A DNA stretch of 64,000 nt from Candidatus Giovannonibacteria bacterium (GCA_016186825.1 JACPKW010000004.1:64428-128427), one strand, 5' to 3'. Shown: positions 1-64,000, numbered from the stretch's first letter. Numbers and translations: made by a program. The notes: a model not told the origin generated them from the sequence alone.

Positions 1-89
1 ATGAGGATATAGATGAAAGCAAAGTTTCCGCAAATATTAAAACTGACAGAGGGAACATTTTTCTTTCGCATGACAATGGAGAAATAGAA

Positions 90-329
90 TTGTCAGGAAC
101 GCTCCGGCGCGGAACTCCCTGTGTGAATTGGACTGTTGAAACAAGTTACTCAAAAGATTTGCCGCCTTCTTCCGTAACTTTTGACATTAAAGACAAGGCT
201 AAAGGCGTGATCTGCATACAGGTTATAGGTGAGCCGCAAAGAATTGAATCCAAAATAAAAGCGGCCACTGATGCGGATATTACGGTTAAGATAGAAGGGG
301 AGATTGTGTTCAAGGGCAAAGTAAAATAA
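90..329 (+). CDS. hypothetical small protein (79 aa)
   Basis: ORF followed directly by a strong intrinsic terminator; no recognisable motif. Confidence 0.3.
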   Translation: MSGTLRRGTPCVNWTVETSYSKDLPPSSVTFDIKDKAKGVICIQVIGEPQRIESKIKAATDADITVKIEGEIVFKGKVK

Positions 330-348
330 AAAAAATAGGCTAACTACT

Positions 349-380
349 AAACCCGCCCGGCTCACCGGGCGGGTTTAGTT
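349..380 (+). terminator. rho-independent terminator
   Basis: 9 bp GC stem CCCGCCCGG/CCGGGCGGG with 4-nt loop, followed by TTTAGTTATTT. Confidence 0.8.
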
Positions 381-441
381 ATTTCTTCCTTCAATACCGC
401 TTTTATTTTTCAGAGATTTTATGTATTCTATAGACTGTTAA

Positions 442-512
442 GCCAGCGTAGTTCAACGGCAGAACGGAGGACTCATAAGCCTTTAATAGAGGTTCAACTC
501 CTCTCGCTGGCA
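442..512 (+). tRNA. tRNA with CAT anticodon (Met or lysidine-Ile)
   Basis: 7 bp acceptor stem GCCAGCG/CGCTGGC, D-stem GTTC/GAAC, anticodon loop CTCATAA, T-arm AGAGG-TTCAACT-CCTCT, discriminator A; anticodon stem has an A/G mismatch at 31-39; CCA not encoded. Confidence 0.6.
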
Positions 513-588
513 CATACTTTCGGAAATTGGGCGCCCCGTTAGAAAATTTACTTAGCGCCGAATATTCGTTGGTATGGTTTTATAACCT

Positions 589-663
589 GGGCGCGTAGTG
601 TAGCCTGGTTAACACGCCTCCCTGTCACGGAGGAGATCACCGGTTCAAATCCGGCCGCGCCCG
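589..663 (+). tRNA. tRNA-Asp (GTC)
   Basis: Acceptor GGGCGCG/CGCGCCC, D-stem GTGT/ACAC, anticodon stem CCTCC/GGAGG with loop CTGTCAC, T-loop TTCAAAT, discriminator G. Confidence 0.85.
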
Positions 664-908
664 CTAGTTTTAGTATCGAGAGACCGAGGGGCCTCAAAAA
701 ACAGGATTATGGAACTACAAGAATTTATTAAAACAACTCTTATTAGCATTCGAAATGGAGTGCATTTAGCCAACGAAGAATTATTGAAAAACAAAGAAGG
801 AAATCGTATTTATGGACTGCGGTCTCCTAATGAATCTTAGGGCTAATGCCCGCTTTTTCGTTTGATTCTGATTTACGCGACTTTCGGATATAATTAATTA
901 ATCCAATC

Positions 909-1424
909 ATGTTTCAGAAATTCGGCGGGAATAAGATTATTTTGGTTTTTATTTTGTTGGCTTTTTTTGCTTTTGTCTGGGGAAATGAGCGAAAAAATCT
1001 TTTTTCGAATAAATCTAACGAAACTGATGCATATTCCGAAGAAGAGAAAAATGATACTTCTCCATTCGTAATAATTCAAGAAAAGAAAATTTACGTGGAA
1101 ATTGTTAGAGAAGATGTGGAGGTGAAAAAAGGTCTTTCTGGCAGGGCGTCACTCGAAGACGATCATGGGATGCTATTTATTTTTCCGAAACTGGATGTTT
1201 ATCGCTTTTGGATGCCTGACATGCATTTTCCGATTGACATCATCTGGATTGAAAACGGAAAAATTATTGGAGCTGAAAAAAATGTCTCGCCGGAATTTGA
1301 TCCGTCTCGGCCCCGTTTCTACACTTCTCCGGCGCCCGTGCAATATGTATTGGAAGTCAATGCTGGATTTGTTGAAAAAAATGGAATTAAAACAGGTAAT
1401 TCGATTAGCTTTTACAATTTTTGA
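909..1424 (+). CDS. DUF192 (COG1430) family secreted/membrane-anchored protein
   Basis: N-terminal hydrophobic segment; conserved DUF192-like C-terminal region (GMLFIF...IDIIWI...YVLEVNAG); a paralog is at 35426. Confidence 0.55.
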   Translation: MFQKFGGNKIILVFILLAFFAFVWGNERKNLFSNKSNETDAYSEEEKNDTSPFVIIQEKKIYVEIVREDVEVKKGLSGRASLEDDHGMLFIFPKLDVYRFWMPDMHFPIDIIWIENGKIIGAEKNVSPEFDPSRPRFYTSPAPVQYVLEVNAGFVEKNGIKTGNSISFYNF

Positions 1425-2479
1425 ATTATTTAATGGATATTCACCCCATAAATGAAGTTGGTAAGGAAAATTGGAACGCTTTTGTTGCAAAGCATTATCC
1501 TCCGGTGGGCGCTTTCATGCAGACGTGGGAGTGGGGGGAGTTTCAGAAAGCGCTTGGTCGAAAAATAGAGCGATATGTTATGGAAGCGGATTCCGGAGAG
1601 CATATCGCCGTCTTTACCGTCGTTTATCATTCGCTTCCGTTCGGTTTTTCCTACGGATATTCGCCCCGCGGCCCTGTTATCTCAAAACATCTTGACGGGG
1701 ATGCTATTAACAAAGTATTTCAAAAGATTGCGCTTTGGACGAAACAAAATTTTAAGGATATAATTTTTCTTCGTTTGGAGCCGCCGCTTACATCTGCAAT
1801 TCGGGGCTTGCGTGATTCTGAATTTCGCCAGCCTGCTTACTATATTCAGCCGCGCCATAATCTTTTTGTTTCCTTGGCACAGACTGAAAATGAAATTCTC
1901 GAAAGTTTTCATCCCTCAACGCGCTCTAATATCAAACGCGCACTTAGAAGGGGAGTTCGGGATCAGGTGAAACATGCGCTAAGCGGATCGGAGCTCAAAG
2001 AATTTTATTTGATGACTGAAGACACGATTAAAAGAAACAGCGGCAAAAATGTTTATCCGCATCGGCATTATTTTGAAACACTTATCAGGACAATACCCAA
2101 AATCGGCGAAAAAGCTAATCCGGACAAATTAGAGCTCGGAATTCGCTATGCATACCAAAATGAAAAAGCTGCTGCTGCCGAGTTCACGGTTTTTTTTGGA
2201 AATACCGCCACATATCTTTATGGCGCATCATTTTCTGAACGTTTGTCTTCGAAGGCTACAACTTTTCTTCACTGGGCTGAAATCCTCGAAGCAAAACGGA
2301 GGGGATTTTTGTATTATGATTTTGGCGGGATAGATGAAACCATTTGGCCAACTCTCACAAACTTTAAAAGACAATTTCGGGGCGCCGAATTGAGCTATAT
2401 CGGGAATGTCGACATTCCCTTAAAGCCGAAAATGTATCAAGCTTACAACTTTTTCAGGAGAGCGGCCAAGCTGAAATAA
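1421..2479 (+). CDS. FemAB-family peptidoglycan interpeptide-bridge aminoacyltransferase
   Basis: 352 aa; TWEW... and GYSPRGPVIS match the FemA/FemX YSNRGPV motif region; overlaps upstream gene by 4 nt. Confidence 0.6.
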   Translation: MNYLMDIHPINEVGKENWNAFVAKHYPPVGAFMQTWEWGEFQKALGRKIERYVMEADSGEHIAVFTVVYHSLPFGFSYGYSPRGPVISKHLDGDAINKVFQKIALWTKQNFKDIIFLRLEPPLTSAIRGLRDSEFRQPAYYIQPRHNLFVSLAQTENEILESFHPSTRSNIKRALRRGVRDQVKHALSGSELKEFYLMTEDTIKRNSGKNVYPHRHYFETLIRTIPKIGEKANPDKLELGIRYAYQNEKAAAAEFTVFFGNTATYLYGASFSERLSSKATTFLHWAEILEAKRRGFLYYDFGGIDETIWPTLTNFKRQFRGAELSYIGNVDIPLKPKMYQAYNFFRRAAKLK

Positions 2480-2543
2480 AATTTCCCGCGCATGGCAGGA
2501 GTAATCCGGAAACAGAATTGATGTTTTCGGATATAATTGAGTT

Positions 2544-5222
2544 ATGGCGATAGAATGGTATGCTTTTTCACCCGAAGAAACGTTTGCAAGGATTGGAAGC
2601 GGAGATAACGGGCTTTCAACAAATGAAGCCCGAAAGCGGTTCGATCAATACGGCCCGAACGTGCTTCCGGAAGAAAAACCTGATTCCAAGCTCGTAGTTT
2701 TTATTAGCCAATTTCAAAACCCCCTGATTTATTTGCTGTTCGCGGCTGGCGCTGTAGTTTTTTTGATGGGGGATATTATTGACGGCTCTATAATCTTAGC
2801 TGTGCTTCTATTTAATGCTGTTGTTGGCGCGATACAGGAGGGAAAAGCTCAACACACGCTTTTAGCTCTTAAAAATTTCACAAAAACAAATGCCACGGTG
2901 TTTCGCGATGGAGGGGAATTTATTATTCCTGATCAGGAAGCGGTGCTCGGTGACGTTATTATTCTTCAGGAAGGCGAAAAAGTACCTGCTGATGCCCGAA
3001 TTATATTTTCCCAAAATCTGAAAGTCGATGAAGCCTCACTTACAGGCGAATCTAATCCGGTTCATAAAACTGTCGATCTGATTCGGAAAGGAAATCTTTC
3101 GACCGCCGAGCAAAAAAACATTGTTTTCAAAGGAACGCATGTTGTCGCAGGGAACGGCAGGGCAGTTATCATTGCTACCGGTTCTTCAACTGTCATTGGA
3201 AATATTGCAAAAGAAATTTCGTCGCTTGATACGGAAATTCCTTTGAAAACCAACATTCGCTATCTTTCCCACGCAATCATTGCAGTCGTTGCTTCAATCA
3301 GTGGGATACTTTTTATTTCTGGCATTGCGTTTGGTAATCCCGTGAGAGAAATGTTTAAAACAGTTGTGGCGCTTTCGGTTTCGGTCATTCCCGAAGGGCT
3401 TCCGATTGTAATGACTTTAGTGCTTGCGACGGGAGTTTGGCGAATGTCGAAGCAAAATGCGCTTGTTAAAAAAATGCATGCGGTTGAAGCATTGGGGCAG
3501 GCGCGAATTATTGCAGTCGATAAAACAGGAACAATTACGCGAAACGAGCTCATCATTCGCAAGGTATGGGTCGACGGCAAATCTTTTCAGATCGGCGGGA
3601 GCGGATATCAGCCAAAAGGGGAAATAAAATTGGCTGGCGATTATATTGATCCTGTGAACCACAAAGAACTTCTGTTTTTTGCGCGTGCAGCGGCTTTTTC
3701 TGCAAACGCGAGAATTTCTTTTTCCAAAGAAGAAAAAAAATGGCTTATTTCAGGAGATCCTACCGAAGCTGCGATTATCGTTTTTGCTGAAAAAGTTGGT
3801 TTTCACAAAGCAGAACTTTCGGAAGAATCTCCACAAATTTCAGAAATTCCCTTTGACTACAAACTAAAGTATCACGCGACTGTTCACGAAGTTGGAAAGC
3901 ATTCATTGCTCGCCGTTGCTGGCGCACCGGAGGTCATCCTTTCTCTCTCTACGGACATCAAGCGCGGAGAGAGAAGGCGTCCTCTATATGAAAAAGAGAG
4001 GAAAGAACTGGATAAAATTTTTTGGCAGATGTCCAACGAGGGGCTGCGTGTAGTGGCGCTTGGAATTAAAACTGACGCTGAACGGAATGTAAGTCCGGAA
4101 AATGTTCGTGGGCTGTCATTTGTCGGATTTATGGGCATGCAGGATACTTTGCGTCCTGAAGTTGCCGAAGCTGTGAAGCGAGCGAAGGAAGCAGGGATCA
4201 GAGTTGTTATGATCACGGGAGATCACAAAATTACTGCGCGGGCTATTGCGAAAGAAGCCGGGATTTATTCGGAAGGCGATGAGATTCTGACTGGCTTGGA
4301 TATCGATTCGCTTTTTGAAGAAGAGCTTCAGGAAAAACTTCCGCGGACGTCTGTATTCGCGCGCGTTACGCCCGAGCATAAAATGAAAATAATTAATGCT
4401 TACAAAAAGCGCGGAGAAATCGTCGCGATGACTGGTGACGGCGTGAATGATGCCCCGTCGCTTGTTGCAGCGGATCTTGGCGTGAGCATGGGAAAAATTG
4501 GAACCGAAGTTGCGAAAGAAGCATCTGACCTTGTGTTGTTGGATGATAATTTCGGAAGCATCGTTTCTGCGGTGGAAGAGGGGAGAAGTATTTATAAAAC
4601 TATAAAAAAAGTTATTCTTTATCTTTTTTCAACGAGTGCCGGAGAAGTCCTGACAATAACCGTTGCCCTTTTTCTTGGCTATCCCTTGCCGATTCTGGCA
4701 GCGCAGATTATCTGGCTCAATTTTGTGACGGACGGATTTCTGGATGTTGCGCTCGCGATGGAGCCGAAGGAAAAGGGCCTGCTTTCGGGGACTTTCGAGC
4801 GTTCCAAAAAATATCTGGTCGATTCGCTTATGTTGAAGCGCATGTTTTTTATGGCGCTTCCGATGATGCTCGGCACATTATTTCTTTTTCAGAAATATTT
4901 TGAGTCGGATCTGGCGAAAGCCTGGACAATTTCTTTAACCACGCTCGCTGTTTTCCAATGGTTTAACGCCTGGAATTGCCGCTCAGAAAAAGAATCTATT
5001 TTTAGAATGAATCCTTTTTCAAATAAATTTTTAATTGGCGCGACAATAATGGTAATTTTCTTTCAATTAGTCGCAGTTTATAATCCGATTGCGCATAAAC
5101 TTCTCCAAACAGTTCCGCTTGAATTTTCGGAGTGGCTTGTGATAATCCTGATTGCGGCTTCGATATTGATAGTTGAAGAAATTCGAAAATTTTTCAGTCG
5201 TCAAAGTCCCGAGCTAGCTTGA
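2544..5222 (+). CDS. P-type cation-transporting ATPase (Ca2+/Mg2+ type, P2)
   Basis: DKTGTIT phosphorylation motif, MITGDHKITA, TGDGVNDAPSL, 10 predicted TM helices. Confidence 0.9.
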   Translation: MAIEWYAFSPEETFARIGSGDNGLSTNEARKRFDQYGPNVLPEEKPDSKLVVFISQFQNPLIYLLFAAGAVVFLMGDIIDGSIILAVLLFNAVVGAIQEGKAQHTLLALKNFTKTNATVFRDGGEFIIPDQEAVLGDVIILQEGEKVPADARIIFSQNLKVDEASLTGESNPVHKTVDLIRKGNLSTAEQKNIVFKGTHVVAGNGRAVIIATGSSTVIGNIAKEISSLDTEIPLKTNIRYLSHAIIAVVASISGILFISGIAFGNPVREMFKTVVALSVSVIPEGLPIVMTLVLATGVWRMSKQNALVKKMHAVEALGQARIIAVDKTGTITRNELIIRKVWVDGKSFQIGGSGYQPKGEIKLAGDYIDPVNHKELLFFARAAAFSANARISFSKEEKKWLISGDPTEAAIIVFAEKVGFHKAELSEESPQISEIPFDYKLKYHATVHEVGKHSLLAVAGAPEVILSLSTDIKRGERRRPLYEKERKELDKIFWQMSNEGLRVVALGIKTDAERNVSPENVRGLSFVGFMGMQDTLRPEVAEAVKRAKEAGIRVVMITGDHKITARAIAKEAGIYSEGDEILTGLDIDSLFEEELQEKLPRTSVFARVTPEHKMKIINAYKKRGEIVAMTGDGVNDAPSLVAADLGVSMGKIGTEVAKEASDLVLLDDNFGSIVSAVEEGRSIYKTIKKVILYLFSTSAGEVLTITVALFLGYPLPILAAQIIWLNFVTDGFLDVALAMEPKEKGLLSGTFERSKKYLVDSLMLKRMFFMALPMMLGTLFLFQKYFESDLAKAWTISLTTLAVFQWFNAWNCRSEKESIFRMNPFSNKFLIGATIMVIFFQLVAVYNPIAHKLLQTVPLEFSEWLVIILIAASILIVEEIRKFFSRQSPELA

Positions 5223-5229
5223 AACGCAT

Positions 5230-6375
5230 TCATCTTAATTCGGATGCGAATTGCTTTGATGTTTCACGGTAAATTTCAGACTGAATTTTATCGATTTCTT
5301 CGTTAGTGAGTGTGCGCTCATTCGAGCGGTAAACTATTCTATACGTGTAGCTTGTCTTATCTGCTCCGAATTTTTCAGCGTTTTCGTATTTATCCAAAAG
5401 CGAAACTTCTTCCACTAAATCTCCGCCGAGATCTCTTATTAAGTCGAAATAATTGTTTGGGATGAAGGTGTTTGAAACAATGAATGAGATATCGCGAGTT
5501 ATTGGCGGAAACTTTGAAACTTCTTTGAATTTATTTCCGAGCTTCAGTTGTTTTTTTACCCGCTCGTCTTTTGACCAAAGCAGGCGAATGTCGGGCAGAT
5601 CCATCGAGAGCATAGCGAGACGTTCCAAGCCGAAGCCGAAGGCCCAGCCGGTCCATTTCTCTGGATCAACACCACATTTTTTTAAAACTCTGCCTTTTAC
5701 TACCCCGCAACCATTTCCTTCTATCCATTTATCACCGACTTTGATTTCCATTTCCAAGCTTGGGTCTGTGTAAGGGAAAGTATCTGGATTGAAGCGATAT
5801 TTGACATCGGGACCAAAAACAGCTTTTGCAATACTTCCTAGCACATCCTCTAAATCTCTTTGGCCTATGACTCGTTTGCTCTTAGGCGCCAAGAGCCAGC
5901 CATCAATCTGATGGAAGACATTCATGTGTTGGCGATCAATTTCGTCCTTGCGATAAACTTTGCCGAAAGAAAAGGAACCGACTATCTCCTCTCGCGCCAT
6001 TCTCTCTTTGATTTGTGGATCGTTGAGGTAGTAATACCACATGACAGTCGTGTGTGTGCGCAGGACATGCGCTTCACTCGCGTAATATGTGTCAGATTTC
6101 GAGCGCGCAGGATGATCAGCCGGAAAATCGAACAAATCAAAGCTTACATTCGCAGGAACGATTTCTGGAGCTTCGACAATATCGAAATCTTTAAAATCTT
6201 TAATATTGATTATTTTTCCAACCATATCGGCGAGAGGGGATCCCGGAGTTCTGGTCAAATCGGGCATATTTAAAAAACGCAGCATTCTTTTTGCATCCGC
6301 GTCCGATCTATTTTTGAGAGATTTCACTAACTCTTTTTCCTCGGGCGATTCTATTTTTATGTTCATAATTAACAA
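5230..6375 (-). CDS. pheS: phenylalanine--tRNA ligase, monomeric type (PheS catalytic core + C-terminal FDX-ACB anticodon-binding domain)
   Basis: FPADHPAR, LRTHTT, GWAFGFGLERLAML class II motifs; C-terminal ~100 aa (FPPITRDISFIV...ERTLTNEEI) resembles PheT-type FDX-ACB domain; table start is TTG, likely ATG near 6366. Confidence 0.8.
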   Translation of the reverse strand: MLIMNIKIESPEEKELVKSLKNRSDADAKRMLRFLNMPDLTRTPGSPLADMVGKIINIKDFKDFDIVEAPEIVPANVSFDLFDFPADHPARSKSDTYYASEAHVLRTHTTVMWYYYLNDPQIKERMAREEIVGSFSFGKVYRKDEIDRQHMNVFHQIDGWLLAPKSKRVIGQRDLEDVLGSIAKAVFGPDVKYRFNPDTFPYTDPSLEMEIKVGDKWIEGNGCGVVKGRVLKKCGVDPEKWTGWAFGFGLERLAMLSMDLPDIRLLWSKDERVKKQLKLGNKFKEVSKFPPITRDISFIVSNTFIPNNYFDLIRDLGGDLVEEVSLLDKYENAEKFGADKTSYTYRIVYRSNERTLTNEEIDKIQSEIYRETSKQFASELR

Positions 6376-6543
6376 TTAACAGAATTAAATTTTTTTTTCC
6401 AGTCTTTTTAGAAAAACCATTTATCCCGTTAGAAGTAATACCCGTCGTTTGCGGCGTGGGTTGCCCGTTGGGTCTAACACCCGCAGGGATTCAAATACCC
6501 CGCGGGAATTTCTAACGGGATTCATTTTTAATATAGCACCTGA

Positions 6544-6557
6544 TATGATATATCATA
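6544..6557. promoter_or_regulatory. 14 bp perfect palindrome TATGATATATCATA overlapping regulator start codon (candidate operator)
   Basis: Self-complementary; same core recurs at 7031-7044 and 26561-26574. Confidence 0.5.
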
Positions 6558-6973
6558 CAATGCCGCATGTATCGAAAAGAAAGTTGAAAAAGAAAGTATA
6601 TTCAAAAATTGAGACTAATTTTATTGAAGTGTTTCTTAAATTTCGGTCAAGAAAAGAAACATCTTTATTGTTGAACGATCTTCTGACACGAACTGAAAGA
6701 GTGATGCTCTCAAAGAGAATAGCAATAGTTTTAATGTTGGAAAGTGGATACTCGTTTAGTACGATTGAGCGGACTCTGAAAGTGACAAAACAAACGATTG
6801 TGAGATTCATGAAAATGAGAAAATCTGGGAAATTTAGATACTTGGAGGCTAAAAAGGAAAGTAAGGAAAACGATAGTCTGATCGAATTTTTAGAGAAATT
6901 TCTTCAAGCGGGCCTTCCGCCGCGAGGAAAAGGGAGATGGGCCAGGTTTTATAAAATGGCGAATGATGAATAA
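6545..6973 (+). CDS. TrpR/YerC/YecD-family HTH transcriptional regulator
   Basis: LLTRTERVMLSKRIAIVLMLESGYSFSTIERTLKVTKQTIVR matches TrpR_YerC HTH; table ORF starts at 6449 but that N-terminal extension spans a structured inverted-repeat region; start 6545 (or 6560) overlaps a 14 bp palindrome. Confidence 0.55.
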   Translation: MIYHTMPHVSKRKLKKKVYSKIETNFIEVFLKFRSRKETSLLLNDLLTRTERVMLSKRIAIVLMLESGYSFSTIERTLKVTKQTIVRFMKMRKSGKFRYLEAKKESKENDSLIEFLEKFLQAGLPPRGKGRWARFYKMANDE

Positions 6974-7017
6974 TTTCCGTCTTTATTCACAATCGACTTG
7001 TAAAGTATTAGTTTATT

Positions 7018-7053
7018 TTAATGGCTAGTATGATATATCATACTAGCCATTAA
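7018..7053. repeat. 36 bp perfect palindrome TTAATGGCTAGTATGATATATCATACTAGCCATTAA
   Basis: Exact reverse-complement symmetry; shares core TATGATATATCATA; lies between regulator gene and gyrB. Confidence 0.9.
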
Positions 7054-7162
7054 TTTGAATTTTGCGTATCTAATTGTTAAATTATTGCTATTATTTTTTG
7101 GAGTTCTTGAAAATACGTCATTAATTCTTGGTTCGCATTGTTCTCGAATTTTCCTAACTATT

Positions 7163-7174
7163 ATGCTATAATTG
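7163..7174 (+). promoter_or_regulatory. extended -10 promoter element (TGcTATAAT) upstream of gyrB
   Basis: TGCTATAATTGG 23 nt upstream of gyrB ATG; no clear -35. Confidence 0.4.
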
Positions 7175-7196
7175 GTTATTAACATTTGATCTGAAG

Positions 7197-9296
7197 ATGG
7201 CCAAAAAAACAGTAAAAATTAAAACCGCCGGCAACGGGGGGAAGGGGGAATCCGTTAATAACCATTCTAACAACTACACCGCGAAAGACATTTATGTTCT
7301 CGAGGGTCTTGAGCCTGTTCGGAAGCGTCCCGGGATGTATATCGGCTCCACCGGGGTTGATGGTCTGCATCACTTGATTTGGGAAGTTTTTGACAACTCG
7401 CTCGATGAGGCGATGGCGGGATATGCCAAAAATATTTTAGTGACTTTGCTTCCGGGAAATAAAGTGCGGGTAGTGGATGATGGACGCGGAATTCCGGTTG
7501 AAACGCATAAACAGACTAAGAAATCAGCTCTTGAGACTGTGATGACGACATTACACGCCGGCGGAAAATTCGGAGGCGAATCTTATAAAGTTTCAGGTGG
7601 TTTGCACGGCGTCGGCGTTTCCGTTGTAAACGCTCTTTCGAAATCTCTAATAGCTGAAGTTTGCCGCGATGGGGAGCGTTGGCAGCAGGAATACGAACGC
7701 GGGAATCCTAAATCCAAAGTAAAAAAAACCGGCTCATGCAAAGGCACTGGAACTGCCATCACGTTCGAACCAGATTCGGAAATTTTTCGAGACATCCGTT
7801 TTAATTGGGATACGATTCTTGAACATTTGCGACAGCAAGCTTATTTGACGGCAGGGGTCCGGATTCAGATCCGCGATGAACGTGAAAAGGAAGAACATTT
7901 GCATAAGTCCTACGCTTTTTGCTTTGAGTCCGGAATAAAATCTTATGTAAAATTTTTAAACCGCAGTCAGAAAAACAAAAACGAAAGTATTTTTTATGCA
8001 TCCAAAGAAACAAACGGCATTTTTGTGGAAGTCGCGCTTCAATATATTGATGACCTGACTGCGCGCGAACTTGCATTTGCAAACAATATTTATAATCAGG
8101 AGGGCGGATCGCATCTCACCGGATTTAGGACCGCTTTGACGCGCGTATTGAATGATTACGCGAGGAAGAACGGATATTTAAAAGATAAAGACGGTTTGAC
8201 GGGTGAAGATGTGCGCGAAGGTTTGACAGCGGTGATTGCAGTTAAAATTGTAAACTCGCAGCTGCAGTTTGAAGGTCAGACAAAATCCAAATTGGGAAAT
8301 CCCGAAGCGAGGGGAGCGGTGGAGAGCGTATTCGGGGAAGCTTTTTCTGCTTTCCTTGAAGAAAATCCGTCCGAGGCGCGCGCTATTTTGGAAAAAGTGA
8401 TTTTGGCGCTCGAGGCGCGCAAAGCCGCGAAAGCCGCAAAAGATACGGTTTTACGAAAAGGAGTTTTGGATGGGCTGACTTTGCCCGGGAAGCTCGCCGA
8501 TTGCCAGTCGCGAAAAGCGGAGGAGTCGGAGATATTCATAGTTGAGGGCGATTCCGCAGGCGGGAGCGCGAAACAGGCAAGGGATCGGAGAACGCAGGCG
8601 ATTTTGCCTTTGCGCGGAAAAATTTTGAATGTGGAGCGCGCGCGTTTGGATAAAATGCTCGCGTCAAAAGAAATTAAGGCATTAATCATAGCGCTTGGAG
8701 CGGCAATCGCAGAAGAACTGGATGTCTCAAAAATCCGCTATCACAAAATAGTTATCATGACTGATGCTGATGTTGACGGCGCTCACATCAGAACTCTTCT
8801 ATTAACTTTGTTTTACAGATACTATCTGCCCGTGATCGAAATGGGTTACTTATACATTGCCCAGCCTCCTTTATATCGCATTTCAAAAGGAAAGGACGTC
8901 AGATATGCCTATTTGGAGGATGAAAAAGAAAAAATAATTAAGGAGCTTGTAAAAATCGCGGAAGCTAAAACCAAAAAAGGAAAGGAAGAAAAAGAAGAGA
9001 ACGAAAATCCGGAAGTTCAGGAAATTGAAACCGAAGGGGAAAATCCGCCAGCCGGAGGACTGCCAGCCGGCGGACGCGGTGTTTCCATTCAGAGATATAA
9101 GGGCCTCGGAGAAATGAATGCGGAACAGCTTTGGGAGACGACAATGGATCCGGGAAAGCGCGTTTTGAAACAGGTTACAATCGAAGATGCGGCGGAAGCT
9201 TCTAAAACTTTCGATATTTTGATGGGCGATGAAGTCGCGCCTCGCAAACTATTTATACAAACACACGCGAGAGCGGTGCAGAATCTGGATATTTAA
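7197..9296 (+). CDS. gyrB: DNA gyrase subunit B
   Basis: GHKL ATPase motifs (GLHHLIWEVFDNSLDEA), Toprim EGDSAGGSAKQARDR, PLRGKILNVE; acidic/Gly-rich insert near C-terminus. Confidence 0.95.
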   Translation: MAKKTVKIKTAGNGGKGESVNNHSNNYTAKDIYVLEGLEPVRKRPGMYIGSTGVDGLHHLIWEVFDNSLDEAMAGYAKNILVTLLPGNKVRVVDDGRGIPVETHKQTKKSALETVMTTLHAGGKFGGESYKVSGGLHGVGVSVVNALSKSLIAEVCRDGERWQQEYERGNPKSKVKKTGSCKGTGTAITFEPDSEIFRDIRFNWDTILEHLRQQAYLTAGVRIQIRDEREKEEHLHKSYAFCFESGIKSYVKFLNRSQKNKNESIFYASKETNGIFVEVALQYIDDLTARELAFANNIYNQEGGSHLTGFRTALTRVLNDYARKNGYLKDKDGLTGEDVREGLTAVIAVKIVNSQLQFEGQTKSKLGNPEARGAVESVFGEAFSAFLEENPSEARAILEKVILALEARKAAKAAKDTVLRKGVLDGLTLPGKLADCQSRKAEESEIFIVEGDSAGGSAKQARDRRTQAILPLRGKILNVERARLDKMLASKEIKALIIALGAAIAEELDVSKIRYHKIVIMTDADVDGAHIRTLLLTLFYRYYLPVIEMGYLYIAQPPLYRISKGKDVRYAYLEDEKEKIIKELVKIAEAKTKKGKEEKEENENPEVQEIETEGENPPAGGLPAGGRGVSIQRYKGLGEMNAEQLWETTMDPGKRVLKQVTIEDAAEASKTFDILMGDEVAPRKLFIQTHARAVQNLDI

Positions 9297-9418
9297 TTTA
9301 GTGAATTAAATCTGGACTACTTGTGTAAATCCTGTGGAAAATTTGCGTGGTTGGCTTTACCATTTTTTAATTTAGAGTTAAGCTTGATCTAACGATTCCC
9401 GAGAGGAGGTGATCTTTG

Positions 9419-9442
9419 ATGACATACTACCTTGGACCATAA
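9419..9442 (+). CDS. 7-codon mini-ORF (MTYYLGP) with perfect Shine-Dalgarno, candidate leader peptide
   Basis: AGGAGGTGA 9 nt upstream of ATG; followed by a strong 17 bp interrupted hairpin (9443-9485) before gene at 9507. Confidence 0.3.
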   Translation: MTYYLGP

Positions 9443-9506
9443 TTCGACTTTTGTTTTAGAGTCTACCTAAAACTAAAAAGTCGAAAAAAATGGGTGGAGG
9501 AAAAAA

Positions 9507-9818
9507 ATGAACGGATTAGAGAAAATAACTGCTGTGAGATGGAACAAGGAAGCTAGGAGGGTTGAGATAATTCCGGTGGGAGACTACAGTAATGAAGCAA
9601 TGAGGGAATTTCAAAAAGAAGCTCCCTCAACCCAAAACTACTGTGTTCTTATCGGCAATAACTCATCCGGGAAGCCTTCTATTTTTCTTATTCCGCGATT
9701 TCCGGCTCAAGGGGATTTGGCGCGACGAGAAATGTGTGCGTTGGTTCGCTGGTCGCAAGCTAGATTTGCTGCGCCAGTTATATTGGATTCAGAAATTCAA
9801 CGTTTTCTTGCAGCCTGA
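9507..9818 (+). CDS. hypothetical protein (103 aa)
   Basis: SD GGTGGAGG upstream; followed by hairpin GGCCGGC...GCTGGCC at about 9860-9890. Confidence 0.35.
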   Translation: MNGLEKITAVRWNKEARRVEIIPVGDYSNEAMREFQKEAPSTQNYCVLIGNNSSGKPSIFLIPRFPAQGDLARREMCALVRWSQARFAAPVILDSEIQRFLAA

Positions 9819-9959
9819 CCCCTTCCACCCCGAAAATAAGGTTTTGATATTAATACAAAAGGCCGGCATGTTACATCGCTGGCCTTTTGACTTTTTTGGA
9901 GACTTTGCTACGATTGTGGATGAGCCCTGCGGGGCTTTTAAAAAACTCAAAATTTAATA

Positions 9960-10145
9960 ATGATTTCGAGACTCACAAATTATTTAAAAGAAACAAGGTC
10001 AGAGCTTAAACACGTCAATTGGCCGAACAGAAAAAATACAGTCCGTTTTACAATTTTGGTAATCGGAATATCTCTTGCGGTTGCGATTTTTCTTGGGGCT
10101 CTGGATATTCTTTTCCAATTTTTATTAAAAAGGTTTGTTTTATAA
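9960..10145 (+). CDS. secE: preprotein translocase subunit SecE
   Basis: 61 aa, single C-terminal TM helix, ETRSELKHVNWP motif, immediately upstream of nusG. Confidence 0.7.
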   Translation: MISRLTNYLKETRSELKHVNWPNRKNTVRFTILVIGISLAVAIFLGALDILFQFLLKRFVL

Positions 10146-10197
10146 TTTGGCGACACGCGCAATTAACTATTTTACTACTTAACCATTTAACTAATTA

Positions 10198-10743
10198 ATG
10201 GCAAAGCAAACTGGAGAATTCGGGCGGAATTGGTATGCGGTGCATACTTATTCAGGATATGAAGACGCAGTTGCAAGAAACTTGCGGCAAAGAATTGAAT
10301 CATTGGGAATGGAAGACAAAATTTTCAATGTTTTAGTTCCGATTGAGAAGAAAATAAAAATCAAAGCAGGCAAAAGGCGCACGGTTGAAGAAAAAATTTA
10401 TCCCGGGTACGTGCTTGTAGAAATGGTTGTGACTGACGATTCATGGTATGTTGTTCGAAACACTCCGCGCGTGACCGGATTTGTTGGTTCAGGCACTACT
10501 CCGACGCCACTTTCTAGAGAAGAAGTTGACAGCCTGCTCGGCAAAATGAAATCGGAAGAGCCGAAATTCAAATTCGATGTTTCGATCGGCGATACCGTCA
10601 GAATTATTGACGGTCCATTCAAAGAATTCGAGGGGCGCGTTAACGACGTGGATGAAGCGCGCGGCAAGGTTAAAGTTCTTGTTTCGATGTTCGGACGCGA
10701 AACGCCTGTTGAACTTGATTTTTTGCAGGTAAAAAAGCTATAA
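10198..10743 (+). CDS. nusG: transcription termination/antitermination factor NusG
   Basis: NGN domain ([12 protein letters not shown]) and KOW motif ([16 protein letters not shown]). Confidence 0.9.
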
Positions 10744-10750
10744 ACAATTT

Positions 10751-11176
10751 ATGGCAAAACCGGTTAAAACAATTTTGAAATTACAATTACCAGCCGGAAA
10801 AGCGACGGCGGCTCCGCCAGTGGGGACCGCGCTCGGACCGCATGGAATTAATATCGGTGAGTTTGTTAAGAAATTTAACGCCGAGACCGCGCCGATGGGG
10901 GATTCAATTATTCCTGCCGAAATTACGATCTATGAAGACCGCAGTTTTACATTTGTACTAAAAACTTCTCCAGCGTCTGACCTTTTGAGAAAAGCGGCTG
11001 GCATTGAGAAAGGATCCGGCGATCCCTTGAAAACGAAAGTTGGAAAAGTAACGCGGGCGCAAATCCGTGAAATTGCCGAGAAAAAAATGGAGGACTTGAA
11101 TGCAAACGATGTTGATGCCGCGATGAAAATCGTCGAAGGTTCCGCCCGTTCGATGGGAATTGAAGTAACGAATTAA
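10751..11176 (+). CDS. rplK: 50S ribosomal protein L11
   Basis: [22 protein letters not shown] conserved L11 N-terminal domain. Confidence 0.95.
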
Positions 11177-11182
11177 TTTTTT

Positions 11183-11746
11183 ATGATTTTATCAGACCGT
11201 GACATTCAAACTCTAATAAAAAAACGGGAGTTAATTTTTAAACCGTCGCTTTCTCCCAAACAAATCGGTCCGGCTTCAATCGACTTAAAGCTCGGGCCCG
11301 AATTCAAAGTTTTTCATACAAGTCGAGTGAGCCTTTTGGATCCAAAACAGGGGCTGCCGAAGGATTTTATGGATACTCATATACTCAAGGGCGATGAGCC
11401 TTTCATTCTTCATCCGAGCGATTTTGTACTCGCAAGCACAGTAGAATATATCGCGGTGCCGAATGGATATATCGTTAGAGCTGAAGGGAAAAGCACGCTT
11501 GCGCGAATGGGAATATTGGTGCACACGGCAGGTTTTGTTGATCCAGGATTTGAGGGGAACATTACTCTTGAGATTTCTAATCAATCCGATTTGGCAGTCG
11601 CGCTATATGCAGGAATGTATATATGTCAGATCGCGGTAGAAAAAATGAGCTCGCCTGCTGATGTTCCCTATAACAAGCGTAAAACATCGCTTTACGCAGG
11701 TTCTAAAGGAACAATTGAAGCAAAACCCAAGAATCTTTTTGAGTAA
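11183..11746 (+). CDS. dcd: dCTP deaminase
   Basis: MILSDRDI N-terminus, SLARMGILVHTAGFVDPGFEGNITLE matches Dcd/dUTPase-fold trimer motifs. Confidence 0.85.
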   Translation: MILSDRDIQTLIKKRELIFKPSLSPKQIGPASIDLKLGPEFKVFHTSRVSLLDPKQGLPKDFMDTHILKGDEPFILHPSDFVLASTVEYIAVPNGYIVRAEGKSTLARMGILVHTAGFVDPGFEGNITLEISNQSDLAVALYAGMYICQIAVEKMSSPADVPYNKRKTSLYAGSKGTIEAKPKNLFE

Positions 11747-11810
11747 TAGTTTATACACTTCCGAAAATAGTAATTTTTATTTACGATAAAGTTCCTATGA
11801 GGAACTTTTT

Positions 11811-12449
11811 ATGTCTCTTTTCATAGCTTTCGAAGGTATAGACAAGTCCGGCAAAGAAGCGCAGGCGACTATGCTTAAGGAATTTCTTCGTGAAGAAGGA
11901 CTTGAAGTGGTCTTATTTTCGGAGCCGAATTATCAAGCGCCGCTCGGTAATATAATCGGGAGTATTCTTCGGGGCGAGACTCCGATGCCCGAAAATTTTG
12001 AATTACAGCGCATGTATGTTCTCGACCGCGGCGAAAATATCTTAGTGATTGTAAAACCGGCCCTAGAACGGGGAGCTATTGTAATTTCTGACAGGAATTT
12101 TCTTTCCACTGTGGCTTACGGCATGCTTTCGGGGCGTCCGGCTGAGGATTATATCAAACTTCATCATGACGTTTTGGGAGCGCATTTAAAAGTTCCCGAC
12201 CTTACTTTTTATATTGATATTTCATCGGAAGAATGCGTTCGAAGGATGAAAAAAATGGAAGCGACGCCGGATTTTTTTGAAAGAGTTTCTGAAAATCAGA
12301 AAAAAGTCCGCCAAAATTATTTAAAACTTTGCCAGCGGAAGGATCTCGGTGAAATTTATATAGTAAACGGCGAGCGCGCTCGCGAAGAAGTTTTCAATCA
12401 AATAAAAGAAATCGTTCGTTCAAAACTGAATATCAAACAAACAGTCTAA
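11811..12449 (+). CDS. tmk: thymidylate kinase
   Basis: P-loop FIAFEGIDKSGK, DR(Y/F) and lid regions typical of dTMP kinase. Confidence 0.85.
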   Translation: MSLFIAFEGIDKSGKEAQATMLKEFLREEGLEVVLFSEPNYQAPLGNIIGSILRGETPMPENFELQRMYVLDRGENILVIVKPALERGAIVISDRNFLSTVAYGMLSGRPAEDYIKLHHDVLGAHLKVPDLTFYIDISSEECVRRMKKMEATPDFFERVSENQKKVRQNYLKLCQRKDLGEIYIVNGERAREEVFNQIKEIVRSKLNIKQTV

Positions 12450-12471
12450 TTTTAAAAAGGAGGGGAGTGAA

Positions 12472-13116
12472 ATGGTCGATTATAGACACTGGAAACTGAT
12501 TCAGTGGCAGCGAGAGCTCGGGTTCAAACGAAATGGGGCAAAAAGGCGCTGGACGAGATCTGATTATCTGCTACACGTTGTTTCAAACCTCGGGAGTATT
12601 TGCGAGACTTTAAGAAAGCAAGAACGGCATGAGACGATCGATTTATTACCGGAGCTTTTCATAAGCCTTCTTGTTTTCGCAAACGTTTCGAAAATAAATC
12701 TGCAAGAAGCGGCATGGCGCAAATATCCGGGAGTTTGCCCGAGTTGCCTCGAACGGCAGGACTGCAACTGTATTCGACGCGAGAAGGTAATTCGAACAGA
12801 CGCAGATCTTGACCCATACCGTCAATCTCGCCGCCTTATGCCCGAAACGCTTGATGATTGGCAGCTGATGTCATCGAAAATTTTTGGAAAACAAAACCAG
12901 GTCCAATGGCGGGAAAAAATTTGGTATCACTTCGAAGAGGAGGTCGGCGAAATTGCAAAAGCCTTGCTCTTTCAAGGGCCGCGCGAACTTTCAGATGAGC
13001 TCGCCGATGCTTTTGCGTGGTACGTCGCTTTCTCTAACAGAATGGCCGTCAGTATCACAAACTTGCTCGTCGCAAAATTTTTTTCGCACAGCTACTCGCT
13101 TGCGAAAATTGCGTAA
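12472..13116 (+). CDS. MazG-like nucleoside triphosphate pyrophosphohydrolase with internal Cys-rich (CPSC...CNC) insert
   Basis: EEEVGEIAKAL and ELADAFAWYVAF match the MazG EExxE/ExxD metal-binding helices. Confidence 0.5.
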   Translation: MVDYRHWKLIQWQRELGFKRNGAKRRWTRSDYLLHVVSNLGSICETLRKQERHETIDLLPELFISLLVFANVSKINLQEAAWRKYPGVCPSCLERQDCNCIRREKVIRTDADLDPYRQSRRLMPETLDDWQLMSSKIFGKQNQVQWREKIWYHFEEEVGEIAKALLFQGPRELSDELADAFAWYVAFSNRMAVSITNLLVAKFFSHSYSLAKIA

Positions 13117-13220
13117 TGGGCGTTTTTATGGGTCTTGCTGCATCGAATGCGGCAGGACCCTTGTTTTTTTATTGAGCGGTTGCTAGCTTTAAGAAAATTC
13201 TGAAACGGAGGAAATAGTTC

Positions 13221-14912
13221 ATGAACAATTCAAGATATCAGCCGGATTTCCGTCCGGATGAATGGTCTGATGAAGATAGGCGGCTTTTATATCCTTTTGT
13301 GACAAACCTCGACGGGCTCGTCACGGTGTTACGAAATATGCCCCCGGAAATGGTGGGTGCGCTCTGTTCGAGAGCAAGCCGGGCAAACGGGTATTTGCTT
13401 CGAGTTTTGCTCGACGAATATCTTTACCCAGTGTTGCGGGGCGAAAACAAAGCTGAAGCAGCGGAGCTCGAAGCCGTGATCGATTTTTATCACAAACATG
13501 GCGTAACGTCGGCGCTTAACAGTGACCGTGCCCGAAAGTTTTATGCAAGAAATCACGCAGGGTATGGTGACGAGTCGGTGGCGCAGATGACGGGGACGCA
13601 TTTCGTCCTGTGGGGAGTTTCGCAAGTTGCGATGAAGCTACTTGAAGATTCCCGTATCGGCGCGGCTCCGCAGGAAAAATCAACCAGAATGGTTGACTTT
13701 ACAAAGAAGGTTCAGGGCAAGTACTTGTATTACACCGACCCGGATATTGTTCAAGCGAGACTCGGGGACGAATACAAGCTCGTCAATGATCGTCTTTTCG
13801 CGAGGAACGCCGAAATGGTAGATCTGCTTAAGGACAGGTTCGCGAAAAAGTTTCCGGACGTGCCGAAGTCGGTGATCGAAAAAAAGGCATTCGATACGGC
13901 GCGCGGTTTTTTGCCGATGTCCACGCTTGGACAGGTTGCTTTTGATGTAAATGGCCAGGCGGCGGAATACATGATTAACAAGTATCGAAAGCACGGCCTC
14001 GGCGAAATGCGTTGGATAACCGAGGCTCTCGAGAGAGAGCTTGATTGCGAAATCCCGTCTCTGCTTTACCGACTCAAAGAAACTGATCCGGGCCGTCTCC
14101 AGAAACTTGAGGATTATCAGATGTATCTCGCGACGAGAATATCGCGGATTGAGCCATTGGCGCGTGAACTTTTCGATAAATATCAGCTCCCTTGGCGCGG
14201 TCGGCCGACTTCAACGGTCAAGCTCGTCGATAATGATGTTTACGGGGAAGTGAACATTATCGCTGGGATTCTTTTCCCCGCGAGTGAGCAGTCGCTCCAA
14301 AATCTTATTGTGGCTGTTCGCTCCATGACTCCGGAGGAGCGGTGCCGGATTCTTCTGAAATACGTTGAAGGCAGGACCGAGCGCTGGCAGAAAGTCGGAA
14401 GGGCTTTTGAAAACGCCTTCGTAACCTACGAGATTTTGGTAAACGGGGGCGCTTACCGCGATATCCACCGCCATCGTCTACTTACTCAAGAACGCCAGTA
14501 TTTTACTACACAGTTGGGATATGACGTGCCTGTCGAAATTGCCGAGCTTAGGCTTGCTGAGCTGGTCCATCAAGCCATGGAGTGGATGGAAACGCTTTGG
14601 CAAAAAGTTGCAAACGAGCTGGACCGGGAGCATGCTCAATACTGCTCGACTCTCTTCCATCGCGTGCGATTTTACCAAAAAGAAAACCTGCGCGAAGCTT
14701 TCTGGGAAATAGAACTTCGGACAAAACCGGACGGTCACCCGGATTATCGAAAGATTGAGCAGGAAAAATATCGCCTGCTCAAGGAAGCTTATCCGGGAAT
14801 CGCAAAGTTCATGCTGGCGGACTTAAACGAGTATGACTTCGCGAGACGCGGCATGGAGGAGCGCGCTGCAGGGAAGATCGAAAGGCTTGAAAAGCTCCTT
14901 GGAAAGAAGTGA
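13221..14912 (+). CDS. ThyX-like (flavin-dependent thymidylate synthase family) protein, long 563 aa form, divergent
   Basis: N-terminal PEMVGALCSRASRAN and C-terminal half with RDIHRHRLLTQERQYFT resemble the ThyX fold and RHR motif, but the canonical Ser of RHRx7S is not evident; operon context dcd-tmk-mazG. Confidence 0.4.
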   Translation: MNNSRYQPDFRPDEWSDEDRRLLYPFVTNLDGLVTVLRNMPPEMVGALCSRASRANGYLLRVLLDEYLYPVLRGENKAEAAELEAVIDFYHKHGVTSALNSDRARKFYARNHAGYGDESVAQMTGTHFVLWGVSQVAMKLLEDSRIGAAPQEKSTRMVDFTKKVQGKYLYYTDPDIVQARLGDEYKLVNDRLFARNAEMVDLLKDRFAKKFPDVPKSVIEKKAFDTARGFLPMSTLGQVAFDVNGQAAEYMINKYRKHGLGEMRWITEALERELDCEIPSLLYRLKETDPGRLQKLEDYQMYLATRISRIEPLARELFDKYQLPWRGRPTSTVKLVDNDVYGEVNIIAGILFPASEQSLQNLIVAVRSMTPEERCRILLKYVEGRTERWQKVGRAFENAFVTYEILVNGGAYRDIHRHRLLTQERQYFTTQLGYDVPVEIAELRLAELVHQAMEWMETLWQKVANELDREHAQYCSTLFHRVRFYQKENLREAFWEIELRTKPDGHPDYRKIEQEKYRLLKEAYPGIAKFMLADLNEYDFARRGMEERAAGKIERLEKLLGKK

Positions 14913-15001
14913 GGATTTTTGGAAAAAGGGCTGGACTCAACATCCAGCTCTTTTTAATTCATCAATCAATCTTTTTCCCTCATTTTTATCGTTTTTAAGA
15001 T

Positions 15002-15037
15002 GGCCTCATCTTTACGCTATAGCGTAAAGATGAGGCC
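15002..15037. repeat. 36 bp perfect palindrome GGCCTCATCTTTACGCTATAGCGTAAAGATGAGGCC
   Basis: Exact self-complementarity between ThyX-like gene and secD; no U-tract on either side. Confidence 0.9.
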
Positions 15038-15141
15038 TATGTAAATAAGAGATTTGAATAGATAGGCATTGAAGATAAAAATAAAAAATGATAGTCTAAA
15101 AAACAATCCGATAATTTTTATAAAATATCTCGGATGCATTT

Positions 15142-16461
15142 ATGGCAAAATACAGATTGTTTGCTATCGGTTTCTTAATTTTAGGCCTCATCGCGGGATT
15201 TTTTGCATCCGCGAATTTTTTAAACTTCACGCCCAATTTTCTAAAACTGCCTTTTCGGTTGGGGCTCGATCTCCAGGGCGGGACGCATTTGGTTTACAAA
15301 GCGGATACTTCGCAAATTCCTCCTTCGCAGTCTTCGGAAGCTGTTTCCGGTTTGCGCGATGTTATTGAGAGGCGCGTAAATCTTTTTGGAATTACAGAAC
15401 CGGTCGTGCAGACGGAAAAAAGGGGATCGGAAGACCGCCTGATTGTTGAGCTTGCCGGGGTTTTTGATGTAAACCGCGCGATTCAGATTATCGGTGAGAC
15501 GCCGTTTTTGGAATTCCGAACGCTTGCGCCCGGAGTAGACTTTGCTGAAATTCAGAGAAAACAGGAAGCGGGAGAACAAATTAATATTCTCGAATTCTAT
15601 GCCCCCACTCCTTTAAACGGGCGCTATCTTCGCGATGCGGCGCTTGATTTCAACCAGAATTCGCTTGAGCCTGTTGTCGTGATCCGATTCAATGACGAGG
15701 GCTCGAAACTTTTTGCCCAGATTACGAAAGAAAATGTCGGAAAGCCGGTCGCGATATTTTTGGACGGGCTTCCGATTTCAGCGCCGATCGTGAGAGAAGA
15801 AATTACGCAAGGGACGGCGGAAATTTCCGGGCGCTTTACGCCCGATGAAGCGCGCACGCTTGTTAGGCGCCTGAACTCCGGAGCGCTCCCAGTCCCAATC
15901 TCGCTTGTTTCCCAGCAGACGATCGGCCCGACCTTGGGTGCGGAATCTCTTACGAAAATGATCAGAGCGGGAGTTTACGGAACTTTGCTTGTCGCAATAT
16001 TTTTGGTTATTTTTTACCGTCTTCCCGGAATCGCCGCTGTTGTGGCGCTTGGAATTTACACTGCAATTCTTCTCGCCATTTTTAAATTGTTTGGCGTAAC
16101 GCTAACAGCAGCGGGAATCGCCGGCGTGATTCTTTCTATCGGGATGGCAGTGGATGCAAACATTTTGATATTCGAGAGAACACGTGAGGAATTGCGTCTT
16201 GGAAAAACGCTTAGGGCCGCTGTTGAAGAAGGTTTTTCGCGCGCCTGGCTTTCCATTCGCGATTCAAATGTTTCGAGTTTGATTACCTGCGCGATTCTTT
16301 TCTGGTTTGGAACGAGCATCGTGCAGGGTTTCGCGCTGACGCTCGGAATCGGAATTCTCGCGAGCATGTTTTCAGCAATTACCATAACCCGCACATTCCT
16401 GCGCGCGCTTGAACTTAAAGAATCAACGATGATTAGAAAATTATTCGGAGCACGAGCATAA
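15142..16461 (+). CDS. secD: protein translocase subunit SecD
   Basis: LGLDLQGGTHLVY periplasmic domain motif plus C-terminal 6 TM SSD-like region. Confidence 0.9.
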   Translation: MAKYRLFAIGFLILGLIAGFFASANFLNFTPNFLKLPFRLGLDLQGGTHLVYKADTSQIPPSQSSEAVSGLRDVIERRVNLFGITEPVVQTEKRGSEDRLIVELAGVFDVNRAIQIIGETPFLEFRTLAPGVDFAEIQRKQEAGEQINILEFYAPTPLNGRYLRDAALDFNQNSLEPVVVIRFNDEGSKLFAQITKENVGKPVAIFLDGLPISAPIVREEITQGTAEISGRFTPDEARTLVRRLNSGALPVPISLVSQQTIGPTLGAESLTKMIRAGVYGTLLVAIFLVIFYRLPGIAAVVALGIYTAILLAIFKLFGVTLTAAGIAGVILSIGMAVDANILIFERTREELRLGKTLRAAVEEGFSRAWLSIRDSNVSSLITCAILFWFGTSIVQGFALTLGIGILASMFSAITITRTFLRALELKESTMIRKLFGARA

Positions 16462-16474
16462 ACATTAAATTTTT

Positions 16475-17374
16475 ATGAATTTAATTCGAGCAAGAAAATT
16501 TACATACGCGATCTCGATAATTTTGGTTCTCGCAAGCATTGTCGCGCTCTCCGTTTATAAATTGAAACTCGGAATTGACTTTACGGGAGGAGCGATTTTG
16601 GAAGCGGAGTATGATCTGTCAACTGGCGGATTTCCTGAAATTCAAAAAGTTCAAGAGAAAATGTCGAGCTTGGGTTTGGGGGACGTGAGAGTGCAGAGAG
16701 CAGGCGAGCGGGGTGTGATTGTCCGCACACGCGATTTGTCCGAAGAAGAACACCAAAAAGTTTCAACTGCCCTTATGCAGTTTGGGAAAGCGAAAGAACT
16801 TCGGTTTGATTCAATCGGCCCCACGATCGGTCGCGAACTTCGAAATCGCTCGCTCTGGGCGATTCTCGGAGTTTTAGTCATGATCGTTCTTTACATAGCT
16901 TGGGCTTTTCGAAAAGTTTCAAAACCCGTGTCCTCGTGGTTTTACGGACTGTTCGCGGTTGTTGCGCTTTTCCATGATATTTTGATTCCGCTCGGCGTAT
17001 TTTCGATTTTGGGAAAATTTAAGGGAGTTGAAATTGATACCTTGTTTGTAACTGCGATCCTTACCGTGCTCGGTTTTTCGATTCATGACACGATTGTTGT
17101 TTTCGACCGAGTCCGCGAAAATTTGCGCATTCAGAATAAGACCGAAACTTTTGAAGAAACTGTCGGGCGCTCGCTTTCGCAGACTTTGACGCGCTCGATC
17201 AACACCTCGCTTACGGTGTTTATTGTGCTTGTGGCGCTTTTCTTTGTTGGATCCGAATCCACAAAATATTTTTCACTCGCACTTATCATCGGCGTTATCT
17301 CCGGAACATATTCATCAATTTTTATCGCGTCTTCGCTCCTGGTTACGTGGAATAACTTCAGGTCGCGAGCATAG
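16475..17374 (+). CDS. secF: protein translocase subunit SecF
   Basis: GIDFTGGAILEAEYD motif, 6 TM helices, adjacent to secD. Confidence 0.9.
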   Translation: MNLIRARKFTYAISIILVLASIVALSVYKLKLGIDFTGGAILEAEYDLSTGGFPEIQKVQEKMSSLGLGDVRVQRAGERGVIVRTRDLSEEEHQKVSTALMQFGKAKELRFDSIGPTIGRELRNRSLWAILGVLVMIVLYIAWAFRKVSKPVSSWFYGLFAVVALFHDILIPLGVFSILGKFKGVEIDTLFVTAILTVLGFSIHDTIVVFDRVRENLRIQNKTETFEETVGRSLSQTLTRSINTSLTVFIVLVALFFVGSESTKYFSLALIIGVISGTYSSIFIASSLLVTWNNFRSRA

Positions 17375-17505
17375 CATGAACAAAATGCTTCTTAAGACTC
17401 GGCGCAAGAGAGGGGCATTCCACATCTCTCCCTAATTTCAATTTGGCCTCACGGCCTGCGGGATCCCTCTCTTGAGGCCTCCCTATAAGAAGCATTTTGT
17501 TCATG
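17375..17505. other. structured element: 20 bp perfect inverted repeat (CATGAACAAAATGCTTCTTA / TAAGAAGCATTTTGTTCATG) enclosing a ~91 nt hairpin-rich core
   Basis: Arms are exact reverse complements; core contains GAGAG/CTCTC and GGCCTCA/TGAGGCC hairpins and a GGGATCCC palindrome; starts 1 nt after secF stop. Confidence 0.6.
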
Positions 17506-17540
17506 GTCTTGAACTACCTAGTAGAAACTTCACGACCTGT

Positions 17541-17568
17541 TTGACAAGTTATATGACTCGAGTATACT
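17541..17568 (+). promoter_or_regulatory. sigma70-like promoter TTGACA-16nt-TATACT
   Basis: Consensus -35, near-consensus -10, 16 nt spacer, about 190 nt upstream of rpoB. Confidence 0.5.
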
Positions 17569-17658
17569 AAAGGCACGATTGTGTCACGGGTGATACTTAC
17601 TCGTTAAAAAAGTACGAGTGGCAACCCATAAAACGAAATAGCTAAATATAGAGTAGAG

Positions 17659-17700
17659 CTCCCTCAAGACGGCATATAGAGGGGGTTTTTGCTTGTTTTT
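17659..17700 (+). terminator. intrinsic terminator-like hairpin + U-tract (possible attenuator before rpoB)
   Basis: CTCCCTC...GAGGGGG stem followed by TTTTTGCTTGTTTTT. Confidence 0.45.
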
Positions 17701-17757
17701 GGTTGTTTTTTCCAACTTTTATATCTAATTTTTTAAAGGAGTTTAAATTATAAAACC

Positions 17758-20973
<3,216 letters not shown>

Positions 20974-21035
20974 TCATGGACGGGCGCAATTTTTACAAAA
21001 ATTTTTATCGTTAAACTCAATAATTTTTAAAAATT

Positions 21036-24000
21036 ATGGAAACAAAAGTTACAGATTTCAAATCAATTTTAATCAAACTCGCTTCGCCCGAGCGGATTTT
21101 GGCGTGGTCCCGAGGCGAAGTTACAAAACCGGAAACAATTAACTACAGGACCCAGCGCGCCGAAAAAGACGGTCTTTTTGACGAACGCATTTTCGGGCCC
21201 GAACACGATTATGAGTGCTACTGCGGAAAGTATCGGCGCATCCGCTACAAAGGAATCGTTTGCGATAAATGTGGCGTGGAAGTTACGCGCTCGATCGTGC
21301 GCCGCGAACGAATGGGGCATATCAAGCTCGCGACTCCAGTTTCACATATTTGGTTTTTGCGCGGAGTGCCTTCGAAACTCGGATTGATTCTCGACCTTTC
21401 GATTCCGGAACTCGAGCGCGTAATTTATTTTGCGGGCTACATTATCACAAAAGTAAACGACAAAGCCCGCGAAGAAGCTGTGCGGGATCTCGAGCATGAA
21501 TATAAAACTAAAACAAAAAATGCCGATCTTAAAAAAGACAAAGCCGGCCTTAAAGATGCTTATGATGCGGCGAGAAAAGAACTTGAACAGATAAAACTGG
21601 GACGGGTTATTACTGAAGTCGAATATCACCGCCTTGCTATGCGCTATGCGGAAGTTTTTGAAGCGGGAATAGGCGCGGAAGCTCTCTACAAAATTTGCAA
21701 AGAAGTGAACTTGAACGAACTTCACTCGGCGCTCGAAAAAGAATACGAAGACGCGAGCCCCCAGCAAAAGAAAAAATTAGTTAAGCGCTTGAGCCTCATA
21801 AAATCCATGGTGCGCTCGGGTGTGCGTCCGGAATGGATGTTTTTGGCCGTTATTCCGGTTTCTCCGCCGGCGCTCCGTCCGATGGTACAGCTCGAAGGAG
21901 GCAGGCATGCGACTTCTGATGTAAACGATTTATACAGGCGCGTGATCAACCGCAACAATCGTCTGAAAAAACTTTTGGAGCTTCGCGCGCCCGAAGTAAT
22001 CGTCCGCAATGAAAAAAGAATGCTTCAGGAAGCTGTTGACGCTTTGATTGATAACTCGATCCGGCGCGGGGCGGGAGTCGCAACCTCACAGGCCCAAAAG
22101 CGGCCGTTGCGCTCGCTTGCCGATATGCTCAAAGGAAAGCAGGGGAGATTTCGCCAAAATCTTTTGGGCAAACGCGTGGATTATTCCGGCCGCTCCGTTA
22201 TCGTCGTCGGCCCTGAACTTAAACTGCATCAATGCGGACTTCCCAAGCAAATGGCTTTGGAACTTTTCCGCCCGTTCGTAATTAACCGCTTGATTGACGG
22301 CGGGCTTGCGCATAACATTCGAGGCGCAAACCGTTTGATTGACGAAGCGACTCCGGATGTCTGGTCCGCGCTTGAAGAAGTTATTAAAAATAAATTCGTA
22401 TTGCTGAACCGCGCTCCCACTTTGCACCGCTTGGGCATTCAGGCTTTTCAGCCGGTATTGATCGAAGGCGATGCAATCCAGATTCATCCGCTCGTATGCG
22501 CGGCTTTCAACGCGGATTTTGACGGCGACCAGATGGCGGTGCACGTTCCTTTGACAGACGAAGCGCAATGGGAAGCGCGCGAAATCATGGCCGCGTCAAA
22601 AAATCTTTTGAAGCCCGGGACGGGCGATCCGACCGTAACGCCTTCGCAGGACATGGTTATCGGTTGCTACTGGCTTACAAAAATTGTTCCAGGCCTCAAA
22701 GGCGAAGGAAAAATTTTTGCAACTCCGAACGAAGCGATTCTCGCATATGAATTTGGTGATGTGCATCTGAAAGCGCAAGTGAAAGTTCGCGCGACTAAAA
22801 CTGCAAAGTATAAGCGTTTTGACGGGGGGATTATTGAAACTTCTGTCGGGCGGCTTTTATTCAATTCCGTTTTGCCCAATGACTTTGAATTTTTGAACGA
22901 AGAGATGAGGAAAAAAACGCTCGAGAAAATTGTCTCAAAACTGATAGTAAATTATGGTGTCTCTGAAGTCGGGCCCATTCTCGACAAAATAAAATCGTTT
23001 GGCTACCGCTACGCGACTCTTTCCGGAATCAGCTGGGGGATGGACGACGTGATTGTCCCCCCGATCAAAGCGGAAATTATTGAAGCCGCGCTGAAAGAAG
23101 CCGAGAAAGTTAAGGAGCAGTATAACGAAGGCCTGCTCACTGAAGATGAACGTTATGATAAAGTTATTTCAATCTGGGCGGATGTTAAAAGAAAAGTTGA
23201 TGAATGGGTGCCTAAAGTTCTTGATGAATACGGACCGGTCCACTCAATGGTTTCTTCCGCCGCGCGCGGCACTTGGACGCAGATTACGCAGATGTCTGGA
23301 ATGAAAGGTCTTGTCCGAAACCCAGCCGGAAAAACAATCGAGCTTCCAATTATTTCTTCATACAAGGAAGGCTTGAACGTGCTCGAATACTTTATTTCAA
23401 CTCACGGCGCAAGAAAAGGAACTGCAGACACCGCCTTGAAAACAGCGCACGCGGGCTATCTCACGCGCCGCCTCGTTGATGTTGCGCAGGATCTGATTAT
23501 CCGCGATGAAGACTGCAAAACTTCAGACGGATTTAAAGTTTGGAGAAAAGATGTCGAAGAATACGGCAAAGGACTTGCGGCAAGAATTTTCGGGCGCGTG
23601 CTTGCGGAAGATGTTAAAGATGCTGACGGAAAAATGCTTTATAAAAAAGGAGCGCTTCTCTCCGTTGATGATGCTGAAAAAATTGATAAGGCGGGCGTGC
23701 AAGAACTGATTGTCCGCTCGCCGATCACGTGTAAAACGCTTCGCGGAATTTGCCAGACTTGCTACGGCTATGATCTCGGATCGAACGCTCCCGTGAAAAT
23801 GGGGGAGGCGGTTGGGATTGTTGCAGCGCAGGCGATCGGGGAGCCGGGCACGCAATTAACAATGCGCACGTTCCACGTCGGCGGAGTTGCGGGAGCTTCT
23901 GACATTACGCTCGGTCTGCCGCGCGTTGAAGAAATTTTTGAATTGCGGATTCCGAAGTCGATTGCTGTGCTTTCCGATGTTGCGGGAGTAGTGATGGAAA

Positions 24001-24686
24001 TTGAGGAAAACGGAAAAGAAAAAATTGTAAAAATTTTGGTGGATCGTGAAAAAGGAAAAAAGGCGGCGAAAGAAGCTGACGAAACACGCGAGTTTGCCGT
24101 TCCTTACGGACGCGCCTTGTTTGTCTCAAAAGGAAGCCATGTTGAGTCAGGCGATGCATTGACTGACGGGCCTGCTGATATCAAAACTTTATTCTCGCTT
24201 GCGGGGCGCATTACTGCTCAAAATTACATTATCCGTGAAGTTGCCCGAATTTATAATTTACAGGGCGCTTCAATCAATGACAAACACATCGAAGTTATCG
24301 TTCGGCAAATGTTCGGGCGCGTTAAAATCAAAACTCCGGGCGCGACGCGATTTGCGATTGGAGATGTTTTGGAAACCGCGGAGTTCATCGAAGAAAATAT
24401 GCGGATGAAAGAAAAAGGTGCGGAAGTTGCGGAAGGATCTCCGCTTGTGATGGGAATTACAAAAACTGCGCTTTCAACCTCGAGCTTTCTCTCGGCGGCG
24501 TCATTTCAGGAAACGACTCGCGTTTTGATTACGGCCGCGCTTGATGGAAGAGAAGACAGATTAAACGGCCTTAAAGAAAATGTCATCATTGGGCGCTTGA
24601 TCCCCGCGGGAACGGGGTATAGAAAAGATTTTCCGGTTGAAGAATTTGAAGATGCGCAAAGGGAAGTGGAAGAGGCGATGGAATAA
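21036..24686 (+). CDS. rpoC: DNA-directed RNA polymerase subunit beta'
   Basis: 1216 aa, Zn-finger CxxC..CxxC at N-term, NADFDGD catalytic motif. Confidence 0.97.
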   Translation: METKVTDFKSILIKLASPERILAWSRGEVTKPETINYRTQRAEKDGLFDERIFGPEHDYECYCGKYRRIRYKGIVCDKCGVEVTRSIVRRERMGHIKLATPVSHIWFLRGVPSKLGLILDLSIPELERVIYFAGYIITKVNDKAREEAVRDLEHEYKTKTKNADLKKDKAGLKDAYDAARKELEQIKLGRVITEVEYHRLAMRYAEVFEAGIGAEALYKICKEVNLNELHSALEKEYEDASPQQKKKLVKRLSLIKSMVRSGVRPEWMFLAVIPVSPPALRPMVQLEGGRHATSDVNDLYRRVINRNNRLKKLLELRAPEVIVRNEKRMLQEAVDALIDNSIRRGAGVATSQAQKRPLRSLADMLKGKQGRFRQNLLGKRVDYSGRSVIVVGPELKLHQCGLPKQMALELFRPFVINRLIDGGLAHNIRGANRLIDEATPDVWSALEEVIKNKFVLLNRAPTLHRLGIQAFQPVLIEGDAIQIHPLVCAAFNADFDGDQMAVHVPLTDEAQWEAREIMAASKNLLKPGTGDPTVTPSQDMVIGCYWLTKIVPGLKGEGKIFATPNEAILAYEFGDVHLKAQVKVRATKTAKYKRFDGGIIETSVGRLLFNSVLPNDFEFLNEEMRKKTLEKIVSKLIVNYGVSEVGPILDKIKSFGYRYATLSGISWGMDDVIVPPIKAEIIEAALKEAEKVKEQYNEGLLTEDERYDKVISIWADVKRKVDEWVPKVLDEYGPVHSMVSSAARGTWTQITQMSGMKGLVRNPAGKTIELPIISSYKEGLNVLEYFISTHGARKGTADTALKTAHAGYLTRRLVDVAQDLIIRDEDCKTSDGFKVWRKDVEEYGKGLAARIFGRVLAEDVKDADGKMLYKKGALLSVDDAEKIDKAGVQELIVRSPITCKTLRGICQTCYGYDLGSNAPVKMGEAVGIVAAQAIGEPGTQLTMRTFHVGGVAGASDITLGLPRVEEIFELRIPKSIAVLSDVAGVVMEIEENGKEKIVKILVDREKGKKAAKEADETREFAVPYGRALFVSKGSHVESGDALTDGPADIKTLFSLAGRITAQNYIIREVARIYNLQGASINDKHIEVIVRQMFGRVKIKTPGATRFAIGDVLETAEFIEENMRMKEKGAEVAEGSPLVMGITKTALSTSSFLSAASFQETTRVLITAALDGREDRLNGLKENVIIGRLIPAGTGYRKDFPVEEFEDAQREVEEAME

Positions 24687-24713
24687 ATTGCGATCCAAGA
24701 TATTCAATAGATT

Positions 24714-24758
24714 CACTACTTCATATATTCACGATCGTGCACATATGAAGTAGTGAGA
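24714..24758 (+). terminator. hairpin after rpoC (TCACTACTTCATAT...ATATGAAGTAGTGA)
   Basis: 14 bp inverted repeat with 16 nt loop directly after rpoC stop; weak U-tract. Confidence 0.45.
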
Positions 24759-24854
24759 AGAAGAAGAAGTCATAGCTAGGTCTTAAAGTGGAATCCCAAA
24801 AAGCCTTTAAATATGGGCTTTTTTGGTGTTTAAAGCCTAGTTAGTTTTTAGGAC

Positions 24855-24883
24855 TTGACATTGGAAGCCGCAGGTGCTATAAT
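24855..24883 (+). promoter_or_regulatory. consensus sigma70 promoter TTGACA-17nt-TGcTATAAT
   Basis: Perfect -35 and -10 hexamers with 17 nt spacer and extended -10 TG. Confidence 0.6.
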
Positions 24884-24889
24884 GCTCCA

Positions 24890-25044
24890 ATAATAAGGAA
24901 TTAAGGCAATTTGAAAACTTTATAGCCCGCCTACGCTAAAGCTACGGCGGACGAAGAGAGAGCGGATCGCAAACACCGTATAGTTTGCAAAAAGGCGATT
25001 TCGCAATCTCTTAATAATGAAGAAAGTGCGAAATCGCCTTTTTT
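24890..25044 (+). ncRNA. candidate ~155 nt small RNA (promoter-to-terminator unit, unknown family)
   Basis: Starts about 7 nt after consensus -10; ends in a perfect 17 bp stem AAAAAGGCGATTTCGCA/TGCGAAATCGCCTTTTT plus T6; no ORF with SD inside. Confidence 0.4.
24989..25044. terminator. bidirectional intrinsic terminator
   Basis: 17 bp perfect stem, 21 nt loop, A-run 5' and T-run 3'. Confidence 0.75.
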
Positions 25045-25108
25045 CATAGTCGAGACGGGAGGAAGATCAAAAATAATTTATAAAGCGAAAAAAGAAAGGA
25101 GGTGATAG

Positions 25109-25264
25109 TGTGTGTCCAAAATGTGGTGGCCTGAATTGCCCTCGATGCGGGAAGTGTCCCGCGGAAGGGGCGGAAAAATGTTTGCGGTGCGGCCAAGACC
25201 TCCGGCCGAAGCCAGTTCCGGAGGCAGAAGTCAGAACGGACGAAATCCATTTCGATTTCTCTGA
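25109..25264 (+). CDS. small ORF (51 aa, GTG start) behind perfect SD, Cys-containing N-terminus CPKCGGLNCP
   Basis: AAAGGAGGTGAT 7 nt upstream of GTG; low-complexity Arg/Gly/Pro-rich remainder; could be non-coding. Confidence 0.2.
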   Translation, partial: CVSKMWWPELPSMREVSRGRGGKMFAVRPRPPAEASSGGRSQNGRNPFRFL

Positions 25265-25569
25265 AGAGTTCGAGTAAATTTCACCGGTCGCGGACGTGAG
25301 GTCGGTGCATCGAAAGATGCAAAGTCTCGGGGTGCTCTCGAGACACGCGTAAAAACAAGCAGAAGGCACTGCTTGCCGAAAAGTTCCGAGGTGCGCTTGG
25401 AACATGCCATATGGGGAGCTTGGAAATATCCAAAAGCTCCCCGCCAAATTTGAGATCTTACTTGGTTAAAAAAAACTGATCGAGCTCTCAAAATTGGTTC
25501 TTCGAAAAAGTTTTTCCTCCGATTTTGTGCGCTGGAGCTCGGCGCATAAAAAATAAAAGGAGGAGAAAA

Positions 25570-25767
25570 ATGGAAAAGATAAAAGTGTTGGGGCGATTGC
25601 CCCTAGAAAAAGTTGGGCGGCGGTTTTTCCCGCTGTCCCAGCCGGTGCCTGCGCACATTTGTGCGCATAATATTGGTCGCGACGCGTACCGCAAATGCGG
25701 GGCGTCGCTAAAAAAAGATGGAGCTTGCCCAAACTCGCGGTTTCACCGCGAGCAAAAGGCAGTCTAA
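25570..25767 (+). CDS. small protein (65 aa) with 4 Cys, strong SD
   Basis: AAAAGGAGGAGAAAAATG; HIC...KCGASLKKDGAC pattern suggests possible metal-binding ribbon. Confidence 0.35.
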   Translation: MEKIKVLGRLPLEKVGRRFFPLSQPVPAHICAHNIGRDAYRKCGASLKKDGACPNSRFHREQKAV

Positions 25768-25818
25768 CCCGCACGCGATGTTATATCGTCGTGCGGCGGA
25801 TTGAAAGGAGGTGAACCA

Positions 25819-25827
25819 ATGTTGTAA
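25819..25827 (+). CDS. 2-codon mini-ORF (ATG TTG TAA) behind perfect SD, followed by two hairpins
   Basis: GAAAGGAGGTGAACCA ATG TTG TAA; hairpins CAAACTCG-AAAA-CGAGTTTG and GGGCAGA...TCTGCCC directly downstream. Confidence 0.25.
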   Translation: ML

Positions 25828-25976
25828 ATATTCAAACTCGAAAACGAGTTTGAGGGCGTGGGCAGAGCCAGATAATCTGCCCCTCAACTAAGTTTTTATC
25901 CCTAGTCTAAGGATTACAATTGGGATGAAAACTTTGAGAGAAAGTTCTTAAAAAAAATAAGAAAGGAGGTGATGAT

Positions 25977-26189
25977 GTGGCGTGGTTCCGATTTTTTTTC
26001 GGAACTCCCCGGAGGTTTCTAACGACACTGGCCTTCGTCGGGCTTGTGTCCGTTATGATATCTCCCGGGTTGCTTCGCACCGCGGTAGAAAGACTGCTTG
26101 CGGAGTTAAATCCGCTGTTGGGGCCGGCGCTGACGATCATGATCGTCTTTGCTGGAATCCGTCTGATCCTTTTCGGTCGGCGGAGATAA
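25977..26189 (+). CDS. small two-TM membrane protein (70 aa, GTG start)
   Basis: GGAGG 7 nt upstream of GTG; two hydrophobic helices (FLTTLAFVGLVSVMISPGLL, LLGPALTIMIVFAGIRLILFG). Confidence 0.35.
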   Translation: MAWFRFFFGTPRRFLTTLAFVGLVSVMISPGLLRTAVERLLAELNPLLGPALTIMIVFAGIRLILFGRRR

Positions 26190-26381
26190 CCCAAGGGGAC
26201 GTCAGCTGGAGACGACTTGTCCAGCTACTCGGATCGCGCCTAGCCGAGGAAAAATAAACGCGATTAACCCAAGGCAACAGCTCAATAACGGGCAAAGCTT
26301 GAATGATAAGTCCTTGGTTCTCCCGCGAAGGCGAGGAGGTAAAAAATAAATCAAGCTTTCGGTTGATTTTAACCGGAGCTT

Positions 26382-26504
26382 TGATCAAAGTTTCTGATCG
26401 TTGAATTAAAAACACTTCGATATATATGTAGTGAGCTCGCCGAACTATCGAAGTAAATACTATGATGCATCATAGTATTAAAATTCGAATGGAAATTTTG
26501 ATGA
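26382..26504. repeat. ~125 bp direct repeat, copy 1 (contains 24 bp palindrome AATACTATGATGCATCATAGTATT)
   Basis: Near-identical to 28439-28568 except a 7 nt internal insertion in copy 2. Confidence 0.85.
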
Positions 26505-26557
26505 AAGCTCTTTAATACTTTCAGATTTTACTAAATTGAAAAATACGGATTTGTTAT

Positions 26558-26575
26558 CGCTATGATATATCATAG
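26558..26575. promoter_or_regulatory. 18 bp palindrome GCTATGATATATCATAGC (same core as 6544 and 7031 sites)
   Basis: Exact self-complementarity; core TATGATATATCATA. Confidence 0.6.
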
Positions 26576-26813
26576 CAATTTGAAAAAAAGAAATTGAGAA
26601 AAAGAAAGCTGGGAAGAATTATGGAGATTTTGAGAGAGATTAAATCCAGGCATTAAATTTATTGGCCTTGGCGGGCAGGGACGGGATCGGATCGGGAAAG
26701 CAGTGCGAGAGTTCGCTAACTGGTGAATTCGAAAACTTTGAGAGGTAAAACAACATCCCAACAAACTGGAGTTTATGAGGATGAGGAAAAGTTCTTTAAT
26801 AAAATTAAGATGC

Positions 26814-27077
26814 TCATCTGTAAATGTCTTTTCGGTGAGCTACACGGAGGAGCTGGATTGTTTTAGGATTAATGAACTGAAAAATAACTCGCCAGTCGCG
26901 AGTTATTCGAAAAGAATAAAGCCCTGAAAGTTTTCCAACCAGTGCTTTTGTGTGCAGTTGTGGATGAAAAACATTTTTTTCCAGAATTTCTGTGAGCTTC
27001 GAAAGTTTTTCTTGTTGATTTCGAGGAAGTCGCGCGGCGCTATCAAGAAATTTTTCAGTGAAAAGTATTCTTATCAT
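26814..27077 (-). CDS. type II toxin, RelE/ParE superfamily (87 aa)
   Basis: C-terminal LSGLYSFRITRDWRVIFQFINPKTIQLLRVAHRKDIY resembles RelE/ParE/YoeB-fold toxins; start overlaps upstream small gene (ATGA). Confidence 0.6.
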   Translation of the reverse strand: MIRILFTEKFLDSAARLPRNQQEKLSKLTEILEKNVFHPQLHTKALVGKLSGLYSFRITRDWRVIFQFINPKTIQLLRVAHRKDIYR

Positions 27078-27298
27078 GAACGCCGACGGCGCAATTCTCC
27101 TAGAAAGGCCTTTCTGCCCTTGAACTTATGCGCTGGTTTTTCTTTGCTTGCTTTGAGCATTTCCTCGACGAATTCAGGCTGGTATTCTCCTTCGGAATCC
27201 TTTCCTGCGATGCCAATCACGAAAGAACGCAGCCGTCTTACTTCCGCTTTGAGGTTTTCCATTTCTTTTGGATAGGCTATGGCCCTGTTCACTTTCAT
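27074..27298 (-). CDS. putative cognate antitoxin (74 aa)
   Basis: Small acidic/basic protein immediately upstream and translationally coupled to toxin gene. Confidence 0.45.
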   Translation of the reverse strand: MKVNRAIAYPKEMENLKAEVRRLRSFVIGIAGKDSEGEYQPEFVEEMLKASKEKPAHKFKGRKAFLGELRRRRS

Positions 27299-27531
27299 AT
27301 TTTAGTATGACGAGATTGATGCGGTCAATGTTTCTTTAAAACCTGTCCTCGGATGTGTATCCGGGCTGATGAGTCGAAAACGACGAAACAGGAAAAAGTT
27401 CTTTTTCAAATAAATTTCTAGCTGCTGTTTTCCTTCGACAAGCTCAGGATAAGTCGTTCTGAATTTGGAATGAAAACGGCAGCCGGAATTCACGAGATCT
27501 GGCTGACTAAAATTTATTGGAGGAAAAGGAA

Positions 27532-27735
27532 ATGGATTTTAGAAAATTCGTGGACACGATGGGTGGAGATGCAGTTCGGAGTCTGGGAAGGGTACCTGAC
27601 TCCACTGAGTCTAGGGAGATGCTAAAACTCAAGGCTGAAGAAGCCTTGGGTAAGAAACTTTCTGGTTACAGGTTTACCGGCAGCATCCTGCGGAGTGAAA
27701 ATCCGCAGGGCTTTGTCGGGATAGTGGCCTGGTAA
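27532..27735 (+). CDS. hypothetical small protein (67 aa from second Met)
   Basis: GGAGGA 8 nt upstream of ATG at 27532; no motif recognised. Confidence 0.3.
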   Translation: MDFRKFVDTMGGDAVRSLGRVPDSTESREMLKLKAEEALGKKLSGYRFTGSILRSENPQGFVGIVAW

Positions 27736-28090
27736 ATAACCTTTGCGGCGGAGGAAATGCAGAATATCGCATTTCCTCCGCCAGCTTCAATTAAGTTTTT
27801 GTCCTGCGTGAAATTGAAGGACGAAAACTTTGAGAGGTTATAATATCATCCTAACAAACTCAAGTTTATAAGGATAAAAAAAGTTCTTTACAAAATGTTT
27901 CTGGCTGTGGTTTTGGTGGCTTTCCCATAATAATATTATTTTGATGGGTTTAAATTAGCCGCCAAAATCGCAGCCGGAAATCTGAAATACATTCGGCTAG
28001 CTTTTCGGAGAGGAAAAAACAAAAAAGGTCAAAGCAGAGGACGAAATTGATTTTTTTGGCTTTATCCCAAAGAAAGGGGGGGGTGGCTTT

Positions 28091-28384
28091 ATGACGTTTG
28101 TGGGCTTGATCGGAGCGGTGTGGGTGCTGCAAATTCCTCTCGGTCTCTTTCTGGTGGGGGTTGCGTTGGTGGGGAGGTTTGAGAGGAAACACCCCACTTG
28201 GGAAGAGCTCTGCCGGGCGAAAGCGGAGGAAAATTTTGCGCGGGAGCGCAAAATTTTGAAGCACGTCGAGCGGTGCTTGACGTGCTCGGAGAGCGAAATA
28301 GGCAGGCATATTAAAGCGAGCCGCGATTTTTTCCAGCGCTGGCTCGCGGCGGACGGAAAACTTCCGCCGGAAGAATGGAGGTGA
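28091..28384 (+). CDS. hypothetical membrane-anchored protein (97 aa)
   Basis: GGGGGG/GGTGG SD-like tract upstream; N-terminal TM helix then charged cytoplasmic domain with CLTC. Confidence 0.35.
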   Translation: MTFVGLIGAVWVLQIPLGLFLVGVALVGRFERKHPTWEELCRAKAEENFARERKILKHVERCLTCSESEIGRHIKASRDFFQRWLAADGKLPPEEWR

Positions 28385-28438
28385 GACCGAATGAAAAAAA
28401 TCAGGCCTTGGCGCGGATATAATCTGCACCAAGGCCCC

Positions 28439-28568
28439 TGATCAAAGTTTCTGATCGTTGAACTAAAAACACTTCGATATTCGATATATATGTAGTGAGC
28501 TCGCCGAACTATCGAAGTAAATACTATGATGCATCATAGTATTAAAATTCGAATGGAAATTTTGATGA
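28439..28568. repeat. ~125 bp direct repeat, copy 2
   Basis: Matches 26382-26504; contains the same 24 bp palindrome at about 28518-28541. Confidence 0.85.
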
Positions 28569-28606
28569 GGGGTTCGTTAAAAAAACTTTTTAGAGGAGGA
28601 CATATT

Positions 28607-28717
28607 ATGAAGTATTTTTTTATGTTTTTGTTGATGGCGGTCTTATTGACCGCCCCGAGCTGTGGGATCGAGAAAGGGGGAGATGATGGGGGTGAGGATG
28701 CCCCCATCGAAACATAA
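28607..28717 (+). CDS. small secreted/lipoprotein-like peptide (36 aa)
   Basis: GAGGAGGA SD; MKYFFMFLLMAVLLTAPSC signal peptide with lipobox-like APSC, acidic Gly-rich tail. Confidence 0.3.
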   Translation: MKYFFMFLLMAVLLTAPSCGIEKGGDDGGEDAPIET

Positions 28718-28949
28718 AAACGAGAGGTGGGTCGACGAAAAATCGGCTCACCTTCTCAAAAATTCAAGTCGCTATGGAGCCGTGGAGTTAGTTTGTAACA
28801 TTCAAAAGATGAAACTCTCTCTTTGTCTTTTGTTCGAACTAGCTCACGGCTCTATGGCGATTTTTTGTTTTTTTCTTAGTTCTGTGGTCTAGAAACATTT
28901 GTGGATAATAAAATAGCTATGCGGTCAAATTGAATCTACACTTAGAGCA

Positions 28950-31433
28950 ATGAAAATTAGACCTGCCATATTGGTTTTATTGCTTATATTTCTTTTTTCG
29001 TTAATAAATTTCCGCGAAAGCGATGCGGAAATTGTGCCAGAAGCTCCGAGGGTTTATCTGCAGACGAACTATAATCTTCCAAAAGGTAAAACCATTAATG
29101 TCCAAGCTGGCGGGGATTTGCAGTCGGCTTTGAATTCAGCCCTGCCGGGGGATGTTATTATTCTTCAAGCGGGCGCAACTTTTACGGGAAATTTTTTGCT
29201 CCCGAACAAATCCGGACCGGACTGGATTTACATTCAGTCTTCCGGACTTAACAATCTTCCGGAAGGAAAACGCGTGAACCCGACGCAGGCGAATTACATG
29301 GCAAAAATAGTCACTTCAAATACTGCGTCTGCCGTTTCCGCCTCATCCGGCGCCCATCATTACAGATTTTCCGGAATTGAAATTACGACTACTTGGGCGA
29401 GCACGAACGCGACAATGTATAATCTTGTTTCGCTCGATTCCGGATCCGATATTGTTTTCGATCGCGCCTACATTCATGGCACGCCTGGCGGAAATGTGCG
29501 CCGCGGGATTGCCCTCAACAACGCGCGGACTGCCGTGATCGATTCTTATTTTTCCGATTTTCACGAAGTTGGGATGGAAGCGCAAACCATTATGGGGTGG
29601 AGCGGCCAGGGTCCCTATAAAATAGTAAACAATTATTTAGAAGCGGCGGGTGAAAATTTGATGTTTGGCGGACAGGACCCTTGGATTTCTAATTTGGTTC
29701 CCGCGGACATAGAAATCCGCGGAAATTATTTTTATAAACCCATGAAATGGAAAATTGGAGATTCAAGTTATGCGGGAACTCACTGGACCGTGAAAAATAT
29801 TCTCGAATTAAAAAACGCCGAGCGCGTTTTGATTTCCGGAAATATTTTTGAAAACAACTGGCCAGACGCGCAAAATGGTTTTTCAATTTTACTCACGCCG
29901 CGAAACCAGAATGGCACCGCGCCCTGGTCGAAAGTGCGCGATGTTAATTTTTCCCATAATATTCTGAAAAACATTTACGCGGGAATAAATATTATGGGCC
30001 GGGACGATAATAATCCCAGCGGACAAACGGAACGGATCGCAATAAAAAGTAATATCTTTTCCGGAGTTTCAGGAACGCTTTTTCAGATTTTAGACGGACC
30101 TCGCGATGTTTCAATCGAGCATAATACGGGAATGCAAAGCGGAAATATTTTGCTCGCATCGGGAAGCGAGGCGGCCGGTTTTGTTTTCAAAGATAATATC
30201 GCGAATCATAATCAGTACGGCGTGATCGGAACCGGAATGGGAATTGGAAATCCGACTATCAGCCGGTATTTTCCGGGAAGCGTATTTATAAAAAATGCTC
30301 TGATTGGCGGAAGCGCCGGAAGTTATCCCGCAGAAAATTATTTCCCGTCGAATTCTGCCGCGATCGGCTTTGCCGACATGCCGAACGGGAATTACGCTCT
30401 TTTGAATTCGAGCACTTATAAATATATGGGATCGGACGGAAAAGACATTGGCGCGGATGCAAGCGAGGTAAATTCAAATACCCAGTGCATAATTTCCGGG
30501 TATTGTCCGACCATGACAGCCATTTTGGTTTCGAGTCCGGCCGCGCTTTCTTCTGATCCTTTGCCTTCTTCTCAGGCGAGCGCGGCTCTGCCACTGGCAA
30601 CGCAGACAACGTCGAGCTTTGTCCCTTCAGCTGCCTCTGTCGAAGGAATTACTTGGCGGGGCGCTTCGAATGTTTCAGCAAGTTCGGATTCAATTAAGAA
30701 AACTTCGGGATGCGATGGATGCCCTGATGCCGGAGCTTTTTCTGAAAATTCTCTTTCGGGTGATGGATATCTTGAATTTAAAGCGAGTGAAACAAATACA
30801 AATCGTCAGATAGGCCTCTCAAACGGAGATACCGATTTTTCAGGAAACGACATAGATTTTTCCTTTCAAATGCATCCGATTGTCTCGAATTATAATCTCG
30901 AGGTTCGCGAAAACGGCGAATATCGCGCAAACACTTCTTACAAAACAGGGGACTTATTAAAAATTTCAGTTGAAGCTGGAACGGTCAAGTATTACAAAAA
31001 TGGATCGCTTTTATACGGGAGCGCTAATAAGGCGCTGTTCCCGCTCATAATAGATACCTCCATCCTGAATTTGGGCGGAACGCTCGATAAAATTGTCTTG
31101 TCTAAAAGCGCGTTTGCTTCAAGCAAGCCCGCGGCTCCAAAGCCAGCGGCAGTTGAGTCCGGAGGGACAATTCAGCCGCCCGCAACCTCTGCGCGGCAAT
31201 TAATTTTGCCGGTGAAGCCCGCCGCTTTTTTTAAGATAGGTGACAGAGTTTACACCATGGCTTATCTCCGTGTCCGAAGAACCCCCTACGGCTTTACCAT
31301 CGGAATTCAAAAAATTAATTCGTATGGAAAAATTTTGGCCGGGCCTTCGGCTGTCGGAGGTTTGAAATGGTGGAAAGTTGATTATGATAAAGGCGTGGAC
31401 GGATGGTCTGCGGAGAAATGGCTTAAAAAATAG
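28950..31433 (+). CDS. secreted right-handed beta-helix repeat protein with lectin-like middle region and C-terminal SH3b-like domain
   Basis: Signal peptide; repeated N-x-x-G / NNIxxN beta-helix-like segments; C-terminal GDRVYTMAYLRVRRTPYG...GWSAEKWLKK resembles bacterial SH3. Confidence 0.5.
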   Translation: MKIRPAILVLLLIFLFSLINFRESDAEIVPEAPRVYLQTNYNLPKGKTINVQAGGDLQSALNSALPGDVIILQAGATFTGNFLLPNKSGPDWIYIQSSGLNNLPEGKRVNPTQANYMAKIVTSNTASAVSASSGAHHYRFSGIEITTTWASTNATMYNLVSLDSGSDIVFDRAYIHGTPGGNVRRGIALNNARTAVIDSYFSDFHEVGMEAQTIMGWSGQGPYKIVNNYLEAAGENLMFGGQDPWISNLVPADIEIRGNYFYKPMKWKIGDSSYAGTHWTVKNILELKNAERVLISGNIFENNWPDAQNGFSILLTPRNQNGTAPWSKVRDVNFSHNILKNIYAGINIMGRDDNNPSGQTERIAIKSNIFSGVSGTLFQILDGPRDVSIEHNTGMQSGNILLASGSEAAGFVFKDNIANHNQYGVIGTGMGIGNPTISRYFPGSVFIKNALIGGSAGSYPAENYFPSNSAAIGFADMPNGNYALLNSSTYKYMGSDGKDIGADASEVNSNTQCIISGYCPTMTAILVSSPAALSSDPLPSSQASAALPLATQTTSSFVPSAASVEGITWRGASNVSASSDSIKKTSGCDGCPDAGAFSENSLSGDGYLEFKASETNTNRQIGLSNGDTDFSGNDIDFSFQMHPIVSNYNLEVRENGEYRANTSYKTGDLLKISVEAGTVKYYKNGSLLYGSANKALFPLIIDTSILNLGGTLDKIVLSKSAFASSKPAAPKPAAVESGGTIQPPATSARQLILPVKPAAFFKIGDRVYTMAYLRVRRTPYGFTIGIQKINSYGKILAGPSAVGGLKWWKVDYDKGVDGWSAEKWLKK

Positions 31434-31512
31434 GCAGAAGGAAGCTCTGGCAGAAATCAAGCATTTTTCGGCGTTTTTTGATATAATCATCTCATAATTC
31501 AAATTTGTTTTT

Positions 31513-33783
31513 TTGACGCGCAATAACAGTAAGAAAAAAAATAACGGGCCCAAGTGGCATCAGGGGTTGAAAGACGAAACGAAGCAATCGATTTTCGGGA
31601 TTTTTGCTTTTGCGCTCGCCATTTTATTCACGCTTGCCGCATTCGGCAAGGCGGGATTTATCGGGACGAAATTGCAGGGTCTTTTCGAGCTTCTTTTTGG
31701 AAGGGCTTTTTTCCTGATTCCCCTCATGCTTTTGATGGCTGGGATTTCATTTATATTTTCACTCCGAAAACATTTTCTCGCTTCGACGATGATCGGCGCG
31801 ATTTTATTTCTTTTGTCATCGCTCGGAATAGTTGACCTTTTTTTCAGCGACGCGGCTGCGTCTGCAAACGATCGGGCGGCGGGACTCGCGGGATTTGTTT
31901 CAAGCTATCCTTTTATGAAGCTCTTTGATTTTTGGGCAGCGCTTTTGATTCTCGCAGTCTTTTTGGCCGTGGGAATTTTGATCATGCTGAATATTTCGCT
32001 TCCGCGAAGGAAAAAAGAAAATGAATTTCAGAAGGCTGGTCAGATTCAAATCAATCAGCCTATGGCGGCTGTGGCAGTTGCGGAAAAACCGCCCGAGCTT
32101 GAAAAAATGCCCGAACCCGAAAAAATAATTCCGCGCCAGGCATCGGGTTTGAAAAGTGATGAATTTGTGACCGCTCCACTGAAAAGAATGCGCAAAGGCA
32201 ATTTTCTTCTTCCGCCTTTGGATTTGCTCGAAGATGACAAAGGAGTCCCTTCGTCAGGGGATATAAAAGCGAATTCAAATATTATCCGGCGCACGCTCCA
32301 AACTTTCGGGATCGAAGTTGAAATGGCTGAAGTCAATGTTGGCCCTTCGGTTACGCAATACACTTTGAAACCCGCGGAAGGCGTAAAGCTTTCGAGGATT
32401 GTAGCGCTTCAAAATGATTTGGCTTTGGCGCTCGCCGCGCATCCTTTGCGCATTGAAGCTCCGATTCCGGGGAGATCGCTCGTCGGGATTGAGATTCCGA
32501 ACCGTTCGATTGCGCTTGTGGGCCTGCGCACCTTGCTTGCGGCGGATGAATTTCAAAAAACTTCAGCCCTCCTGCCTTTCGCGCTTGGCCGCGATGTTTC
32601 GGGGCAAGCAGTTTATGCCGATCTCGCGAAACTGCCGCACCTTTTGATCGCTGGCGCGACGGGAACCGGAAAATCTGTCGCGATTCATTCTATTTTGATG
32701 AGCATGCTTTATAAAAATCCTCCAGAGATTTTGCGTTTTATTATTATCGATCCCAAACGGGTTGAGCTTTCAGCTTATTCCAAAATTCCGCATTTACTGA
32801 CGCCAGTTATAACGGATTCCAAAAAAACAATCCTCGCGCTGAAGTGGGCGGCGAAGGAGATGGAGCACCGCTATGAAGTTTTGGCGAAATATAATGCAAG
32901 AAATATTTCCTCATACCATGCGCAAATAATGAAAAATCTTTCTGACGTGAAAGATGTCGAAGCGATGCCTTATCTTGTAATTGTAATCGATGAACTCGCC
33001 GATATCATGGCAACTTATCCGCGCGAACTGGAAGCTGCAATTGTCAGGCTCGCGCAAATGTCGCGCGCAGTCGGAATTCATTTGATGCTCTCGACCCAGC
33101 GGCCGTCTGTGGAGGTGATTACTGGGTTGATCAAAGCAAATATTACCTCGCGAATCGCTTTGCAGGTGGTGTCGCAAGTGGATTCACGCACAATTTTGGA
33201 CGCATCCGGCGCGGATAAATTATTAGGAAACGGCGATATGCTTTTTCTCGCGGGCGATGTAGCGAAACCCAGGCGCATTCAGGGCGCGTTTGTGTCGGAG
33301 AGCGAAGTAAAAAATGTTACAAAATGGCTTGCGGATCATGTGGAAGAAGGCGGCGAAGGAGATGTCGGGACGGCGGAGGACATGTTTGCAGGCGAAAACG
33401 GCTCGGGCCTCAAAAATATTCTGGAATCGCTTGAAAGCGGGAGCGAATCTGATGATGATCTTTACGAGGAAGCGCGCAGGATTGCAATCGAAGCCGGAAA
33501 AGTTTCGGCGTCTTATTTGCAGCGCCGCCTTCGTGTCGGCTATGCCCGCGCGGCGAGGCTTCTCGATATGATGGAAGAGCGCGGAGTAATCGGACCGGCA
33601 GACGGCGCAAAACCGCGCGAGATTTTGATGAAATCAGACGATTTTGAAAGCGCACCCGAATTGCCCGTAAGATCTAGCGCCCAGGAAGATATATCTCAAG
33701 CAGATAATTCAAACGCATCCAAAATGAAGGCGGCGCTAAAACCCAAAAATGAAGAAGATTCGGATTTTTATTCCAGTTTTTAA
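31513..33783 (+). CDS. ftsK: DNA translocase FtsK
   Basis: 4-5 N-terminal TM helices, Walker A GATGTGKS, Walker B VIVIDELAD, C-terminal winged-helix gamma domain YLQRRLRVGYARAARLLD. Confidence 0.9.
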   Translation: MTRNNSKKKNNGPKWHQGLKDETKQSIFGIFAFALAILFTLAAFGKAGFIGTKLQGLFELLFGRAFFLIPLMLLMAGISFIFSLRKHFLASTMIGAILFLLSSLGIVDLFFSDAAASANDRAAGLAGFVSSYPFMKLFDFWAALLILAVFLAVGILIMLNISLPRRKKENEFQKAGQIQINQPMAAVAVAEKPPELEKMPEPEKIIPRQASGLKSDEFVTAPLKRMRKGNFLLPPLDLLEDDKGVPSSGDIKANSNIIRRTLQTFGIEVEMAEVNVGPSVTQYTLKPAEGVKLSRIVALQNDLALALAAHPLRIEAPIPGRSLVGIEIPNRSIALVGLRTLLAADEFQKTSALLPFALGRDVSGQAVYADLAKLPHLLIAGATGTGKSVAIHSILMSMLYKNPPEILRFIIIDPKRVELSAYSKIPHLLTPVITDSKKTILALKWAAKEMEHRYEVLAKYNARNISSYHAQIMKNLSDVKDVEAMPYLVIVIDELADIMATYPRELEAAIVRLAQMSRAVGIHLMLSTQRPSVEVITGLIKANITSRIALQVVSQVDSRTILDASGADKLLGNGDMLFLAGDVAKPRRIQGAFVSESEVKNVTKWLADHVEEGGEGDVGTAEDMFAGENGSGLKNILESLESGSESDDDLYEEARRIAIEAGKVSASYLQRRLRVGYARAARLLDMMEERGVIGPADGAKPREILMKSDDFESAPELPVRSSAQEDISQADNSNASKMKAALKPKNEEDSDFYSSF

Positions 33784-33786
33784 TAA

Positions 33787-34122
33787 TTGAGGGTTTCACA
33801 CAAAAAATTTGTTTTGATATTTATGCTCGTTATAATCGCAGCTTATGGAATTTGGCAAGCGCGGAATTTTTTACGGGGTCCCATTATAAGATTGGAAATT
33901 CCGAGAGAGGGAGAAGTGTTTAATGAAAGAGTGGTTACGGTCAAGGGAACTGCTCTTGGCGCAGGCCACCTTTTATTGAATGGCCGCGCGATACTCACTA
34001 ACGAGAAGGGGGAGTTTAGCGAGACTTATGTGCTCGCACCCGGAGTAAATGATATTGAAATTCGCGCCCGCGACCGCTTCGGACATGAAGAGACTGTAAG
34101 ACGGATGGTTTTTTTGAAATAA
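33787..34122 (+). CDS. hypothetical membrane-anchored protein (111 aa)
   Basis: N-terminal TM helix; no motif. Confidence 0.35.
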   Translation: MRVSHKKFVLIFMLVIIAAYGIWQARNFLRGPIIRLEIPREGEVFNERVVTVKGTALGAGHLLLNGRAILTNEKGEFSETYVLAPGVNDIEIRARDRFGHEETVRRMVFLK

Positions 34123-34194
34123 AAGCAAGCAATGCACTCTTAAGAAGCGCTTATATATTGTTTGTTTCTTTTCCAAAGTGGTAAAATATGAATC

Positions 34195-35205
34195 ATGATT
34201 AAGCCGAAAAAAGCAGACGAAAAAAAAGAAAAAAACTTGGGAGTGGAATCAGCGCTCAAAGAAATTCAGGCGAAATATGGCGAAGGGGCGATAATGAAAC
34301 TGGGCGAAGCGCGCAAAGTTGATGTTGATACGATTCCCTCGGGCTCCTTGGGACTGGATTTGGCGCTTGGAGTCGGCGGAGTGCCGCGCGGAAGAATTAT
34401 AGAAATCTACGGCCCGGAATCTTCGGGGAAAACTACTCTCGCCTTGCATATTGTCGCAAACGCCCAAAAAAAAGGCGGGCTTTGCGCATATGTGGACGCG
34501 GAGCATGCGCTTGATCCCGAATATGCGAGAAAAATCGGGGTAAAAATAGATGATCTTTTAATTTCCCAGCCGGACACCGGTGAGCAGGCTTTGGAAATTA
34601 CGGAAAGTCTGGTGCGTTCCGGTTCAATCGACGTTTTGGTGATCGATTCCGTCGCGGCTTTGACGCCGCAGGCTGAAATTGAAGGAGAGATGGGACAATC
34701 TCACATGGGCCTGCAGGCGCGATTGATGTCGCAGGCGCTTCGGAAACTTACTGCGATAGTCGCGAAGTCAAAAACGGTTGTGATTTTCATCAACCAAATC
34801 CGGATGCAGATTGGAATAATGTTTGGAAATCCGGAGACAACTACTGGGGGCAAAGCTTTAAAATTTTATGCTTCTGTGCGGATCGAGGTGCGCAGAGCCG
34901 CACAAATAAAAAAGGGGGAAGATATAGTTGGAAACAGAGTAAAGGCTAAGATTGTTAAAAATAAAGTCGCGCCTCCCTTCAGAACGGCGGAATTTGACAT
35001 TATGTATAACGAGGGCATTTCTTATGAGGGCGATTTGATTAACTTGGGGCTCAAGTACGAATTGATAAAAAAATCCGGCGCTTCGCTTTCTTTTGGCGAG
35101 GCCCGTTTGGGGCAAGGCTATGAAAATGCGAAGGAATATCTGCGCGCTAACCCTTTAATTGTGAAAGAGCTGGTTAAAGCTGTGCGTCAAAAAGCTGTAT
35201 CTTGA
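34195..35205 (+). CDS. recA: recombinase RecA
   Basis: [13 protein letters not shown] Walker A, L1/L2 loop regions conserved. Confidence 0.95.
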
Positions 35206-35229
35206 TTTATTTTCGAGTATAATAAGAGC

Positions 35230-35373
35230 ATGGCGAACAATTTTTATGATTATGGGATGATGCAGAACCTCTGGTTTTGGTCCTGGCTCGGGCCATTTAT
35301 CCAGGTTTTGGTTCTCGTCGTTCTCGTTTTGTGGACGGTAAAACTTTTCAAGGAAGTTACCAAAACAAAATAA
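35230..35373 (+). CDS. unannotated small hydrophobic peptide (47 aa)
   Basis: Not in ORF table (<60 aa); MANNFYDYGMMQNLWFWSWLGPFIQVLVLVVLVLWTVK single TM helix with Trp-rich flank, basic C-terminus. Confidence 0.3.
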   Translation: MANNFYDYGMMQNLWFWSWLGPFIQVLVLVVLVLWTVKLFKEVTKTK

Positions 35374-35425
35374 TTTTATTTTTCAGACACAAATATTCGG
35401 AGTCGTTGGTTTTGCTATTCTATAA

Positions 35426-35860
35426 ATGAAATACATTATTTTATTATTGTTACTGGCTGCGGTCACGGTTTCTTTTATTTATTTCGGACGCGGCCGCCTG
35501 CAGACCGAAATTAAAGAAATTACGGTTGATAGCTATAAGCTAAAGGTGCAAGTGGCGCGCAGTGAAGCGGATTACGAAAAGGGCCTTCAGGACGTAAAAG
35601 ATCTCGGAGAGAACGAAGGCATGCTTTTCGTTTTTGATAAACCGCGGCAAGCTCTATTTTGGAATAAAAACACGCGGATTGATCTCGATGTGATTTGGAT
35701 CCAGAACGGGAACGTAGTCGGCTTTGGCTTTTTGCCCAAAGAAAGTTCACGCAAAACTTATCTGACTTCGCCAAGCCCTGTGGATATGGTTCTTGAGGTG
35801 AATGCCGGCTGGGCGGAACAGCATGATATTAAAAACGGATCGACAGTGGTCGGATACTGA
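35426..35860 (+). CDS. DUF192 family protein (paralog of 909..1424)
   Basis: GMLFVF...IDLDVIWI...MVLEVNAGW mirrors the motifs of the first copy. Confidence 0.55.
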   Translation: MKYIILLLLLAAVTVSFIYFGRGRLQTEIKEITVDSYKLKVQVARSEADYEKGLQDVKDLGENEGMLFVFDKPRQALFWNKNTRIDLDVIWIQNGNVVGFGFLPKESSRKTYLTSPSPVDMVLEVNAGWAEQHDIKNGSTVVGY

Positions 35861-35940
35861 TTATTATTCTAGAATATAAACGTCCGGTGTGTCCCAAGTT
35901 GTGCCGGACGGTCGAAGAAAAATATAGGAGATTTTTATCT

Positions 35941-36102
35941 ATGTGGCAGAACTGGGTAACCGGTATTTTAGGCCTTTGGGTCATTTTAATCCCTTTTTTG
36001 GGGATGGAGCCTATTCGGCAAAATGTCCTGATCGTAACAGGAGTAGTAATCGCCGTATTGGGTTTTTGGTCTGCTTCAGGATCAAAAACGGAGGGAATGT
36101 AA
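35941..36102 (+). CDS. small two-TM membrane protein (53 aa from internal Met)
   Basis: TATAGGAG SD-like upstream of MWQNWVTGILGLWVILIPFLG. Confidence 0.3.
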   Translation: MWQNWVTGILGLWVILIPFLGMEPIRQNVLIVTGVVIAVLGFWSASGSKTEGM

Positions 36103-36185
36103 ATTCCCATTGATCCGTTTTTGGAAACCTCCGAAGACCCCGTTATTAAGCCGTTTTCCTTTTTAAGCTTTTTAAGAACGTGAGT

Positions 36186-36319
36186 TTCTAACGGGGAAGC
36201 GAAGGCGTTTTTGCATTGTTTACCCCGTTAGAGAACTCGTGCGGGGCATTAAACCACGCACTCGCATTAAAATACTAAAACCCTCGCGGCAAGCCTCGAG
36301 GCATTCTCTAACGGGGTAA
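36186..36319 (+). promoter_or_regulatory. candidate cis-regulatory RNA leader with three copies of TTCTCTAACGGGG / CCCCGTTAGAGAA motif allowing alternative hairpins
   Basis: Copy 2 (inverted) can pair with copy 1 or with copy 3, which abuts the start codon at 36323; the same motif pair occurs at 6425/6506. Confidence 0.35.
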
Positions 36320-36322
36320 AAA

Positions 36323-37567
36323 ATGTTTAACTACGATTATTTGATTATTGGCGGAGGAATTGCTGGAACGACTGCGGCGGAAACTTTGCGTAAAAATGAT
36401 TCGGCGGCAAAAATCGCCATTTTGGAAGATGAAAAACATCTTTTGTATTCGCGGGTTTTTCTTCCCAGATTCGCAATGGGGGAGATAGGTTTGGATAAAG
36501 TAATGCTTCGCACTCTCAATGATTATGAAAAGAACAACATCGACATTTTTCTTTCGGAACGTGTAGTGAAAATAGATTTTGAGAAAAAAACTGCTGATAC
36601 TGATTCAGGAAAAAATTTTTCATACAAAAAACTTCTGATTGCCTCCGGCGGGCGTGCGGAGGAATGGCAATTTTCAGACGGCATAAAAGACAAAGTCTAT
36701 CGCCTGCAAACATTGGATGATGCGCTGGGCCTCAAATCTTTATTCGAGCAAAAACCTCATGGAAAAGTGCTGGTGGTGGGCGGGGGTTTAATAACGCTTG
36801 AATTTCTGAATATTTTTTCCAAATACGGCTGGGAAATCACTCTTTTGATGCGCGAACGCTTTTTTTGGAACGGCCTTGTAGAGGAGCGCGGCGGCGAGCT
36901 TTTTAATAAAATTTTTTTGCGAGGAAAAATAAATGTTATTGCTGGCGATGAGGTGCATGCAATTAAAGCTGAAGAAAACATTTTAGCGGTCCGGACGAAA
37001 GGCTCAAAAATTTTACATGCTGACGCGATCGCGGTCGGAGTGGGACTGAAAAGAAACCTGGAATTTGCGCGAGGACTAAGCACTGCGAGCGGAATAAAAG
37101 TGGATAATTACTTAAAAGCGGGTGACGGTGTCTGGGCGGCGGGAGATGTCGCGGAATATGTGGATCCGTTTTCAGGAAAATCTAAAACAATCGGAAACTG
37201 GACACATGCTTTTTTAACCGGCCGGATCGCAGGAATAAATATGGCGGGCTCGCCCGCTAAGGCAGGCGACGAAGAATTCAGATCGACCGCATCTTATTCC
37301 ACTGAAGTTTTAGGTGCGGTAATAACAATCATCGGGGAAATCGCTTTGCCCGAAGCTGAAACATTTGTGTCACTGGATGAAGTCAGCGATAAGTATTCAA
37401 GGTTTTTTCTTAAAAACGGGCGTTTGATCGGCGCTTTTCTCGTAAATAGTCAGCAAATAAAGCCTTTTGCGGCGAAACTGATCGAATCTGAAAAAAATGT
37501 TTCAGGCAGAGAAAATTTACTCTTTTACGAAAGCGGCCTCAAGGAATTGCTTCGAGATGACACCTAA
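36323..37567 (+). CDS. FAD-dependent pyridine nucleotide-disulfide oxidoreductase (NAD(P)H oxidase/ferredoxin reductase-like)
   Basis: Two Rossmann motifs IIGGGIAG and VVGGGLITLE, C-terminal dimerisation region. Confidence 0.75.
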   Translation: MFNYDYLIIGGGIAGTTAAETLRKNDSAAKIAILEDEKHLLYSRVFLPRFAMGEIGLDKVMLRTLNDYEKNNIDIFLSERVVKIDFEKKTADTDSGKNFSYKKLLIASGGRAEEWQFSDGIKDKVYRLQTLDDALGLKSLFEQKPHGKVLVVGGGLITLEFLNIFSKYGWEITLLMRERFFWNGLVEERGGELFNKIFLRGKINVIAGDEVHAIKAEENILAVRTKGSKILHADAIAVGVGLKRNLEFARGLSTASGIKVDNYLKAGDGVWAAGDVAEYVDPFSGKSKTIGNWTHAFLTGRIAGINMAGSPAKAGDEEFRSTASYSTEVLGAVITIIGEIALPEAETFVSLDEVSDKYSRFFLKNGRLIGAFLVNSQQIKPFAAKLIESEKNVSGRENLLFYESGLKELLRDDT

Positions 37568-38747
37568 GTTCGCTGAATTTAAGAAAAAAGTCAGGTGGCG
37601 CTTTTGGGCATTACTTGCGGCTATATTTACTGTGGCTGGCGGAATTATTTTCGGCGCAAAAAACATGGCAACTGAATTTGTAGAGCCCCTTGAGTATGTT
37701 GCGCGCGCTATCGACAATCTCCCGCTTTTGCAAAAAGAACCAGCGACGCAGCATTTATCAACTCCTGCGATTGTCCGCGGCATTTACATCTCGAGCTGGG
37801 TTGCTGGCACGGCTTCATGGCGGAAAGACCTTGTGAGCTTCGTTGAAAATTCAGAATTGAACAGCGTTATAATAGACGTCAAAGATTCAACGGGAAAGGT
37901 TTCTTTTATTTCTGACAACGAAAAATTGAAGGCGCTTGGCTATTTCGAAAAAAGAATTCCCGAAATTAGAAAAGTAATAAATGAACTCCACGAAAAAAAT
38001 ATTTATGTAATCGGGCGGATTGCAGTTTTCCAGGATGGAATTTTGGCGCTCAAGCGCTCTGATCTTGCAATCAAGAGAAAATCGAACGGAAATCTTTGGG
38101 GGGATAAAAAAGGGCTTGCGTGGGTGGACCCTGCTTCGAGGGAAACATGGGAGATCGCGGCGCTTGTAGCGAAAGAAGCCGAAAAAGTCGGATTCGATGA
38201 AATCAATTTCGATTATATTCGCTTTCCTTCTGACGGCGATCTTTCGGATATGTCATTTCCGTTTTGGGACGGAAAAACTTCTAGGTCTGGGGTTATCGAA
38301 AACTTTTTTGAGTATTTAAAAAACGAACTCGGAACGCTCGGGGTTCCGATATCGGCAGATTTATTTGGCCTTACGAGCTGGAATTATGACGATTTGAAAA
38401 TTGGGCAAACTTTGGAAATTGCCGCAAAACATTTCGATTATGTCTCACCGATGATGTATCCATCGCATTATCCCGCCGATTTTCAGGGATTTAAAAATCC
38501 TGCCGCTCACCCGTATGAGGTTATCAAAACGGCTTTGACGCGTGCGAAAGCACGGATTATCGCGATTGGAGAGCGTCCGGAAAAACTGCGCCCGTGGATT
38601 CAGGACTTCGATCTCGGAGCGAAATACGACGCTTCCATGATTAAACTCCAGAAACAGGCGATCTATGATGCGGGGCTCGGTTCGTGGCTTTCATGGGATC
38701 CTGCGAATAAATACACGCGGGATGGATATGACCCTGTTAGAAATTAG
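37557..38747 (+). CDS. membrane-anchored putative glycoside hydrolase (DUF4015/GH-like TIM barrel)
   Basis: N-terminal TM; VRGIYISSW...IIDVKD...YVIGRIAVFQD...WVDP...FDEINFDYIRFP pattern resembles the GHL10/DUF4015 family; start overlaps upstream stop by 11 nt. Confidence 0.45.
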   Translation: MTPKFAEFKKKVRWRFWALLAAIFTVAGGIIFGAKNMATEFVEPLEYVARAIDNLPLLQKEPATQHLSTPAIVRGIYISSWVAGTASWRKDLVSFVENSELNSVIIDVKDSTGKVSFISDNEKLKALGYFEKRIPEIRKVINELHEKNIYVIGRIAVFQDGILALKRSDLAIKRKSNGNLWGDKKGLAWVDPASRETWEIAALVAKEAEKVGFDEINFDYIRFPSDGDLSDMSFPFWDGKTSRSGVIENFFEYLKNELGTLGVPISADLFGLTSWNYDDLKIGQTLEIAAKHFDYVSPMMYPSHYPADFQGFKNPAAHPYEVIKTALTRAKARIIAIGERPEKLRPWIQDFDLGAKYDASMIKLQKQAIYDAGLGSWLSWDPANKYTRDGYDPVRN

Positions 38748-38844
38748 CAGGTCTTGAAGTTGCGCGCGAAAAGGAGATTTTTAACGCGGCAAAGATGTGC
38801 ATAAGCCGATTTAAAAGTGGCTCGGGATTGCGTATTATTAATAC

Positions 38845-39081
38845 ATGGATAAGCGTGAGAAGATTCAATTGATTTTTGCGATACTTGCTTCGCTGCTTGT
38901 GGGATATGTCGCGGGTTATTATGTTATTTCAGACGAAACTGAAAAAATTCAGTCGGAACTTACAAGTTACAAAGAGCGGGAGCGTGCACTTGATACTTTG
39001 AGTGCGCCAATTCGCGGTGCAAATGTCAGCTCCAAAGTTTTGGACTCATTAACAGCTCCGTCAGCCGGCGAGAGCCGTTAG
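38845..39081 (+). CDS. hypothetical membrane-anchored protein (78 aa)
   Basis: Single N-terminal TM helix. Confidence 0.3.
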   Translation: MDKREKIQLIFAILASLLVGYVAGYYVISDETEKIQSELTSYKERERALDTLSAPIRGANVSSKVLDSLTAPSAGESR

Positions 39082-39104
39082 CTATTAAAAATAATTTTTA
39101 AACC

Positions 39105-39689
39105 ATGAAAAAATTCACGGGAGATTTAATAAAAGTGACTGCTCTTGCGGGAGTGCTTATGGTGGTACAGGTTTTTGCATGGGATGAACCGACCCAGGCG
39201 CCTCCGGGAGGGAATGCTCCCGCGCCCTTGAATGTGAGCTCAATCGGGCAAACGAAAGCCGGCGGGTTATTGCTCAATACCGCAGGAGCGGACAACGGTT
39301 TGCTGGTTGATAAAGGAAATGTTGGAATCGGGACGCTCAACCCTTTGCAAAAACTGCATGTTGTAGGCGGTAAGGCGCAGGCGGATGATTTCTGTTTGAA
39401 CAGCGATCCCGCGAAATGTTTGTCAGGTTCAGGCGGCGGAGGCGGGGGAGGGGTTGGCCAGAAGATGTGCATTGCGAGCCACAGCGGGGACAACTGGTTT
39501 GTGACTATGCAGGTGCCATCAAGTTGGACGATTGCAGACTGCAAGAAAACAGTAAATATGAGCGCGCATCCTTTTAACGCCGCAAATCGCTACCAGGTGG
39601 GTTGCGTTTTTGCGAATTCCGTTTCAGTTGGGCCGATTGTTTCCCAGTCTGGAAATGCTGCGGCACCATCGCCGAACTGCGGCTGGTAA
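39105..39689 (+). CDS. secreted Gly-rich protein with NVGIGT...KLHV motif (tail-fibre/pilin-like)
   Basis: Signal peptide, G9 tract, 6 Cys. Confidence 0.4.
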   Translation: MKKFTGDLIKVTALAGVLMVVQVFAWDEPTQAPPGGNAPAPLNVSSIGQTKAGGLLLNTAGADNGLLVDKGNVGIGTLNPLQKLHVVGGKAQADDFCLNSDPAKCLSGSGGGGGGGVGQKMCIASHSGDNWFVTMQVPSSWTIADCKKTVNMSAHPFNAANRYQVGCVFANSVSVGPIVSQSGNAAAPSPNCGW

Positions 39690-39712
39690 TATTTTAAAAA
39701 TTAATTTATTCC

Positions 39713-40516
39713 GTGATTTTCAGATATAAATTTTTTCGGATTCCGGTAATTATGCTCGCGCTCGCTTTTTTTGCGCTGGTTTATTTTGTAAGCGCGGGCA
39801 GCGCTGATGATCTTTCAGGGTGGGCTTGGTCTGAAAATATCGGCTGGATCAGTTTTAATTCTGTGAATTTGAATAGGGGCGCGAACTACGGAGTTCGCAT
39901 CAGCAACTCTGGAAATCTTTCAGGTTATGCTTGGTCTGAAAATATCGGCTGGATAAGTTTTAACGAAAATTCCGGATGTCCGAAGTCGCCTTGCGTCCCG
40001 AGATTAAACCGCGACACTGGTGAGGTTTCGGGATGGGCGCGTGCGCTTTCCGCTGATAATAAAGGGTGGGATGGATGGATAAGTTTCCGTGGCTCGGGAT
40101 ACGGCGTTACTGTATCAAACTGCCTTTGGGATGGCTGGGCTTGGGGGTCAGATGTTGTCGGCTGGGTTCATTTCAAAGGAGCTGGATACGGTGTGGCTGC
40201 TAAAGACCAAGGCTGTATCGAAGAGCCTCTGCCACCTCCGCCACCGCCTCTGGTGTGTCCTTCTGGACAAGTGCGCCCGCATCGAACTTGCGAGGACGAG
40301 GTCTGCAAATTGGTTGATTCATGCGGAGTTTCTTCGTGCACTTCATCTTCCGAATGCAAGCCCAAAAAAGTTACCCAATGCTCGGATGGCATTGATAACG
40401 ATGGGGATGCAAAAGTTGATTATCGAACTTCACCGCTTCGTGCGGGACGCCCGAGCGATCCAGGCTGCTCCTCCCTCGAAGACGACAATGAGCGAAATTT
40501 GATTATTGAGATTTGA
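39713..40516 (+). CDS. secreted Trp-rich repeat protein with C-terminal MopE-like Cys/Asp motif; 3' end remodelled by cassette insertion
   Basis: Repeats SGWAWSENIGWISFN x2 plus degenerate copies; CSDGIDNDGDAKVDY...DPGC; the last 8 codons differ from the predicted ancestral end. Confidence 0.5.
   Translation: MIFRYKFFRIPVIMLALAFFALVYFVSAGSADDLSGWAWSENIGWISFNSVNLNRGANYGVRISNSGNLSGYAWSENIGWISFNENSGCPKSPCVPRLNRDTGEVSGWARALSADNKGWDGWISFRGSGYGVTVSNCLWDGWAWGSDVVGWVHFKGAGYGVAAKDQGCIEEPLPPPPPPLVCPSGQVRPHRTCEDEVCKLVDSCGVSSCTSSSECKPKKVTQCSDGIDNDGDAKVDYRTSPLRAGRPSDPGCSSLEDDNERNLIIEI
40446..40491. repeat. 46 bp direct repeat (copy 1) = target-site duplication of HicAB cassette
   Basis: GACGCCCGAGCGATCCAGGCTGCTCCTCCCTCGAAGACGACAATGA, identical at 41096-41141. 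Confidence 0.85.
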
Positions 40517-40576
40517 TTGGCTAAAACTTTTTTTGTGACGGTTGACCGTCCTTGATCGTTGTAATAAGGTATTTCT

Positions 40577-40807
40577 ATGGCGAAGACAAAAAAACAATTC
40601 ACCGCCATTTATAAAAAAGCCGGGGGATGGTATTTGGGATGGATTGAAGAAATTCCCGGAGTCAACAGCCAAGGCAAAACGCTTCGAGAAGTTAAAAATA
40701 ATCTCAAAGAGGCCTTAACGCTTATAATTGAAACAAATAAAGCGCTTTTGTCCAAAGATGAGCCTTCCGGCAAAAGAATTCGAGAAGTGCTCTCGGTTTC
40801 TGTTTAA
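40577..40807 (+). CDS. hicB: HicB-family antitoxin (UPF0150)
   Basis: GWYLGWIEEIPGVNSQGKTLREVKNNLKEALTLIIE matches HicB N-terminal fold. Confidence 0.6.
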   Translation: MAKTKKQFTAIYKKAGGWYLGWIEEIPGVNSQGKTLREVKNNLKEALTLIIETNKALLSKDEPSGKRIREVLSVSV

Positions 40808-40815
40808 TTTGTTTT

Positions 40816-41013
40816 TTGATGAGGCGCGCTGACTTAATCCGTCATTTAGTAAAAGAGGGTTGTATTTTTGTTCGCGAAGGGGGTAGTCATAGCGTATTTT
40901 TTAATCCAGCAACTAGGCGTTCATCAACTGTACCGCGGCATAATGAAATTCATTACTTTTTGGCTCGAAAAATTTGCCGTGACTTGGGGATAAGAGAGCT
41001 TAGAAAAAAATAA
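40816..41013 (+). CDS. hicA: HicA-family mRNA interferase toxin
   Basis: LVKEGCIFVREGGSHSVFFNP...TVPRH with the GSH signature of HicA/YcfA. Confidence 0.75.
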   Translation: MMRRADLIRHLVKEGCIFVREGGSHSVFFNPATRRSSTVPRHNEIHYFLARKICRDLGIRELRKK

Positions 41014-41095
41014 TCTCATGCAGTTACCTTTTTGCGCTAATTGTCTCATAACATTAATACAAGAAAACTTCGAACGGAAATTTTATCTATTATCA

Positions 41096-41141
41096 GACGC
41101 CCGAGCGATCCAGGCTGCTCCTCCCTCGAAGACGACAATGA
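41096..41141. repeat. 46 bp direct repeat (copy 2)
   Basis: Identical to 40446-40491; in the host-gene frame this copy continues ...DDNEKF-stop. Confidence 0.85.
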
Positions 41142-41162
41142 AAAATTTTAAGAAGAAGAGGT

Positions 41163-42788
41163 TTAATCAATTCTTTCTAGACAGTAAACCTCGTTTGCAT
41201 CCGTAGAGACAAAATATCTTTTTGTGTTTTCATTATAAACTACTTTTTGAGTAATTTTTTCAGTGACCTGGAAAACTCTTGTTGCTTTTCCAGTTTCCGG
41301 ATTGAATTCATATAAAGTTCCTCCATTAGAGCCCACATAAACATTTCCATCAATAATATTTGGGGTTGCTATAATTCTGCCACTCGTTGCAAACTGCCAT
41401 TTCATTTCTCCGGTTCTTAAATCAAAACAGTAAATATTTTTGTCTGTGGATGTAAAATAAACTTTGCTGTCTCTTACAACCGGACTCGAATAAATAATAT
41501 CTTCTGTTTTAAATTTTCCAATAACGTTTCCCGTATCAAGATCCAATGCATATTCGTTTTTATCAAATGAACCAAAGAGGAGAAGATTTGTTTCAATGTC
41601 GAATGCAAGGGAAGCTTTTATTTCGCCTCCTGTTTCATATTTCCAAAGAAGTGTTCCATTTTTCGCATTGAATAAATAAACTGTATTATCATTTCCTCCG
41701 ATCGCAACAATTTGTTTTTCTTTGCAATAAGCCGGTGAGCAGTGCACATATTCCGGCACTTTATAATCCCAAATTTTTTCTCCGGTATCCATCTTCAAAG
41801 CGGCGATTCCTCCCTTTCTTTTGAAAAGTCCAAACTCTAGTCCTATGAATACCAAATTTAAATCTGGCGCAAGAGCGGGCGATGAACCGATCCAGTCTGC
41901 TTCAGAATATTTCCAAATAATCTTTCCGTCTTTCGCATTCTGGCAGTAAAAATTACCATCGTAAGAGCCGAAATATATCATTTTTTTATTTATTGCAGGT
42001 GAAGAAAAGATACTTTTACCCATTGAAGGATAGCCAACTTTATATTTCCAAGCCACCGAACCGTCATTTTGATTTATGGCCCATAAAAATCCGTTATCAC
42101 TTCCGAAATAAATTTTTTCATTGTCCATGCACGGTGTTGATTTCGGTACAACGTGAAAAAGATTTGCATCAGGGGCCTGAAATTTCCACATAATTTTGAA
42201 TCTTTCTTGGGGAGTAAATCTTTTTTTAGGACTCATTGAAAGCCCGAAGTCTTTTAACGAGAAAAGATAGGTCAAATTAATATTTCTTTTTTTAATAAAA
42301 TCGAAATCATCATTTCCGCTGAAATTCATTATTGGAAAGATGCGGGAAACAATTTTTCCCGTTTCTTCTATAATCCGGATTTGACGCAGAAAAGTTGATC
42401 CGCTATTTATTATATCGTCAACTAAAATAATCGGCGTGTTATCCAATTCTCCTTCAATCAATTTTTGGAGTCCTATGCTTTTGCGAGCTTTTCTGATCAT
42501 AAAACCGTTTACTGGTTTGCCGATCTGATGGGAACGAAGAACAATGGCTCCAATTAACGGCACGGCGGCTAATTCTTGGCCTCCGACTTGAAATGGATAT
42601 TCTTTTTCAAATTTTTCCCAAAAAATATCAACGATTAAATCAAGCGCCTCGGGCTTTAAAAAAATATTTCTTAAATCAAACAGCCAATTTTCTCGTTCAC
42701 CAGTTGGAGAAATGATTATATGGGTTTTTGAAGTGGGAAGAGCGTCCCTTTTAATAATATTTTTAAGCTTTTCTAATTTTTGTTCCAC
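41163..42788 (-). CDS. fusion protein: orotate-PRTase-like (type I phosphoribosyltransferase) N-domain + 8-bladed PQQ/BamB-like beta-propeller
   Basis: GKPVNGFMIRKARKSIG...PIILVDDIINSGST matches PyrE motifs; C-terminal repeated YFGSxDGxLxAxxxxDGxxxWKY blades; start overlaps SagB-like gene stop. Confidence 0.6.
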   Translation of the reverse strand: MEQKLEKLKNIIKRDALPTSKTHIIISPTGERENWLFDLRNIFLKPEALDLIVDIFWEKFEKEYPFQVGGQELAAVPLIGAIVLRSHQIGKPVNGFMIRKARKSIGLQKLIEGELDNTPIILVDDIINSGSTFLRQIRIIEETGKIVSRIFPIMNFSGNDDFDFIKKRNINLTYLFSLKDFGLSMSPKKRFTPQERFKIMWKFQAPDANLFHVVPKSTPCMDNEKIYFGSDNGFLWAINQNDGSVAWKYKVGYPSMGKSIFSSPAINKKMIYFGSYDGNFYCQNAKDGKIIWKYSEADWIGSSPALAPDLNLVFIGLEFGLFKRKGGIAALKMDTGEKIWDYKVPEYVHCSPAYCKEKQIVAIGGNDNTVYLFNAKNGTLLWKYETGGEIKASLAFDIETNLLLFGSFDKNEYALDLDTGNVIGKFKTEDIIYSSPVVRDSKVYFTSTDKNIYCFDLRTGEMKWQFATSGRIIATPNIIDGNVYVGSNGGTLYEFNPETGKATRVFQVTEKITQKVVYNENTKRYFVSTDANEVYCLERID

Positions 42789-42789
42789 T

Positions 42790-43536
42790 CTATTGTAATT
42801 TGCCTAAAACTGATAAGTGAACTGTTGATTCTTCTTCATTGTCAATATCCAGCATTAGTTCTATTTTTTCATTTGAATAGCCAGCTAAATGGCAGCACCC
42901 TATGTTCAAAGCCGAGCTGATAAGCGCAATATTTTGCATTAAATGCCCTGATTCATTTAAAACGATTTTATATCCGAAGTCTTTGTATTTGATAAAATTT
43001 CTGTCCCAAACTGACGTAAGGATAACAAAAAGAGCTGCGTCCTTTGACCATGGATAAAACATAGCTTCTTTAATAATTTTTATTCCTTCAGATTCAATCA
43101 GCTCTTCAAGCGCATGTTTTTTTACATTGTAGTGATAAATGCCTCTGTCTAAATCAGTTACATTTTGTGCTCCGATATAAATTTCTAAGGGGTATCGTGA
43201 CCCGCCTGAAGGATAGAATCTTTTTGATCCATTCCATTCCCCATTATCCGGAATTTTTCTGATTCCGCCCCCGAAATATAGAAGAGTCGAAAGTTCTTCA
43301 AATGTAATCGGTTTATTGCTGAATTCTCTTGTTGAATGGCGGTTTTTAAGGGCAGATTCTAAATTTCCAAGCTCTAAAAAATTCCATGATAAAGGAATCA
43401 AATTTAATCGAGGATATTCTTTGAAATACACTGTTTTCCAGGATTTCGGCCAAGTTTTCGGGTCGCTAGGCCCAGTCCCGGATTTAAATTTAAAATTTAT
43501 TTCTTTATGAAATAATTTTGAGAGAGCTCCAATCAT
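42790..43536 (-). CDS. SagB/McbC-type (nitroreductase-fold) dehydrogenase of azole RiPP pathways
   Basis: NRHSTREF and YPSGGSRYPLEIY motifs; 4 nt overlap with YcaO gene. Confidence 0.75.
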   Translation of the reverse strand: MIGALSKLFHKEINFKFKSGTGPSDPKTWPKSWKTVYFKEYPRLNLIPLSWNFLELGNLESALKNRHSTREFSNKPITFEELSTLLYFGGGIRKIPDNGEWNGSKRFYPSGGSRYPLEIYIGAQNVTDLDRGIYHYNVKKHALEELIESEGIKIIKEAMFYPWSKDAALFVILTSVWDRNFIKYKDFGYKIVLNESGHLMQNIALISSALNIGCCHLAGYSNEKIELMLDIDNEEESTVHLSVLGKLQ

Positions 43537-45005
43537 GGAAAAGGATGAGGTTCTTGATTTAATGTTAGCGCGGCTTTATATCCCATTTTTTCAGGGATTT
43601 CTTTCAGGCGTTTGCCTCCGAAATATGGGATTGACTCGTTTAAGTGCATTGGCTGGAGTTCAGAAATAATTACTTTTGCGCTAAAAATTCCAAGCTTTTC
43701 AATTTCAGGTGTAGTTATTTTAACATAACAAGCTTCATAATTTTTTTTGCTTAATTCATCTGATAGGATTTTTAATTTTTCCTTGAAATACTCTTGTGTT
43801 TCTCTCAACTCGAACATTCGTTTTTTCAGATCTATCTTCACTTTTTCTCCGCTAAATATGAATTCTATTTTGTTCAAATTTTCTGGCCTGGACCAATAAA
43901 TTAATCTTTCTTCTCGTCCTATTTGTTTTTCATTTATATCATTTTTGAATTTTCTTTTTAATGAATAACGAACTATTAATGCTTCTGACAACGAATCGAT
44001 TATTGCTTGCTTAAAGTCAAAATCAGCGCTCGCACCTACACAAAAAGCAGGGCCTAATCCTGTTCTATCGAGTATTACGGCGAGGTAGATATGAACGGGA
44101 AAATCGCTCGGGAGTCGAACTATGTATGGTTCGAGCCTATATCGCTGAAAGTTTTTAATTATTGCATTTATTTCCTCATCTTGAGCACTGACGTAATCTA
44201 GATCGACAACTTCGGGCGATAATTTATTTAAATAGGTGATCATAAATGCATCTCTTTCGATAACTTCCATAATTCCTTTCACTATAGCTTCAACCATGTT
44301 TCTACCCGAGGCTAACCCTGTTGTTATGCACCATCTAAGAAGCGGTTCTTTTCGATTTTGTGTCGGGCTTAATCTTTGATTTCTATAAGCAAAGTTGGAG
44401 CTTGCAAGCTGAAGAGGGCAATACATTTTTTCGTTGCCCTGAACTGAAAAAGCCTCGAGCCACCTAAGCTCTGTCTGAGTATTAAATTTGAGATTCGATA
44501 AATTACTTTTTTGCTCTTCCGAAAAACCGGCAAGTTTAAATATATTTAATGCCTTGCCTTTCAAATCTTCATAATTGCTTTCAACTGAATTTTTCAGCAA
44601 ATGGTCTGAACTGGACCAAAGTGATCGTTCAACTCCTTCTGCGGTCGCGCGCCATATCGCCTTCACTTCGTTATTGAATTCCACTCCTGTGCCTAATTTT
44701 ATATTGCTTTCTTTGTTGCTATTCACGTTGTAAATATATATGAAAGGTTCATCTGGATAACGTCTCCCCTTTTTTATATTTTCTATTATTCCCATTGACT
44801 GAAGTTGGTACAGAGTATCAATGGCAACCAGCATCTCTTGACTTTTGTCAGCTAAAGTATCAGGGATTTTAACTAAAAGTTCAGAGCCAAAATATTTTTC
44901 AAGGTTTTTTAATAAAAACTTGGGCCATATAGAGAAAATCCCACCCTTATTAGGTTTTTTTAGGAAATCTTCGGCTTTTTTAGTAATTTCAAGTTTTTTT
45001 CCCAT
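43533..45005 (-). CDS. ycaO: YcaO-domain cyclodehydratase (TOMM D protein) with C-terminal PxPxP motif
   Basis: TGLASGRNMVEAIVKGIMEVIERDAF YcaO signature; C-terminus ...QEPHPFP. Confidence 0.8.
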   Translation of the reverse strand: MGKKLEITKKAEDFLKKPNKGGIFSIWPKFLLKNLEKYFGSELLVKIPDTLADKSQEMLVAIDTLYQLQSMGIIENIKKGRRYPDEPFIYIYNVNSNKESNIKLGTGVEFNNEVKAIWRATAEGVERSLWSSSDHLLKNSVESNYEDLKGKALNIFKLAGFSEEQKSNLSNLKFNTQTELRWLEAFSVQGNEKMYCPLQLASSNFAYRNQRLSPTQNRKEPLLRWCITTGLASGRNMVEAIVKGIMEVIERDAFMITYLNKLSPEVVDLDYVSAQDEEINAIIKNFQRYRLEPYIVRLPSDFPVHIYLAVILDRTGLGPAFCVGASADFDFKQAIIDSLSEALIVRYSLKRKFKNDINEKQIGREERLIYWSRPENLNKIEFIFSGEKVKIDLKKRMFELRETQEYFKEKLKILSDELSKKNYEACYVKITTPEIEKLGIFSAKVIISELQPMHLNESIPYFGGKRLKEIPEKMGYKAALTLNQEPHPFP

Positions 45006-45129
45006 TTACACACCTATAGTAGTTGTGGCTTCTAAATTAAATGTCTATTATTAAATTGTGCTGATAACTTCAATATAGATAGGTTTAATTTACATTAGCG
45101 TCTTAAAAAAGGGAAGCCGTGGTTTTTAC

Positions 45130-46269
45130 GTGATTGACTCAATAAATCAAAAGAAAATAGGCGCACTAGATATAAAAAATATATTATTATTAGTTATTAT
45201 TTTAATAATAGGAGTATTCTTGTACACTAATTTTTCTTTAAAACCCGATTTAAAACCCGATTTTCAGCAAGCTTTATCTCAGGCAGCAGAGCTGAGAGAT
45301 ATAGATTCCAAAAAAGCTGCTGAGAAATTTGAGATCGCACTTGCTTTGGCAAAAACCCCCGAACAAAAAGCTATTGCTAAATTATTCATTGCAAATAATT
45401 ATTTGGATGTTGAGCCTGCAAAGGGGATGAAGCTTTTAAAAGAGATTGTGGCAGATAATTCTATGCCTTCGATGCAACGTGCTTTTGCAATACAATTTAT
45501 TGCGGATAAATATATGCTGGGTTTACATTCTACGAAATTTGCTCGAGAAAATATTTTCAATGATTCTCCTTTCGATTCGTTTATTTTACCTGGTAATGAT
45601 AAAGATACAGATGCTGCGAATATAATATTGAAAGACCGAGTTGGCATTAGAAAAATTTATGAATTTGCCACAGATACTTTCCCCATTCCGGTCGCGAATT
45701 TTTGGGTAGCAGAATGGCATGCAAGAAGAGTGTTAATGTCAAACGAATATTCAAACTTGCCACTAGTTGAAGAAAGAGTGGAATATATCAAGAAAACTAA
45801 AGAATATATTGAAAAAGGTGATTTGGCGCTACCTGCTTTTATTTTGCATGAAGGTGAAAACAGTCAAGTGGCTTACGCTTATTGGGTGAAGGGATTAGCG
45901 CTCGGGTATCTTTATGAACTAGAAAAAAAATCTGAGTTACAAATTGAAGCGGAAGAAAGCTTTACAAAAGCATTGCAGATTCTGAAAAGTGGTTCGACTG
46001 ATTATATGAAATTACAATCCCTTTGGGCTAGTTTCTATTATGCTGATTTTCTTGCAACAAGTTTTGGTGTTGACAAAAAGCTTGAAGTTAAGAAAAGTCT
46101 TTCATATATTATGGAGCCACGTTTTTTTAATGATTTCGTTTTTTTGAAATATTTAAGGGTTGTAAAAGATGATAAAGACAGCTATACCCGAAAAAGAATA
46201 ATGCGATTGACTGAGCAGAATGTAGAATTCAAAGATTTTTTAATACGTTTAGGATGGGAGTTCAATTAG
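45130..46269 (+). CDS. hypothetical membrane-anchored alpha-helical protein (379 aa), cluster-associated
   Basis: N-terminal TM helix; no Cys; possible immunity or scaffold role (inference only). Confidence 0.35.
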   Translation: MIDSINQKKIGALDIKNILLLVIILIIGVFLYTNFSLKPDLKPDFQQALSQAAELRDIDSKKAAEKFEIALALAKTPEQKAIAKLFIANNYLDVEPAKGMKLLKEIVADNSMPSMQRAFAIQFIADKYMLGLHSTKFARENIFNDSPFDSFILPGNDKDTDAANIILKDRVGIRKIYEFATDTFPIPVANFWVAEWHARRVLMSNEYSNLPLVEERVEYIKKTKEYIEKGDLALPAFILHEGENSQVAYAYWVKGLALGYLYELEKKSELQIEAEESFTKALQILKSGSTDYMKLQSLWASFYYADFLATSFGVDKKLEVKKSLSYIMEPRFFNDFVFLKYLRVVKDDKDSYTRKRIMRLTEQNVEFKDFLIRLGWEFN

Positions 46270-46297
46270 TAAATTTTATTTTGCAACAAATAAAAAT

Positions 46298-46648
46298 ATG
46301 GGAGTCATAAAAAAACCAACTCGCAAGATCATTTCTCTAATACTTCCTGTCTTGAGCATTTTGGGTTTGGCTTTAATGAAAATACCCAAAGGCGAATATC
46401 ATTTAAGGGAGGCTGACAGAAAAATTTCTAAACTCTTTAAAATTGATAACTTTGCAGTTAATGAAGTTAATGCTGATATTGTCGAAGGCGGTTCCGGCGG
46501 AGATGGTGGTGGTTCTGTAAGTGATGACGGTTCTGGTGGTTGCGGAAGTGGCGGTTGCGGTTCTGGCGGAGATGGTGGAGGTACTGATGGCGGATGTGAT
46601 GCGGGAGATGGTGGTGATGACAGTGGCGACGACGGCGACGGCAAGTAA
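46298..46648 (+). CDS. candidate TOMM precursor peptide with Gly/Ser/Cys/Asp-rich core (microcin B17-like)
   Basis: C-terminal 50 aa GGSGGDGGGSVSDDGSGGCGSGGCGSGGDGGGTDGGCDAGDGGDDSGDDGDGK; alternative start at 46376 would give a soluble 38 aa leader. Confidence 0.5.
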   Translation: MGVIKKPTRKIISLILPVLSILGLALMKIPKGEYHLREADRKISKLFKIDNFAVNEVNADIVEGGSGGDGGGSVSDDGSGGCGSGGCGSGGDGGGTDGGCDAGDGGDDSGDDGDGK

Positions 46649-46667
46649 ATAATTTTTTTTCTCTTTA

Positions 46668-48089
46668 TTGAAAAGAATTTCTTTTTCTTTGTATTTTATT
46701 ATATGGAAAATCATGGAAAATTGTACTGAAGATCTAATAATAAGACCTGAAAAATCATTCAAACCTAGTATAAATTTTTCAAATCTTCTTGGAAATTCTC
46801 ATTTCGCAGAAAATTTAGAACCAATAATAAGTTCTCTCCGCGAATCGCAGTATTGGCCATTATCAAAGTTGGAGCAGATTCGCGAAGAGCGATTTCGAAA
46901 TTTATCTCATGATATTCGATCTTCTAAATTTTGGAGTGAATATTTCAAGAAATATGCAATTTCTACTTCTTCAAGTGAGGTATCAGAAGAATTATTAAAA
47001 TTTCCTGTTATTAATCGAAATGACTTCAGGAACTGGGGTAAGAATGTCTTTATTTATCAAAAAGATTTAAATATATTCAAAACTATTACAAGTGGGACAA
47101 GCGGGACTCCTTTAGAAATTATTCTGGACAAAAAAACTGCATCTATTGCTTATTTTTCCTTTTTCTTCAGAAATCCAATTTTTGAAAAAATTGATTTAGG
47201 TATATTGAATAGAAAATTTATTGTTAGTTTGGGAAACCATGGTTTAAGAAGATGGTTTAGGGATTTTATTTATCTATTTTCCATTTCTCCATCAGATCTT
47301 GAAAAAAAAGAAGTTCGCCAGAAAATATATAAACAGTTTGAAAAAATACCTGATGGAATGCTCGGAGGGTTTGCGTCTGTTGTCTTGAAGTTCGCTGAAT
47401 ATGCCGCCGATGAAAAAATAAAATTTCCGGGTCTATCTGCGATTAAAATCAGCAGTGAAGGGATTGGTTTGAATGATAGAACTTTTATTGAAAAGACTTT
47501 TGGCGCTCCTGTCCTGAATGAATTGAATTGTTCTGAAGCTGGCATGATTGGGTTCGAATGCCCTGAAAACCTTGGAAAATTTCATCTTAATGCTGAAAGA
47601 ATAATCATGGAGATTGTTGGAGAAAACAATGAAGCATTAGGGAAAAATAAAGAAGGTAAAATTATAATCACAGCCTTGGACCGTATAGCGATGCCTATAA
47701 TTCGTTATGAAATAGGAGATCGTGGAAAATTACTTTCTGAAATTTGTCGTTGTGGAAGAACTCTGCCATTGTTTGAATTTACTGGTCGTCAAAACAATAG
47801 TTTAATTTTTTCTGACGGGAAAAAAATTCGTTCAATTATAATACAAAGTGCATTAATCAAAAGTGGTTTGGCGAAAAAATGTAATTTCATCCAACTAAAG
47901 CAGCTAAATCCATACGATTTCCAATTCACAATTATTCCTTCACCTCTCTATTCCAAAGAGGATGAAACAAAAATAAGGGTGATTCTAACAAATCTTACGG
48001 AAAACAGAAAAATAAAAATTGATTTCGAATATAAAAACATTTCCGATTTAAAAAATAATAAACCATCTTTTTTTGTTCCTTTGCAATAA
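46668..48089 (+). CDS. PaaK/CapK/F390-synthetase-family adenylate-forming enzyme
   Basis: TSGTSGTPL AMP-binding motif, IRYEIGDRG; table start is TTG, probable ATG at 46713. Confidence 0.55.
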   Translation: MKRISFSLYFIIWKIMENCTEDLIIRPEKSFKPSINFSNLLGNSHFAENLEPIISSLRESQYWPLSKLEQIREERFRNLSHDIRSSKFWSEYFKKYAISTSSSEVSEELLKFPVINRNDFRNWGKNVFIYQKDLNIFKTITSGTSGTPLEIILDKKTASIAYFSFFFRNPIFEKIDLGILNRKFIVSLGNHGLRRWFRDFIYLFSISPSDLEKKEVRQKIYKQFEKIPDGMLGGFASVVLKFAEYAADEKIKFPGLSAIKISSEGIGLNDRTFIEKTFGAPVLNELNCSEAGMIGFECPENLGKFHLNAERIIMEIVGENNEALGKNKEGKIIITALDRIAMPIIRYEIGDRGKLLSEICRCGRTLPLFEFTGRQNNSLIFSDGKKIRSIIIQSALIKSGLAKKCNFIQLKQLNPYDFQFTIIPSPLYSKEDETKIRVILTNLTENRKIKIDFEYKNISDLKNNKPSFFVPLQ

Positions 48090-48092
48090 AAA

Positions 48093-48122
48093 AGAGGAGC
48101 GATGTTACAAATCGCTCCCCCT
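48093..48122. terminator. bidirectional hairpin between convergent genes
   Basis: GGAGCGATGTTACAAATCGCTCC stem-loop flanked by A-run and C/T-run. Confidence 0.5.
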
Positions 48123-48142
48123 TAGAGCTCCGTCGGCAGATG

Positions 48143-48760
48143 CTAATTGCGGCGAGCAATATCCGGACTTCGGTTGCCGGAGTTAATGAGTTCGATCTCC
48201 CTTGTTCCACCAGGAGATCCTCGAGAAAAGCTCTCCATTCTGTACTTCGCGATGACCTTTTTGCTTTCGCAGTAATAATAGGTCATTTTGAGTTCGATGG
48301 ATCGAGCACTCTCCGTCCTCGAGAGCTTTATCGCACTGCAGTTGCCGGCGGCCGTAGAAATGTTTTCCGTCCCGACGATTGCAGTGCCTGTTTCCATGCG
48401 GGTGCTCCTCGGACTGGTCGGCCTCATATAATTTCCATCCCATTTATCAGCGAGTGGAAATTTTAAGAGGTCTTTTCCTGTTCCAGGCAACATATCTTGG
48501 AGCACGTAGACCTCTTGCCCGTTGGTGTCGAGGGGAACTTCCCGATTCTTAGATCTGTCGAGCCAAAAAAAGGAGAAACTCGAACCATCATACACGGCGA
48601 GGTATTCCTCACCGTTCATGACAGCCATTTCCTTCCTAACGAAGTCCTTTTCGACGACCTTGAAGACCCAGAAGTCTCCCGAGTTGTAGCTCGGTTGCGC
48701 ATGAGCAAACGAGGTTAAGGCCGCTAAAGCAATGACGACGAAAAAAAACTTTATTTTCAT
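48143..48760 (-). CDS. secreted hypothetical protein (205 aa)
   Basis: Signal peptide MKIKFFFVVIALAALTSFAHA. Confidence 0.45.
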   Translation of the reverse strand: MKIKFFFVVIALAALTSFAHAQPSYNSGDFWVFKVVEKDFVRKEMAVMNGEEYLAVYDGSSFSFFWLDRSKNREVPLDTNGQEVYVLQDMLPGTGKDLLKFPLADKWDGNYMRPTSPRSTRMETGTAIVGTENISTAAGNCSAIKLSRTESARSIELKMTYYYCESKKVIAKYRMESFSRGSPGGTREIELINSGNRSPDIARRN

Positions 48761-48869
48761 ATATTGGCCCCTCCTAATGGCCTTTGTTAAACTATGAAAA
48801 TCATAGCTTAAAACGAAAATTTTGTAAAGAGCCTTTGCTTTCGTGCTATAATTTTAACATAAAAACGGT

Positions 48870-49694
48870 ATGGAAAGTTTTAGCAAAAAAGATATTCTGA
48901 TTTCTTTAATTTTTTTACTGTTTTTAGGATTTTTTACGTTCCAAGATGATTTCTCTGGAATTGCATGGGGGAAGTATAAAAATGCAGATTTTGCCCTGGC
49001 GCTCAATGGAAATAATGCAAAGCTCGCATATGAAATTGGAGATTATTATTTCAACGGGCGTGCATGTGTTGAAACAGCCGGAAAAGGATGCTATGACCTG
49101 GAGAAAGCGGAGGCGGGATATAAAAAAGCGATTTCGATAAACCCGAAATTTGAACGCGCGCATTATCAGCTTGCGAGGATTTATTTTGTTAAAGGCGAGC
49201 GGGAGCGAGCGATGAAAGAAATTAATTTGGAACTCGAATATTATCCCGATTACAAGCGGTCTTATTACGTGCGCGGGCTTATAAACGGCTATGACGGCAG
49301 GTTGGAAGCTGCGGAAAAAGATTTTCTCGAATTTATTTCTTGGGCGCCTTACGAATGGGGAGGATATAACGATCTTGCATGGATTCTCTTGAAATCAAGC
49401 AAATACGAGCAAGCAAAAGAAATTGCGCTTGCGGGATTAAAATATCCGAGCACCCGAGATAACCCCTGGCTTTTGAATGCTTTAGGAGCGTCAGAGCTTA
49501 ATTTAAGGGATTATGATTCTGCAAAAAGTACTTTCGAAAAAGTCAGCGAAATTCTCATGGATTTTCCAGAAAGCGAATTTGAGAAAGCTTATCCGGGTAA
49601 TAATCCGCTATCAGTCGGGGCTGGGCTTACGGCATTCAAAACCGCCGTTTTAGAAAATTTAAAAAAAAGCGAGGAAGGGACGCGCAGGGATTAA
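48870..49694 (+). CDS. TPR-repeat protein, membrane-anchored
   Basis: N-terminal TM; repeated Ala/Tyr/Leu 34-residue-like helices (AHYQLARIYF..., YYVRGLI...). Confidence 0.5.
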   Translation: MESFSKKDILISLIFLLFLGFFTFQDDFSGIAWGKYKNADFALALNGNNAKLAYEIGDYYFNGRACVETAGKGCYDLEKAEAGYKKAISINPKFERAHYQLARIYFVKGERERAMKEINLELEYYPDYKRSYYVRGLINGYDGRLEAAEKDFLEFISWAPYEWGGYNDLAWILLKSSKYEQAKEIALAGLKYPSTRDNPWLLNALGASELNLRDYDSAKSTFEKVSEILMDFPESEFEKAYPGNNPLSVGAGLTAFKTAVLENLKKSEEGTRRD

Positions 49695-49712
49695 AAGGGG
49701 TGTTAATAACCT

Positions 49713-51719
49713 TTGCTCGAAATGAGTGTCTTAAGACTTATAATAAGATTAATGCAGAAATGGATTGAGACCAGCGTTTCGGAGAAAATCACAACAGGGC
49801 TCGGGTTTTTTATTGTTTTGTTATTTGCTGTAGCCGTCTTTAATTCGAGCGCTGCAAAAGTCGGTCAGAGCGCAAAATGGACCCAGTCTGTAGGGAACGC
49901 AATAACAGTTCCGGCATGCGTTGGAAGCGAAGATCATGATGTCATGATCAATCTTTCCTTGACAATGGATTGCGCCTCTGACCCGAAGCGTGTTGTTTTG
50001 ACTTGGAATGATATCAATGAAATTGTGTCAGAGAGCGGACAAGATACGGTTAAATATGATATTTACAGGTGCGATGGTGCTTGCGTTGAATTTATTAAAA
50101 TTGGGAGTGTCCCCGATACTTTGGATGGTATTGGTAATTACACATTTTCTGACAGCTCCGGCGTTCCAAGCAGTTCGACCTATCAATATCAAATCGAGGC
50201 GTCCGATGCCGTAAACAAAACGGCTTATAGTAATATAGCTTCCATAGTCCCAACTTGTGGCGGGGGTTCTCCCGAGCTCTCTGCGGATTTGACGGCGGAA
50301 CCGTCTAGCGGGGCGGCGCCTTTGAACGGCGTGGATTTGTTCGCAAGAATTGACGGGACTGCACAGGGCGCGATTAATTATTCTTTCGATTGTAATCCGG
50401 CGGATGGCAATGATACGCCAGAAGAGCAATATAAAGGCGTTGGAGGTGGGCTCGTTGGCCATTGGAAATTTGATGAGGCGGCTGACGGAAATATTGTCGC
50501 GCGGGATTCATCCGGGTATGATAATGTCGGCACGCTTATCAACGGCCCTGTAAGATTGGACGGCAAACTCGGCCGCGCCCTGGATTTCAACGGTTCGAGC
50601 AATTATGTTGAAATTTCTGATTCTGCCTCGCTTGATGCTTCCCAGATGACATTTTCTGCGTGGATTCGCACAACAGATGATCAGGGCATGATCGCGGAGC
50701 GCTACAGTTACGATCCCATAACCGGGGGACATGGCTGGAGGCTTGAGGTTTGGCCCGGCGGAACTCTATTTGGAGCAGTTTTTATAAACGGCAATAATTA
50801 TAATCCATGGCCTTACGGCAAGGGTCCTGTAATTAATGACGGGAGCTGGCATCACGTTGCAATGACCGCGGACGGCTCAACAGGAATATGGTACTTCGAC
50901 GGAAATGTCGCCACGGGACCGGGACTTAATAATCCATTCGCGCTTGCGGGACCGGTTGATGATACCGATGCGGGCGTTACAATCGGCAATGGTGTGGCGG
51001 GCTTCTTTAACGGTGTAATTGACGATGTTCGTTTGTATAACCGCTCGCTTTCAGCTGGGGAAATCAAAGATATGTATGACGCGAATGTCGCAGGATATCT
51101 TGACGGGAAAAAAGCAGTTGACATTTGCAGTTATCCTGTGAAAGGAGATTATTTTCCAAAAGTAACGGTTACGCGCGGGGGCAAAGCAGCAGAGGACACG
51201 ACGGACATTCCAGTTTCTGTAACAGGTTGTACGGATGATAGCCAGTGTGCAACCGGAAACTGCAACGAGGCAACCGGAATTTGCGAAGCCGCCCCCAATT
51301 TCTTTCTCGAAGATTCGGGTCCGATGAAAGCGAGAATTATCGGGAACAGTTCAACCTGGTCGGAGCCGACTACGATTAGCGTGACAAATGTCGTCAACTT
51401 TTCGGATAATGTTAAGCTTTCGCGCGATGGTTCAAAACCCGTCCGGGACTGCGTTACCAATGTGGAAAAAATCTTTTCCGGCACCTATAACTTTGATCCC
51501 TCGCAGATTTCATCTCCCTACTCAAGCGGATCGGAATTTAAAATCAGAGTTGCCGCCACGAATCCTCCGGGCTGCTACAAAATACCTATCAAGGGTGAAG
51601 GCGGAGGAATTTCGAGAGAGCACGAGGTTAAGCTGAACGTAGATATAAATAATCCCTCGTATAAAGAAGTATTTGCACCGACGCTTCGGTTATTGGCATC
51701 CCTGTTTAATATTTTTTAG
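49713..51719 (+). CDS. large surface protein: Fn3-like + LamG/concanavalin-like lectin domain + shared C-terminal module
   Basis: LVGHWKFDE...GSWHHVAMTADGS...IDDVRLYNRSLSAGEI is a LamG_3 signature; C-terminal ~200 aa homologous to C-terminus of 52119 protein. Confidence 0.55.
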   Translation: MLEMSVLRLIIRLMQKWIETSVSEKITTGLGFFIVLLFAVAVFNSSAAKVGQSAKWTQSVGNAITVPACVGSEDHDVMINLSLTMDCASDPKRVVLTWNDINEIVSESGQDTVKYDIYRCDGACVEFIKIGSVPDTLDGIGNYTFSDSSGVPSSSTYQYQIEASDAVNKTAYSNIASIVPTCGGGSPELSADLTAEPSSGAAPLNGVDLFARIDGTAQGAINYSFDCNPADGNDTPEEQYKGVGGGLVGHWKFDEAADGNIVARDSSGYDNVGTLINGPVRLDGKLGRALDFNGSSNYVEISDSASLDASQMTFSAWIRTTDDQGMIAERYSYDPITGGHGWRLEVWPGGTLFGAVFINGNNYNPWPYGKGPVINDGSWHHVAMTADGSTGIWYFDGNVATGPGLNNPFALAGPVDDTDAGVTIGNGVAGFFNGVIDDVRLYNRSLSAGEIKDMYDANVAGYLDGKKAVDICSYPVKGDYFPKVTVTRGGKAAEDTTDIPVSVTGCTDDSQCATGNCNEATGICEAAPNFFLEDSGPMKARIIGNSSTWSEPTTISVTNVVNFSDNVKLSRDGSKPVRDCVTNVEKIFSGTYNFDPSQISSPYSSGSEFKIRVAATNPPGCYKIPIKGEGGGISREHEVKLNVDINNPSYKEVFAPTLRLLASLFNIF

Positions 51720-51726
51720 GCATTTT

Positions 51727-52119
51727 ATGTCGAGTCAGTCTTTTTTTCTGAAGCCCTCATTCCAAAGAGATGTTTTTCGGATTGTCATCGGAATATTTAT
51801 CGTATCTTTGATCTTGCTCGGGCTTTCTTATCTCCCGTTTAGGAGTTCTATTACTTCAGCGGAACCCATTTTCGGGACGATTACTTTTTTAGATGAGTAT
51901 CAGAAATTCATAAAAATTCAAGCGGATGGGAATCCTCCGAAAACGTGGGACGTTATGATCCGCGGCGTAAAAATAAACAAAGATACAGGCGGCAATGTTG
52001 AGGAAGGCGCAATGGGCGATTTTTTGATCGGCGCGAAAATAAAAATCACGGCGAAGCCCGATTCAGCTGATCCGGAGAATCACGTTATTACCCCGGATTT
52101 AATTACGATTATCAGATAA
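51727..52119 (+). CDS. hypothetical membrane-anchored protein (~130 aa)
   Basis: Internal Met start with TM helix RIVIGIFIVSLILLGLS. Confidence 0.35.
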   Translation: MSSQSFFLKPSFQRDVFRIVIGIFIVSLILLGLSYLPFRSSITSAEPIFGTITFLDEYQKFIKIQADGNPPKTWDVMIRGVKINKDTGGNVEEGAMGDFLIGAKIKITAKPDSADPENHVITPDLITIIR

Positions 52120-54491
52120 TGAAAGATTTTAAAATTAACCGGCTAAAAATTGCGTCTGCATTTTTTATAATATCCCTTGCCGGGTTATTGGTTTTTATTC
52201 TTGAAAAGAATTCGCCAATTCAAACCGCCGAGGCCGCTTCGGCGCAAAACGGAGAAGACGGGCAAGCGGGAGGATGCTTTAACCAAGGCGACGATTGGAC
52301 CGGAAAAACTGGCGGTCTGGCTAGTGGACTGAACGGTGGCGCAGGAGGAAAAGGCGCACCTGCTGGCTGCGGGTTTCCCGCTGGGCGCGGAGGAAATGGC
52401 GGAAGAGGCGCGGATGTGGCAACTCTCATAACTGCGGGCCGCGGAGGAGCGGGTGGACAAGGCGGCAGCGCATGCAGCGCGCCTGGGGGAGATTGTCTAG
52501 GCCAACCGTCTGAAACAGCAGGAGATGGAGGGCGCGGAGGCGATGGCGGCGATCTTACATATGGTTCAAACATCTCCGGTCTTGCCGCCTATGCGCTCCG
52601 CGGAGGACAGGGAGGAAATGGCGGCGCGCCAGGTGCTGGAAATAACATGGGCGGAAGAGGAGGCGATGGCGGTAACGGAGGAAGTGTAACCTTGAATGGC
52701 GATGTAACCGTAACGAGCGGTGACTTTGTGACTGACTATGTTTTTGGCGATAATATTATTTGGGGAGGTTTAGGGGGGACTGGAGGAGGCGCTTATGGAG
52801 TTCTATCCTATAAAAAGGAATACGGCAGTGGCGGAAATGGAGGTGATGTGACAATAAAAGGCAAATTAAACATCGCGGGAGTTAGCGGCCATTCTGTGGT
52901 AAGAGGCGGCGGAGGAGGAGTCGGATCAAATGGTGGCAATGGCGGCAATGTGCGCGTTTTAAATATTTTTATCCAAAATTCCGCACTTAATTACGATTTT
53001 TTTGAATCTATCGATGGTGCGCTCTCCGGAGGCTCAGGAAATTTTGCAACAAGCACCCTCATCATTTCGGGAAGAAAAGGGGGCGATGGAGGTAATGTGG
53101 TTGTTGAGGGTAATGTTGAGCTGCTTAACACAGTAGGCCAGCAAAAAATATATATGGCGTGGGCTGGCGAGGGGGGCGGCGGTAATTCGGGCGTACCGCT
53201 CGGTTCTTCCTATGCTGGAAAAGGCGGCGAAGGCGGAAAAGTAATTGTAAAAGGCGATTTATCTTTGAAAATTTCGGCGGCTGCTGACGGAGCACAGCAA
53301 AATGTCAATGGTATTGGGGGTGGCGCGGGAGGAGGGGGACTTGACGGAGGCGGAGCAGGAGGATGTGTGAGAGTTGGCGGCAATCTGATCAGAGAGAGAA
53401 ATAATAGGGGGAGTGACATTGGTATGAGAGGGTTTGTTGGGGGACAGGGTTATTCCCAGCCGGGTGGAAAAGGCGGCGATGCGGTTTTAGACGGGTCTAT
53501 CACAAATATTTTATCTACTTCCATGGACGTGCTCGTAGGATCCGGAAATCTTGGAACTCCGAGTGGAGCAGACGGAAAAACAAAAGCTGAAGGCGGTGTA
53601 TGTGATGGGGAGCCAATGATTCCTGCTGTAGTTATTACAGCGACTCCTTCAACGCCATCGGATACTTGCCCGGCTTTTGTAAATTTAAGCTGGTCGGACG
53701 CGCACACAAGCAATTACAACATTTACCGCTGTGAAGGCGCGGGATGCGCCCCCTCTATTTGGCGCATAGGGTGGACTTCAACAAGTTTAGTGGATAACAC
53801 CGTAACAAGCGGCGGAATCTATAGGTATATAATTAAGGCTTTTAATGGGGCTGATTTGAGCGCGGAATCAAATATCGTGGAAGGTGTGCCGCAATGCGCA
53901 TGTCCCGTGGGCGAACAAAATCCTCATTATACTTGCGAAAACGGGGCTTGTGTCGAAAAAACTTTCTGCGGTGTCCAGACCTGCACAGGTCCGGGAGATA
54001 ATTCATGCCTCGTTTCTGATTTTTCAATTGTGAGTTCAAATTCGATTTTTGCCATAGTGATTGGCACAAGCCACGCTGAATCCACGGAATCAACCATAAG
54101 CGTTACTAATGCACAGGGTATTACAGGTGATGTGAAATTGGGTTTTGATAACGCGAGAGCGATAATAGATTGCTCAACCGAAGTTGAAAAAACGATTCCG
54201 GGAGCGCAGTATCTTTTCGAGCCTTCGAAAAATATTCCCGAACCGTATTTAGAAACATCTCAATTTAGCGTGGATGTGCCCGCGCAAACGCCGAACGGAT
54301 GTTATAGAATTCCAATCAAGGGCGATAACGGCAATGGCATAAATACTATTACGCGCACTACTACTGTCGATTTGAATGTCATTTCCGCTCCGCCGGCATT
54401 TAAAGAAGTATTTAATCCTTTATTTAGATTATGGACAATAACAAAGACTCCCGTCTCATCCCTGCTAGTATCATTGCCGCTGGCTTTCTGA
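52119..54491 (+). CDS. large Gly-rich repeat surface protein (GGxGGxVxV/L repeats) with Fn3-like and shared C-terminal module
   Basis: More than 10 repeats like GGNGGDVTIKGKLNIAG; C-terminal CYRIPIKGDNGNGI...KEVFNPLFRLW parallels CYKIPIKGEGGGI...KEVFAPTLRLL of the 49713 protein. Confidence 0.5.
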   Translation: MKDFKINRLKIASAFFIISLAGLLVFILEKNSPIQTAEAASAQNGEDGQAGGCFNQGDDWTGKTGGLASGLNGGAGGKGAPAGCGFPAGRGGNGGRGADVATLITAGRGGAGGQGGSACSAPGGDCLGQPSETAGDGGRGGDGGDLTYGSNISGLAAYALRGGQGGNGGAPGAGNNMGGRGGDGGNGGSVTLNGDVTVTSGDFVTDYVFGDNIIWGGLGGTGGGAYGVLSYKKEYGSGGNGGDVTIKGKLNIAGVSGHSVVRGGGGGVGSNGGNGGNVRVLNIFIQNSALNYDFFESIDGALSGGSGNFATSTLIISGRKGGDGGNVVVEGNVELLNTVGQQKIYMAWAGEGGGGNSGVPLGSSYAGKGGEGGKVIVKGDLSLKISAAADGAQQNVNGIGGGAGGGGLDGGGAGGCVRVGGNLIRERNNRGSDIGMRGFVGGQGYSQPGGKGGDAVLDGSITNILSTSMDVLVGSGNLGTPSGADGKTKAEGGVCDGEPMIPAVVITATPSTPSDTCPAFVNLSWSDAHTSNYNIYRCEGAGCAPSIWRIGWTSTSLVDNTVTSGGIYRYIIKAFNGADLSAESNIVEGVPQCACPVGEQNPHYTCENGACVEKTFCGVQTCTGPGDNSCLVSDFSIVSSNSIFAIVIGTSHAESTESTISVTNAQGITGDVKLGFDNARAIIDCSTEVEKTIPGAQYLFEPSKNIPEPYLETSQFSVDVPAQTPNGCYRIPIKGDNGNGINTITRTTTVDLNVISAPPAFKEVFNPLFRLWTITKTPVSSLLVSLPLAF

Positions 54492-55159
54492 TCGCGCTTG
54501 CGGTTATTTATTCAAAAGGGGAAATTTCCAAGGATTCAAAAATTTCAGAATCAAACACTGCCGCTCAAGGGAAGAGTGTAACTTCGGGCCTAGACAATCT
54601 GCGGCCGATTGATTCGGGCGATCATATTTTGGGAAATCCAGACGCGGTTTTAAAAATCGTGGAGTATTCTGATTTGGAATGCCCTTTTTGCAAAACTTTT
54701 CATAAAACAATGCATCAGATCATGGATGAATACGGAAAAGACGGGCGTGTAGCCTGGGTTTACCGCCATCTGCCGATCGCGTCGCTTCACCCGCGCGCTT
54801 TTAAAGAATCCGAGGCTTCCGAATGCGCAAATGATCTCGGCGGAAATCAGAAATTCTGGGCGTATATCGACCGGATTTTTGAAATAACACCATCAAATAA
54901 CGGTCTTGATCCGAATCAGCTTTTGGAAACGGCTCGGGCGCTCGGATTTAATGAAAGCGATTTTAAGGGTTGCCTGGATTCTGGGAGGCATTCAAAGCGG
55001 ATTTCAGAGGATATTTCAAATGCATCAAAGATAGGAGTTGACGGGACTCCCTATAGCATTGTCGTTTTGCCTGATGGAAAAAAACTTACGCTTTCGGGCG
55101 CGCGTCCATATGAGGAAGTCCGAGCTTTTATTGATCAAGCGCTTGGATTCATCAAGTGA
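54431..55159 (+). CDS. DsbA-family thiol:disulfide oxidoreductase, membrane-anchored
   Basis: CPFC active site in thioredoxin fold, N-terminal TM. Confidence 0.7.
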   Translation: MDNNKDSRLIPASIIAAGFLIALAVIYSKGEISKDSKISESNTAAQGKSVTSGLDNLRPIDSGDHILGNPDAVLKIVEYSDLECPFCKTFHKTMHQIMDEYGKDGRVAWVYRHLPIASLHPRAFKESEASECANDLGGNQKFWAYIDRIFEITPSNNGLDPNQLLETARALGFNESDFKGCLDSGRHSKRISEDISNASKIGVDGTPYSIVVLPDGKKLTLSGARPYEEVRAFIDQALGFIK

Positions 55160-55226
55160 TTTAAATTGCCTCGGATGTTAAAATTATGATAGCTTTAAGC
55201 GGAGCTATTATTGGGTTTTAGAGTCT

Positions 55227-55403
55227 AAAGTATTTTATGGCTCATTGCGATTCTTGCGGCCATGATCATGTAAAAGCTTGCGGATGCGGATGCCCGCGGA
55301 CTGTTTGTGTAGTGTGTAAACACCACCATTCGAAAGAAGACGGCGGTTGTTTTTGCGGATGCAAAGTAAAAGTCAAGGATACCGAAGAAGAAGGAGATGA
55401 GGA
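55227..55403 (+). CDS. unannotated Cys/His-rich small protein (58 aa; 12 Cys, 6 His), putative metal-binding
   Basis: MAHCDSCGHDHVKACGCGCPRTVCVVCKHHHSKEDGGCFCGCKVKVKD + acidic tail; below ORF-table cutoff; opposite-strand 88 aa ORF is likely spurious. Confidence 0.45.
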
Positions 55404-55468
55404 ACAATCTTGAAAAACGAAACCTGAAACCTTTGTTTCTTATATTATTAAAATGATGCTTCAAGCCC

Positions 55469-56434
55469 ATGTTATATGATCTGATCATCATTGGCGGCGG
55501 ACCAGCGGGAGTGGCGGCGGGAGTCTATGCAGGGAGAAAACGCCTGAAAACATTGCTGGTTACTGATGCTTTCGGCGGGCAATCGCTTGTTTCCAATGAA
55601 ATCCAAAACTGGATTGGCACAAAGACTATCTCTGGTTTTGAGCTTGCCCAGAAAATGGAGGAACATCTTCGTGCGCAGGAAACGGTTGAAATAAAAATCC
55701 CGGAGAGAATTAAAGCTGTTGAACTTAGAGAAAAAAACTTTTTGATCCAGACGGAAAAAGGAGAGGCTTACGAAACGAAAGCGCTGATTGTTACGGCGGG
55801 CGCAAAGCGCAAGCGCCTCGGAGTTCCCGGCGAAGATAAATTCGAGGGAAGAGGCGTGGTTTATTGTTCCACGTGTGATGCGCCTTTGTTTGGAGACAAA
55901 ACCGTTGCGGTAGTTGGCGGAGGAAATGCTGCTCTTGAGGCCGTGGTTGATCTTCTCCCTTATGCAAAAAAAGTTTATTTATTGGTGCGCGGCGAGAAGT
56001 TGAAAGGCGATCAGATCACGCAGGAAAAAGTCGAGCGCGCCGAAAAAGTGGAGGTTATGTTTAATACGGAAATTGCTGAAGTAAAGGGTTCAAATTTTCT
56101 TGATACTGCGGTTATTAAAAATAGAAAAACCGAAGAAATGCGCGAACTTCCAGTTGAGGGCGTTTTTGTTGAAATAGGATCCGAACCGAATTCCGAAATT
56201 TTAAAATCACTTGTGGAGCTGAATCATTTCGGCGAGGTTGTAGTTGATCATCGGACAGGAAAAACTTCGCGTTCAGGAATTTTCGCGGCGGGCGATATCA
56301 CGGATGAACTTTATAAGCAGAATAATATTTCCGCGGGGGATGGTGTAGCCGCTGCGCTTTCAGCCTATAATTATCTTTTGGAGCGGGAGCATCAAAGCCC
56401 GGCTTCAGAAAAACTAAACGGAAATGGCAGCTGA
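55469..56434 (+). CDS. trxB: thioredoxin-disulfide reductase
   Basis: IIGGGPAG FAD motif, redox CSTC, VVGGGNAALE NADPH motif. Confidence 0.85.
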   Translation: MLYDLIIIGGGPAGVAAGVYAGRKRLKTLLVTDAFGGQSLVSNEIQNWIGTKTISGFELAQKMEEHLRAQETVEIKIPERIKAVELREKNFLIQTEKGEAYETKALIVTAGAKRKRLGVPGEDKFEGRGVVYCSTCDAPLFGDKTVAVVGGGNAALEAVVDLLPYAKKVYLLVRGEKLKGDQITQEKVERAEKVEVMFNTEIAEVKGSNFLDTAVIKNRKTEEMRELPVEGVFVEIGSEPNSEILKSLVELNHFGEVVVDHRTGKTSRSGIFAAGDITDELYKQNNISAGDGVAAALSAYNYLLEREHQSPASEKLNGNGS

Positions 56435-57698
56435 TTTTTTTAAAAATTCGTTAAAAAATTTGGATGAAGCTGGCCGAGTCGGGAAAATTGACTCTGAAGT
56501 TTTAAAAATTTTGCAAAGTCCCGAGCGGACGCTTGAAGCGAATCTTCCGGTGCGGATGGATTCGGGCGAGCTGAAAATTTTTAAAGCATGGCGCGTGCAG
56601 TATTCAAGCTCGCTCGGCCCTTACAAGGGCGGCATTCGCTTTCATCCGGAAAGTTCACTCGAAGAAGTCGAGGCGCTCTCATTTTTGATGACTTTTAAGA
56701 ATGCGGCGCTTGGGCTTGCGTTCGGCGGCGGGAAGGGTGCGGTTAAAGTTAATCCCAAAGAAATGAGTTCTGGAGAACTCGAACGCCTTTCGCGCGCTTT
56801 TGTGCGTGGTTTTTATGATGTGTTCGGTCCGGACAAGGATGTCCCCGCGCCGGATGTAAATACAAATCCAACAGTCCTCGGCTGGATGTCAGATGAATTT
56901 GATAAAATTGCAGGCAAAAAAACTCCCCGGGCTTTTACCGGAAAACCGCTCGAATTAGGCGGCATAGTTTCGAGAGAGTCTTCCACGGGCTACGGCGGCT
57001 TTATAGTTATTCGTGAAATTTTGAAATTTGCGGGATATCCTTCTAGCGCCTTGAAGGTGGCAGTGCAGGGTTTTGGAAATGTTGGTTCGCATCTCGCAGA
57101 AATTCTTGATGAAAGCGGTTTTCGGGTTGTTGCAGTTTCGGATTCCAAAAGCGCGCTCTATGCGAATGGCGGACTCGACATCAGAAAAATAATCAAAGAT
57201 CGTGAAAAAGAGGGGCGGCTTACAAAAAACATATGTTATTATAAAAACGTAGAGAATCTTTCATCCGAAGAAGGGTGCGAAGTTATTTCAAATGAAGATC
57301 TGCTTAAACTCGATACAGATATTTTAATTCCCGCGGCTATAGAGGGAGCGATTAATGCTTCAAATGCGGGAGATATTAAAGCCAAGATTATTCTTGAAAT
57401 GTCGAACGGAGGAATTTCAGAAAATGCATACGAAATTTTGGCGGGAAAAAATATTTTGGTAATTCCAGATATACTTGCCAACGGCGGGGGAGTTGCGGGG
57501 AGTTTTCTAGAGTGGCTATCAAACAGGGAGAATAGACTTCTTGGCGCTGAAAAGGAATTCAAAAAACTGGAAGAGTATATGGCGAACGCCGCGAAAAATA
57601 TCTGGGATAAAAGCCTTGAATTAAAAACCAATTTGCGCATCGCGGCCTATGTCGTGGCGCTTGAGAGACTGTCTAAGGAAATTAAAAATAAAATTTAA
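56424..57698 (+). CDS. gdh: Glu/Leu/Phe/Val dehydrogenase family (likely glutamate dehydrogenase)
   Basis: GGGKGA catalytic Lys region and GFGNVG Rossmann motif. Confidence 0.8.
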   Translation: MAADFFKNSLKNLDEAGRVGKIDSEVLKILQSPERTLEANLPVRMDSGELKIFKAWRVQYSSSLGPYKGGIRFHPESSLEEVEALSFLMTFKNAALGLAFGGGKGAVKVNPKEMSSGELERLSRAFVRGFYDVFGPDKDVPAPDVNTNPTVLGWMSDEFDKIAGKKTPRAFTGKPLELGGIVSRESSTGYGGFIVIREILKFAGYPSSALKVAVQGFGNVGSHLAEILDESGFRVVAVSDSKSALYANGGLDIRKIIKDREKEGRLTKNICYYKNVENLSSEEGCEVISNEDLLKLDTDILIPAAIEGAINASNAGDIKAKIILEMSNGGISENAYEILAGKNILVIPDILANGGGVAGSFLEWLSNRENRLLGAEKEFKKLEEYMANAAKNIWDKSLELKTNLRIAAYVVALERLSKEIKNKI

Positions 57699-57700
57699 AT

Positions 57701-58711
57701 ATGGCAAAAATAGCGATTAATGGTTTTGGAAGGATTGGGAGGTCGTTTTTCCGAGCCGCTTTTGGAGATTCTGATCTCGACGTCATTGCAATAAACGATT
57801 TAACTTCGCCTGAAACGCTCGCTTATCTTCTGAAATACGATTCGGTCTATGGAAGATACGATAAAGAAATTAAAATTCAAAATTCAAAATTCAAAATTGA
57901 AGGGAAAGAAATTCAAATCTTTGCCCAAAAAGATCCGGCGAAACTGCCTTGGGGCAAATTGGGCGTTGACATAGTGCTCGAATCCACAGGATTTTTTACT
58001 GACGGCGCAAAAGCGAAAGCGCATCTCGACGCCGGCGCGAAACGCGTTGTAATCACGGCTCCCGCGAAGGGAGATGTTACGACGGCATTGATCGGTGTGA
58101 ATAACGATTCGTTTGAAAGCGCCCTTCCGATTACTGCTAACGCTTCCTGCACGACGAATTCTGTTGCCCCCGTAATGAAAGTGATTTTAGAAAATTTTGG
58201 AATTGAGAAAGCGACGATGACTACAGTGCATGGTTACACCGCAACTCAAAAACTTGTAGATGGCCCTGATGAAAAAGACATGCGCCGCGGACGCGCCGCA
58301 GCGGTTAACATCGTCCCATCTACGACTGGTGCGGCGGAGGCGGTGATTCAAGCGATTCCCGAACTCGAGGGTAGATTTAATGCCGAATCCATGAGAGTCC
58401 CGATAGTTTCAGGCTCAATCAGCATCATTTCAGTGTTTATAAAAAAAGAGACGACGGCAGAAGAAGTAAATGAGATTTTCAGGAAGGCGGCGGGAGAAAA
58501 ACGCTGGCAGAAAATTTTAAAAGCGACCGATGATCCGATTGTTTCCACTGATATAATCGGCGAGCCCTACGGCGCGATTGTGGATTTGACGCTTACGAAA
58601 GTTCTCGGAGGTGACTTCATAAAAGTTTTTTCTTGGTACGACAATGAAGCAGGTTATACCGCGACATTAGTGGAGCATGTTAAAAGGATAGTTAAGAATT
58701 TGAATGAATAG
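57701..58711 (+). CDS. gap: glyceraldehyde-3-phosphate dehydrogenase
   Basis: INGFGRIGR, ASCTTN active-site Cys motif. Confidence 0.9.
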   Translation: MAKIAINGFGRIGRSFFRAAFGDSDLDVIAINDLTSPETLAYLLKYDSVYGRYDKEIKIQNSKFKIEGKEIQIFAQKDPAKLPWGKLGVDIVLESTGFFTDGAKAKAHLDAGAKRVVITAPAKGDVTTALIGVNNDSFESALPITANASCTTNSVAPVMKVILENFGIEKATMTTVHGYTATQKLVDGPDEKDMRRGRAAAVNIVPSTTGAAEAVIQAIPELEGRFNAESMRVPIVSGSISIISVFIKKETTAEEVNEIFRKAAGEKRWQKILKATDDPIVSTDIIGEPYGAIVDLTLTKVLGGDFIKVFSWYDNEAGYTATLVEHVKRIVKNLNE

Positions 58712-58749
58712 ATTTTTTCGGGCAATTTTAATTGGAGTTGAACGTTCTA

Positions 58750-59238
58750 ATGAAAATTTATATCGGTTCTGATCATGCAGGCTTCGAACTTAAAGAAAAA
58801 CTCAAGAAATTTTTGGGTGAGTTGGGGCATGAAGTTGAGGATAAAGGCGCCTTTGAGCTGAATTTGGAAGATAACTATCCAGATTTTATAAAACCTGTTG
58901 CAGAAGCTGTCGCAAAAGATTTTGTCAGCTTTGGCGTAGTTATCGGCGGATCAGGACAGGCGGAAGCGATTTGCGCGAACCGCGTGAAAGGCGCGCGTGC
59001 CGCAGTTTTTTACGGTCCGAAAGCTACCATTGGTGCTGCTGATGTTACAGGAAGGATTTCAGAAGATCCTTTTGAAATTGTCCGGCTTGCCCGCTTGCAT
59101 AATAACGCAAATATTTTATCAATCGGTGCGCGTTTTGTTTCGGAGGAAGAAGCGAAAGAAGCGGCTAAAATTTTTCTTTCGACTGAATTCGAAGGCGGAC
59201 GGCATCAGAGGCGCGTGAAAAAAATTGACAATTTGTAA
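58750..59238 (+). CDS. rpiB: ribose-5-phosphate isomerase B
   Basis: MKIYIGSDHAGFELKE N-terminus typical of RpiB/LacAB. Confidence 0.8.
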   Translation: MKIYIGSDHAGFELKEKLKKFLGELGHEVEDKGAFELNLEDNYPDFIKPVAEAVAKDFVSFGVVIGGSGQAEAICANRVKGARAAVFYGPKATIGAADVTGRISEDPFEIVRLARLHNNANILSIGARFVSEEEAKEAAKIFLSTEFEGGRHQRRVKKIDNL

Positions 59239-59316
59239 GAAAATAAATTGAACGCGCGTCCTAAACATGGAACGCTCAAAAGATAAAGGTCGGGATTATA
59301 GAATTATATTCTTGAT

Positions 59317-59850
59317 ATGAAAAGATATTATTTGATTGCAGGTTTGCTTTTGACAGTCGGACTTCTTGTTTTGCCTGTCATTGCTAAAGAAAATAGTTCA
59401 ACAATGGCTCTCGAAAGAGCAATAGATAAACTTGAAAAATTCGAGCTTCCGGACGTGGAATCAACCGGCTCACATAATCAGTCGCTTTTTGTAGGTCCGC
59501 GGGGACAAGTCCGAATAATTTCCGGTGAGGTTAAATCTATCGCAAGTTCGACGATTTCTGTCGAGGTTTGGGGACTCACTTTGCAGGTGAATATCGGCTC
59601 TGCTTCTTTTAGGCCAAAGGGAGAATTGGCATCCACTCTGAAAGTTGGTGATAAAGTGAATATCAAAGGAAAAATGAATAGCGCCGGCGGAGTAGATGCG
59701 GAGGTTGTCCATAATCTTTCGCGCCGAAAGGCGGTTACGGACGAGCTTTCAGCTCAAATCAGAAAATTGATTGAAAGATTGCGCGAGCTCCAACTAAAAG
59801 CGGGCATGCCTTTAACGCCGCTTCCCGTTGCCACTTCCACAACTCCGTAG
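59317..59850 (+). CDS. secreted hypothetical protein (177 aa)
   Basis: Signal peptide; followed by a clear terminator. Confidence 0.4.
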   Translation: MKRYYLIAGLLLTVGLLVLPVIAKENSSTMALERAIDKLEKFELPDVESTGSHNQSLFVGPRGQVRIISGEVKSIASSTISVEVWGLTLQVNIGSASFRPKGELASTLKVGDKVNIKGKMNSAGGVDAEVVHNLSRRKAVTDELSAQIRKLIERLRELQLKAGMPLTPLPVATSTTP

Positions 59851-59867
59851 TTTTCTAAGATTTAAAT

Positions 59868-59900
59868 CAAAATGCCCCGCAGTTTGCGGGGCATTTTGAT
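59868..59900 (+). terminator. rho-independent terminator
   Basis: AAAATGCCCCGCAGTTTGCGGGGCATTTTGATTTTT. Confidence 0.85.
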
Positions 59901-59963
59901 TTTTCGCTATTCACATAGCGAAAATGATATTGTGCTATCGTTTATATGTAAATACAATTTTCG

Positions 59964-61607
59964 ATGCCAAGCCCAAGGTATATTTTTATTGTAGGCGGAG
60001 TTATGTCCGGCATAGGTAAAGGCATTGCGACTGCATCAGTGGCCCGTATTTTGAAGTCCAAAGGATTCAATGCAACTTGCGTTAAAATCGATCCTTATCT
60101 GAACGTTGATGCCGGAACAATGAATCCGATCGAGCACGGAGAAGTTTTTGTGACCGAAGACGGGATGGAATGCGATCAGGATATCGGAAATTATGAAAGA
60201 TTTTTAGGCGAAAATATTTACGCAATGAATTACATGACTTCCGGCTCTGTTTATCTCTCTGTAATCGAGCGGGAGCGCGCTCTCAAATATGAGGGGAAAT
60301 GCGTGGAAATAGTCCCGCATATTCCGGAAGAGGTTATCAGTCGGCTTTCGAAAGTAGCAAAGAAAACGAAAGCCGATTTTATTTTGGTTGAAATCGGAGG
60401 CACGGTCGGGGAATATCAAAATCTGCTTTTTTTGGAAGCGGCGCGGATGATGCATTTGAAAGATCCGAAAAATATCATGTTTGTTTTGGTGAGCTACCTT
60501 CCGATTCCGAAAAAAATCGGAGAGATGAAGACGAAGCCCACACAATATGCAGTACGCTCGCTTAACTCCGCGGGAATCCAGCCGGACTTTATTATTGCGC
60601 GCTCCGAAGCGCCGCTCGATGAGCCTCGGAAAAGAAAACTTTCAATTTTTTGCAATGTGCATGCCGAAGATGTTATTTCCGCCCCCGACATTGATAACAT
60701 TTATCAAGCGCCGGTTAATTTTGAAAAAGATAAGCTTGGCGATAAAATTTTAAAAAAATTTGAAATCCGCCGGCGCGAAAAAGATTTGGTTGAATGGTCG
60801 AAAATGCTGCGGCGCGCTCTTTTTTCGCGCCGAGAAGTCAAAATCGGAATTGTTGGAAAATACTTCGGAACAGGGAAGTTCACACTTTCTGATTCCTATA
60901 TTTCCGTGATTGAAGCAATTAAGCATGCCGCGTGGCATTTTTCTCGCAAGCCTCGAATTTTCTGGCTTGAGGCCGAAGCTTATGAAAAAAATCCTAGAAA
61001 AATAAAAGAAGAGCTGTCGGAGCTCGACGGAATAATCGTCCCGGGAGGCTTCGGAAACAGGGGAATTGAGGGCAAAATCAAAGCGATTGAATTTGCAAGA
61101 AAAAATAAGAAACCGTATTTAGGCCTGTGCTATGGAATGCAGCTTGCGGTCGTTGAATTCGCGCGGCACGTAGCCGGCATGAACGGAGCGCATACGACGG
61201 AGGCAAACCCAAAGACAAAATATCCCGTTATTGATATTATGGCGGAACAGAAGGAGAAGATTTTTACAAAAAATATGGGTGCTACGATGCGGCTCGGCGC
61301 CTATGCCTGCAGGCTAAAGGAAAAGACACTTGCGTTTAAAGCCTATGGAATAAAAACGATTCATGAAAGGCATCGGCATCGCTATGAATTTAACAGCGCG
61401 TTGCAAAATGTTTTGGAGTCGAAAGGTCTGATGATTTCTGGGGTGAATCCCGAATCGGGGCTTGTTGAAATAATTGAGCTGAAAGATCATCCTTTTTTTG
61501 TCGGCTCTCAATTTCATCCGGAATTCAAATCGCGCCCGCTTTCTCCGCATCCGCTTTTCAGGGAATTTATTAAAGCGGCGATTTCAAAAAAGAAATCTAA
61601 AAGATAA
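59964..61607 (+). CDS. pyrG: CTP synthase
   Basis: N-terminal synthetase domain GGVMSGIGKG and C-terminal GATase GLCYGMQ. Confidence 0.95.
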   Translation: MPSPRYIFIVGGVMSGIGKGIATASVARILKSKGFNATCVKIDPYLNVDAGTMNPIEHGEVFVTEDGMECDQDIGNYERFLGENIYAMNYMTSGSVYLSVIERERALKYEGKCVEIVPHIPEEVISRLSKVAKKTKADFILVEIGGTVGEYQNLLFLEAARMMHLKDPKNIMFVLVSYLPIPKKIGEMKTKPTQYAVRSLNSAGIQPDFIIARSEAPLDEPRKRKLSIFCNVHAEDVISAPDIDNIYQAPVNFEKDKLGDKILKKFEIRRREKDLVEWSKMLRRALFSRREVKIGIVGKYFGTGKFTLSDSYISVIEAIKHAAWHFSRKPRIFWLEAEAYEKNPRKIKEELSELDGIIVPGGFGNRGIEGKIKAIEFARKNKKPYLGLCYGMQLAVVEFARHVAGMNGAHTTEANPKTKYPVIDIMAEQKEKIFTKNMGATMRLGAYACRLKEKTLAFKAYGIKTIHERHRHRYEFNSALQNVLESKGLMISGVNPESGLVEIIELKDHPFFVGSQFHPEFKSRPLSPHPLFREFIKAAISKKKSKR

Positions 61608-61610
61608 AGA

Positions 61611-62423
61611 ATGCCAGAACTTCCGGAAGTTGAAATTACAACGAGAAAACTTGAGCCGCTTCTGATAGGGAAGCGGATTTTAAATTTTTGGACAGACTGG
61701 CCACGCGGATTAAAAATGTCCAGCGCAATGTCAAACATCAGAGGTTTGACAATAAGGAAAGTTTTTCGAAGAGGCAAGGTAATTTTTCTGGAACTTTCCA
61801 AAGGATATTTATTGGCTTTCCACCAACGCATGAGCGGGAAATTGTTGGTTGTTACAAAAAATATTCAGGATAAACACATTCATCATCGCTTCGATATATC
61901 GAAGTCAAGAGCACTTATTTTTCACGACGTTAGAAAATTTGGAGTTGTTTGGTTTGGGAAGGAAAAAGAAATTTTGAAAGATAAATTTCTTTCTGGGCTC
62001 GGGCATGACCCGCTCACCCTTTCTTTCAAAGATTTTAAAAAATCGCTCGCGCCTTTCAAGGGGGCGATCAAGCCGCTTCTCTTACGCCAGGATGTTCTCT
62101 CCGGGATCGGAAATATTATTGCCGATGAAAGTCTGTGGCATGCCCGGGTTTATCCAAAGAGAAGGAGAGAGAATTTGAGTGAAAGTGAATTAAAAAAATT
62201 GTATTCATCGATTCGTTTTGTTTTGAGAAAGTCTATCCGGCTCGGAGGAACGACTATGCGCGATTGGCTGCATCCGGATAATTCAAAAGGGAGATATTAT
62301 GCAAGAAGATTTGTTTACAAACGGGCGGGTGAGCCGTGCTCGCACTGCGGGACGCTTGTAAAGAGGATCAAAATAGGCTCTCGGGGGACTTTCATTTGTG
62401 AACAATGCCAGAGCGAAAAATAA
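61611..62423 (+). CDS. mutM: formamidopyrimidine-DNA glycosylase
   Basis: MPELPEVE N-terminus with catalytic Pro2/Glu3, C-terminal CxxC...CxxC zinc finger. Confidence 0.9.
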   Translation: MPELPEVEITTRKLEPLLIGKRILNFWTDWPRGLKMSSAMSNIRGLTIRKVFRRGKVIFLELSKGYLLAFHQRMSGKLLVVTKNIQDKHIHHRFDISKSRALIFHDVRKFGVVWFGKEKEILKDKFLSGLGHDPLTLSFKDFKKSLAPFKGAIKPLLLRQDVLSGIGNIIADESLWHARVYPKRRRENLSESELKKLYSSIRFVLRKSIRLGGTTMRDWLHPDNSKGRYYARRFVYKRAGEPCSHCGTLVKRIKIGSRGTFICEQCQSEK

Positions 62424-62438
62424 GCTAAAATAGATGCA

Positions 62439-63068
62439 ATGATTGAAGTAGTTCCCGCGATTAACGCTGAAAGTTTTGAAGAGGTTGTTCGGAAAATAAA
62501 AAAAATTGAGCCTTTTTCTCGCTGGGTTCACATCGATATTGCAGACGGTACTTTTACGCCAAATTCGATTTGGCATCATTCCGAGGACTTGATGACCCTT
62601 GATACTCCATTGTTTGTAGAGCTTCATTTAATGATCGCTGATATGGACTTGCGCTGGCGCGATTGGACCTTGCCAGCTGTGAACCGAATAATTTTTCATT
62701 TTGAAGCGGCGCATGATCCGACCTTGGTAATCGGAAAAATTCATGATGCGGGGCAGGAAGCGGGGATTGCGATTCGTCCGGAAACCGATTGGCACAAAGT
62801 TGAGCCTTTTTTAACTACCGCGGATTTGGTTCAGACTTTAGCGGTGCCCCCGGGAAAACCGGGCCAAGAATTTCGACCCGAGGTTATAGACAAGATTCGC
62901 GCCTTATCGTCTCATCACGATGAATGTATAATTGAGGTAGATGGCGGGATTAATCAAAAGACGGGAAAAGAGTGCGTGGAGGCTGGAGCAAAGATTCTCG
63001 TTTCCGCAAATTATATTTTTAACGCTCCGGATATTGGGAAAGCGATCGAGGAATTGCGGTCAGTATAA
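62439..63068 (+). CDS. rpe: ribulose-phosphate 3-epimerase
   Basis: PAINAESF, HIDIADGTFTPN metal-binding motifs. Confidence 0.85.
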   Translation: MIEVVPAINAESFEEVVRKIKKIEPFSRWVHIDIADGTFTPNSIWHHSEDLMTLDTPLFVELHLMIADMDLRWRDWTLPAVNRIIFHFEAAHDPTLVIGKIHDAGQEAGIAIRPETDWHKVEPFLTTADLVQTLAVPPGKPGQEFRPEVIDKIRALSSHHDECIIEVDGGINQKTGKECVEAGAKILVSANYIFNAPDIGKAIEELRSV

Positions 63069-63096
63069 TCGTAAAATTGTTTAAATAGTTCTGATA

Positions 63097-63954
63097 ATGC
63101 ATCTTCACGACGAAAAAATTAAATTTCTGGAGGAGACCGCGAACAAAATTCGTGAATCTATCATTGAAATGCTTGTGGAGGCTGGAAGCGGGCATACCGC
63201 GGGGCCTTTGGGAATGGCGGATATTTTTACTGCGTTTTATTTTCATATTTTAAATCACGATCCAAAAAATCCGCTCTGGCCGGATCGGGACAGGTTATTT
63301 TTATCAAATGGCCATATTTGCCCCGTGCAATATGCCGCACTTGCGCATGCGGGATATTTCACGCTCGATGAACTGAAAACGCTTCGAAAATTTGGAACAC
63401 GACTGCAGGGTCATCCCCATCGCGGGGCTTTGCCCGGCGTTGAGTCAACTTCCGGACCTTTGGGTTCCGGCCTTTCGCAGGCCGCGGGATATGCGTATGG
63501 GGCGAGAATGGATGGAAAAAGATTTCGAGTTTACTGCCTGATGTCAGACGGTGAACATGACGCGGGAAATATTTGGGAAGGCGCGATGTTTGCTGGCAAA
63601 TATAAACTCTCGAATTTAACAGGATTGATTGATAGAAATAATATTCAGATTGATGGGATGACGGAAGACATCATGCCTTTGGAGCCGCTTCGAAAAAAGT
63701 ATGAAGCGTTTAATTGGCATGTCATAGAGATAGATGGTCACAATTTTGAAGAGATTGTGAATGCGGTTGAAGAAGCGAAAGCGATTTATGAAAAACCGAC
63801 ACTTGTAATCGCGCACACGATTCCCGGAAAAGGGATCAAAGAAATCGAGTTTGATTATAAATGGCACGGCGTACCTCCCAATAAAGAGCAAGCCGCGAAG
63901 TTTTTGTCGGAACTTCGCACGCTCGGCGGAAAAATTACAAGCGAACATCAATAA
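63097..63954 (+). CDS. transketolase, N-terminal (TPP-binding) subunit
   Basis: GSGHTAGPLGMAD, GHPHRG, CLMSDGE, GDGE-like TPP motifs; split-type Tkt. Confidence 0.85.
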   Translation: MHLHDEKIKFLEETANKIRESIIEMLVEAGSGHTAGPLGMADIFTAFYFHILNHDPKNPLWPDRDRLFLSNGHICPVQYAALAHAGYFTLDELKTLRKFGTRLQGHPHRGALPGVESTSGPLGSGLSQAAGYAYGARMDGKRFRVYCLMSDGEHDAGNIWEGAMFAGKYKLSNLTGLIDRNNIQIDGMTEDIMPLEPLRKKYEAFNWHVIEIDGHNFEEIVNAVEEAKAIYEKPTLVIAHTIPGKGIKEIEFDYKWHGVPPNKEQAAKFLSELRTLGGKITSEHQ

Positions 63955-64000
63955 AATGAAAAACAGGAAAAAGGATAAAACAGAGTCAGTTTTATATTTT

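What the first reader, a model, noticed from the sequence alone, without database searches (positions are those of the whole stretch)
46298..46648. Candidate precursor peptide with an extremely Gly/Asp/Ser/Cys-rich core and an N-terminal hydrophobic segment
The core GGSGGDGGGSVSDDGSGGCGSGGCGSGGDGGGTDGGCDAGDGGDDSGDDGDGK has the Gly-flanked Cys/Ser spacing that yields thiazole/oxazole pairs in microcin B17, but it is unusually acidic. The annotated N-terminus contains a TM-like helix, whereas an internal Met at 46376 would give a conventional soluble leader. This could be a new membrane-tethered or highly anionic azole peptide class. The opposite-strand ORFs here are proline-rich artefacts.
Basis: partly seen in the sequence, partly recalled or inferred. 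Interest (0 to 1): 0.65.

Follow-up and report, generated by a model that had tools for sequence, protein, structure and literature searches.

The report
Signal-anchored azole-peptide precursor in Patescibacteria
The 116-residue ORF is real and is most likely the substrate of the neighbouring YcaO/SagB azole-forming enzymes; it belongs to a previously undescribed family of about 100 Patescibacteria precursors whose leader looks like a secretion signal anchor rather than a soluble leader.

Summary
ORF 46298-46648 (+) encodes 116 aa: a basic N-terminus, a 17-residue hydrophobic helix, a 30-residue spacer, V-N-A|D, then a 57-residue core (47% Gly, 25% Asp/Glu, 3 Cys). It lies in a low-GC six-gene island with a SagD-type YcaO, a SagB dehydrogenase, a PRTase-beta-propeller fusion, a TM helical protein (p379) and a PaaK-like ligase.

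By plain sequence search it is an orphan, but loci of YcaO homologues and a profile search reveal a family of 97 clusters. Members share the N-terminus M-x-I-I-K-K, a TM helix, an [AV]-x-A-D junction and a hypervariable acidic Gly/Ser/Asp/Cys core.

The conserved N-terminus rules out the internal Met start. Charge distribution and the Ala-x-Ala junction suggest Sec routing and signal-peptidase-like release, but this is inferred, and the cleavage site lies unusually far from the helix. No RRE/E1-like partner, transporter or protease is present.

CPR YcaO-nitroreductase "LAP" clusters were already reported by genome mining (Sharrar 2020). I therefore call this a new variant of a known kind. Interest 0.6.

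The parts
46298..46648 (+). Precursor ORF, 116 aa including the stop codon (HYW53_01890)
   Evidence: Family membership.
46298..46327 (+). Basic n-region MGVIKKPTRK (net +4, no acidic residue)
   Evidence: Conserved as M-x-[VI]-I-K-K in homologues. Charge analysis.
46328..46378 (+). Hydrophobic h-region or TM helix IISLILPVLSILGLALM (residues 11-27).
   Evidence: Kyte-Doolittle mean 2.4 over residues 11-29. A strong TM helix is present in 90 of 96 family members.
46379..46474 (+). Juxtamembrane leader/spacer (residues 28-59) ending in V57-N58-A59. It contains the conserved segment equivalent to N-L-S-x-L-E-x-K-A-K-x-L-F.
   Evidence: Alignments (L36 and A59 invariant or nearly so).
46466..46477 (+). 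Junction motif V-N-A|D ([AV]-x-A-D), the putative cleavage site between A59 and D60
   Evidence: Position -1 is Ala in 32/32 and -3 is A/V/T/S in 32/32. Strict [AV]xAD occurs in 82 of 96 unbiased family members.
46475..46645 (+). Core, residues 60-116: 27 Gly, 14 Asp/Glu, 8 Ser/Thr, 3 Cys (C82, C87, C100), net charge -13, C-terminal Lys
43533..45005 (-). YcaO cyclodehydratase (490 aa), SagD type, with C-terminus ...EPHPFP
   Evidence: Pfam YcaO 8.7e-46. TIGR03604 4.2e-59, 200.3 bits, just under the 219 cutoff. The two ExxER motifs and P486/P488/F489 are invariant. AF2 pLDDT 90.9; best PDB match is LynD, TMq 0.71.
42790..43536 (-). SagB-family FMN dehydrogenase (248 aa)
   Evidence: TIGR03605 1.6e-42, above cutoff; Pfam Nitroreductase. 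Adjacent to YcaO in nearly all loci.
41163..42788 (-). Type I phosphoribosyltransferase fused to a PQQ-like beta-propeller (541 aa); candidate tailoring or recognition protein
   Evidence: Present in 24/41 TM-type loci and 0/22 soluble-leader loci.
45130..46269 (+). p379: N-terminal TM helix plus an all-helical domain, with no family match. It ends 29 nt before the precursor, on the same strand.
   Evidence: Homologues lie next to the peptide in L009, L027, L093 and L094. The AF2 single-sequence model is all-alpha with pLDDT 58.7.
46713..48089 (+). PaaK-like (ANL superfamily) adenylate-forming ligase, 458 aa, starting 64 nt after the precursor
   Evidence: NCBIfam hits, all below their cutoffs. 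PDB phenylacetate-CoA ligases at 1e-15. Homologues in 8 other loci.
48870..49694 (+). TM-anchored TPR protein (274 aa), a conserved neighbour of TM-type clusters
   Evidence: Present in 32/41 TM-type loci and 0/22 soluble-type loci.

Best explanation
The ORF encodes the precursor (substrate) of the divergently transcribed YcaO cyclodehydratase and SagB dehydrogenase. These enzymes would convert its three Gly-flanked cysteines, and possibly some serines, into thiazoles and oxazoles. That would make it a linear azole-containing RiPP.

Unlike classical leaders, its leader is built like a signal anchor. It has a basic n-region, a 17-19-residue hydrophobic helix, a conserved ~30-residue juxtamembrane segment, and an Ala-x-Ala|Asp junction.

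The proposed sequence of events is:
1. The short protein is completed in the cytoplasm.
2. It is modified there by YcaO/SagB, and perhaps by the PRTase-propeller and the PaaK-like ligase.
3. It is inserted or exported N-in/C-out through the general Sec pathway.
4. The polyanionic Gly-rich azole peptide is then either released by cleavage after A59 or kept tethered at the cell surface, where the co-encoded TM-anchored TPR/helical proteins could bind it.

What is shown: the ORF, its family, the conserved architecture, and the obligatory co-location with YcaO-SagB. What is inferred: that it is the substrate, its topology, the cleavage, and the order of events.
For: 1. YcaO (ATP-binding ExxER motifs and the C-terminal PxPxP-like motif are invariant) and SagB lie next door. 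The YcaO fold is closest to the azoline-forming LynD.
2. Loci of YcaO homologues at 25-55% identity carry small ORFs of the same architecture. Two loci carry two paralogous peptides (L055, L057).
3. The reverse test: peptides found by profile, without reference to YcaO, are flanked by YcaO and SagB in 10 of 10 informative contexts.
4. An exhaustive search gives 97 representative clusters. Of these, 90/96 have a TM helix and 89/96 have the AxA[DE] junction. Core Cys is 7.5%, and 78/85 cores have at least one Cys.
5. The leader is positionally conserved: 36% pairwise identity against 8% expected from composition. The core is length-variable and low-complexity: 35% against 20% expected, with 56% gaps. 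This is the pattern typical of RiPP precursors.
6. More distant members of the same YcaO clade have ordinary soluble-leader precursors with Cys/Gly-rich cores directly upstream, e.g. L067, L054, L074. Gly/Cys-rich small ORFs therefore look like this clade's substrates.
7. Topology and junction: the N-side has net charge +3.0 against -0.16 on the C-side, with N greater than C in 30/32. Position -1 is Ala in 32/32 and -3 is A/V/T/S in 32/32. Cores are almost free of Lys/Arg.
8. The island contains no dedicated transporter or protease.
9. Precedent: bufferin RiPP precursors use Sec signal peptides and are modified before export (PMC11626156).
Against: - No azole has been observed; everything is genomic inference.
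- No E1-like/Ocin-ThiF partner or RRE was detected in any cluster. How the leader is recognised is therefore unexplained.
- The AxA junction lies 14-33 residues after the hydrophobic helix (32 in the window; family median 30). This is much further than the usual 3-7-residue c-region of signal peptidase I substrates.
- No signal peptidase I signature occurs in any locus.
- An N-in/C-out anchor places the core outside the cell, whereas YcaO and SagB are cytoplasmic and ATP/FMN-dependent. Modification would have to precede translocation.
- 7 of 85 family cores have no Cys at all, and the median is only 2. The Gly/Asp-rich character may therefore matter more than the heterocycles.
- The cluster is consistently adjacent to large surface-protein genes and extracytoplasmic TPR proteins. 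This also fits a structural envelope role.
Confidence: 0.62

Rival explanations
1. It is chiefly a structural, membrane-anchored polyanionic Gly/Asp-rich envelope protein, for example a cation-binding surface brush or a ligand of the co-encoded extracytoplasmic TPR proteins. YcaO/SagB would add at most one to three decorative azoles, and the protein would never be released as a free peptide.
For: - The TM anchor is conserved, and the charge pattern predicts an external tail.
- Cores are dominated by Gly, Ser and Asp, with a median of 2 Cys and none in 7 of 85.
- A C-terminal aromatic residue occurs in 24 of 85 members, reminiscent of C-terminal peptide ligands.
- TM-TPR genes track exclusively with TM-type peptides.
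- A surface-protein operon is a conserved neighbour.
- The AxA junction lies too far from the helix for a standard signal peptidase site.
Against: - Co-location with YcaO and SagB is obligatory: 10 of 10 informative contexts.
- Cys is about 7-fold enriched over typical proteins.
- The cores are hypervariable and some loci carry paralogous copies.
- The invariant Ala at position -1 is hard to explain without processing.
Confidence: 0.25
2. It is a conventional soluble-leader LAP precursor translated from the internal Met at 46376, and the upstream hydrophobic segment is not translated.
For: M27 exists in frame. Soluble leaders are the rule in characterised LAPs, and they occur in distant relatives of this YcaO.
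Against: The upstream 26 residues are the best conserved part of the family: M1 is invariant and I4/K5/K6 nearly so. Homologues have no Met at the position of M27. Independent gene callers start at 46298.
Confidence: 0.03
3. It is unrelated to YcaO: either a chance low-complexity ORF, or a protein that is merely a neighbour, with the enzymes acting on another substrate such as the nearby large Gly-rich surface proteins.
For: No experimental link exists. No recognisable RRE ties the enzymes to this leader. The window also encodes a 790-aa Gly-rich protein containing Cys (52119-54491).
Against: The architecture is conserved across 97 clusters and is adjacent to YcaO in every informative context. 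The large surface proteins are absent from, or distant in, many loci.
Confidence: 0.07

Closest known systems
Linear azol(in)e-containing peptides / TOMMs (microcin B17, streptolysin S, plantazolicin, phazolicin)
   Same: A YcaO cyclodehydratase and a SagB-type FMN dehydrogenase sit next to a small ORF whose C-terminal part is rich in Cys, Ser and Gly. As I recall, microcin B17 is similarly about 60% Gly.
   Different: - The leader is a signal-anchor-like TM segment rather than a soluble leader.
- No E1-like or RRE partner was detected.
- There is no ABC exporter, CAAX protease or TldD/E-type protease in the cluster.
- The core is strongly acidic, with only 3 non-contiguous Cys, so no fused bis-azole sites are expected.
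- Extra genes are present: the PRTase-propeller, a PaaK-like ligase and TM-TPR proteins.
CPR 'LAP' clusters reported by genome mining (Sharrar et al. 2020, PMC7298704)
   Same: These are YcaO-plus-nitroreductase clusters in Parcubacteria and Microgenomates with a putative 84-aa precursor next to the YcaO. They very probably belong to the same system; the family includes an 84-aa member, P0123.
   Different: That paper does not mention a transmembrane or signal-type leader, the AxAD junction or the accessory genes. Nothing has been characterised experimentally.
Bufferins (MNIO/DUF692-modified Cys-containing RiPPs, PMC11626156)
   Same: [quoted passage not shown] Cys residues are turned into heterocycles in the cytoplasm before Sec export and signal-peptidase cleavage. 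The authors describe this as rare among RiPPs.
   Different: The enzymes are unrelated: an MNIO with a DUF2063 partner making 5-thiooxazoles, not YcaO/SagB. Bufferins are folded small proteins with canonical signal peptides. Here the core is disordered and low-complexity, and the junction lies about 30 residues from the helix.
Heterocycloanthracin / sonorensin-type TOMM precursors (from memory)
   Same: The cores are repetitive and Gly/Cys-rich.
   Different: Those have soluble leaders and E1-like partners, and occur in Bacillus. No sequence relationship was detected here.

Membership tests
YcaO-dependent azol(in)e RiPP (TOMM/LAP) | YcaO cyclodehydratase with ATP/Mg-binding residues and a Pro-rich C-terminal motif | tested here: met
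   Pfam YcaO 8.7e-46. TIGR03604 SagD-type 200 bits, slightly under the 219 cutoff. ExxER occurs twice, and P486/H487/P488/F489 are conserved. Best structural match is LynD.
YcaO-dependent azol(in)e RiPP (TOMM/LAP) | FMN-dependent SagB-type dehydrogenase adjacent | tested here: met
   TIGR03605 1.6e-42, above cutoff. The sequence shows R-H-S-T-R and a K-Y motif. SagB is next to YcaO in nearly all loci.
YcaO-dependent azol(in)e RiPP (TOMM/LAP) | E1-like (C protein) or Ocin-ThiF partner, or a fused RRE, for leader recognition | tested here: not met
   No such domain was found in any cluster gene by Pfam or NCBIfam. The YcaO is not a fusion. RREs are hard to detect, so 'not detected' is not the same as 'absent'.
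YcaO-dependent azol(in)e RiPP (TOMM/LAP) | Small precursor with a conserved leader and a Cys/Ser/Thr-rich variable core | tested here: met
YcaO-dependent azol(in)e RiPP (TOMM/LAP) | Azol(in)e heterocycles in the product (-18/-20 Da each) | not testable with these tools
   This needs mass spectrometry.
Microcin B17 type | McbA-like precursor with contiguous G-S-C / G-C-S sites; McbB zinc-tetrathiolate partner; McbEFG export and immunity | tested here: not met
   No homology was found. Cys and Ser are never contiguous in the core. No McbB, McbE, McbF or McbG-like genes are present.
Sec-type signal peptide cleaved by signal peptidase I | Basic n-region, hydrophobic h-region, small residues at -3 and -1 | tested here: met
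   n-region net +3.0; -1 is Ala in 32/32; -3 is A/V/T/S in 32/32.
Sec-type signal peptide cleaved by signal peptidase I | Short c-region, with the cleavage site about 3-7 residues after the h-region | tested here: not met
   The gap is 14-33 residues and 32 in the window; the family median is 30.
Bufferins | MNIO (DUF692) enzyme with a DUF2063 partner | tested here: not met
   Neither is present in the cluster.
   10 of 10 informative peptide-ascertained contexts have YcaO and SagB adjacent. The context of most of the 97 clusters could not be examined.
RTX-type Ca-binding GGxGxD repeats | Nonapeptide repeats with a hydrophobic position; HemolysinCabind profile | tested here: not met
   No Pfam hit. 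The core has no hydrophobic residue at the repeat positions.

The most novel reading that the evidence does not exclude
Patescibacteria possess a distinct, lineage-wide RiPP system. In it, a YcaO/SagB pair without any RRE partner modifies signal-anchored precursors, and the general Sec pathway plus an Ala-x-Ala cleavage replace the dedicated exporter and protease. The polyanionic Gly-rich azole peptide is further tailored or activated at its C-terminus by a PaaK-like ligase (in some relatives by a fused Hint domain), and possibly by a PRTase-beta-propeller enzyme. It is then handed to co-encoded extracytoplasmic TPR proteins at the cell surface of these episymbionts.
Probability: 0.25. Interest if true: 0.8.

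Novelty: new variant of a known kind. Interest (0 to 1): 0.6.

Why it matters
CPR/Patescibacteria have tiny genomes and few biosynthetic clusters, so a conserved multi-gene peptide-modification system is likely to matter for their surface biology or their interaction with hosts.

Three consequences would follow if the signal-anchor leader is real:
- It would be, as far as I could find, the first YcaO-type RiPP routed through Sec. The only comparable case is the bufferins, which use MNIO enzymes.
- It would show a way of recognising substrates without an RRE.
- It would explain why standard RiPP genome-mining rules (soluble leader, RRE, ABC transporter/protease) under-describe these clusters.

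The system is directly testable by heterologous co-expression and mass spectrometry.

Tried and rejected
- A single-sequence search with the peptide found only itself. The family became visible only through YcaO-anchored loci and profile searches.
- Pfam and NCBIfam give no family for the peptide or for other family members.
- The promoter/terminator scan of 44.9-48.3 kb was no better than shuffles.
- The first attempt at search for related loci with a 40-sequence alignment failed for lack of a conserved stretch. A narrower alignment returned only 2 metagenome loci.
- The single-sequence AF2 model of p379 was too poor (pLDDT 58.7) to use for a fold search.
- A regex search for signal peptidase I signatures found nothing in any locus.
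- Literature searches for YcaO with transmembrane/signal peptidase, and with phosphoribosyltransferase/propeller, found no papers.
- Considered and rejected: the internal Met start, MccB17-like bis-azole sites, RTX-type calcium repeats, and a DNA microsatellite artefact.
- The link between a C-terminal Lys and the PaaK-like gene (Fisher p about 0.0006) is post hoc and rests on 4 loci. I treat it only as a lead.

Full report
**What is in the sequence.**
- Residues 1-10 (MGVIKKPTRK) are basic.
- Residues 11-27 are uniformly hydrophobic.
- Residues 28-59 form a charged, probably helical spacer ending in V-N-A.
- Residues 60-116 form a core with 27 Gly, 14 Asp/Glu, 8 Ser/Thr, 3 Cys (C82, C87, C100) and one Lys, at the C-terminus.
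- The internal Met is M27, at 46376.
- The two opposite-strand ORFs are mirror images of GGN-rich coding DNA.
- At DNA level there is only a weak 15-nt, 2.8-copy repeat.

**Neighbourhood.** The ORF lies in a six-gene stretch of about 34% GC, against about 45% for the rest of the window.
- On the minus strand are three genes. The first is a YcaO (Pfam 8.7e-46; SagD-type TIGR03604 at 200 bits, slightly under its cutoff). The second is a SagB-family dehydrogenase (TIGR03605, above cutoff). The third is a 541-aa fusion of a type I phosphoribosyltransferase to a PQQ-like beta-propeller.
- On the plus strand are three more. p379 is a 379-aa protein with an N-terminal TM helix and no family match; it ends 29 nt before the precursor. 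The precursor follows. A PaaK-like adenylate-forming ligase starts 64 nt after it.
- No transporter, protease, E1-like protein or RRE is present.
- The window is chromosomal (RecA, FtsK) and comes from a Candidatus Giovannonibacteria genome.

**From orphan to family.** A direct search of 5.8 billion proteins returned only the protein itself. The YcaO, however, has about 150 homologues of 30-55% identity, almost all from Patescibacteria.
- In four contexts fetched for such homologues, the YcaO-SagB-PRTase/propeller module recurs. A small ORF of the same build lies on the divergent side: M-x-I-I-K-K-P-x-K-K, a TM helix, N-L-S-x-L-E-N-K-A-K-x-L-F, A-x-A-D-I-P, then a Gly/Asp/Ser/Cys-rich tail.
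- A genome scan with a YcaO alignment gave 78 further loci.
- A screen that did not use the junction motif (TM helix, Gly-rich window, at least one Cys) found about 26 family-like ORFs, and 24 of them carry A-x-A-D.
- A motif-based screen found 34 ORFs in 32 loci, with two paralogous copies in L055 and in L057.
- Two more (L085, L086) emerged on inspection.

**The reverse test.** I therefore ascertained members by the peptide alone.
- A leader profile recovered 10 proteins, and a metagenome scan with a subfamily alignment recovered 2 loci.
- Every informative context has YcaO and SagB within about 3 kb. These are the window, L013, L017, L022, L027, L089, L090, L092, L093 and L094. One further locus (L091) is cut at the contig end.
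- An exhaustive HMM search of 1.84 billion representatives found 97 clusters at E <= 1e-3, nearly all 73-132 aa.
- In this sample, which is not biased by YcaO adjacency or Cys content, 90 of 96 have a strong TM helix. 89 of 96 have [AVTSG]-x-A-[DE], and 82 have strict [AV]-x-A-D.
- The pooled core is 34% Gly, 17% Ser, 17% Asp and 7.5% Cys. Median Cys is 2, and 7 of 85 cores have none.
- Median net charge is -6, and only 8 of 85 cores contain any Lys or Arg.
- The window peptide ranks 9th of 85 for Gly and 18th for acidity, so it is a typical member and not an outlier.

**Leader versus core.** In a 40-member alignment, leader pairwise identity is 36% against 8% expected from composition. The core is 35% against 20% expected and is 56% gaps. 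A conserved leader with a length-variable, low-complexity core is the pattern typical of RiPP precursors.

**The start codon.** The N-terminal M-x-I-I-K-K and the TM helix are the most conserved parts of the family (M1 invariant; I4, K5, K6 nearly so). Homologues have no Met at the position of M27. The annotated start at 46298 is therefore correct, and the soluble-leader alternative is not supported.

**Substrate inference.** Several lines support it.
- The YcaO alignment keeps both ExxER motifs and the C-terminal P-H-P-F-P invariant.
- From established knowledge of YcaO enzymes (Dunbar et al. 2014; Burkhart et al. 2017, recalled from memory), these are the ATP/Mg site and the Pro-rich motif typical of azoline-forming members.
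- The AF2 model (pLDDT 90.9) is closest to the cyanobactin heterocyclase LynD, with TMq 0.71.
- An adjacent SagB implies oxidation of azolines to azoles.
- More distant members of the same YcaO clade, in other lineages, have ordinary soluble-leader precursors directly upstream with Cys/Gly-rich cores. Examples are L067 ...GCGGASCSSGGGSGGNGGACSGG..., L054 and L074.
- I conclude that the window ORF is the YcaO/SagB substrate, with confidence of about 0.6-0.7.
- In the window core, Cys and Ser are never contiguous (G-G-C-G-S-G-G-C-G-S-G-G; G-G-C-D). Isolated azoles are therefore expected, not the fused pairs of microcin B17.

**Topology and processing (inferred).**
- Across 32 members, the segment before the helix has mean net charge +3.0 with almost no acidic residues. 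The 15 residues after it average -0.16, and N exceeds C in 30 of 32. By the positive-inside rule this predicts N-in/C-out.
- The junction obeys the signal peptidase I rule exactly: -1 is Ala in 32/32, and -3 is A/V/T/S in 32/32. The cores lack basic residues, which favours translocation.
- With no dedicated exporter or protease in the cluster, the most economical reading is Sec-dependent export and Ala-x-Ala cleavage. Bufferins are an experimental precedent for this (PMC11626156).
- Two facts argue for caution. The junction lies 14-33 residues beyond the helix (32 in the window), far more than a normal c-region. No signal peptidase gene is linked to the clusters.
- The peptide may therefore stay anchored, or be cut by another enzyme.
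- Because YcaO and SagB need ATP and FMN, modification would have to precede translocation. This is plausible for a 116-aa protein that is probably targeted post-translationally, but that too is inference.

**Accessory genes.**
- The PRTase-propeller occurs in 24/41 TM-type loci.
- TPR274-like proteins occur in 32/41.
- p379-like or C39-like/TPR proteins occur in 28/41.
- All three are absent from all 22 soluble-leader loci (p from 1e-6 to 4e-10).
- The TM-TPR proteins have N-terminal anchors and are probably extracytoplasmic. That is the compartment predicted for the exported core.
- PaaK-like ligases occur in 9 loci, including all 4 whose peptide ends in Lys (post hoc).

**What is already known.** Sharrar et al. 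2020 reported one LAP cluster in a Microgenomates genome, with YcaO, a nitroreductase, a peptidase and a putative 84-aa precursor. They also reported 110 similar clusters in 93 CPR genomes. The paper does not mention a transmembrane or signal-type leader. I found no paper describing TM- or signal-anchored YcaO substrates, or the PRTase-propeller association. The general kind is therefore known from genome mining. The signal-anchor leader, the AxAD junction, the RRE-less enzyme set and the accessory gene set appear to be undescribed.

**Verdict.** The finding is a new variant of a known kind. It is an in-silico lead of moderate to high interest (0.6), with clear experiments that could confirm or refute it.

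Noticed in passing
window 40446-40491 and 41096-41141; genes 40577-40807 and 40816-41013: A HicB-like/HicA toxin-antitoxin pair is flanked by a perfect 46-nt direct repeat that duplicates the 3' end of gene 39713-40516. All short-read contigs carrying the peptide begin inside the second copy. This looks like an insertion with target duplication, immediately next to the low-GC YcaO island.
   Followed up: partly
window 41163-48089: The six-gene YcaO island has about 34% GC against about 45% in the flanks. It may have been acquired horizontally, although homologous clusters elsewhere keep the same neighbours (TPR274 and the large surface proteins).
   Followed up: partly
L015 3187-4005 (-), L021 8134-8811 (-); proteins P0152, P0185, P0210: Some family members carry a Hint/intein domain directly after the Cys/Gly-rich segment (Pfam Hom_end_hint above cutoff). 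This would generate a C-terminal thioester on the core. Together with the PaaK-like ligase in the window, it hints that C-terminal activation or ligation of the core is part of the system.
   Followed up: partly
L010 7052-7843 (-) and 6134-7033 (-); P0171; L043: Other family variants have the TM helix, AxAD junction and Gly/Cys segment followed by a ~190-aa domain of unknown function. In these cases the YcaO substrate may be a protein rather than a peptide.
   Followed up: no
family-wide: The very last residue is Tyr in 20 of 85 members (Tyr, Trp or Phe in 24 of 85), although Tyr makes up only 1.2% of core residues. This may be a C-terminal recognition signal, for example for the co-encoded TPR proteins.
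   Followed up: no
window 41163-42788 (-): This is a type I PRTase with an intact PRPP loop (IILVDDIINSGST) fused to a PQQ-like beta-propeller. It is found only with TM-type precursors (24/41 against 0/22). Its role is unknown; it is a candidate tailoring enzyme or leader-binding partner.
   Followed up: partly
window 46713-48089 (+); L027, L050, L068: All four family peptides that end in Lys (...GK) have a PaaK-like ligase gene in the locus. Only 2-3 of about 25 other loci do (Fisher p about 0.0006; post hoc).
   Followed up: partly
window 49713-51719 (+) and 52119-54491 (+): The 668-aa LamG-domain protein and the 790-aa Gly-rich protein share a C-terminal motif K-E-V-F-x-P followed by a hydrophobic tail, which may be a sorting signal. 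The same gene order (TPR ~270 aa, ~600 aa, ~142 aa, ~800 aa) follows the peptide gene in L091 and partly in L090.
   Followed up: partly
L007 3470-4651 (-), L008 2850-4043 (-), L090-L092: In many loci the gene next to the peptide is a ~390-aa TM protein with C-terminal TPRs. Its N-terminal domain has a papain/C39-like sequence pattern in which the catalytic Cys position reads D-T-A. This may be a non-catalytic peptide-binding domain. Only weak NCBIfam support (C39_PA2778_fam, E 0.026).
   Followed up: no
L008 4548-4991 (+), L009 7486-7926 (+), L092 3922-4371 (-), L093, L094: A ~147-aa predicted lipoprotein gene lies immediately upstream of the YcaO in the closest relatives. It is absent from the window.
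   Followed up: no
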